Assembly (NCBI GenBank): GCA_964645485.1 | Contig: CAZXZO010000003.1 | Span: forward strand, 102,580 to 140,423 | Reading direction: 5' to 3' | Length of the DNA stretch: 37,844 nt | Source of the DNA: an uncultured Candidatus Poseidoniales archaeon | GTDB lineage: Archaea; Thermoplasmatota; Poseidoniia; Poseidoniales; Thalassarchaeaceae | Shown: positions 1 to 37,844 of the stretch, piece by piece | How positions within the stretch are numbered: the first letter of the stretch is position 1 | How the letters are laid out: each line of letters starts with the position of its first letter | Position numbers and translations under genes: made by a program | Notes under the pieces: generated by a model | What the model was told of the DNA's origin: nothing | The model's database searches: none | Seen by the model: only the letters and a program-made list of their open reading frames with translations

Positions 1-24
1 TATGGAGATAAGTTGTGCCCACCA

Positions 25-225
25 AAGGGCGGTTGCTAGAATTTTATTGAGGATATTCTGTGCTAATTAAGCGCCTTACTCTAGTTGCTACAAGGGCGGT
101 TGCTAGAATTTTATTGAGGATATTCTGTGCTAATTAAGCGCCTTACTCTAGTTGCTACAAGGGCGGTTGCTAGAATTTTATTGAGGATACTCTGTGCTGA
201 TGAAGCGCCTTACTCCGGTTGCTAC
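25..225. repeat. Three tandem copies of a 67-bp unit (25-91, 92-158, 159-225): the last 16 codons of glpX (including the stop) plus 19 nt of downstream sequence
   Basis: The unit AAGGGCGGTTGCTAGAATTTTATTGAGGATA... starts at 25, 92 and 159. Copies 1 and 2 are identical. Copy 3 (the coding copy) differs at 190, 199, 202, 216 and 217. Confidence 0.97.
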
Positions 226-1131
226 GTCTATCACTTCTGAGTGTACAGCCACTCGGTCACCGAAGTCTTCCACTCCAGGGAGATAACCATGACAGACTCC
301 ACTAGCGACGAATAACGCGTCGGAACTTGAACACAAATCATCCCTTCCCCATAGACGATGAACATCATCTCCGAGCATCTGCTTTGCTCGGCTTTCGTGA
401 TCTTCATTTGTTGTGACAAGTCGTCCTTCAAAATGACCATTTAATCCCCTTAATGCTGCGGCTGTGATTACGCCTTCGGGAGCAGCTCCAATCCCCATCA
501 ACAAGTCAATTTCACTATCTGGATTTGCTGCATCAAGTGCCGCGGCAACATCGCCATCACCGATGAGTGGAACCGATACACCGAATTCACGTAATTCCTT
601 AATCAAGTCAATGTGACGATCTCTGTCCATAACCACTATTTTTAGGTCAGTGATTTCTTTATCAAGAGCAGCAGCAGCAGCTTCTACATTGTATGCTACA
701 TCTGCTTCGAGTGAGATTTCACCGGCTACTTGTGCTGGGCCTGCGAGTTTGTCCATGTAACAATCTGGAGCATGCAAAAGAGAGCCACGAGGAGCCGCAG
801 CGAGAACTGCGATTGCATTTGGCAAATCCTTGGCAACATGATTAGTGCATTCAAGTGGGTCAACTGCGATATCAATCTGTAAGGCTCCTTCCTCGCCTTG
901 CATTGAGCCAAGTGGCTCACCAATCCACAGCATTGGTGCATCATCTCTCTCGCCTTCTCCAATAGCAACTCGGCCATCAAATGGGACGGTGTCAAATACT
1001 CCGCGCATTGCTTCTACGGCAGCACCATCAGCCAATTTGCCGTCACCAAAGCCGCGCCATTTTGCTGCTGCTATAGCGGCTGCTTCTGTCGCTTCCACGA
1101 AGTGAGATGTCAAATCACTAGTCTTCGCCAT
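178..1131 (-). CDS. glpX: Class II fructose-1,6-bisphosphatase (GlpX family)
   Basis: Motifs TEAAAIAA, AD.AAVEAMR, IGEGERD.APML.IGE, DIAVDPLE.T, DGDVAAA and G.APEGVITAAA. 317 aa. Confidence 0.92.
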   Translation of the reverse strand: MAKTSDLTSHFVEATEAAAIAAAKWRGFGDGKLADGAAVEAMRGVFDTVPFDGRVAIGEGERDDAPMLWIGEPLGSMQGEEGALQIDIAVDPLECTNHVAKDLPNAIAVLAAAPRGSLLHAPDCYMDKLAGPAQVAGEISLEADVAYNVEAAAAALDKEITDLKIVVMDRDRHIDLIKELREFGVSVPLIGDGDVAAALDAANPDSEIDLLMGIGAAPEGVITAAALRGLNGHFEGRLVTTNEDHESRAKQMLGDDVHRLWGRDDLCSSSDALFVASGVCHGYLPGVEDFGDRVAVHSEVIDVATGVRRFISTEYPQ

Positions 1132-1167
1132 AGTTGCCGGAGGGACTATTGGTTCTCAATGTGGCGG

Positions 1168-1617
1168 TCAAGAACCTTTGTTCTTTTCAAGAACTTTAAT
1201 CGACTCTATTTGGGTTTCGGGATATTGTCCTTGTTCGTCTTTTTCTAATGACTTCACCATATCCCATGCACACAAAAGACCGGCTGATACACCAACAATT
1301 GCTTCCATCTCAACCCCAGTTTTCCAATGTGCTGAGACTGACAAAGTGCAGCGGAGGGAATCATCACCGAGGTCCCAAGATACATTGCAACCTTCGATTG
1401 GAATCACATGACAATGAGGAATCATTCTTGGTGTGTCTTTCACTGCTTGAATTGCAGCAACAGTAGATGCTTCCAAGACATCTCCCTTTGCAATCAATCC
1501 ATTGCGAATCGCGTCAGCAGAGTCGGGTGATATGCGCAGTAATCCAGTGGCGACTGCGCTTCTCTCAACAATTGGTTTATGCCCGATTGGTACTATACCA
1601 TCTATGCCATCATTCAT
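1168..1617 (-). CDS. moaC: Cyclic pyranopterin monophosphate synthase MoaC
   Basis: Motifs KGDVLE, MIPHCH.I.I, TGVEMEA and WDMVKSLEK. ATG at 1617 overlaps the moaE stop (ATGA), so the start was moved from 1635. Confidence 0.93.
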   Translation of the reverse strand: MNDGIDGIVPIGHKPIVERSAVATGLLRISPDSADAIRNGLIAKGDVLEASTVAAIQAVKDTPRMIPHCHVIPIEGCNVSWDLGDDSLRCTLSVSAHWKTGVEMEAIVGVSAGLLCAWDMVKSLEKDEQGQYPETQIESIKVLEKNKGS

Positions 1618-2045
1618 CCCAAACCACCTTTCCAAATCGTTCCATCGGCCCTAACTTCTTTTTTCCACAGGGGGGCTTGAGATTTCAGTTCATCTATCAA
1701 CCAACTACAGGCCTCAAAACCCTCTGCCCTATGGGGGCTTGCAACATGAATTGCGACAATTGGTTCACTTGGCCCCACACTCCCCGTCCGATGCGCTATT
1801 GAAACTGAAGAAACACCAAACTTAGAGAGTGCTTCATGTCCAAGGTTTGAGAGAACTTGGGGTAATTTTTCTTCCCATGCATCAAATTCTAACCTTTTTA
1901 TCTCTACTCCATTATCCACTCCTCTAGTTATCCCGAGAAATGATACAATGCTTCCACACCCATCGAGGTGAAGTTTTTCTCTTACCGAAGTTGAATCAAG
2001 AGAATCAGGCGCTGCAACGACAATAACTCTCTTATCTGCAGCCAT
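1614..2045 (-). CDS. moaE: Molybdopterin synthase catalytic subunit MoaE
   Basis: Motifs GSIVSFLGITR, HRTG.V, SPHRAEGF and K..APLWKKE. ATG at 2045 is preferred over the GTG at 2066. Confidence 0.92.
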   Translation of the reverse strand: MAADKRVIVVAAPDSLDSTSVREKLHLDGCGSIVSFLGITRGVDNGVEIKRLEFDAWEEKLPQVLSNLGHEALSKFGVSSVSIAHRTGSVGPSEPIVAIHVASPHRAEGFEACSWLIDELKSQAPLWKKEVRADGTIWKGGLG

Positions 2046-2126
2046 TTGAAGTATCTGAAAAAGCACTCCCGCATTAATCCGCCGATGGCGAATGATTCAT
2101 GATTGAAGTGCCTCCCGACTAAATTT

Positions 2127-3368
2127 ATGGTTACGGTGGCTGGTACAGACGAGCCCATCCAAATCATGGGTGCAGGGCTCTCCGGGCTCTCTGCTGCAAT
2201 AATTTTAGCCAAAGCCGGACGAGAGGTGCATATTCATGATATTCGCGATGACTCTGGGGCTAGATTTGATGGTGATTTTCAAGGTATTGAGAATTGGACA
2301 AGTGATACGGATTTCATGGACGAAATGAGAGAATGGGGTATTGATCCTGATGAGTTTAAGACAACTGCATTTCATCAAGTTGATGTCATTCATCCAGATG
2401 ATGAAATCACTCAAGCATGGAGTCCAACCATTGCATTCCGAGTGATTGAGCGAGGTACCGCTCCACATACGATTGACCAGGGCCTAAAGCGTCAGGCAGT
2501 TGCGGCAGGAGCAAATATTCACTACAAATCCCGAGTTAAGCCAGAAGACTGCCACATTGTCGCTGCTGGACCGAAGGATACCTCTGCGCTTGCATTTGGT
2601 GAAATCTTCGAGACTTCACACCCAGACCATGTAGCATTTCACTTTAATGACAAGTTGGCTCCAGGTGCCTACGCTTACCTAATTGTAATAGACGGGATCG
2701 GACTAATATGCACCTGTCTATGGCGAAAACAACAGAAGAGTGGGCGCTATCTCAATGAAACGATTGCTTGGTATGACAAGCATTATCCTGAACTTGACAG
2801 AAAACCGATTAAACGAGTTGGTGGAAAAGGTGACTTCACAATTAATCGTAAGTACACTGTTGATGGCCGCCACTATGTCGGTGAAGCAGGTGGTCTTCAG
2901 GACTTCATGTGGGGTTTTGGAATGCGCTGTGCTATCACAAGCGGTGTATTTGCTGCAAAAGATATTCTTGGTGAATGTAATTATGACGCAGAAGTCCGAA
3001 AACGGCTTTTACCTACAGTCAAAACCTCGGTTGCTAATCGCTGGCTAATGAATCGAGTTGGAGACCGAGCCTTCAAGCGAATGTCCCTATCTTGGATGAA
3101 GGACCAAAAAAAGAAACAGGATGGTTTGCCATTCATTGGCAGGCTCTTCCGACCCGACATTTTCAGAGGCATGGTATACCATCTTGCGGCAAAGTGGATG
3201 CTGAAAAAAGTCGATGTTTCTGACGGACGAGTGATCCACCGACTTCCATTTCGAAAAGCACTGAAAAGGGATGTTTGGGAGCAAAGTAAAGAAGCCCAGA
3301 AAATTGAGAAAGAATGGAAGATTTCACGTAAAGGTGGGAAAACTGAATCTTTCACAGAAGAGGATTAA
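2127..3368 (+). CDS. FAD-dependent oxidoreductase, geranylgeranyl-reductase-like superfamily; substrate unknown
   Basis: N-terminal Rossmann motif IMGAGLSGLSAA, plus APGAYAY and VGEAGG..D...GFGM..AI.SG. Start uncertain (2127 ATG or 2136 GTG). Confidence 0.75.
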   Translation: MVTVAGTDEPIQIMGAGLSGLSAAIILAKAGREVHIHDIRDDSGARFDGDFQGIENWTSDTDFMDEMREWGIDPDEFKTTAFHQVDVIHPDDEITQAWSPTIAFRVIERGTAPHTIDQGLKRQAVAAGANIHYKSRVKPEDCHIVAAGPKDTSALAFGEIFETSHPDHVAFHFNDKLAPGAYAYLIVIDGIGLICTCLWRKQQKSGRYLNETIAWYDKHYPELDRKPIKRVGGKGDFTINRKYTVDGRHYVGEAGGLQDFMWGFGMRCAITSGVFAAKDILGECNYDAEVRKRLLPTVKTSVANRWLMNRVGDRAFKRMSLSWMKDQKKKQDGLPFIGRLFRPDIFRGMVYHLAAKWMLKKVDVSDGRVIHRLPFRKALKRDVWEQSKEAQKIEKEWKISRKGGKTESFTEED

Positions 3369-3386
3369 GTTGGGGTATCATCCTAA

Positions 3387-4013
3387 TTACCGATATTCAC
3401 GGGTGATGTCTTTTCCGGGGAATTGGTCCTCAGATTCTCGATAAACGGTTCTTAGATTGTTTACCCAGTTCATTTGCTGAGTCACTATCCAGAATTCCTT
3501 TATTCCGATATCCTCGGCTGTATCCATCCAAGTCATCACGATCTCCATGGTCATCCTCGCACCCTCACGGTGTGGATAGGAAAACACGTCCATACTTAGA
3601 GGTGGAGTTGCAACAATTTCTCTATCTTTAACATTCGATAGTTGTTCAAACAATGTTTCGTAGGCTTTCTTGATTAGGCTTCGTCTAGATTCATCCTGGG
3701 TTGGTCTGCGGCAATCTGGCCCCACAACATGAATTAATTTCTTGGCTGACAAACCATAAGGTTCTGTAATCACTGATGTACCAACTGGGCAAGGTTGCAT
3801 ATTTTCTTTCCTTCGCTCAACAGCAATTGCATCACAGGCTGCGCGAAGTTCTGGGCCTGCCTGTTTGTGGATTGCTGCATCAACGCCTTCTCTTCCAGCA
3901 AGACGATTGTTTGCGGTAGTTACCATCACATCTGCTTCAATCTTGGAAATGTCGCCAATAATGACTTTTACCAAGCCATTCTTGCACTGTCGCGCCATGA
4001 AAACATCTGCCAT
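3387..4013 (-). CDS. Macrodomain protein (MacroD-like) with divergent ligand loops
   Basis: Motifs GDISKIEAD...TANN.L.G..GVDAAIH..AGPEL and KKLIHVVGPD. TATAT-like box at 4038-4045 lies -32..-25 from ATG 4013. Confidence 0.88.
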   Translation of the reverse strand: MADVFMARQCKNGLVKVIIGDISKIEADVMVTTANNRLAGREGVDAAIHKQAGPELRAACDAIAVERRKENMQPCPVGTSVITEPYGLSAKKLIHVVGPDCRRPTQDESRRSLIKKAYETLFEQLSNVKDREIVATPPLSMDVFSYPHREGARMTMEIVMTWMDTAEDIGIKEFWIVTQQMNWVNNLRTVYRESEDQFPGKDITREYR

Positions 4014-4113
4014 GTTTAGAGCAGGTGAGGCCGTCGGCAATATACCCCTCGTTGAATAGGTCTTATTTGAGACATTTTTCAACATATATTACTGACACGA
4101 ATGCGATAATGTA

Positions 4114-7100
4114 TTGAGCAAGAAGAAACTGACAACAGTTGTGTCGAGCGCACGCTTTAGCCTCGCTTTGGTCTTACTTTTAGTGACCATGCCGTGGACT
4201 AGTTTTTCTAGCCAGCCCGAGGTACTTGCCTCCGAAGAAACAAATTCCTTCAGTACAGATATTTGGAATGAGACACCATTTCGAGATGTTGCAGTCCCAC
4301 AAACTTTCACTTTTCTAAATTACATCAATTATTCTGATGTTGGTGTTTTGATTAACAATAATAGTGAGGCAAGTAAAACCATTGGATATGCTTTTGTTGC
4401 TGCTCGAAACATTAGCGCCAACCGAATTTTCCTGTTTGACAATGATAGTACACCTTCTGCTGAAACCATCAATCCCGCTCAATTTGATAATTATTATGCG
4501 GAACCATTGAGGCAGATGATAAGCGACCGAAATCTGGAAACTGAATTGAATTATCTAGTTACCACCAAAGGAATACCCCTGAGAATAAATGGGCCAGGAA
4601 ATGGGCGAGCTGCCTTCGATTCAGAAATTGGGTTGATCAATGGGGCTTTCAACTCAACAATTCACCAAAACTGGTGGTCATCTCACACATATGGCCCAGG
4701 TGCGGGTGAGGAAATGAAGGAATTTTCACGCCAAGAAGAGGGGTTCTATTTGGTCACCAGATTGACCGGATATACTGTTGAAACCGCTCTTGGATTAATC
4801 GATAAAGCCAACAATTCGTTTGGTCAAAGGGGTCAAGGAGTGTTAGACTTGGCAACAAATCGTAACGGCTCAGGTTACAAATGGTGGAATGATATGCTCT
4901 ATGCGGCAAACACTACCTTGAATGGAAGCATGGAGATTCCTGTCCACTTCAATCAAAATTCTACTTTTGTAACAAATCAGTCAAACGTGATGCTCTACGC
5001 ATCTTGGGGGTCCAACGATGGCTCATGGAACTCTAACTGGCTTCCGAATTCCGGCTTCGATACTGCCGACAATGGATGGAGTACAGGTTCTAGGTATTGG
5101 GATTTCACTAATCCCCCATTAGTGGGTGATGAGGGCTTTACTTGGGCTAGGCAAACGGCAGTCAAAAGGAATGGGAATGGTGCACTTGAAGGTGCTTTAA
5201 CATCTGAACCCTGTACAGTGACTGAGGCTAGTGCAACCGCAGGACTTCTTGCCGAATATTTTGACAATAATGGAGTGACCTATAATTCTAGTTTGATGCC
5301 AGATTTAACCAATAGAAATCCGGACTATTGGCGTGCTGAGTCAAATATCAATCATCAACTGACAACAGGTACATGGCCAGGTTTGGACAGTAACCAATTC
5401 AGTGAATATTTTTCTGTCCGCCATAGTGGTGCAATCACTATTCCAGAGAGCGGGAACTGGACTTTTTATCTCAACAGCGATGATGGCTCTAAATTGTGGA
5501 TTGATGGTAACGAAATTATCAGCAATGAAGGAGTTCACGGAATGAGAGAAATCTCCGGTACAGCATCACTTACCTCTGGAGTACACACTTTTCGCACTGA
5601 GTTCTTTGAGCATGGAACTCATGCGGGACTAATTCTCTCATGGCAGGGACCAAATCAAAGCAAACAAGTTGTGCCTCCCTCTGCTTTCACGAGAGGAGTT
5701 GCAGATTCTGTCACAACTGATTTGGCACATCACTGGTCATTTGATGATGGGTCTGGGACCACCATTTCTGATTCAATAGGAAATGCAAACTTGACTCTTT
5801 TTGACAGCAATAACGGAGTCGGCTGGCAACAATGCCTGTTTGGAAATTGTTACCAATTTGACGGCGTAGATGATTATGCAAAAATAGATGTCAACGATTG
5901 GGCAGGCAACTTTTCAGTCTCATTGTGGACAAAAACAGCAAATGTGAGTCAAGACCGTTATTCATCTGCCTTCGCAGTCAACGACGTTGCAGGTGACTCT
6001 GCATCTTTCCAAATTATGACCAGCGGCTCTAGTACTGGTGATTGGGAAGTTTACCATAACACCTCATATTCATTCGGAGCCATTGAAGCAGGAGTCTGGA
6101 CCAATTTAGCCGTCACCTATGAGAGTAATACATTGAAGCAATACCTCAATGGTAAATTAATTCAAACAAACATCGTGCCAAACGGCAGCATAGATAGTAT
6201 TGAACTTTACAAAGTAGGGGTCAACAGAGGCGGCAATGCTCATTATGAAGGATTGATTGATGACTTGAAAATTTGGAACCGAACACTAGAGGCTTCTGAA
6301 GTAGCAGAAGTCAATGCGGCTGCTGCTGTAACTTGTTCCGATTATAGCAGTGCAGGCACTGGGGAAACATCTGTAGAACAAGATTATGATTTCAGTGATG
6401 ATTTGAAAGGTCATGCTTGGATTGTATATGGTTATGGCATGAAAGATGGTTGGGTTGCTGGAAATTATCGAATTGAAGTTGACTCCTTTGATGATAATGG
6501 TACACTCCTTGAAACCAATACAAGTTCAACTCAAAACTTGGCAACCGCATGGAATTCAATAACTATGCGTTTCAGACCACCAGAGAATGCTTCTTCTTTC
6601 AAAGTCAAAATGGTTTCATTGCTTGATACAGGTAGTAGAAATGGCTCAGTCTATTTTGACACCATGAATCTACGCGCCATACGCCCTCACTTTGAATGGG
6701 TTGACGGTAGTATTGCTGAGACCGCTGTTAGCACTGGTGGTAGGACATTTACCTGGGGAGCCTCATATGGCCAGAGTTTGGTTGTGGACCTCTTAGAGGA
6801 TGGTGTGTCAGGGGTGAAGGGATACGTGTACGAACCCTATCTTACTGCTGTGGGTTATCCAAGTGTACTGCTTCCGTACTACGCTTACGGTTATAATTTC
6901 GCAGAAGTGAATTATGCTGCCAACCCGTTAATATCGTGGATGGGGACTGTGGTTGGGGACCCTAAAATGGCACCTTATTCTGATATTCTTCATGATGTCG
7001 AAGTTGAGGCTGTGCGAGTAGATGGTAGACTGACTGCAGGTGTCAATGGTAGTATTGACGTCCTGTTGCAAAACCTAGCACCAGGTCCTGTAAATGGAAG

Positions 7101-9360
7101 CCTGGAGGTTCGTGACAGAAATGGAAACTCAATCCTTGCAAATGTTTCAATCAAGATGCCGGGTGGCAATGATATCGGTTCACGAAGAATTATCTCCGTG
7201 AATCTTACACCATCTAGAATTGGCTTTAATGAATATGTTATTCGCTACATTGCAAGCGACTGGAAAAGTCCTGAAAGGGTGGTTGATAACAACCTAGGAA
7301 TTCTCAATATTCAAGTTAACGAACCCCCACATATCGATGATTTAACCTGCTCCTCTTGGACTGTTAGTAGAGGAGATACTGTCGGATGTACAATCACAGT
7401 TAGTGATGATTTTGGTGTAGTTCAAAGTCGGCTTGGTTGGCGTGTCAACGGTAGTGCTGATAACTGGACTTTCATAAATTCCACAAGTGTTGATTACGTT
7501 GATTGGTACAGTGGGTTGACTGTCCCAACTAATATTGAATTAGGAAGTCTTGATCTAATTGCTGAAGTTAGAGATGAACAATTCCAATACACTCTGCTCC
7601 AACTCGATGACAGCATTGTGGTAACCAATGCTGAACATAATTGGTATGGTGTACATATTGCGGGAGTGGATGGGGAAGAATGGAATGGAGTTACCGCCCT
7701 CTCGCCTTTTACTGCTCCAAAAACCGTCGTCAGAGATACTGATATTATACTCAAGTCATGTGTTGTTGATGCCGACCACGACCCTCTTACAGAATTGCCT
7801 ATGATTATCACTGATAGTGGGAACGTAAGTAATGTTGAGCCTACTGAAAGTGAGTTTTCAGATGTATTTTGCTACCAAGCAACTTGGCGTTTAGATTGGG
7901 GTAGTGAAACAAAAGATGTCACTATCTATCTCTATGATTCAATTGGAAATCTGTTTACAACTAGATTGATTTCAGTCCATGATGAAAAATTCAATGCAAA
8001 TCTCACTCTCGTCAATTATGATGGAGATTTGCTGGCATTAGCAAGAGGCACTGGTGAAAGAATTGTAATTTCCCTTTCTGATTATGATGACTTACTTTCA
8101 GATTATTCCTATAACTTGACAATTGAATGGCCAGGTCATGCAGAGTATACTCAAAGTGGCGAAATTGATGCAGCAGGAATGATGCATCAAAACTCGTCGG
8201 TCACTTTGCCTCCACCAGAAGCCGGTCTAGTATTTGGTGAATTAATCGCCACATTGGAAATTAGTGACATTGCTCCCTCGGGTCAGGACCAATTGGTAGT
8301 CATGAATTGGACAATACATCTCCAACCACCCCTAGTATACGACATTGGATTCTGTGATGATAAAGGTCCTCAAATAACACGGGGAGACGAAGTGCGTGGC
8401 TGGATAATTATAGATCCAAATAGGCTCATTGAAGGGGTTTCGGTTAACCTCGCTCAATCCGGCAACATCAAACCGATGCAATCCAGTATGTGGGATTGGG
8501 ATGATTGTCCATTCCCAGACTCGACAGATTTTCACTGGGGATTCATCATATTAGCAGATAACAGTTTTACTGCAGGGGATGCAACTCTGCAAATAATCGC
8601 CAGAGATGTTGATGGATTAAGTGCAGTGGGTGAGTTTATTGTTGAAATTGAATACGGCCTTCCTGAAATCATAAATCAATCTGGAGATGTGATAGAGGGA
8701 GAGTTTGGTGAACTTGAAGCTTTAGTTGAAGACTCTGATGGTCACGTTGGCACTGTCTGCTCATTCATCATCATTGACAAAAATGGAACCACAGTTATGG
8801 AGTCTGAAGGACCACTACCTCATACTGGTCTATTCACATCTCGATGGATGGCTCCAACGGGAGGAGCACCCTTTGCATCAACTATCGGTTGTACAGATGC
8901 CCAGGGTCACCAAGTTGCTCATACTAGAACAGGTATCATCCCGGCCCAAATAATCAGCAATAATTCTGAGGAAGAATTGAATCAAAATTCAGAGTCCCAA
9001 GATTCAAATCTAAATCTTGCAATTGGTATTGGCTTCGCTCTGCTAATTGTTTCTTTATTGGCAATCACTCTCCTCGTAATGTGGTTACGTTCGAATGAGG
9101 ATGAAATCGAAGTTGGGGGATTAGCCGAGGAGGAAAATGTTGAGTGGGCAGCACCAGCAGATTCTCGAGGTGAAGGAGAACAAAATATTGCAATAGCAAA
9201 AATGGCCATGGAATCTTTGAGTCAGGTTTCTGAATCCGAAAATGATTTCGCAGGGGTTGAGGAAATTCTCCATTCTGAATCAATAGAAGAACATGATGTG
9301 ATACCTACTTGGGTTGATGAAAATCCCCTGTTAAGCCCTCCTGATGAGCCAAAGGATTGA
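4114..9360 (+). CDS. 1748-aa membrane-anchored surface protein: signal peptide, TIGR03790 domain with inserted CBM-like/PA14/LamG modules, CARDB/Ig-like stalk, C-terminal TM helix and acidic tail
   Basis: TIGR03790-type motifs YLVTTKGIPLRI, YLVTRLTGYT, YASWGSND, GSIAETAVST and GYVYEPYL. PA14 motif FYLNSDDGSKLWIDG. LamG motifs HWSFDDGSGT, FDGVDDY and IDDLKIWNRTL. TM helix at about 9013-9087. TTG start uncertain. Confidence 0.85.
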   Translation: MSKKKLTTVVSSARFSLALVLLLVTMPWTSFSSQPEVLASEETNSFSTDIWNETPFRDVAVPQTFTFLNYINYSDVGVLINNNSEASKTIGYAFVAARNISANRIFLFDNDSTPSAETINPAQFDNYYAEPLRQMISDRNLETELNYLVTTKGIPLRINGPGNGRAAFDSEIGLINGAFNSTIHQNWWSSHTYGPGAGEEMKEFSRQEEGFYLVTRLTGYTVETALGLIDKANNSFGQRGQGVLDLATNRNGSGYKWWNDMLYAANTTLNGSMEIPVHFNQNSTFVTNQSNVMLYASWGSNDGSWNSNWLPNSGFDTADNGWSTGSRYWDFTNPPLVGDEGFTWARQTAVKRNGNGALEGALTSEPCTVTEASATAGLLAEYFDNNGVTYNSSLMPDLTNRNPDYWRAESNINHQLTTGTWPGLDSNQFSEYFSVRHSGAITIPESGNWTFYLNSDDGSKLWIDGNEIISNEGVHGMREISGTASLTSGVHTFRTEFFEHGTHAGLILSWQGPNQSKQVVPPSAFTRGVADSVTTDLAHHWSFDDGSGTTISDSIGNANLTLFDSNNGVGWQQCLFGNCYQFDGVDDYAKIDVNDWAGNFSVSLWTKTANVSQDRYSSAFAVNDVAGDSASFQIMTSGSSTGDWEVYHNTSYSFGAIEAGVWTNLAVTYESNTLKQYLNGKLIQTNIVPNGSIDSIELYKVGVNRGGNAHYEGLIDDLKIWNRTLEASEVAEVNAAAAVTCSDYSSAGTGETSVEQDYDFSDDLKGHAWIVYGYGMKDGWVAGNYRIEVDSFDDNGTLLETNTSSTQNLATAWNSITMRFRPPENASSFKVKMVSLLDTGSRNGSVYFDTMNLRAIRPHFEWVDGSIAETAVSTGGRTFTWGASYGQSLVVDLLEDGVSGVKGYVYEPYLTAVGYPSVLLPYYAYGYNFAEVNYAANPLISWMGTVVGDPKMAPYSDILHDVEVEAVRVDGRLTAGVNGSIDVLLQNLAPGPVNGSLEVRDRNGNSILANVSIKMPGGNDIGSRRIISVNLTPSRIGFNEYVIRYIASDWKSPERVVDNNLGILNIQVNEPPHIDDLTCSSWTVSRGDTVGCTITVSDDFGVVQSRLGWRVNGSADNWTFINSTSVDYVDWYSGLTVPTNIELGSLDLIAEVRDEQFQYTLLQLDDSIVVTNAEHNWYGVHIAGVDGEEWNGVTALSPFTAPKTVVRDTDIILKSCVVDADHDPLTELPMIITDSGNVSNVEPTESEFSDVFCYQATWRLDWGSETKDVTIYLYDSIGNLFTTRLISVHDEKFNANLTLVNYDGDLLALARGTGERIVISLSDYDDLLSDYSYNLTIEWPGHAEYTQSGEIDAAGMMHQNSSVTLPPPEAGLVFGELIATLEISDIAPSGQDQLVVMNWTIHLQPPLVYDIGFCDDKGPQITRGDEVRGWIIIDPNRLIEGVSVNLAQSGNIKPMQSSMWDWDDCPFPDSTDFHWGFIILADNSFTAGDATLQIIARDVDGLSAVGEFIVEIEYGLPEIINQSGDVIEGEFGELEALVEDSDGHVGTVCSFIIIDKNGTTVMESEGPLPHTGLFTSRWMAPTGGAPFASTIGCTDAQGHQVAHTRTGIIPAQIISNNSEEELNQNSESQDSNLNLAIGIGFALLIVSLLAITLLVMWLRSNEDEIEVGGLAEEENVEWAAPADSRGEGEQNIAIAKMAMESLSQVSESENDFAGVEEILHSESIEEHDVIPTWVDENPLLSPPDEPKD

Positions 9361-9385
9361 ATGCTCGGGCATTCTCGGTGTCTTC

Positions 9386-9619
9386 ATGGCAGTTGGATAT
9401 GTACTCATTAATGTAAAACCGGGCTCTGAAATTGAAGTCCATGATACCATCAAATCATTAGAGATGGTAGAGGATGCAACCCTGTTGTTTGGAGATTACG
9501 ACTTGTTAGTGAAAATGACTGCTAAGTCAATGAGCAGCATCGCTGCTGCGGTGGTTGAGAACATACGTTCAATCGATGGTGTAATTGATACAAAGACCCT
9601 TGCCGGTGCCGAAATTTGA
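9386..9619 (+). CDS. Stand-alone Lrp/AsnC ligand-binding (RAM) domain protein without an HTH
   Basis: 77 aa: GYVLINVKPG...LFGDYDLLVK...IRSIDGVIDTKTL. Confidence 0.88.
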   Translation: MAVGYVLINVKPGSEIEVHDTIKSLEMVEDATLLFGDYDLLVKMTAKSMSSIAAAVVENIRSIDGVIDTKTLAGAEI

Positions 9620-9880
9620 ATTTCATTGATCCATCAATTCAATCTTCTAACTCTCAATATTCTAGGTTGAATACAACTTCATCCATCTGCAAATCCCGAT
9701 TTTCGGAGAATTGGTAAATCCACTTTCCGGAATCCATCATATTGTTATTATTTAATCTCAGATTCTATTAACCGATTAAAAATCCGAAAACGATAGACCT
9801 CTAGCCTGTCCAATATTGGCATTCGCAATGGGGGACGGGGCCCTTAATGTGGCGCAGTACTACGTTTAGACGGGCGAACG

Positions 9881-9888
9881 CTTAAATA
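9881..9888 (+). promoter_or_regulatory. Putative TATA box of the MC1 gene
   Basis: CTTAAATA lies about 40 nt upstream of ATG 9928. A GGAGGT RBS sits just before the ATG. Confidence 0.55.
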
Positions 9889-9927
9889 ATGAATGGAAAA
9901 GGATGGCGCTCACGGAGGTTATCCGAA

Positions 9928-10191
9928 ATGAGTAAGAAATATTTCGTCCTGTTGGACGGTGGAAAAGATACGAGCCAGGTGTTCGCGAGTAAGCAACCTA
10001 GGGGTGCAGCCCTGAAAGCAGCTAGTCGCGGAGAGACAGACATCCATTTGCGTGAGCGCGGCGGTGGAGGCCGTGTTCACGTATTCAAGGGGTGGAGAAA
10101 GCAGGTGCCAAAACCTGCAAACGGGCCAGCGTGGCTACCTGATAAGGTCTGGAAGGCCAATGTCAAGAAGATACGCGTAGACCGTCTCTGA
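9928..10191 (+). CDS. mc1: Non-histone chromosomal protein MC1
   Basis: Motifs F..KQPRGAALKAASRG, I.LRERG...VHVFKG and P.WLP..VWK.NVKK. 87 aa from the RBS-supported ATG. Confidence 0.93.
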   Translation: MSKKYFVLLDGGKDTSQVFASKQPRGAALKAASRGETDIHLRERGGGGRVHVFKGWRKQVPKPANGPAWLPDKVWKANVKKIRVDRL

Positions 10192-10234
10192 AAGAAGTCA
10201 AAACACTTGATGAACTACACAAGTAATACAAACA

Positions 10235-10283
10235 GCCCGTTTGAGGGGAGTTTTCTCTCCTTGAGCGGGCCAATTTTTTTTTT
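10235..10283 (+). terminator. 16-bp hairpin plus T10 tract downstream of MC1
   Basis: GCCCGTTTGAGGGGAG-TTTT-CTCTCCTTGAGCGGGC pairs fully on the + strand (12 Watson-Crick and 4 G-U pairs). It is followed by 10 T at 10274-10283. Confidence 0.8.
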
Positions 10284-10296
10284 AATAAAAATGAAT

Positions 10297-11061
10297 TCAC
10301 TTTCTTAGGCCGATCTTCTTGGCAACCCATGCTACTGGGTCATAATATTCAGTGACAATTCTCTCCTTCAATGGGATAATTGCATTATCTGTGATATTTA
10401 TGCCAGCAGGACATACATCGGTACAACAGCGAGTGATGTTACAGTATCCAATTCCATATTCATCCTTGATTGATGCTAACCTATCTTCAGTATCAAGAGG
10501 ATGCATTTCTAAATTTGCTAATCTGACAAAGAACCTCGGTCCCGCAAATTCGTCAAACAATTTGTGTTCACGTAGAACATGGCATGTATCGATGCAAAGC
10601 ATACACTCAATGCAAGCCCTAAATTCTTGAACTCGGTCAGCCTCATTTTGTTGGAATTTCCAATCAAATTCGGCAGGTCCTGCTAAAGGAGCAATGGTCT
10701 TATTCAAGTCATAAGCCCAAGAAACATCAACAACCAAATCTTTGGTTAGTGGAAATGCTTGCATAGGCTTTACCAATACCGGTTGACCATCAGTAGTTTC
10801 TTCCTCAATATCAGACATTCTCGTCATACACATCAATCGAGGTTTGCCATTTACTTCGGCGGAGCATGAGCCACATTTTCCAGCCTTACAATTCCAACGA
10901 CATGAAAGGTCAGGGGCATGCTCAGCCTGAATCTGGTGAATAACATCGAGTACCACCATACCTTCATCCATCTCGACAGTGTAATCCACCATCTCACCAT
11001 ATGGGTCCCCATCTTCATCAGGTTCTCCTCTGAAAACCCTGAAAGTGACGTCTTTGCCCAT
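10297..11061 (-). CDS. sdhB: Succinate dehydrogenase/fumarate reductase Fe-S subunit
   Basis: Cys clusters CKAGKCGSC...C, CIECMLCIDTC and CNITRCCTDVCP. An AGGAGG RBS precedes ATG 11061. Confidence 0.93.
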   Translation of the reverse strand: MGKDVTFRVFRGEPDEDGDPYGEMVDYTVEMDEGMVVLDVIHQIQAEHAPDLSCRWNCKAGKCGSCSAEVNGKPRLMCMTRMSDIEEETTDGQPVLVKPMQAFPLTKDLVVDVSWAYDLNKTIAPLAGPAEFDWKFQQNEADRVQEFRACIECMLCIDTCHVLREHKLFDEFAGPRFFVRLANLEMHPLDTEDRLASIKDEYGIGYCNITRCCTDVCPAGINITDNAIIPLKERIVTEYYDPVAWVAKKIGLRK

Positions 11062-11062
11062 C

Positions 11063-12895
11063 TTACTCTTCCTCCTCGTGCAAGTCTGATGAATCAAGTA
11101 GCTCCTTCAAATCATCTCTCATAGAGGGGTAAGTTCTGTGTTCGAGAATCATTTCTCCTTTTCCACCCATCCTGATGACGCTGTTTATTTTACCCCAGTG
11201 ACTGTGATTGGGAGTTGGGAAATCTTCACGAGTATGTCCACCTCTACTCTCTTCACGTGCTAGTGCCGCCATTGCACACATTCTACTGATGTCAACCATG
11301 GCATCAATTTCTAAGGCTTGGTGCCATCCTGGATTGTAGATTCTACTTCCACCTGGAGATGTTGTTTTTCCGCGTGCTGCGAAATCATTCAAGTCATCTA
11401 ATGCTTCCATGAGTAAATCCTTAGTGCGGATTATACCCACCTTATTTTGCATCATTTTACGAAGGTCATTAACTACAATTGCTGGGTTTTCTCCACCCTT
11501 TCTGTTGAAAGGTGCCAAAGTTTCCCCAACAATTTCATCAATTTCTGATTGCGGTATTTCTTCCCAGCCATCCATCTTTGATGCAGCGCTGGCTGAGTAT
11601 TCACCTGAGCGCTTCCCAAACGTGATTAAATCGGAAAGTGAATTTCCTCCCAGTCTGTTAGCGCCGTGTAATCCTGTGGCTGCTTCACCGGCAGCGTACA
11701 AACGTTGGACTGTAGTTTCTTGAGTTATAGGGTCTACTTTTACCCCGCCCATGACATAGTGAGCAGTTGGTCCAACCTCCATTGGTTGGGTGGTGATATC
11801 AACCCCCGCTAGTTCTTTGAATTGATGATACATTCCCGGCAACTTTTTGCGTACTTGTTCCTCATCCCGCCAAGATATATCGAGGTATGCGCCCCCGTGT
11901 TCACTACCGCGGCCTGCTTTAATTTCAGAATTAATCGCCTTGGCAACAACATCTCTTGTGAGAAGTTCTGGGGGTCTACGCTTGGTGGCTAACTTGCCAT
12001 CAATCACTTCTTGCACCCATTCAAGAGCCTCCTTTTCAGTATCAGCAAATTCTGGCTTATACATTTCTGGAACATAATTGAACATGAATCGGTTATCTTC
12101 TGAGTTACGCAGCATTCCACCTTCACCACGTACACCCTCAGTTACCAAAATTCCCTTAACCGATGGTGGCCAAATCATTCCGGTAGGATGGAACTGGACA
12201 AACTCCATGTCACCCATTTCTGCCCCGGCCCAATAAGCCAGTGCATGCCCTTCTCCGGTGTATTCCCACGAACCAGAACAAACTTCCCAGCAGCGAGTGA
12301 TACCACCAGTAGCAAGAACCGTTGTTTTAGCTTTGAAAACGTGCAGAGTTCCGTCTGCGCGGTTGTAAGCAAAGCAGCCGATGGCTTTGCCATCTTTTGT
12401 GAAAATTTTGCGAACTGTGTATTCCATGAATACCTCCATTCCGCTGTGGATTCCTCTCTCTTGTAGAGTTCGAATCATCTCTAGGCCAGTGGCGTCCCCA
12501 ATATGAGCGAGCCTAGGGTAAGTGTGTCCTCCGAAGTTTCTTTGATTGGTCAGACCTGCAGGTGTGCGGTCAAAAATTGCACCCCATTGCTCAAGTTCAC
12601 GGATTCTATCAGGTGATTCCTTCGCATGGATTTCAGCCATGCGCCAATCATTGAGGTATTTACCTCCCTTCATTGTATCACGGAAATGTGTTTGCCAGTT
12701 ATCACGCGGGTCAGCATTTCCTAGAGCGGCAGCGGCGCCACCTTCAGCCATCACCGTATGTGCTTTACCAAGCATTGACTTGCAAATGATTGCAACAGTT
12801 GCGCCATTGCGGGTCGCTTCAATTGCGGCACGAAGGCCAGCGCCCCCTGCACCAATAATGACAACATCATATTCATGGGTTGTAACTTCAGTCAT
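11063..12895 (-). CDS. sdhA: Succinate dehydrogenase/fumarate reductase flavoprotein subunit
   Basis: Motifs GAGGAG, covalent-FAD HTVMAEGG, QFHPT, EGVRGEGG, HYVMGG, HGANRLGGNSL and REESRGGH. Confidence 0.95.
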   Translation of the reverse strand: MTEVTTHEYDVVIIGAGGAGLRAAIEATRNGATVAIICKSMLGKAHTVMAEGGAAAALGNADPRDNWQTHFRDTMKGGKYLNDWRMAEIHAKESPDRIRELEQWGAIFDRTPAGLTNQRNFGGHTYPRLAHIGDATGLEMIRTLQERGIHSGMEVFMEYTVRKIFTKDGKAIGCFAYNRADGTLHVFKAKTTVLATGGITRCWEVCSGSWEYTGEGHALAYWAGAEMGDMEFVQFHPTGMIWPPSVKGILVTEGVRGEGGMLRNSEDNRFMFNYVPEMYKPEFADTEKEALEWVQEVIDGKLATKRRPPELLTRDVVAKAINSEIKAGRGSEHGGAYLDISWRDEEQVRKKLPGMYHQFKELAGVDITTQPMEVGPTAHYVMGGVKVDPITQETTVQRLYAAGEAATGLHGANRLGGNSLSDLITFGKRSGEYSASAASKMDGWEEIPQSEIDEIVGETLAPFNRKGGENPAIVVNDLRKMMQNKVGIIRTKDLLMEALDDLNDFAARGKTTSPGGSRIYNPGWHQALEIDAMVDISRMCAMAALAREESRGGHTREDFPTPNHSHWGKINSVIRMGGKGEMILEHRTYPSMRDDLKELLDSSDLHEEEE

Positions 12896-13758
12896 CACAA
12901 ACCACCCAACAATACAAGATCAGTCCACCAACCCATGGTGCAAGCGTAGACATAGAAGTCGGCAAACATCACAATAAATAGAGAGTACAAAGCCCAATCT
13001 TTGTGATGCTTATTGAACCATGTTGAAATATTCCACAGATGGTACCTAAGAGTTGGCTTCTCTCCATTATTCCAGTTATTTGAGCCGCCACCAACTAAAT
13101 GTCGGAAGGCGTGACAACCGAAGGTGTATCCACCTAGAGCAATGACATTAATGGCCAATACTAGAGAACCAACAGTGAGACCAAATGAACGAGCATGAGT
13201 TACTGGGTCATGGAAATTAATTGATAACCATACATCATATGAAAGAATTGGAAGATAACATATTGCCGCGTAGAGAAAATATCGATGGAAATTTTGGACA
13301 AGAAGAAGTTTTGTTTCTCCCTTGTATGCATTCCAAGGTTTACTGACTGCACAAGCAGTTGGTTGGTGGAAGAAAGCACGATAGTAGGCTTTTCGATAAT
13401 AATAACAAGTGCCTCTAAAACCAGCGGGGAATATCAGAATAAACATCGCTGGAGACATCCACCAAAGAAATTCAGGTATTGGACCACCAAGCCCATCTCC
13501 ACCCGGGAGAATTAGGGGGCTAAATAGGGGACTCAAGACGTGACTACCTTGATTTTCAATAGCCATTGTTTGGACACCAGCGGAACGACCGAATTCAGCA
13601 AATATCCAGAAATCCGCCTCCATAAATCCGCGCCATGTTGAGTACGCCACCATGATTCCAAGATAGACTGCCATTGCAGTTGGGCCTTTCCACCAAGCAT
13701 CTGTTCGGTCGGTTGCTCCAAAGCCCCGGCGCATAGGTAATTTGACTGCCTCGCCCAT
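12895..13758 (-). CDS. sdhC: Single-subunit membrane anchor of succinate dehydrogenase, resembling the mycobacterial Sdh1 (Rv0249c-like) anchor
   Basis: First gene of the sdh operon, with its stop overlapping the sdhA start. About 5 TM segments. Motifs FR.TCYYYRKAYYRAF..P.ACAV, QNFHRYF and GCHAFRH. Confidence 0.75.
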   Translation of the reverse strand: MGEAVKLPMRRGFGATDRTDAWWKGPTAMAVYLGIMVAYSTWRGFMEADFWIFAEFGRSAGVQTMAIENQGSHVLSPLFSPLILPGGDGLGGPIPEFLWWMSPAMFILIFPAGFRGTCYYYRKAYYRAFFHQPTACAVSKPWNAYKGETKLLLVQNFHRYFLYAAICYLPILSYDVWLSINFHDPVTHARSFGLTVGSLVLAINVIALGGYTFGCHAFRHLVGGGSNNWNNGEKPTLRYHLWNISTWFNKHHKDWALYSLFIVMFADFYVYACTMGWWTDLVLLGGL

Positions 13759-13836
13759 TAACTCCAAACCCTATTCAAGTCGTGGCGGGAGCCTATATTC
13801 TATCAACTTCACTACTCAATCCAAAGTATACTTGTA

Positions 13837-14472
13837 TTAACAAAATTCTGATTTCAACGACTGTGCAGACTTCTCAATTTGTGATTCTTCTAGGCCAGGA
13901 ACGTCACATAAAGTAAACAAGATTGCTGAATCATTCCCCCTAATACGTGTGTTATGACTGTCTCGATATGGGTAAAGAGCAATTATTTCGCCGTTCATTG
14001 ACAGAACTAATTCTTGACCAGTACAGGGTTTTGGTTCCCGAAACCCAATTCCAAGGAACGGCTCATTTTGTTCAGCCTTGCGCATGGTCAATTTTGTATC
14101 ACCGAGATAATCTGTTGATAGAGCACCGATGCTGATGCGGTTTTCAGCGGAGATTAGATTGTACCGATCAACTATCGGATTGATGCGAGGAAATGGCTTA
14201 CCTGCAATTATTCGACGAACCAATGCTTCTGCTGATGGCCGGCGCTTTGTGGGGTCTATTCCAAGACGCCAGTAGAACTGACGATAGGCGGCAATATCGG
14301 GTTGGTCCCGGAGTTCCTCAAGCGTTGAAGAATTACGAATTGCTTCTAATCGAGATTCAAGTTCATCCTCTCCAAGAGGAAGCCACCCGGTTGCTGGCTT
14401 CTGAATTAACAACAAACGAGGTGAAACATCTGGCAAATCTCCAATCCGTTCAAGATGATACTCAACGGCCAT
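13837..14472 (-). CDS. Stand-alone B3/4 domain protein (PheRS-beta editing domain family)
   Basis: Motifs AYRQFYWRLGIDPTK.RPSAEAL.RR, PRINPIVD.YNL.S and YPYRDS..TRI. Confidence 0.85.
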   Translation of the reverse strand: MAVEYHLERIGDLPDVSPRLLLIQKPATGWLPLGEDELESRLEAIRNSSTLEELRDQPDIAAYRQFYWRLGIDPTKRRPSAEALVRRIIAGKPFPRINPIVDRYNLISAENRISIGALSTDYLGDTKLTMRKAEQNEPFLGIGFREPKPCTGQELVLSMNGEIIALYPYRDSHNTRIRGNDSAILFTLCDVPGLEESQIEKSAQSLKSEFC

Positions 14473-14496
14473 CAATCAGACCCTCAAAGCCGTCAG

Positions 14497-14505
14497 CCTT
14501 GAATG
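14497..14505. promoter_or_regulatory. Putative bidirectional TATA-position element (CCTTGAATG) between the B3/4 gene and the zinc-finger microprotein
   Basis: Reads ATTCAAGG at -32..-25 of ATG 14472 (-) and CTTGAATG at -31..-24 of ATG 14529 (+). Confidence 0.45.
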
Positions 14506-14528
14506 TGACCGCTTACATGACTCGTGTA

Positions 14529-14630
14529 ATGGACTACGAGCCGCTGAGTATTTGCCCCGAATGTGGCTTTATGCCTGGAGTATTTATTCCCGGAATGAAG
14601 TGCCCTGAATGTGGTTCAGTCATTCTCTGA
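14529..14630 (+). CDS. 33-aa CPxCG-type zinc-finger microprotein
   Basis: MDYEPLSICPECGFMPGVFIPGMKCPECGSVIL contains two CPECG motifs. It occupies intergenic space and is followed by a T7 tract. Alternative start at 14517. Confidence 0.72.
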   Translation: MDYEPLSICPECGFMPGVFIPGMKCPECGSVIL

Positions 14631-14635
14631 ACACA

Positions 14636-14642
14636 TTTTTTT
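14636..14642 (+). terminator. Oligo-T terminator candidate after the zinc-finger microprotein
   Basis: T7 run 5 nt after the TGA. Confidence 0.5.
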
Positions 14643-14653
14643 GGATTGGATCA

Positions 14654-14681
14654 ATAAACCACTAATTGCAATGGTTTATAA
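14654..14681. promoter_or_regulatory. Inverted repeat ATAAACCA-N10-TGGTTTAT overlapping a TTTATAA box
   Basis: Perfect 8-bp arms at 14654-14661 and 14672-14679. TTTATAA at 14675-14681. Confidence 0.45.
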
Positions 14682-14781
14682 GAGGTGGATGCGCAATAAT
14701 AGTTGCTCGAGTTGTTATTATGAATTCCTGACTAGATCTTTAGCACCGTAAATCCGGTACTCAAGAGGGGAATTGCTAACT

Positions 14782-15063
14782 ATGGTAAATGATAATGATA
14801 AGAAAGATATAGAGATGATAAAAACTGCAAAAGAAATGATTGAATTAATGATTATAGCATTGAATGAGGAATTACTTGGGAAAGAAAGTGTGCTCAAAAA
14901 TCAGGCTTTGCAATATTTAGAACTATTAATTGAGAAACAGAAAATTGACATTGAAAAGGAAAAAAGGATTGAAGAATATCGTAATTGGGAATTTGAGAAC
15001 AAAATACTCCAAGAGCATTGTGGAGAAGTTTACGATTGGGAATTCCAAGATGAATGGTTGTAA
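14782..15063 (+). CDS. Hypothetical AT-rich, charged helical protein (93 aa)
   Basis: Only long ORF in this gap, preceded by AGAGGGG and a TATA-like box. No recognisable motif. Confidence 0.6.
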   Translation: MVNDNDKKDIEMIKTAKEMIELMIIALNEELLGKESVLKNQALQYLELLIEKQKIDIEKEKRIEEYRNWEFENKILQEHCGEVYDWEFQDEWL

Positions 15064-15086
15064 TCGAATAGAGTTACTCCAACCTT

Positions 15087-16742
15087 TCAAGATAAGGCAG
15101 AGTAGTCAACTTCGGCTTCCTCTATCTCAATCTCATCAACATCCATCTGCGCGAGTTGCAACTTTCCACTCAACTCATCGTTGACAGCATGCCAGTAGGA
15201 ATATGCTTCAATAACCCAAATACCTGACTCTCGGGTTCCGTTTCCTGACCCCTTAACACCACCAAATGGGAGGTGGGCTTCAGCGCCAGTAGTTGAGTTA
15301 TTGATTCCAGTCATTCCAGCCTTTATTCCTGTTTTGTAGCGGTAGGCTTCTAGCCTATCATTGGTATAAATCGCACTTGAAAGGCCGTAAGGGCTGGCGT
15401 TGGCAAGATGTAATCCATGGTCAAAATCATCGGCCTTGACAATAGTTACAACAGGGCCGAAAATCTCTTCTTGGAAGCATTCCATATCTTCGGTTACATC
15501 AACGAAAACATGCGGCCACATGTAGACACCTTCACTTGCGTCTCCCAAGAATCCACCCGGTTTGTTGTCATTTGAAATTCGTCCCTTTCCGAATACTTGA
15601 GTAGCACCACTTGCAGTGCACATATCCACACCAATTAGGAAATCCTTAGCATATTTTTCCGACAACATTGGCCCGTACAGTACATCAGGATGGCGAGATG
15701 AATCGCCAATAGAAGTGGATTCTACTTTTGCCATGAACATCTCCATAAATGGCTCATAAATATCCTTGTGAACTATCAAATTACCAAGACTTGTGCAGCG
15801 TTGGCCAGCAGTTCCAAATGCCGCCCAGTAGGCTCCTTCAACAGCATTTTCGAGGTTTGCTGAAGGCATGACGACGAGTGGATTTTTGCCGCCTAATTCT
15901 AGGCTGGCTGAGACTAAATTTCTACCACAGACTTCACCGATCATTTTCCCCACAGCAGTACTTCCGGTGAATGATATTTTATTGACTAATCCTTCATCAA
16001 CTGCATCAACTAAATGTTGGCCTGCGCCACTTCCTTTACCATGTACTAAATTGATTACACCATCTGGTAATCCTGCTTCATGCATGATTCTAGCCAATGC
16101 GAATGAAAGCAGGGGTGCATCTTGTGGTGATTTCCAGACACATGTGTTTCCACACATAATTGCTGGAATCATCTTCCAGAATGGTACCGCAGCGGGGAAA
16201 TTACAAGCATTGATAATTCCACAAACACCTAATGGGCGGCGATAAGTGAACAGTTCTTTATCAGGTAATTCTGAATTGACAGTCTGTCCGTAAAGACGAC
16301 GGCCCTCAGATTGGAAAAATAGGCATGTATCAATCGCTTCCTGTACTGAACCTGCAGATTCTTTCAGAGTCTTTCCGATTTCACGGGTCTCAAGTGCAAC
16401 GATAGAATCTTTGTGCTCCATCAAAAGTCGGCCCATATTTCCGATAATCTGCCCCCGAGTTGGGGCTGGAGTCGCTGCCCAGCCTGGGAAAGCGTCCCCA
16501 GCGGCATTTAGAGCGTCATGGACATCTGATTTTGTTGACAGAGGGAACACGCCAAGGCAATCGGTTTGCCATGCGGGGTTTGTGGACTCAAACGTTCCAC
16601 CATCACTTGATTCAGTCAACTTACCATTGATGATGTTGTATCCTTTTATTTTTGGTAATCCGTTCGGATTATCATTTTCAAGGTGCTCAAGTCCTACTTC
16701 CAACACATGGGTCATGAACTGTTCGGGGGCGGTTCCATTCAT
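15087..16742 (-). CDS. NAD(P)-dependent aldehyde dehydrogenase
   Basis: Motifs I.ACNFP, WKSP, FTGSTAVG, LELGGKN (catalytic Glu), GQRCTS (catalytic Cys), EEIFGPV and PFGG.K.SG. Start 16742 chosen by promoter spacing; 16715 is an alternative. Confidence 0.93.
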   Translation of the reverse strand: MNGTAPEQFMTHVLEVGLEHLENDNPNGLPKIKGYNIINGKLTESSDGGTFESTNPAWQTDCLGVFPLSTKSDVHDALNAAGDAFPGWAATPAPTRGQIIGNMGRLLMEHKDSIVALETREIGKTLKESAGSVQEAIDTCLFFQSEGRRLYGQTVNSELPDKELFTYRRPLGVCGIINACNFPAAVPFWKMIPAIMCGNTCVWKSPQDAPLLSFALARIMHEAGLPDGVINLVHGKGSGAGQHLVDAVDEGLVNKISFTGSTAVGKMIGEVCGRNLVSASLELGGKNPLVVMPSANLENAVEGAYWAAFGTAGQRCTSLGNLIVHKDIYEPFMEMFMAKVESTSIGDSSRHPDVLYGPMLSEKYAKDFLIGVDMCTASGATQVFGKGRISNDNKPGGFLGDASEGVYMWPHVFVDVTEDMECFQEEIFGPVVTIVKADDFDHGLHLANASPYGLSSAIYTNDRLEAYRYKTGIKAGMTGINNSTTGAEAHLPFGGVKGSGNGTRESGIWVIEAYSYWHAVNDELSGKLQLAQMDVDEIEIEEAEVDYSALS

Positions 16743-16934
16743 GAATACTACGCGGGATTCTCTCTTGATTACATTCTCGGCGCCAAATTGGAAAACCATG
16801 TTAGATAATCATCCTTGGAATAATGGACTGGGTTGTAATTGGATGGTTTCTATTACCATGAAAGTGGTTGTTAGGAAAGTGCATGGTTTTTAGTGAGTCC
16901 GCGAATCCGGTGTTCTGTAGTCGGAGTGGTGACA

Positions 16935-19166
16935 GTGGCAGGGGACGATAAAAAAACACTGAGTTTGAAAGTAGCGAAAGCAATTCCTAGCGATGTTGGC
17001 CATGGTAGAGCACGAGTTCCATTTGATAATGATTTGAATCTAAAACCCGGAGATATAATCGAAATCAATGGTGATGATACTACCGCCGCGATTGTATGGA
17101 GATGTCGGCCGGAAGATGCAAACTTAGGAGTTATCCGAGTTGATGGTATTATCCGCAAGAATGCTGGTTCACAACTCGGCTCAAATGTAACCATTCGAAA
17201 AGTTGAGGCTAAGCCATGCACAAGGCTCACACTCTCCCCTGTAATGGCGTCAAAACAGAAAGTTCGGTTTGGACCGGGTATTGAGGGCTTTGCCCGAAGA
17301 GGGCTCAATAAACGGCCAGTAGTCGCTGGTGATAGAATATTCATACCCGGTATGACATTATTCGCTGAGGCACTTCCCTTCGCTATTATGTCAACAACAC
17401 CAAAGGGGATTGTCCAAGTACTCCCTGAAACTGAAATTGTAATCAAAGATGAGGCCATCGACGAAGAAATATCTCAAGGTAGCACCTCTGTAACTTACGA
17501 AGACATTGGAGGCCTAGGAGACCAGTTGCAAAAAGTACGAGAGATGATTGAGTTACCTCTCAAACATCCAATTTTGTTCCGCACATTAGGGATAGACCCA
17601 CCAAAAGGAGTTCTATTGCATGGTCCACCGGGTACAGGTAAAACAATGATTGCAAAGGCAGTGGCTAACGAAACAAATGCCCATTTCACTTCAATTAATG
17701 GTCCTGAAATCATTAGCAAATATTACGGTGAATCAGAGAAGCAATTACGTGAATTATTTGAAGAAGCAGCATCTCAAGCACCAGCAATTATCTTTATCGA
17801 TGAATTAGACAGTATCGCGCCAAAGCGTGAAGATGTTACTGGCGAAGTTGAGCGTCGAGTTGTTGCTCAATTGTTGACATTGATGGATGGCATGCAAGGT
17901 AGAGACAACGTGGTTGTCATTGGGGCAACCAATAGACAAGACGCTATTGACCAAGCATTGAGGCGACCTGGAAGATTTGACAGGGAAATCGAAATCGGTG
18001 TACCTGATAAAGCCGGTCGCCAAGAAATAGTTGATATCCACGTAAGGAGTATGCCAATCGCAGATGACTTTGACATGGAATGGGTATTAATCAACACGCA
18101 TGGATTCGTTGGTGCCGACATTTCTGCACTTTCACGCGAAGCTGCAATGAAAGCCTTGCGAAGATACCTACCTGAAATCGACCTTGATGAAGAAGAGGTA
18201 CCTCCTGAAGTCTTAGAAAAGATGGAAGTTACAATGGGTGATTTCAAACTTGCAATGAAAGAGGTCGAGCCAAGTGCGTTGCGAGAAATTTACATCGAAG
18301 TACCAGAAGTTGGTTGGGACCAAGTCGGAGGTTTAGATGAGGTCAAAGACCGACTCAGAGAAAGTATTGACTGGCCACTTACCAAACCTGAACTCTTCAA
18401 ACACTTTGGAATCGAAGCACCTCGGGGTGTGTTATTGTTTGGAGCACCGGGGACTGGAAAGACATTGTTGGCTAGAGCAATTGCTTCTGAAGCACAGGCT
18501 AACTTCATCACTGTCAAAGGGCCTGAATTATTCTCAAAATGGGTCGGTGAATCTGAAAAGGCTGTTCGTGAAATATTCAAGAAGGCAGCACAAGCATCTC
18601 CGAGTATTATTTTCTTAGATGAATTTGAGAGTATTGGTGCACACCGGTCATCAAGCAACGATGGCGATGGTGGACAAACGGTTTCAAATCGAATGGTTGA
18701 CCAAATTTTAACCTGTATGGACGGAATAGAAGCACTTGACGGCGTGGTCATCGTTGCGGCTACCAATCGCCCAGAGATGATTGACCGAGCCCTGCTAAGG
18801 TCTGGGAGATTTGAAAGAGTATTGCACATACCACCACCTGACGAAAAGAGTTGTAGAGAAATTATCAAAATTCATACGACAAATATGCCAATGGGGAAAT
18901 TTGACCCAACCGATTTCGCGAAGAAATTGAACGGTTACACGGGTGCTGACATTGAGGCGGTCTGCCGAGAAGCGGCTCTTATTACAATGCGAGCAGGCAA
19001 AAAGACCGTTACCAAGAAGCACTTTGAATCAGCAATTGGAAGAGTCAGACCTACGGTGACTCCAGATATGCTTGAGTATTACGCTAAGTTAGAAGTCAGT
19101 CTCACTAGTGGAATGGAGAGTGTGAAGAGAGGTGGAGACACACTTTCCGGTATTGAATCGGTTTGA
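16935..19166 (+). CDS. cdc48: Cdc48/VAT family AAA+ ATPase
   Basis: N-domain plus D1 ([23 protein letters not shown]) and D2 ([21 protein letters not shown]). The GTG start at 16935 follows GGAGTGGTGA. Confidence 0.95.
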
Positions 19167-19271
19167 TGACCAAGAGATTTCTCAACTGAATTGCTGGTGT
19201 GAATCGGTAAATTGCTCCCATACGACTAGTCTTGATGAGAGGATTCAAGGGGTAAGGCCACCGACGCCAAA

Positions 19272-19517
19272 ATGATGACAGCAACCTTCGGGCAGGAACT
19301 GATTGGCTTGGTTGTTGTTGATTCACGGGGTGACATCCTTGGAACTGTGGCCGACTTGATGTTAGACCTGAACAGTGGAGCTGTTGGAACACTTGTAATT
19401 GAGTTGCAACCATCCCTAGATGCTACAAAATTGCCATGGCCTTCCGAAGCAGGTTTGATGTTGCTTCCAAGTGAAGAAATTGATAGAGTTGGACCTCAAA
19501 TCGTGTTAAAGCGGTGA
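19272..19517 (+). CDS. Stand-alone PRC-barrel protein (CdpB-like candidate)
   Basis: 81 aa: ELIGLVVVDSRGDILGTVADLMLDLNSGAVGTLVI...LP...I..VG..IVL. Confidence 0.85.
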   Translation: MMTATFGQELIGLVVVDSRGDILGTVADLMLDLNSGAVGTLVIELQPSLDATKLPWPSEAGLMLLPSEEIDRVGPQIVLKR

Positions 19518-19602
19518 AGCCAAAGAGATTCACCTGCGCACAACCGTATTAAGGCAGGCTCAGTCGTCAATCTGATAGACCTATGGTCTAGAGGGCGTTA
19601 GA

Positions 19603-21234
19603 GTGGCAATCACGGCGAATCAATTATTCGCACGGATGAATACTCGTCAGTTCAGGAGAGGAGCAACTCTCTTCGCTTTTTACACCGTCCTAGTTCTTCT
19701 TCTCGTAACTCTTCTGGGGAGTTTTATCAATCCTACACCATCCCAATTATCTGCTTATGATGACGATTGGGATGACATCTCAGCATTCAGGTATGACCTA
19801 AACGCAATGGGAGTAGAGACCCATAGTTTAGTCAGTAGCCCACTATTGCTCAATGAGATTGAAAATCCAGAAGAAACCGTATTCGTAATTGCTGGGGTTG
19901 AGAAAGATACCATCAGTTTACCTAGATTTACTGGTGATTCAAGTGTTGTCCAATTCAAAGAGAGCGATGGTTACACAACCAGTGAAGTTGAGGCTATCAC
20001 TTCGTTCGTAGCCAGAGGTGGAACGATCATCGTAATGGATGACTTCGGCTACAGTTCTGGGGTTGCATCTGCTTTCGGAATAGAATACAGCGGCCACAAA
20101 TTATACGATGCTGGAGCATGGACTTTGGACTACAACTACATCTGGATTAATTCAACAGATGGATACAAGTACACCTCAAATGTATCTCAGGCATGGGTCC
20201 ACCCATGTTTTGCTGACAGTGATGGAGATGGCTATGTCGACTTGATTGACCCTGACCCAGGACACCCAGGTGTACCCGGTATCATGACAATCACAGCAGA
20301 GGATGCTGGTCTGTGTGCCCACCACTTGACCGGAGATGGCAGCGCCCCGTGGGACTTCGATCCTGGATATGATTTACTTCTCAACTCGCCCTCGGCCTTC
20401 GACCCAGACCATGCAGATGATTCGGAAAAGAATCGTTATGGATTGGGTTATTCTAGTACGGATTCATACCTTGACATCAACGATGATGGTGACTTGACAG
20501 TTGGTCCTGCTGGAAGCGGATTTGAAGGTGATATGCAAGGGCCGTTCACAACTTATGTGAAGTACTGTCTATCACGGAATTGTGTTGATTCAACATCAGG
20601 GAAAGCACACTTCATATCTGACGGAAGTTTACTAATCAATACGGTTTATGATTATGAAAACAAATATGGCAATCAAAAAACAGAGATTGATTCAAACGAT
20701 AATCGAAAGTGGGCATTAGACGCAATTGCTGAAGCACTTCTAATCAATGAGAATGGAACGCTCTCTGCTAGTTCTGACGCTCAGGTGATATTCGATGAAA
20801 GCCGCCACGGTCAAACATCATTTATGGGTGACACCTACAATCTGATCTACTACGTCCTAGTCTATTTCACAAGCGATTGGATGGCTATGTTACTTCTCTT
20901 CCTAACCCTTTTCATTGCCTTTGAAGCAGTTATTATCCGCAAAACTGACCCTGAACCTTGGAGACATGTATTCAGCATCATCTACTATGGATTTGGTGAT
21001 TCACGACGCTATGGTTACTACAGTCGCGCAAACAAAGTCAAACAAGTTCTACTCTCAAGAGTTCGCAACCTAAACACCCTGACAAGAGATGAGTTTGATG
21101 CATTACCGGCCCGTGAACTTCAAAAAATGATTAACGACCCTGTATTGGTTAAGTTCGTCTTTGAAGACCGGAATTACTCACTAGAACAACTCGTTGCAGT
21201 TGTAAAGCGGGTAAAATTATGGGGGCGCAAGTAA
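19603..21234 (+). CDS. DUF4350-like membrane protein (N-terminal TM, extracellular domain, TM, cytoplasmic tail)
   Basis: Motifs DDDWDDISAFR, FVARGGTIIVMDDFG, FISDGSLLIN and VIFDESRH. Adjacent to DUF58. Confidence 0.7.
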   Translation: MAITANQLFARMNTRQFRRGATLFAFYTVLVLLLVTLLGSFINPTPSQLSAYDDDWDDISAFRYDLNAMGVETHSLVSSPLLLNEIENPEETVFVIAGVEKDTISLPRFTGDSSVVQFKESDGYTTSEVEAITSFVARGGTIIVMDDFGYSSGVASAFGIEYSGHKLYDAGAWTLDYNYIWINSTDGYKYTSNVSQAWVHPCFADSDGDGYVDLIDPDPGHPGVPGIMTITAEDAGLCAHHLTGDGSAPWDFDPGYDLLLNSPSAFDPDHADDSEKNRYGLGYSSTDSYLDINDDGDLTVGPAGSGFEGDMQGPFTTYVKYCLSRNCVDSTSGKAHFISDGSLLINTVYDYENKYGNQKTEIDSNDNRKWALDAIAEALLINENGTLSASSDAQVIFDESRHGQTSFMGDTYNLIYYVLVYFTSDWMAMLLLFLTLFIAFEAVIIRKTDPEPWRHVFSIIYYGFGDSRRYGYYSRANKVKQVLLSRVRNLNTLTRDEFDALPARELQKMINDPVLVKFVFEDRNYSLEQLVAVVKRVKLWGRK

Positions 21235-21236
21235 GC

Positions 21237-21243
21237 GAGGTGA
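21237..21243 (+). promoter_or_regulatory. Shine-Dalgarno GAGGTGA for the DUF58 gene
   Basis: 6 nt upstream of ATG 21250. The same heptamer occurs at 22502-22508 (+) and 27254-27260 (-). Confidence 0.8.
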
Positions 21244-21249
21244 TATCTG

Positions 21250-22503
21250 ATGTGGACTAGAAAGGCAGCCCTGATGATGACGTCGGGAATCGCGCTAGTT
21301 CTTATTGGAATGATGATGTCAAATTTCCAATTAATGGTCATTGGAATTGCGTTCATCTCCTTCTTGGCAATTAATGGATGGGTTGCAGGTCACGCTGAAT
21401 TACACATTGTTCGTACACTTTCTGCTGACAATTTGTACAAAGGAGATGACCTCTATGTTGAATTAGCAATCACCAACAAATCTCGCCGGCGAACTCAACA
21501 ATTGGAAATATTCGACAATGTACCTCATGAGATGAAAATGAAAAGCGGCCTCAATTACATGATGGTAAATTTAGGCGCAGGTCAGACAACTAGAATCAGA
21601 TATGTTCTGCGCTGCCCATTGCGCGGACACTTCTCTCTTGGAGCTGTCTCAATTAGACACCGCAACACCTTCAATCTATATTCAAACGAGATGTTCATTG
21701 ACCATCGCTCAGACATAATTGTATTCCCTCAAGTTCGTGATGTTGAGGAAGCAATGGTTCGAAGTAGAACACCTAAGATGTACACAGGAGCAACTACTCT
21801 GAGAACACCCGGACCAGGTACTGAGTTCTTCTCGCTACGAGAATATGTACCCGGAGACCCATTCAAGAATATCAATTGGAAAGCGTTCGCCCGCACTGGC
21901 GAACTGATGGTCAATGAAAAATGTCGAGATGCTGTGACCGATGTTTTCCTGCTTCTTGATAGCAGAGATGTTTCAAGAATTGGAACGGTGTTGAAAAACC
22001 CGTTAGAGATGGGAACTGTTGCTGCAGCATCTCTCTCAGCTTATTTCCTACAGCGTAGAGATTCAATCGCTTTAGCAGTTTACGATGATAGACTGTCATA
22101 CCTACCTGCTGATGGTGGAGATAAACAACACTTCAAGATTCTAAGTAGCCTCGCTGGAGTTGCTCCTAAGGGCAATATGCCATTACAAGCGGTTACTAAT
22201 GCATTAGCACCAAGATTCAGTCGTGGAAGTCCGGTTTTCATTATCTCTAGTTTAGAGGGAGATGGAACTGTACCACATGCTGTGCGTGACCTTGCAGGAC
22301 GCGGACACGAAGTAGTGGTTCTTAGCCCAAGTAGTATTGACTATGAGAGATTGGTAACAAGAATACCAAGGATGTCATACGAAGTAATGAAACTTGAGCG
22401 TCAGAATAGACTGACTGCATTAGCAGGGTTTGGCGCACGCGTAATCGATTGGATGCCTGATGTAGAATTATCACAGGCTCTATTACAAGTCAAGATGTTG
22501 TGA
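21250..22503 (+). CDS. DUF58 family protein (normally associated with MoxR AAA ATPases)
   Basis: Motif EFFSLREYVPGDPFKNINWKAFARTGELMVNE. N-terminal TM pair, an Ig-like region and a vWA-like C-terminus. Confidence 0.9.
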   Translation: MWTRKAALMMTSGIALVLIGMMMSNFQLMVIGIAFISFLAINGWVAGHAELHIVRTLSADNLYKGDDLYVELAITNKSRRRTQQLEIFDNVPHEMKMKSGLNYMMVNLGAGQTTRIRYVLRCPLRGHFSLGAVSIRHRNTFNLYSNEMFIDHRSDIIVFPQVRDVEEAMVRSRTPKMYTGATTLRTPGPGTEFFSLREYVPGDPFKNINWKAFARTGELMVNEKCRDAVTDVFLLLDSRDVSRIGTVLKNPLEMGTVAAASLSAYFLQRRDSIALAVYDDRLSYLPADGGDKQHFKILSSLAGVAPKGNMPLQAVTNALAPRFSRGSPVFIISSLEGDGTVPHAVRDLAGRGHEVVVLSPSSIDYERLVTRIPRMSYEVMKLERQNRLTALAGFGARVIDWMPDVELSQALLQVKML

Positions 22504-22512
22504 GGTGAATAA

Positions 22513-23748
22513 ATGGCAGATGATGTAGAACTACAAAGTGAGGGAAGTAGAACCCTTCACCTTAAGGAACTGCGCGTCCAATGGCAAGTTGTTGCTTTAC
22601 AGACAATTGCAACACTTGCTCTGATTTGGCTGTTCTTACAACTTGGATCCAATTTTGGCTCCTGTGACCCTTCACATGTGGATGGTGATGGTAACACAAT
22701 GTGGTGCCCTGCGTTGGACCATACTCTCTCACTGGACTTGTTTGAGGCTATTCTAGGAAGTGAATCGGGCGACTCATCGTATGATTTGCCTCTTGCAGAT
22801 TTCTTTACCGGACAAGGTAATGAGGGACCTGGTCGATATTACGTCCCTATCCTTATCTGTGGACTACTAACTGCTGGCTGGGTATTGCTCAACCTTCAAG
22901 CGCCACAACTGCGCAGAAAAGTGGTTCTTGGGGTTTTGATGGGCCTGATTCTATTCCTTGCTGGCCGGCTTCTCATTGGCTGGTTCTTTGGAATGATTAC
23001 AAGTTGGGATTTGTACTGGCCAATTGATTCCCCTGGCTCGGGGAGAAACCATGCCGAGACTCTCGTATATCCGTTAATTCTCTATACACAAGTGTTCATT
23101 GTTGGACTTTACTTGGTGCCAGTTTGGACAGGAATGATGGGGATCTGGGGGCTTTCTAGAAGGATGATAGGATGGTCTCTTGGAACGATTTTGATTTACC
23201 TTGGAATCCATGCCTTGCTTTCGTTTGAGGCGGTGACGGTTTACTTTGATCTTGGCTTGAATCCGATAAGTCCACAGATAAGTGATAAAATGGTTCTTGG
23301 AGGTTTGGTTTCCGAAACGATATATCCGTTATTGATGATGGCAATGTTGATGATAATTTTCTCCGAATCTGGATTTGCAGTAATACGCCAGTTGGAGTAT
23401 GCATTCAGGCTTCCTGAATCTTGCAAGAAAGACCCAGAGTATGTCACTCAATTTGATAATATGTTGAACGGCCATCTTGTCCACACAGTTGGAATCTTTA
23501 GTTTAGTGATTTTCTGTGCAATGTTAGCCCTGAAATTCGATGACTTAATCCTTGATTTAGTTGCGATATTCGGGTCCTCACAATGGAGTGGACAAGTACA
23601 AGAATCTCTTGAGTTGCAATTGACGTACGGTAAAGTAATATCAGCCATGTTGATGTTAATTTTCGTTGCCGGAATGAAATATATTTTGCCTTGGAATCGC
23701 ATTATTTCATTCGTTGAATCCAAACTACCAGATCTATCATCTGATTGA
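22513..23748 (+). CDS. Polytopic membrane protein of unknown function
   Basis: About 8-9 hydrophobic segments and a GAGGTGA RBS. Third gene of a tight operon. Confidence 0.8.
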   Translation: MADDVELQSEGSRTLHLKELRVQWQVVALQTIATLALIWLFLQLGSNFGSCDPSHVDGDGNTMWCPALDHTLSLDLFEAILGSESGDSSYDLPLADFFTGQGNEGPGRYYVPILICGLLTAGWVLLNLQAPQLRRKVVLGVLMGLILFLAGRLLIGWFFGMITSWDLYWPIDSPGSGRNHAETLVYPLILYTQVFIVGLYLVPVWTGMMGIWGLSRRMIGWSLGTILIYLGIHALLSFEAVTVYFDLGLNPISPQISDKMVLGGLVSETIYPLLMMAMLMIIFSESGFAVIRQLEYAFRLPESCKKDPEYVTQFDNMLNGHLVHTVGIFSLVIFCAMLALKFDDLILDLVAIFGSSQWSGQVQESLELQLTYGKVISAMLMLIFVAGMKYILPWNRIISFVESKLPDLSSD

Positions 23749-23756
23749 ATATTCAG

Positions 23757-24026
23757 CTAATTTGTTGCTGAAAAATGAATTATATGGGTTAGTATTCTAG
23801 CGATTGAGAATCCTAGAAAAGGAAGTCCACAAATGATTAGTGGGACCTGAATTAACTCAGGAATATCAAAATCCATAGTAAGGGCCGGGGCAATCATCAA
23901 CACCGAGGCACCAACGCAAGCAATAGATACGAATTTCTCCAACCCTGTTGGATATGCTTGTTGACCTTCAAGTTCTACCCCGGGCATTGGTTGTGCGCCT
24001 TCGCTTACGTCCTGTGAATCACTCAC
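23757..24026 (-). CDS. Small two-TM membrane protein of unknown function
   Basis: Two hydrophobic segments (FVSIACVGASVLMIAPAL; LIICGLPFLGFSIARIL). Begins 10 nt after the stop of the 1071-aa gene. Start is either 24026 GTG or 23987 ATG. Confidence 0.6.
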   Translation of the reverse strand: MSDSQDVSEGAQPMPGVELEGQQAYPTGLEKFVSIACVGASVLMIAPALTMDFDIPELIQVPLIICGLPFLGFSIARILTHIIHFSATN

Positions 24027-24036
24027 AATAAACAAC

Positions 24037-27000
24037 TCACAATTCAAGGTCGGAAAGTTCATCTTCGAGGGAGGCTAATTCAGAACGCTGTTCAGGGTTT
24101 GCTGGTGGCTCGACACCGTTAATCGTATCATCTCTTGAGGATGAGGCAGCGTCCATTTCGGCTAATTGGATATCAATATCTGCCAAGTCACTAATTTCTT
24201 CAACCGTCCCAAGTACCTCTGAATCAGGTAATCCAATTGTCATCCTACTTGTTAGGTCAATTCCGTCACTATCACTTGGGGCTTCTATTGGCTGCCATGT
24301 TTGACTTGAATCAGTTGGTTGAACATCATTTGGAGCAGCAATTGGAGATGTTTCCATTTGTTGAGAATCTGAATTTGGATTCATATGTGCAACGGCTGAA
24401 TCATTGATTTCTGGTCGCTCAACGGCAGTAAGTGAATGCGATTCGAAAGGTAACATTCCACTATTTTGGAAGGTCCATAAATCACCTACCGGAATTTCGC
24501 CTGTAAGTCCACTGACATCCAACCGATACTTCAGTTGCTCTAACACCTCAACCGTGCCTTCCAATCCAACTGCTTCACCGGTGGTCCTCTGGTCTGACTC
24601 AATGTAAATCTCATCAAGTGCATGCTGAATCAATCTGCGCACTTCTTTTGAAACTGCAGGCAGTGCTTCTGGCATATGAGATATTTTTTCTAAATGTTCA
24701 ATTTGTTCACTAGGTAAGCCAAGTTCAGACATTTGCCGCAATACTTCTCTAAGATGCATTAGCATCGTGACTGACTGCTCGTAATCATTGAGTAGATTTT
24801 CTAAGTCGAGAACAACATTAGAAACTGTTTCTGCTAGTTTGTGTTCCAATCTATTTTGAACTGACCAACGAGTCAACCCACGAACTGTGTCAGCAGTTTC
24901 TGGTGCTTGCTGGCTGAGCAAATCCATCACTTCTGTAGAGAGTAAATATCGTGGTGTTTGTGCTACTTCATCAACCGTGTGTTGAATGACTTGTAGGCCC
25001 CGCTCAACTGCTCGGTCAAGTAAAACGACACTGAACCCACGTGAGCGGGCAGATGTCATCCGTGACAGAACTGGCTCGAGCATCGCTAATCCTGATTCAT
25101 CACCGAGTAATGCCCTGGCCAATGGCTCTTCTGAGAGACGGGCGCGTATACGGTCAGCTTCTGCAAGGTCTGCTAGAGCAAGTTCGTGCGCCCCTTCGAG
25201 ATCTTCTGATTGTTCAATCAGCATCCTTAACTCGGCTTCTGATGCACCTCTACGAGTGTCAAGGTCACCTAGTTCACGCATAAGTTGGCGGCGTTCTTCC
25301 ATCAATTCCCGAAGTTCTGATTGCAATAGAGTGTGCTTTCTATCCATTTCTGCACAACGAAGTCTCTCTTCCTCAACCATCCCTCGGCTGGAGTGTAAAT
25401 CTCCCTCTATCGAGGTTAACTCATCCCTACGTTGTTCGACTTGACGTTCAAGTTCATTGAGTTCTGCAGTTGCACTGCGATGACGCTCTCTTTGGGCCCC
25501 AACTTGTTCATGCAACACTCTCTGCACTCTCTCATCATCATCTATGATTCGCCTGACTTCAGTCAAACGGGATTCCGAGGTTTCGAGTTCTGACTTTACT
25601 CTAACTTCTTCAGCAAGTAAGCCCTCTAAAGCGTTGAGTAATTCTTTGCGAGATTCCATTTCTCCAAGAGCAGAAGCCATCTCTTCTGCTCGCTTTTTTA
25701 CTTGGCTTTCTAATTCAGCCACGCGGCGGGCGAGGCGCTCGGCCCGAGCAGATTGTTCTTCTCCAATCTGTTCTTTTTCTCTAATTTTAACTGTGAAATC
25801 ATCAAGTTGAGATGAAAGTGACATGCGCTCATCACGACCTTCTTGGAGGAGTTCTTGTAATGCTGAAAGTTCGGTTTTAAGTTCATCACGTTGAACTCTA
25901 GTGTTGTCAACTTTTTCCTGCATCTTGCCACTTTCTTTTTCCAATCTTGCGACATTGTTCGCATGTGATTGGATTCGGGCTTGTAACTCTGCAACAACTG
26001 GCCCCATCAGACTCTTTCGAGTAGTTCCTGGTAAACCGTCTGCAGCCTCTCCATCGTCAACAAGTTGCCAATTTTGTCGGCCGGTTTGCATTGATTCAAA
26101 ACCAAGTTCAAATCCATACAAGACATCCAAACGGCCTTTCAGTAGGCTTTTTCTATCCTCACTCCTAGTGCGACAGGAAGCAAGGCTATCACAAAAATTG
26201 TGGAGAGACCAATCCTCAACCGTACTTGCACGAAGAAGCAATCTCATTGCCCTATCAAGTCGAACGAGGTGAAGGCGGTTAGAGGATGATGTTGCATTTG
26301 TTACGGCTTTTTCAGTGGAGGTTATTCCTTGGCTACGAATGCCTACTGGAATACCATCAATCAAGGTGATTGCTACTGTAACCCCGTCGGTTGGAACGGA
26401 TTCTAGGTAGCCAGTGGTAGAATCTTCTTTTGCCATTTTTAATGCCGAAAGAGTCTGGTCAATTCCGCTCTTGGAATCTTTTATGGAAATCCCTTCAGGC
26501 AGTGGTTCTCCAGCATCATCACCAGCCAAGCCGGATGATTCGGTTTTGAGCATCGCTGCTGCGTTTGCCAGCAGTGCGGTGTGGTCTGCCTCGGAATCGG
26601 TCCATACGGCAATTGCAGCATCACCTGCTGGGGCAACTAATAGAGAACCATCAACAAGAGAAAGTGAAGAGGCAAGAGGTCGCTCTTGACCCATTCCTTC
26701 AGCGAATGATTCCATGGCATTGAGGTGGTTTTGGACCATAACAGAAAATTCCGCATTATCTGCAGGAAGGTCTCCTTCTGTGTGAACAAGCATTCCCTCC
26801 TCTAGTGCACATGCACCTCTAGTAACCTCACTTTTTGCCAGTGTTTCAATTAGTAAAGCAAGATCCTTTGTGGGGATATGCCCTTCTATTCTTGGCATTG
26901 GGAGTAGGGTTCCTAATGTTGCAGGGTCAACAAACGCCTCAAGCAAGCCTCTTGCAACCTGCTCAAACTCAGACTGAGTCCAAATCACGGCTCTTGATCT

Positions 27001-27252
27001 CAAATCAACAGAGTTTGAAAGAGTGCGTAATTCAGTTCGAGCATCTTCTGCGGCGAGGAATTTCTTGTTTGAACTTGAATCAGCTAACCATCCAGCAGAT
27101 TCGCCAGCACAAATTAGGCGATGACCCACAGGATTCTTTGCTCTGGGTTTGAAGTAAGATATCGCTCCGAAATCAAATGGGAAAGTTTTCATCTCCACAT
27201 TCAAGTCTATTTCTCCATCAACTGGCTCACCCAATGGTAGTTCAAACATCAT
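24037..27252 (-). CDS. 1071-aa multidomain protein: two LPxG-initiated alpha/beta domains (DUF2226/DUF4388-like) flanking a Roadblock/LC7 domain, an ~290-aa coiled coil, a helical domain and an acidic tail
   Basis: Roadblock pattern at aa ~130-237 (helix, strands, helix, SLVDGSLLVAPAGDAAIAVW, helix). E/R/L/Q heptads at aa ~420-708. No Walker A motif. The RBS overlaps the stop of the upstream gene. The CDS call is secure; the domain names are tentative. Confidence 0.7.
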   Translation of the reverse strand: MMFELPLGEPVDGEIDLNVEMKTFPFDFGAISYFKPRAKNPVGHRLICAGESAGWLADSSSNKKFLAAEDARTELRTLSNSVDLRSRAVIWTQSEFEQVARGLLEAFVDPATLGTLLPMPRIEGHIPTKDLALLIETLAKSEVTRGACALEEGMLVHTEGDLPADNAEFSVMVQNHLNAMESFAEGMGQERPLASSLSLVDGSLLVAPAGDAAIAVWTDSEADHTALLANAAAMLKTESSGLAGDDAGEPLPEGISIKDSKSGIDQTLSALKMAKEDSTTGYLESVPTDGVTVAITLIDGIPVGIRSQGITSTEKAVTNATSSSNRLHLVRLDRAMRLLLRASTVEDWSLHNFCDSLASCRTRSEDRKSLLKGRLDVLYGFELGFESMQTGRQNWQLVDDGEAADGLPGTTRKSLMGPVVAELQARIQSHANNVARLEKESGKMQEKVDNTRVQRDELKTELSALQELLQEGRDERMSLSSQLDDFTVKIREKEQIGEEQSARAERLARRVAELESQVKKRAEEMASALGEMESRKELLNALEGLLAEEVRVKSELETSESRLTEVRRIIDDDERVQRVLHEQVGAQRERHRSATAELNELERQVEQRRDELTSIEGDLHSSRGMVEEERLRCAEMDRKHTLLQSELRELMEERRQLMRELGDLDTRRGASEAELRMLIEQSEDLEGAHELALADLAEADRIRARLSEEPLARALLGDESGLAMLEPVLSRMTSARSRGFSVVLLDRAVERGLQVIQHTVDEVAQTPRYLLSTEVMDLLSQQAPETADTVRGLTRWSVQNRLEHKLAETVSNVVLDLENLLNDYEQSVTMLMHLREVLRQMSELGLPSEQIEHLEKISHMPEALPAVSKEVRRLIQHALDEIYIESDQRTTGEAVGLEGTVEVLEQLKYRLDVSGLTGEIPVGDLWTFQNSGMLPFESHSLTAVERPEINDSAVAHMNPNSDSQQMETSPIAAPNDVQPTDSSQTWQPIEAPSDSDGIDLTSRMTIGLPDSEVLGTVEEISDLADIDIQLAEMDAASSSRDDTINGVEPPANPEQRSELASLEDELSDLEL

Positions 27253-27253
27253 A

Positions 27254-27604
27254 TCACCTCAATAAATCCTCAATTACACTCGTTCTCGCTCGCACTTCAT
27301 GCCTTAGTCTTCCAATATTGGCTGTGCCTTGACTAGAGACAAAGAGAGAAAATCCACCCAAGAGTGGGGCTATGATTATATTACCAGATTCTGATTCCAC
27401 CCAAAACTGTTGCAAATCACCTAGGCTTGTTTGAGAGGCGGCTCTGCCTACCTCTCTGAGAGAATCTGAAAGACCGTTGGAAATTTCTACACCTTTCAAT
27501 TCAGGAGTGATGAAGGTGGCTATTTCTTTCATATCCACATCAACGACTGCTGCTGCTTGGAAGCCATCAATGCGGCCAAATGTAGCCAGTAATCTCTGTA
27601 GCAT
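27254..27604 (-). CDS. Roadblock/LC7 (MglB-like) protein
   Basis: MLQRLLATFGRIDGFQAAAVVD...LGDLQQFWVESESGNIII...LFV....ANIGRLRHEVR is a typical MglB pattern. GGAGAGG RBS before ATG 27604; alternative start at 27625. Confidence 0.88.
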   Translation of the reverse strand: MLQRLLATFGRIDGFQAAAVVDVDMKEIATFITPELKGVEISNGLSDSLREVGRAASQTSLGDLQQFWVESESGNIIIAPLLGGFSLFVSSQGTANIGRLRHEVRARTSVIEDLLR

Positions 27605-27759
27605 GTCCTCTCCCTGAAAATACATCACGTCGCCTACGCCTTCAAGAGGTTTTGCGCGTCCGGCCCCTAAAGGGCCGGTTTGAGTAGTAAAATCAATTCG
27701 CCAACTGAAAAATCTGTAATTTAGCAAATTGGAGAGTTTTTTCACACTAGGTGGGACAA

Positions 27760-27828
27760 TTTTTCCGTTGAAAAAAAACAAATTTTCCATGGTTGAATTT
27801 TCAATTGGAAAAAGTAAATTTCAATTGA
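27760..27828. promoter_or_regulatory. Array of related 10-mers and palindromes in the AT-rich divergent intergenic region
   Basis: TTTTCCGTTG (27761), TTTTCCATGG (27783), TTTTCAATTG (27798) and ATTTCAATTG (27818). Confidence 0.4.
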
Positions 27829-27888
27829 TTTATTCAATATTCTCTTTACACGCTCATTTGAAAACAAACGGCTGAGTGGCTCAAACCA

Positions 27889-28908
27889 ATGAGTGCAATC
27901 ACTGTAGCATCTTGCAGTCGCTGTCAAAGCCCAGCAGTGATTCATCAACGTTACAGTGGCGTTCACCTCTGTCATCGCCACCTTGAGGACTCCATTCGAA
28001 AGAGAACTTCCAAAGCAATGCGGGAACAATTAACACTCCCAAAAAACGCCCGAAAAGAAGATGGTTCACCAAGGATAATCCTAGTATGCATTTCGGGTGG
28101 AAAGGATTCTGCAGTCCTGCTAGATATGATGGTAAAAATCCTCGGACCAAGAAGGGACATTGAATTGGTAGCGGGAACTGTTGATGAAGGAATTGATGGA
28201 TATCGGGCACCTTCGATGGTGAAAGCGCTTGAACTTGCCAGTAGCCATGGCATCAGAGTTGAAACCATATCCTATCCTGAACTCGATTTCTCTCGTATGG
28301 ACGAAGTTGTCGATATGATGGATGATTTAGCATCTGCAAACAAAGAGGCAAATGGTCTCAAAGCCTGCTCATATTGCGGAGTATTTCGCCGCCAAGGATT
28401 GAATGAATTGGCGAAGCGGGTGGGTGCTGAATGGATGGCACTTGGTCACAATTTAGACGACACGGCACAAACAATTCTAATGAATTTACAAAAAGGTGAG
28501 ATTGACAGAACAATTAGGTTAGCCCCTCACACTTGGGCCCCAATTGATGGATTAGTACCACGAATAGTACCTTTAAGATGGGTGCCAGAACAAGAGATTC
28601 ATGCCTATGCGCAGGGTGCTGAATTACCAATTTTCCACGGTGATTGCCCCCACGCCCCTGGTGCTTTACGACAAAGGAGTAGAGATATGATCGCCCGGCT
28701 AGAGCAAGACGTCCCAGGCACACGGCACGGGCTAGTTCACTCAATGGATGCTATAAGGGAATTACAAATTGAAGCAAAAGGAGAACCACTTACAACCGAG
28801 TGGGCCAGTGATAGGATGCACCACTGTGAACTGTGTGGTGAAGCAACAAGCAATCCAATTTGTCAAGCATGCAAAATGCGTGGATGGATAACTGACCTAA
28901 ATGATTGA
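27889..28908 (+). CDS. ncsA: tRNA 2-thiolation protein NcsA/Ctu1 (TIGR00269-like)
   Basis: PP-loop SGGKDS, CSYCGVFRR and GHNLDD, with N- and C-terminal Cys-rich zinc fingers. Confidence 0.88.
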   Translation: MSAITVASCSRCQSPAVIHQRYSGVHLCHRHLEDSIRKRTSKAMREQLTLPKNARKEDGSPRIILVCISGGKDSAVLLDMMVKILGPRRDIELVAGTVDEGIDGYRAPSMVKALELASSHGIRVETISYPELDFSRMDEVVDMMDDLASANKEANGLKACSYCGVFRRQGLNELAKRVGAEWMALGHNLDDTAQTILMNLQKGEIDRTIRLAPHTWAPIDGLVPRIVPLRWVPEQEIHAYAQGAELPIFHGDCPHAPGALRQRSRDMIARLEQDVPGTRHGLVHSMDAIRELQIEAKGEPLTTEWASDRMHHCELCGEATSNPICQACKMRGWITDLND

Positions 28909-28912
28909 ATCA

Positions 28913-29275
28913 TCAAAATGTGCAGAATTCTGGTGCTGAAAACCAGCGTTTCCTCCGCTTGGCTACATAGCGGTAAACAACATCTCGAATTGGTAGTGGA
29001 ATTAGCCATGCAAGTGCCATTGGCCTCCACCACCAGCGCAAGTAATTTGAAAGTCTGACAATCGCAGCAGAGCGAATATATGGCTTGCCATTTTTGAACA
29101 GGTAAACAGAATCTGCATTTTGTTGCTTTTCAGATAGAGTTGAAATCAAGTTTTTCCCTTCTTCTGACTCAATTGCAAGAATTCTGAGAGATTTCTTTGG
29201 TGAAATTCTAGGTTGTAAAAACCGCGCGCCCCGGTTACACAAACCGCAGTCACCATCTAACAGAAGTGTATCCAT
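28913..29275 (-). CDS. DCC1-like thiol-disulfide oxidoreductase (DUF393)
   Basis: Motifs LLDGDCGLCN, YIRSAA and RD.VYRYVAKRR.RWF. Confidence 0.88.
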   Translation of the reverse strand: MDTLLLDGDCGLCNRGARFLQPRISPKKSLRILAIESEEGKNLISTLSEKQQNADSVYLFKNGKPYIRSAAIVRLSNYLRWWWRPMALAWLIPLPIRDVVYRYVAKRRKRWFSAPEFCTF

Positions 29276-29289
29276 GAATTTGAAAAAAA

Positions 29290-29757
29290 TCACAATAGAT
29301 TGTCAATAATAGCATCCATGTCTTGGGGCCGGCAGCAGTAATGACAACGAAGTTGTAATGGGTCCACCGAAATTACCGCCAATCTATGAGATTGAGGTTC
29401 ACGGTGTCCGTGAGTGATACAGTTTGAGAAAGTGCATTTTGCAACATTTACCAACTCTTCTTGAGCCTCTACGGTACGTTTCTTAGCAACTGAATAATTG
29501 CGAATGATAGCAACTGATGCATGTGGAGCGATGATGCTCAATCGGTCAAGTTCTTCTTGAGTTAATTCTCGGTCCTCAACCTTGATGATATCCTTTGCAC
29601 CATATTTTCCTGATGGGACATTCATCACTAATGAGACTGGATTGGAGTTCTTTCCTGAGATTCTCAACATACGCAGAACTTTCAACGCTGCTCCTGCTGG
29701 TATATGGTCAATAACTGAGCCATTACAAATGGCTGTAACTCTGCGCATTTCACTCAT
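29290..29757 (-). CDS. pyrI: Aspartate carbamoyltransferase regulatory subunit
   Basis: Motifs NGSVIDHIPAG and KDIIKVE, four zinc Cys (C...NC, CHYC), and an ATGA overlap with pyrB. Confidence 0.95.
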   Translation of the reverse strand: MSEMRRVTAICNGSVIDHIPAGAALKVLRMLRISGKNSNPVSLVMNVPSGKYGAKDIIKVEDRELTQEELDRLSIIAPHASVAIIRNYSVAKKRTVEAQEELVNVAKCTFSNCITHGHREPQSHRLAVISVDPLQLRCHYCCRPQDMDAIIDNLL

Positions 29758-30689
29758 TTAGCCACCTCCTCTGGAACAGCCACACCAAATACAAAGCAGA
29801 GTAAGGCCATCCGAGCCACTACTCCATTGAACGCTTGGTCAAAATAAGCAGCATGTGGAGTGTTATCCACATTAGGGTGAATTTCGTCAACTCTAGGTAG
29901 TGGATGCATTATTATCATTGATTCTTTCACATCTTTCAAGTCCTCACGACTTAATTTGTAAATGCCAGCGACTTTCAGGTACTCGTCTTCATCTGGGAAT
30001 CTTTCTTTCTGAATTCTAGTCATATAGATGACATCAGCGGTAGGGAGGTTTGACAGCAAATCTTCTGAAACATTGATGTTTGCTCCACTCTCTTTCAAGT
30101 CTTCAATTATCTCCTCTGGCATACTCAGTGCAGGTGGTGCTATGAAAGTCAAAGTGGCCCCAAATCGAGCAAGAGCATGGGATAAACTGTGAACAGTTCT
30201 GCCATAACGCAAGTCACCAACCATCACCACGTTGAGATTTAGTTTGCCATGGGCCTGTTTTATTGTGAACAAATCAAGTAGAGTTTGAGTAGGATGATGG
30301 CCCGCTCCATCGCCACCATTTAGGATTGGAATATCACAAGCATCTGCCGCATATTGTGCCGCTCCTTGCCGCGGATGACGTAGCACCGCGATGTCACAAT
30401 AACCGTCAACCATCTTCATTGTGTCAAAAAGTGTCTCACCCTTGGTAACTGATGATGATGCAAGGGCACCTAGATTCACCACGTTACCGCCAAGGCGCTT
30501 CATCGCGGTCTCAAATGACATTCTAGTTCGGGTACTTGGTTCAAAGAACATATTGCCGAGCAGTTTGCCTTCTAGCAACGGTAAATAGACCTCTCCGTTT
30601 GCAGCTGGAAGCAGTTTTTCAGCATCTTTGAGGAGTGCTTCAATCTGCTCATTTGTCAAGTCATCCATGGTGATGAGGTCGTCCGCCAT
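29754..30689 (-). CDS. pyrB: Aspartate carbamoyltransferase catalytic subunit
   Basis: Motifs FFEPSTRT, HPTQ, GDLRYGRTVHSL, RIQKER and HPLP. Confidence 0.97.
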   Translation of the reverse strand: MADDLITMDDLTNEQIEALLKDAEKLLPAANGEVYLPLLEGKLLGNMFFEPSTRTRMSFETAMKRLGGNVVNLGALASSSVTKGETLFDTMKMVDGYCDIAVLRHPRQGAAQYAADACDIPILNGGDGAGHHPTQTLLDLFTIKQAHGKLNLNVVMVGDLRYGRTVHSLSHALARFGATLTFIAPPALSMPEEIIEDLKESGANINVSEDLLSNLPTADVIYMTRIQKERFPDEDEYLKVAGIYKLSREDLKDVKESMIIMHPLPRVDEIHPNVDNTPHAAYFDQAFNGVVARMALLCFVFGVAVPEEVAK

Positions 30690-30803
30690 CTCCTTCGCCT
30701 GCTAAAGCGGGTCGCACCATACCCATATTGATTGCGACCGATGACACTACCAACTGCCACCTAAAGTAAGTAGTTAAGAGGGCCGTTTGTGTGGCCCCAT
30801 CTA

Positions 30804-31781
30804 ATGCTCATTGTGAGAACTCCCGTTAGGGTTTCGTTTTGTGGCGGTGGTACCGACTTGCCTGCGTTTTACAAAAACAGCGACGAAGGTGGATTGGTTA
30901 CCTCCACGGCACTTGATGCCTACATCTATGTCACAGTGAACAAGCGTTTTGATAATTCAATCAGACTCTCCTACAGTCAAACGGAAAATGTTGATGATTT
31001 TGAAGACCTTAAACATGAATTAGTTAGAGAAGCAATGCGATTGACCGGGGTAACCTCTGGGGTTGAGATAACCACAATTGCAGATATTCCTGGCCAAGGA
31101 ACCGGACTAGGCTCTTCTTCAACAGTAACTGTTGGGTTGCTTCATGCACTACACACATACGCTGGGCGTGAGGTTAGTTCTCAACAATTGGCAGAAGAGG
31201 CTTGCAAGATTGAGATTGAAGTGCTAGGACAACCTATCGGAAAGCAGGACCAATATGCAGCCTCTTATGGAGGATTGAATCAAATTCGATTTAATTCGGA
31301 TGACTCGGTTGATGTTATCGCACTTGACTCCACAGCAAGTTCTAACCTAGGCAGCAATTTTTGTTTGGTATGGACTGGATTAACCCGTAAAGCATCTTCA
31401 ATTCTTGAACAACAAAGCCGAAACACTGCATCAAAAATGGAGCAACTTGAGGCGATGAGAGCGCAAGCAACACAAGTTTCGAGCCTAATTGAAACCGGAG
31501 ATTTTTCTGCGGTAGGTGAACTTCTTGGCAACACTTGGGAATTGAAGAGAACATTAGCAGATGGAATCTCAAACCCTGAAATAGATGAGTTATATGACAA
31601 ATTAATGCAACTTGGATGCACTGGCGGGAAGTTGCTTGGAGCGGGTGGGGGTGGATTTATTTTGGTTCAAACACCTGCCGGTGTACAACAGAAAATCTCT
31701 GCAAATCTACCAAACAAAGTGATTCCACTAAACCCCGATTTACATGGCTCAACACTAATACTTGACGACCGTGGAGAGTGA
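30804..31781 (+). CDS. GHMP-family sugar kinase, HddA (heptose-7-phosphate kinase)-like
   Basis: Motifs PVRVSFCGGGTD, GTGLGSSS, GKQDQYA and GGKLLGAGGGGF. Confidence 0.85.
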   Translation: MLIVRTPVRVSFCGGGTDLPAFYKNSDEGGLVTSTALDAYIYVTVNKRFDNSIRLSYSQTENVDDFEDLKHELVREAMRLTGVTSGVEITTIADIPGQGTGLGSSSTVTVGLLHALHTYAGREVSSQQLAEEACKIEIEVLGQPIGKQDQYAASYGGLNQIRFNSDDSVDVIALDSTASSNLGSNFCLVWTGLTRKASSILEQQSRNTASKMEQLEAMRAQATQVSSLIETGDFSAVGELLGNTWELKRTLADGISNPEIDELYDKLMQLGCTGGKLLGAGGGGFILVQTPAGVQQKISANLPNKVIPLNPDLHGSTLILDDRGE

Positions 31782-34593
31782 GAATTTGCGACTAATTGCA
31801 TTGCTACTTGTATTCATTTTATGTGTCACTACTTTCACTTGCCCGACCGCACTTGAAAATGAAGAAAACAGAAATTGGTCAGTTGAATCTGCTTCACTTG
31901 ACATCATTATTCTAGACAATAACGGACTTCCAGTGTCTGGTGCTGTCGTGACAGTTACTGACGCCTGGACAGGCTTGACTGTTGCAGGCCCTGAAACCTT
32001 GATGGGTAGTAGATTGGTGTTTGATGATCTCTCTGCAGGCCCAGTTAGAATCACGGTTACCCATTCCAATTACGCAAGTGGAATGGGATTTGTTCAATTG
32101 CTGGCTGATGAGGTTTTTGAAACAGATGTAACACTAATTCCATTAGATGAAACTCTCAACATTTCGGGTACTGCTGGAAGTGATATTTCCCTTTCACTGA
32201 TGGGTCACTCCGAGCAATTACATACAACTCTCAATGCCACAGGTAACGCCACCTTGGCAGTTCCAACTGGCGGTTCAGGATGGATTTCAGCGGCAAATGA
32301 TAACGATGCATCCTTGATTCGTTGGAATGGTGAAGATACAATCACAATTTCAGATAATGGAACAATGCGGGTATTTGGGTGGCCTGAAAATGCAAGTGAG
32401 ACTGGAGTATTGCGCATTGAACATCAACCATCCGGTTATTGGGAGTTAGTTGAATGGAGTGGAGAAGTTGATGAAAATCTTCCAAGAACCTACGAGGGCG
32501 AATGGAAAATCTACAATTCAGAAGAAGGAATCCGAATCGGCCAACCAATCTCAAGTAATGATTCAAGCCAACTCAACGTCACAAGCCTACTGACAAATCA
32601 AGATGAGACACCAAGTCCGAAATGGGAAGGACACGGGTACCTAAACATGACTAGTGCACCGGAAAAAGGGGAGACGTTCAACTTAACTTGGGAGGCGAGT
32701 TTTTCCATCCCTACTGACTTTGGTACAGCACAAATCCCTGACCGCTCACTTGGACTAATCGGACAAATAGACCGGTGGTTCGGTAATAGTGATGGCAACC
32801 TTGGGTTTGGCGAACAGGCTGGATTTTCGATGTTTCATGGAGCAAATATGTGGGTTGAGAGCAACCATCTTTTCCTCTTTGATGAACATCCACTTCATGG
32901 GGTAGTCAATCGAAGTGATTTTTCTGTGACTCAAAATGAAAGCATCGGGGCTGGCTACTACAGTTGGAATGAGACGGCATTGTTGCAAGGTGAGGCTGCA
33001 TTTGGTAGTAGCCGAATTTTCTGGTTCCCGGTCCGTGGTGACGCTTTAGAATCAATTCCTATTACAGTAAATCTGCCATCAGGTTGGGAAGTCAGATACA
33101 GTCCACAAATTGATTTACTTACTGGCAACCAATCAACATTCACTGTGAATCGGTCTCTTTCGCCGACTGTAGGTATGTGGACTGTAACAGTTGGACCTAA
33201 TCAGGCACCAATAGCTGAAGCCACTTTGGAACAGCGCTCTGGATTAGCAATTCCATTGAGCGGAAATGTGACTTTGACTAGTGAATGCAGCGATTCAGGA
33301 ATGTCGGAATTATCGAGTCATTGGGAATTGAGGAAAGCGGGAGAAATTCAAGCGGAGTCAGAAAATGGTTCATTCACATTTATTCCAGAAAGCATAAATT
33401 ATTCACACAGTAATGTGGTGAATGCCACATTGACGTGTAGTGACTGGGATGGAGCGAATTCTAATTGGTGGATTGATTTGTATGTTGATGGTGAGATGCC
33501 AATGGCTAGCATCAACGCGACAGAAGAGGCTGGCGGACAGATTCCACCTTTCTTCCACTATTTAGGAGAAGTTGGAGAATTTGAGGTTAGAGCGGGCTCT
33601 CTTCTGACTATGATTGCTGATACCGAAGATGACTCCGGAGCGGCTGTAAGTGTAATCTGGCGTTCAAATAAATCACAAGGTTGGGAGCAACATGATATTG
33701 GATTTGCAGACCAATTTAACCAAGGCAATGAAGTGAACTGGATGCATATGTCAGTTGAAGAAAGACACTTACAACGAGAGTTAACTGTCTATTCATTAGA
33801 AATGGAATTGATTGATGGGGCAGGAAATAGTAACGTTTCAAGTTGGAATATCACAATGTTAGATGGCACTCCACCAACCATCACTGCCGAGGTGATGGTT
33901 GATGGCAATCCAATCGGACCACTAAATCCTGCTATGCAGGAAAGTGAAATTATACTGAATTTGACTCGCTCCTTTGATGATATTGACGCCATTGAGAATA
34001 CAGTGTGGGCGATTTTCTTAGACAATAGTCTACTACTTGCCAACGGAACATGGGATGAAGCAAGAATATTCCAATTGCCTCAAATGGAAGTAGGAACTCA
34101 TGAATTAAAATTGTACGCAATGGACAGTTCAGGAAATGTCCGTGAGGTGATTTCCAACCCGGTTGTTGAACCACAAGTTCCAGCGTCTATCAGTGGTGTT
34201 GAAATCAATGTAGATGGAACTCCAGTCGTAGGAGATTCTGGCTTGATTTCAGTCACAGTTGCTAACATCGGTTCAACGAATGCAAAAGTCACAGCCTGTT
34301 ACCATGAACAATGTAGTAGGGAATGGGATTCTGGTGAAGCAACTGCGGAAAAACCTGCAACAGTGATTCTACCCTTGGAAGTTAGTGAGTTTAAACGCGG
34401 TGAAATAAGTGTAGAAGTTACTTGGACTGACCAAGTTACTGGAGAAGGTGGTACTTTCACAGTAAAAAGCGACATCTCACCTAAATCACCGTGGGCCGAT
34501 ATGGCTGACGAAGCAATAGTTGTCATTTTAATCTCCCTTTTTGGATTTTTAATGTATAGAAATAAACCAGAAAAAGACGATACTCCATTCTAA
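31771..34593 (+). CDS. ~940-aa membrane-anchored surface glycoprotein with Ig-like (CnaB/PKD/CARDB-like) domains
   Basis: N-terminal hydrophobic signal, DNNGLPVSGAVVTV, NQAPIA and ISVTVANIG. C-terminal TM AIVVILISLFGFLMY followed by RNK. About 25 N-x-S/T sequons. Start uncertain. Confidence 0.8.
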   Translation: MESENLRLIALLLVFILCVTTFTCPTALENEENRNWSVESASLDIIILDNNGLPVSGAVVTVTDAWTGLTVAGPETLMGSRLVFDDLSAGPVRITVTHSNYASGMGFVQLLADEVFETDVTLIPLDETLNISGTAGSDISLSLMGHSEQLHTTLNATGNATLAVPTGGSGWISAANDNDASLIRWNGEDTITISDNGTMRVFGWPENASETGVLRIEHQPSGYWELVEWSGEVDENLPRTYEGEWKIYNSEEGIRIGQPISSNDSSQLNVTSLLTNQDETPSPKWEGHGYLNMTSAPEKGETFNLTWEASFSIPTDFGTAQIPDRSLGLIGQIDRWFGNSDGNLGFGEQAGFSMFHGANMWVESNHLFLFDEHPLHGVVNRSDFSVTQNESIGAGYYSWNETALLQGEAAFGSSRIFWFPVRGDALESIPITVNLPSGWEVRYSPQIDLLTGNQSTFTVNRSLSPTVGMWTVTVGPNQAPIAEATLEQRSGLAIPLSGNVTLTSECSDSGMSELSSHWELRKAGEIQAESENGSFTFIPESINYSHSNVVNATLTCSDWDGANSNWWIDLYVDGEMPMASINATEEAGGQIPPFFHYLGEVGEFEVRAGSLLTMIADTEDDSGAAVSVIWRSNKSQGWEQHDIGFADQFNQGNEVNWMHMSVEERHLQRELTVYSLEMELIDGAGNSNVSSWNITMLDGTPPTITAEVMVDGNPIGPLNPAMQESEIILNLTRSFDDIDAIENTVWAIFLDNSLLLANGTWDEARIFQLPQMEVGTHELKLYAMDSSGNVREVISNPVVEPQVPASISGVEINVDGTPVVGDSGLISVTVANIGSTNAKVTACYHEQCSREWDSGEATAEKPATVILPLEVSEFKRGEISVEVTWTDQVTGEGGTFTVKSDISPKSPWADMADEAIVVILISLFGFLMYRNKPEKDDTPF

Positions 34594-34708
34594 TCTTAGT
34601 TTCCCCTGTCAAGTATTTCCAACCTAGGAAGAAATAACCTCAGGTGGTTCGTTTGTCCAACCAAGAAAGGGAGCACCTTATTGAGAACCTAGCCACCGTC
34701 GCGAAGCG

Positions 34709-36463
34709 ATGTCAGAGGTTGAGGGGGTTGAGGATGTTGACTCTATACTCTCAAAATCATTAGCACTGCAACGTAATAGATTAGAAATGCTAGGCATCGT
34801 TTCAGCGATTTCTTTGGTGGCGGCTGCTGCATGGTATGTTTGGCCAGGTATTGATGGCAGAGCAGAATTCATGCCCCGATTTGGCCCTGGACTTATCCTG
34901 ATGGTTTTGGCTTTAGCAATGCAGGACTTTGTTGATTATGGGCCAAAACATCGCTCAAGATTAGGCTCACTTACGGCCGCCGCTTGGGCCCCAATGCTAC
35001 TACTTGGAGTCAGTTCTTTTGACACTGAACTTGAGACTAGTGTGAGGTTAGGACATGCTTTGCTAGGAGGAATTGGGTTGTCGTGTTACCTATTTTCGAC
35101 TAGCGTGCTAACCGGAACCTTGCAGGCAGTTAGGTTCCGCGGTTTAGTACAACTCCTTGGGGCTACATCTGCTACTGCACTATTGTTGTCAAACCCATCA
35201 GAAGGAGTTGTGATGATTGCATCAACCGGAATCTGTGCCCTCGCTTTTGGTGTTGCTCTGTTTGATATATTTGGCAAAGACCCGGATAGAGAAGCACGTA
35301 AAAAATTCAAGAAGTTACGTGATGCACTTGAACTGCGTATTCTAGAATTACGGGCTCAAGGTATACAAGTTGACCAAGCCGCCTCGTTACTACAAAATGC
35401 AACCGAGGCGGGTTATACAGACCCTGATGAAGCGATGACAATTATGCATCTTGCAGAAGATGATATTGAGCGGACATTGGCTATGTCTAGCGATATTACT
35501 GATATTCGCGATGATGCGGCAACAGCAGTTTCACAAGCAGATGATATTGCTCCAACTGCGAAAAAAGCATTGCGACTCTTAACCCAAGGTGACAGAGAAA
35601 TGGAACTTGGCTCACTAAGAGAAGCCGAGATGTTGTTTAGAAAAGCCAAGACTCATGCCGGTGAAATCATTGAGTTCTGGACCCAAGCAGAAACCGCAAT
35701 ATCAGATGCAAAGAGAGCACTATCTGGTTGTGAGGGTGTACAATATGATCCACTCTTTAACAGTGTGAAAAATGCCGAAGAGGCATTGGAAAGAGAAGCG
35801 CCAGCAGAAGCGGCTGGATTGGTGATGGCTGTTCCAGAGCATGTAGAAAACCTCGGTGAAACCGAAACGGGGGCAGAGGAAGTCGTTGAAGAAGCAAGCA
35901 GGGCTGTTGAAGCGGCTAGCGGAATCGATGATACTGACTTTGCCGCTAGACTAGAACAAGCCAACAAAGCGCTGAAAGAGGGTGACTTCTCACTTGCAAG
36001 AGGTATGGCTGACTCGGTTATTCGTGAGGTTACACGCGAGGCTGAAGCGATGGTTGAGGTGCAGAGAGCATGGCGGCAACGCAAGAAATTAGTCGCTCAG
36101 TGGAGTGATTGGGCTGATGCCAAGGAATGGGATGGCCGGTTGGAAGAAGTTGGGAAGGCCCGCAAAGACAAGCAATGGTCACATGCGGCAATGCTGCTAG
36201 AAAATATCACGAGAGAACTCGATGCTGAAAGCGCACAAACCGGTGAAGCAACTGAGTTACTAGAATTCTTACAAGGTGAATGGCGAGGGGTTCGTGACCG
36301 TCTTCAAGCGGCTGGAATCAAGGTCAAAGATGCGGAAAGAAACGCTTGTGAGGCGACTATTGGGGAAGCAGTAGCAGCACTTGACAAGGGTGATATTGAC
36401 ACCTGCCTAGGTAAACTCGGTGAGGCTGACCAAATGATGGAAGCGCTTCGCAGAAGAATCTGA
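34709..36463 (+). CDS. Membrane protein with ~6 N-terminal TM helices and six three-helix repeats
   Basis: Hydrophobic aa ~25-190 followed by A/E/L-rich helical repeats of about 62-70 aa. Confidence 0.75.
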   Translation: MSEVEGVEDVDSILSKSLALQRNRLEMLGIVSAISLVAAAAWYVWPGIDGRAEFMPRFGPGLILMVLALAMQDFVDYGPKHRSRLGSLTAAAWAPMLLLGVSSFDTELETSVRLGHALLGGIGLSCYLFSTSVLTGTLQAVRFRGLVQLLGATSATALLLSNPSEGVVMIASTGICALAFGVALFDIFGKDPDREARKKFKKLRDALELRILELRAQGIQVDQAASLLQNATEAGYTDPDEAMTIMHLAEDDIERTLAMSSDITDIRDDAATAVSQADDIAPTAKKALRLLTQGDREMELGSLREAEMLFRKAKTHAGEIIEFWTQAETAISDAKRALSGCEGVQYDPLFNSVKNAEEALEREAPAEAAGLVMAVPEHVENLGETETGAEEVVEEASRAVEAASGIDDTDFAARLEQANKALKEGDFSLARGMADSVIREVTREAEAMVEVQRAWRQRKKLVAQWSDWADAKEWDGRLEEVGKARKDKQWSHAAMLLENITRELDAESAQTGEATELLEFLQGEWRGVRDRLQAAGIKVKDAERNACEATIGEAVAALDKGDIDTCLGKLGEADQMMEALRRRI

Positions 36464-36512
36464 ATTAATTGGCATCATTGAAATAGTGTCAATGCCAAGC
36501 AGTTAGTGATAA

Positions 36513-36528
36513 GAGCACCTCGGTGCTC
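36513..36528. promoter_or_regulatory. Palindrome GAGCACC-TC-GGTGCTC upstream of the nuclease gene
   Basis: Perfect 7-bp arms at -33..-18 of ATG 36546. Confidence 0.5.
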
Positions 36529-36545
36529 AATCAGAAGTTGGAAAA

Positions 36546-37832
36546 ATGATTGAAGCAACGCTTAATGAATGGAAGAAATGGTATGCTGAAAACCGCACCG
36601 AAGAGTGCAGAGCAATCGGCAAGAAACGCGAAGAACTTGACGATGATGAAGTCTTCATCAGATTGTGGAATTCGCAAGACGGAAAGCCTCCTGAGGGCGG
36701 GGAATCATTCAACGCTAAGGCTTGGAAAAAGCCTGGTTCTACACCCGCACCTGGTCTAGTAATTGTAACTGGTAAGGGTGAACCACCTCTAATACTCACC
36801 AATCAGAAGCGTCGAGAAGAGGCTGCTGAAGAAACTGAAAAGTGGCAGAAACAAAAATCCAAAAAAGCCAGCAAGGCAAAAGAATCGGATTCTGACCAGA
36901 AAAAGGCTGATGAGAAAGCAAAGAAGGAACCACCGACATCGCGCTATCTGAAGAAGCCATACCAATGGCGATGTCGTGATTGTGGTGAGGAATTTGATGC
37001 CACTAAACCTAAGGTTCACTGTAAGAGAAATCCTCGTCAGCGGGCTGAAGTCTCACGAGATTCAACAAAGTGGTTCAATCAGTTTCTTGAAGACGTAGAA
37101 TGGACATACATGCCTCACTGTGAAATCAGCACTGGGCTAATCGGAGTAATTGATGATGAAGAGGCTGATGCACTAGCCAAAGAGGCTGGAGAAAGTTTAG
37201 AGAAGATTCTGAATGGAGAAGAGATGACTGCGCCAAAATACTTTGATTTGTATAATGAAAGAACCAGATATTTGCGGGTTTCAGACCTTAAAGAACATTC
37301 CAAATTCAAGAGAGTTATCAATAGAATTGCTGGCTGGCGTAAAGCGAAACAAAAACCAGTAAGCAAGGCACCTTTGGGGGTTATTGAGATCGGTCATGCA
37401 TTTGACGAGTTTTTGGAGGAGACTTTTGAGAACATCCAATCAGATGACTGGGCGAAGGGCGAGAGAGTTCGCTTCGATTGTGAAGAGTTAGGTGTTAGTG
37501 TGGGTGGTACTCCCGACCTCAATTTCAAAGGGGTACCAGTAGAGACAAAGACACTACGAGTATTTCCTCACGAGGTCCCAGAAGACAAGAACCAGAAATC
37601 GATTTTCAAATACAAGTGGAAGAAGAATTATTCTAAGCAGGCTGCGCTTTATTTGCAAGGTGTTGACAATGAATTCATGCTGTTACTGTTGATTTCGCGT
37701 GAAAGCGGGGCTTTCACGGTGGTGCCGGTTGACGATGAAGCGATGGCTGGTATGCAAGAGAATTGGGTTGTGTGGGCGGAGGACTACGAGAAACAACTTG
37801 ATGCCTACAAGAAATTGATTGATGAAGAGTGA
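36546..37832 (+). CDS. PD-(D/E)xK nuclease of the Cas4/RecB-like group with an unknown N-terminal region and a zinc-ribbon-like motif
   Basis: GHAFDE, GTPDL (37506-37520), VETK (37539-37550) and QAALY (37638-37652). CRDC-x11-HC at 36972-37022. Confidence 0.75.
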   Translation: MIEATLNEWKKWYAENRTEECRAIGKKREELDDDEVFIRLWNSQDGKPPEGGESFNAKAWKKPGSTPAPGLVIVTGKGEPPLILTNQKRREEAAEETEKWQKQKSKKASKAKESDSDQKKADEKAKKEPPTSRYLKKPYQWRCRDCGEEFDATKPKVHCKRNPRQRAEVSRDSTKWFNQFLEDVEWTYMPHCEISTGLIGVIDDEEADALAKEAGESLEKILNGEEMTAPKYFDLYNERTRYLRVSDLKEHSKFKRVINRIAGWRKAKQKPVSKAPLGVIEIGHAFDEFLEETFENIQSDDWAKGERVRFDCEELGVSVGGTPDLNFKGVPVETKTLRVFPHEVPEDKNQKSIFKYKWKKNYSKQAALYLQGVDNEFMLLLLISRESGAFTVVPVDDEAMAGMQENWVVWAEDYEKQLDAYKKLIDEE

Positions 37833-37844
37833 CGCAGGCGGTAG

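Follow-up and report, generated by a model that had tools for sequence, protein, structure and literature searches.

A conserved three-gene operon of Poseidoniales archaea encodes a small Roadblock-family protein and a large candidate scaffold with a coiled-coil rod of constant length

Results and discussion

Three closely packed minus-strand genes in a 37,844-nucleotide stretch of DNA from an uncultured Poseidoniales archaeon (the window) were confirmed, and they are conserved across Poseidoniales. Their products are a small protein of the Roadblock family, a protein of 1071 amino acids and a small protein with two transmembrane segments (two-TM protein) (Table 1). The preferred, still tentative, reading is that the large protein is a Poseidoniales-specific structural scaffold that acts independently of a GTPase. 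It combines a rod of unvarying length with an end domain found nowhere else, and is built in part from Roadblock and PATAN-like units that also occur in GTPase-driven polarity systems, with no GTPase partner detectable. Marine Group II archaea (Poseidoniales) are uncultured and among the most abundant archaea of the surface ocean; to our knowledge, almost nothing is known about their cell organisation. The large gene is among their largest conserved genes annotated without a function, and no description of its product was found in the literature searched, in line with the suggestion of a new system made by an earlier, sequence-only reading of this DNA.

Table 1. Features of the operon and of the large protein (coordinates refer to the window)
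Feature	Position	Strand	Details and basis
Small Roadblock/LC7-family gene	27254..27604	(-)	116 aa; translation
GAGGTGA, Shine-Dalgarno-like motif	27254..27260	(-)	read from sequence; holds the stop of the small gene
Large gene	24037-27252	(-)	1071 aa
Domain A, alpha/beta	26899..27252	(-)	aa 1-118; AF2 pLDDT about 85-90; strands and helices at aa 28-102
Internal Roadblock/LC7 domain (predicted)	26542..26874	(-)	aa 127-237; AF2 model, structure alignment
Domain A'	26218..26505	(-)	aa 250-345; beta-alpha-beta-beta-beta-alpha-beta-alpha; structured part aa 255-340
Long helix and G/P-rich linker	25999..26205	(-)	helix aa 365-393, linker aa 394-418; DSSP, composition
Coiled-coil rod	25153..25998	(-)	aa 419-700; heptads
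Helical C-terminal domain	24433..25152	(-)	aa 701-940; family-specific
Acidic variable tail	24040..24432	(-)	aa 941-1071, 131 aa; 30 D+E versus 4 K+R
Small two-TM protein gene	23757..24026	(-)	89 aa from GTG, 10 nt past the stop of the large gene

Gene organisation

The junctions are as the sequence-only reading had described them. The TGA of the small gene (27256-27254) sits within the GAGGTGA motif (27260-27254) and an ATG of the large gene follows 1 nt past the motif, at 27252; homologues start with MFELP, which favours an alternative ATG at 27249 as the start codon. The two-TM gene starts with the GTG at 24026, and its product contains two hydrophobic stretches, aa 44-62 and aa 70-92 in the numbering of the 101-aa frame. 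Junctions are likewise tight in relatives (a 10-nt gap at locus L001, a 1-nt overlap at L004), and order and close packing of the trio are kept even in distant relatives with large-protein heads of only 32-35% identity. The pairing of the small and the large Roadblock gene is found across Poseidoniales: the two genes are always present together or absent together. The conserved neighbourhood also includes a PRC-barrel gene and CDC48.

The two-TM protein had been proposed as a membrane anchor of the large protein. Its positional homologues in relatives have 76-84 aa, and it is just 14-15% identical to its counterparts in MGIIa. In the four genome-reduced Thalassarchaeaceae genera that were checked (g4, g5, g6 and g25) the two-TM gene is kept between ttuA and a gene for a 411-aa membrane protein, with both Roadblock genes missing; a dedicated anchor role is therefore not established, as the gene survives without the scaffold. 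Its persistence in these genera and its poor conservation would also fit a reading in which the three genes are not one system, with an independent two-TM gene and two Roadblock genes that are merely co-transcribed. However, every large gene has the two-TM gene 0-26 nt downstream in the same orientation, and the strict co-occurrence of the two Roadblock genes also speaks against separate genes, a reading that we consider rather improbable.

A rod of constant length and a conserved C-terminal domain

A coiled coil of about 290 aa had been claimed from the sequence, and aa 419-709 are indeed free of proline and hold a heptad register that is steady except for one shift near aa 517-544; the heptad signal of the rod reaches z-scores of up to 4.2 in comparison with shuffled sequences. 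The rod has exactly 282 aa in all 57 distinct full-length homologues, at a median identity of 37%, and the helix and linker that precede it vary only between 67 and 68 aa in these 57 homologues. An antiparallel or hairpin rod, considered on the grounds of a palindromic profile of heptad strength (best correlation 0.63, centred at aa 543.5), finds no support in this profile, as 37% of the block-permuted controls reached this correlation.

The C-terminal domain has exactly 240 aa in 57/57 homologues and is, judged by sequence comparison, the best-conserved part of the large protein: its median identity is 59%, compared with about 35% for the head. It has no match to any Pfam or PDB profile; FliS, the best profile match (E 0.053), was taken as chance. 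A search with the profile of the domain among 1.84 billion representatives returned 42 matches, either proteins of about 1020-1090 aa that carry the domain at the same position or shorter proteins that cover parts of it, and no relative outside the large-protein family was found among these representatives. The acidic tail varies between 112 and 143 aa across the family, with the exception of its last ~14 residues: these form a family-wide conserved, amphipathic motif at the very C-terminus (aLxxLEsxLSdL[DE][LF]). Helical domain and acidic tail with an amphipathic end are thus present as described from the sequence, and the end motif is conserved in addition.

The head contains a predicted Roadblock domain between two alpha/beta domains

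The head was modelled with AF2 (aa 1-400, pLDDT 81.7) and its secondary structure assigned with DSSP. The model shows domain A, the Roadblock domain and domain A' in the order that the sequence-only reading had given, followed by the long helix. The middle domain, which had been placed at aa ~130-237, is predicted to fold as Roadblock at aa 127-237: its helices (H) and strands (E), H128-139, E144-151, E154-160, H166-186, E195-199, E202-209, E212-218 and H224-236, follow the order of the Roadblock/LC7 fold, alpha-beta-beta-alpha-beta-beta-beta(-alpha). VIA-align superposes it on p14 (2zl1_B, Z 13.5), on an Asgard Roadblock protein (7yh1_D, Z 13.3) and on MglB (6hjm_A, Z 12.2), with rmsd values of 2.4-3.1 over 111-116 residues, and Foldseek matches it to Roadblock with an E-value of about 2e-6. 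Sequence matches are weak in comparison: the PDB profile of 7yh1 is matched with E 0.017, PF03259 is found in 4/20 homologues (best E 5.4e-4) and a six-frame search of the own genome with PF03259 recovers the internal domain with E 0.08. The large protein itself has no Pfam match for Roadblock.

Neither of the flanking domains has a solved relative. Domain A', modelled alone (aa 246-350, AF2 pLDDT 80.3), reached a best Z of 4.8 in a search of the PDB, with no PATAN-like solved structure among the matches. By shape, its closest relatives in the ESM Atlas are hypothetical proteins of Thermoplasmatota (TM 0.82-0.85), followed by DUF2226 (TM 0.68 by query and 0.54 by target, in a cluster of which only 18% of the members carry DUF2226) and predicted PatA_N domains (TM 0.60-0.63 by query over 89-94 residues, language-model feature scores 0.83). 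Language-model features place domain A together with A', in clusters that comprise DUF2226 and PatA_N (scores 0.83-0.90, taken only as a lead), and domain A is possibly PATAN/DUF2226-like too. The PF14332 profile had no match in the large protein or in any of 20 homologous heads at E <= 10, a threshold to be read with the HMMER filters in mind, which discard most matches above about 0.1; DUF2226 had no Pfam match either. The earlier suggestion that A and A' are DUF2226/PATAN-like is therefore partly supported: the predicted shape of A', in comparison with models that are themselves predicted, and the language-model features speak for it, the Pfam profiles do not. A and A' are not significantly similar as sequence repeats (hhalign E 0.28), a database search for wider relatives of A' by sequence gave only orthologues, and the sole candidate for a further A'-like domain in the own genome, a match in GyrB (E 0.27), is chance.

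The small Roadblock protein and its possible pairing with the internal domain

All homologues of the small protein are from Poseidoniales; two of these have a precomputed PF03259 assignment and four are named Roadblock, LC7 or MglB by their source. Their family profile matches the Robl_LC7 structure 7f8m (E 0.003) and MglC (7ct3, E 0.0039), and MGIIa orthologues score 20.9 and 23.2 bits on PF03259 (cut-off 23). The 116-aa protein itself has no Pfam match, and its assignment to the Roadblock family, which these profile comparisons argue for, applies to PF03259 at the family level only. The comparison of its profile with that of the internal Roadblock domain (E 0.011, probability 4%) is too weak for recent paralogy of the two.

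A heterodimer of the small protein with the internal Roadblock domain had also been proposed. The small protein was modelled together with aa 122-242 of the large protein, next to three controls: the pair scored 0.36 (runs 0.35, 0.36 and 0.59) and the best of the three controls 0.00, with runs sharing at least 65% of contacts and a partner pLDDT of at least 67. The pass mark of this test is reached by 58/80 solved complexes and by 2/110 mismatched pairs; scores of up to 0.60 comprise only 7 of the 80 solved complexes and both mismatched pairs that passed. The pass may moreover only mirror likeness to known structures, because Roadblock dimers are solved structures. The models thus separate the proposed pair from its controls and hint at a heterodimer, at a score level shared with mismatched pairs.

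Search for a partner GTPase

The sequence-only reading had noted the absence of a GTPase gene from the window, and no small GTPase was found there with the Ras, Roc, Arf, Gtr1 and SRPRB profiles. It had also proposed a GAP-like head that acts on a GTPase in trans, and this part was not supported: the Ras, Roc, Arf, Gtr1_RagA and SRPRB profiles have no match with E <= 0.1 in the own genome (82% complete), and in a sample of 61 genomes of the order the Ras profile gave only 13 marginal matches (15.7-25.3 bits, inside frames of 369-678 aa), none of them in the 26 Thalassarchaeaceae genomes of the sample. An MglB-like GAP, or a GEF platform, on a polar scaffold that regulates an NTPase encoded elsewhere would be consistent with the internal domain being as near to MglB as to other Roadblock proteins, with the match of the small-protein profile to MglC and with Roadblock and PATAN genes being known neighbours of MglA in prokaryotes (PMC4316618), and the partner could be a very divergent GTPase or belong to another class of NTPases. 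Against it, in addition to the negative searches, orphan MglB homologues are common (328 in one survey, PMC4316618), and we regard regulation of an NTPase as distinctly unlikely.

Distribution of the operon and of pilus systems

The operon is not universal in the order and was not found in the genome-reduced genera of Thalassarchaeaceae. Its loss in small-genome lineages, the long heptad rod, a conserved C-terminal peptide that might link molecules head to tail and the nearby PRC-barrel and CDC48 genes would all suit a cytoskeletal coiled-coil-rich protein that polymerises under the membrane for cell shape or division, with a role like that of crescentin, FilP/Scy, DivIVA or CdvA. However, genera without the scaffold retain the neighbourhood, including the gene for the 411-aa membrane protein, and synteny is therefore uninformative on linkage. 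About half of the Thalassarchaeaceae genera do without the scaffold, which would be surprising for a core division or shape factor. A rod of absolutely fixed length, with globular ends and a conserved end domain, is also easier to reconcile with a spacer or adaptor than with a filament that assembles itself. We consider a cytoskeletal role unlikely. A link to the convergent DUF4350/DUF58/411-aa membrane cluster was rejected, as the 411-aa protein is present in 46/46 Thalassarchaeaceae genomes, including those without scaffold; its identity to the protein of the own genome is 37-44% in scaffold-less genera versus 51-95% in scaffold-bearing ones.

Within Thalassarchaeaceae, the genera with the scaffold are also those in which PilB/TadA-like ATPases of class I and class III were found. 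Two PilB/TadA-like clusters, each with T2SSF platform genes, lie in the own genome, and the class I ATPase is present in all 37 genomes of a second family (f2); in a sister lineage (f3), 9/12 genomes have the class I ATPase and the scaffold is absent. Scaffold and pilus clusters are separated by long distances in the genomes. Their co-distribution probably reflects a single loss in one genome-reduced clade, as the lower identity of the 411-aa protein in scaffold-less genera suggests, and is thus without statistical weight; the joint absence of operon and Tad-like pilus ATPases from genome-reduced Thalassarchaeaceae still offers a natural comparison for the role of the operon. In bacteria, PixE binds PilB1 through its PATAN domain, and PilC is a binding partner of PatA-type regulators (bioRxiv 10.1101/2021.06.11.447907). 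From these interactions and the shared genera, one may guess that the head docks on a type-IV-pilus-like machine, to which we give little credence. Even less is given to a polarity or positioning system made from MglA/MglB/PATAN-like parts without the GTPase switch, the head of which would dock on Tad-like pili or another envelope complex and the C-terminal domain of which would tie it to a second landmark. A link to the archaellum was rejected, because three genera, the own one included, have the scaffold and no archaellin, and genus g9 has archaellin and no scaffold.

A possible mechanism

If the large protein is a structural scaffold, its head would be composed of a PATAN-like domain, the Roadblock domain and a second PATAN-like domain, and the 282-residue rod would act as a fixed spacer, with a length of about 42 nm in the case of an uninterrupted coiled coil. 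The far end would present the strongly conserved 240-residue domain, followed by the acidic tail with its conserved, putative docking peptide. We infer that the most likely partner of the co-translated small protein is the internal Roadblock domain, either in a direct pair or as a dimer onto which the small protein stacks; together they would complete a protein-binding platform. The two ends might then hold two different partners at a set distance near the membrane.

Comparison with known systems

SMC and Rad50 proteins have an ATPase head with Walker A and B motifs and an antiparallel coiled coil; the head of the large protein consists of PATAN-like and Roadblock domains instead, and neither an ATPase family in Pfam nor a GxxxxGK[ST] motif is visible in its translation. 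PATAN (PatA_N, PF14332/DUF4388) and the archaeal DUF2226 (PF09987) overlap in predicted fold with the A' model, which is closer in shape to the unannotated Thermoplasmatota proteins, and the large protein has no receiver domain, unlike PATAN response regulators. A genomic association of Roadblock and PATAN-like domains is already known from prokaryotes (PMC4316618).

The stand-alone Asgard Roadblock proteins (7yh1, 9jue, 9jq8 and 7f8m) rank among the structures closest to the internal domain, with Z 11.9-13.3 and rmsd 2.4-2.7 over 108-111 residues. They are single-domain proteins of about 120 aa, whereas the internal domain is flanked by two further domains, shares its chain with a coiled coil and has a separate small paralogue. 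The top structural match, p14, belongs to Ragulator/LAMTOR, which scaffolds Rag GTPases; the Gtr1_RagA profile is negative here and the relationship to Ragulator does not extend beyond the fold. The p14-MP1 heterodimer is a precedent for two Roadblock paralogues that form a membrane-tethered platform.

MglB and MglC of the MglA polarity module of Myxococcus xanthus and Thermus thermophilus share the Roadblock/LC7 fold and are likewise two Roadblock paralogues encoded together. In contrast to this module, searches of the genome and the order gave no MglA-family GTPase and a GAP activity like that of MglB would have no candidate substrate, and one of the two Roadblock domains is embedded in a protein of 1071 aa with a rod and a new end domain.

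A conserved operon of three genes

The small Roadblock gene, the large gene and the two-TM gene follow each other head-to-tail on the minus strand of the window sequence. The TGA of the small gene falls within GAGGTGA and the ATG of the large gene follows one base further on; this stop codon inside a Shine-Dalgarno-like motif and the short gap to the two-TM gene, both described in the sequence-only reading, are present in the sequence. The existence and conservation of the operon are confirmed, and the literature searched holds no description of it. A conserved block of plus-strand genes (window 16893-23748) converges on it, and the gene order of this block is identical in two distant relatives (loci L001 and L004). 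None of the three operon proteins has a Pfam match at E ≤ 0.1; the domain assignments of the sequence-only reading were therefore put to structure and family-profile tests.

Coordinates of the operon, its neighbours and related loci (plain numbers, window positions; C, contigs of the same genome; L, loci of relatives or other loci of the same genome)
Feature	Position	Strand	Remarks
Small Roadblock gene	27254-27604	-	116 aa, translation
Large gene	24037-27252	-	1071 aa, translation
Two-TM gene	24026-23757	-	GTG start 10 nt past large gene; two hydrophobic segments in product
CDC48	16893-19166	+	member of plus-strand block
81-aa ORF	19272-19517	+	same slot as PRC-barrel gene of relatives
DUF4350-like gene	19603-21234	+	plus-strand block
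DUF58 gene	21250-22503	+	plus-strand block
411-aa multi-pass membrane protein gene	22513-23748	+	plus-strand block
Two-TM gene, scaffold-less genera	L021:7389-7670	+	
Two-TM gene, scaffold-less genera	L022:2321-2569	-	
Two-TM gene, scaffold-less genera	L023:2290-2586	-	
Two-TM gene, scaffold-less genera	L026:3820-4128	+	
Tad-like type IV filament cluster	C19:18586-24223 (L031:7584-13223)		same genome
Tad-like type IV filament cluster	C2:127754-131959 (L032:7755-11960)		same genome
124-aa Roadblock-like ORF	C4:39334-39705 (L006:1420-1794)	-	PF03259 E 0.015

Roadblock domains and the head of the large protein

All 23 homologs of the small protein are from Poseidoniales, Thalassarchaeaceae or unclassified euryarchaeal bins; two have a precomputed PF03259 annotation and four carry a Roadblock/LC7/MglB name given by the source itself. 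A profile built from 18 homologs matches the Thorarchaeota Robl_LC7 structure 7f8m (E 0.003) and MglC (7ct3, E 0.0039). In f2, the order's other family (probably Poseidoniaceae/MGIIa), the equivalent position is taken by a 113-aa gene that is 23-26% identical, with orthologs scoring 20.9 and 23.2 bits on PF03259 (cut-off 23). Judged by these profiles, the small protein belongs to the Roadblock family and evolves fast; the family agrees with the original assignment.

A second, weak Roadblock-like ORF of 124 aa lies elsewhere in the genome, directly downstream of a highly charged, coiled-coil-like ORF of 351 aa (L006:1819-2874). This other pairing of Roadblock and coiled coil was found by single-sequence query only in four genera (g1, g2, g3 and g8).

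A search with aa 1-400 of the large protein returned 57 proteins of 989-1082 aa, with identities as low as 32% and none with a Pfam annotation. The AF2 model of this region, with 20 homologs as input, reached a pLDDT of 81.7. Among 48,161 chains, VIA-align matched aa 127-237 to p14 (2zl1_B, Z 13.5), an Asgard Roadblock protein (7yh1_D, Z 13.3) and MglB (6hjm_A, Z 12.2), with an rmsd of 2.4-3.1 over 111-116 residues, and Foldseek concurs. As modelled, this segment is a canonical Roadblock domain, consistent with the internal Roadblock domain that had been placed at aa ~130-237.

The flanking domains A and A' had been called DUF2226/DUF4388(PATAN)-like. A separate model of A' (aa 246-350, pLDDT 80.3) found no solved relative (top Z 4.8). 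By shape, the ESM Atlas returned unannotated Thermoplasmatota proteins (TM 0.82-0.85), a 789-aa Thermoplasmatota coiled-coil protein (0.76), a DUF835 protein (0.74), DUF8054 (0.72), DUF2226 (0.68) and myxobacterial PatA_N proteins (0.60-0.63). A and A' share language-model feature clusters, DUF2226 and PatA_N among them, with scores (0.83-0.90) that serve as leads only. PATAN and DUF2226 profiles had no match in 20 homologous heads, and the comparison of A with A' was below significance. The two domains are thus called PATAN/DUF2226-like by shape rather than assigned to either family.

The small protein had also been proposed to heterodimerise with the internal Roadblock domain. Paired with aa 122-242, it scored 0.36 (runs 0.35, 0.36 and 0.59; the best of three controls 0.00), with at least 65% of contacts shared between runs and a partner pLDDT of at least 67: a verdict of weak support. 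Of 80 solved complexes, 58 reached the mark used, as did two of 110 mismatched pairs; scores of 0.60 or less comprised only seven of the 80 solved complexes, and both mismatches that passed. As solved structures are rich in Roadblock dimers, the score may reflect only likeness to these, and the pairing remains inferred.

A fixed-length rod and a new C-terminal domain

The rod (aa 419-700) lies in a proline-free stretch (aa 419-709), with one heptad register across aa 405-516 and another across aa 531-698. It measures exactly 282 residues in all 57 distinct full-length homologs, at a median identity of 37%. The C-terminal domain (aa 701-940) likewise has exactly 240 residues in 57/57, at a median identity of 59% in comparison with ~35% for the head; by sequence it is thus the most constrained part of the large protein. 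It has no relative in Pfam or the PDB, and its profile matched only 42 of 1.84 billion representatives: these are either proteins of ~1020-1090 aa in which the domain occupies the same position, or shorter ones covering parts of it. The tail is acidic (30 D+E, 4 K+R) and variable in length, with its last ~14 residues conserved family-wide.

Heptad strength in the rod has family-wide weak spots near aa 464 and 632 (aa 450-470 and 620-640; window about 25340-25900), and the register shifts near aa 517-544. Both features may be hinges; the symmetry of the two weak spots was not significant when tested.

Distribution and probable loss

When the C-terminal-domain profile was run on 151 genomes of the class, the scaffold was found in 63 of 65 f2 genomes and in 12 of 40 Thalassarchaeaceae genomes, all of the latter from genera whose genomes measure 1.6-2.2 Mb. 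The profile did not detect it in six Thalassarchaeaceae genera with 1.3-1.6 Mb genomes, in the sister family f3 (0/43) or in family f4 (0/2). Its distribution across the order is incomplete.

Neither Roadblock gene is present at the locus in G066 (one contig of 1.6 Mb) or G062 (97% complete). A two-TM gene that shares the N-terminal motif still occupies the place between ttuA and the gene for the 411-aa membrane protein. Genera g4, g5 and g25 have homologs of it in the corresponding position, and the small Roadblock profile has no match in genera without scaffold. The Roadblock pair is thus found or missing as a single unit, and the two-TM gene must also act independently of both. Its retention at loci that lack the Roadblock genes leaves the suggested role as a dedicated anchor unsupported. 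In scaffold-less genera it keeps the N-terminal motif PGRA..GKRTSPW.[DE]R.VL and is convergent with the 411-aa gene, which hints at a possible functional link to this gene rather than to the scaffold.

Co-occurrence with pilus-type machines

The 411-aa protein was present in 46/46 Thalassarchaeaceae genomes searched. Archaellin was rejected as a companion of the scaffold: neither this genome nor three other searched genomes of its genus yielded a match, two further genera have the scaffold without archaellin, and the opposite holds for g9. The PilB-like ATPases divide into four classes by size. Class II (about 572-595 aa) tracks archaellin in the genera sampled by both searches. Among Thalassarchaeaceae, class I (about 415-440 aa) and class III (about 510-530 aa) were found in precisely the genera that have the scaffold. 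Class I, with 72-74% identity between the two families of the order, is present in 37/37 f2 genomes, and also in 9 of 12 genomes of f3, which has no scaffold.

Classes I and III are each encoded in a Tad-like cluster of this genome, consisting of one PilB/TadA-like ATPase, two T2SSF platform genes and unannotated neighbouring ORFs. Regulators of the PatA type bind both PilB1 and PilC, and for PilB1 the PATAN domain of PixE by itself suffices for binding (bioRxiv 10.1101/2021.06.11.447907). Taken with the co-distribution, this marks a pilus machine as an attractive candidate partner, on thin evidence. The scaffold and pilus loci are not adjacent. The identity of the 411-aa protein is 37-44% for scaffold-less genera versus 51-95% for genera with scaffold; the scaffold-less genera all look like one divergent group, so a single loss in the course of genome reduction probably accounts for the shared pattern.

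A proposed GTPase-independent scaffold

The sequence-only reading had proposed a GAP-like head with a GTPase partner acting in trans; the searches lent no support to such a partner. In a six-frame search of this genome (1.94 Mb, 82% complete), Ras, Roc, Arf, Gtr1_RagA and SRPRB profiles had no match at E ≤ 0.1. Across 61 genomes sampled from the order, all but this one at least 90% complete, the Ras profile had no match in the 26 Thalassarchaeaceae genomes and 13 marginal matches in the other family (15.7-25.3 bits; two genera). These lie within frames of 369-678 aa and are long proteins, not small GTPases. Among them, three loci from two f2 genera (L016-L018; genomes G091, G026 and G074) have marginal matches of 24-25 bits in frames of 374-678 aa, probably large GTPases rather than MglA-like proteins.

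Orphan MglB homologs are widespread in prokaryotes, with none characterised as of 2014 (PMC4316618). On the favoured reading, the operon encodes a scaffold that works without a GTPase and combines a Roadblock/PATAN-like head with a rod of fixed length and a new end domain.
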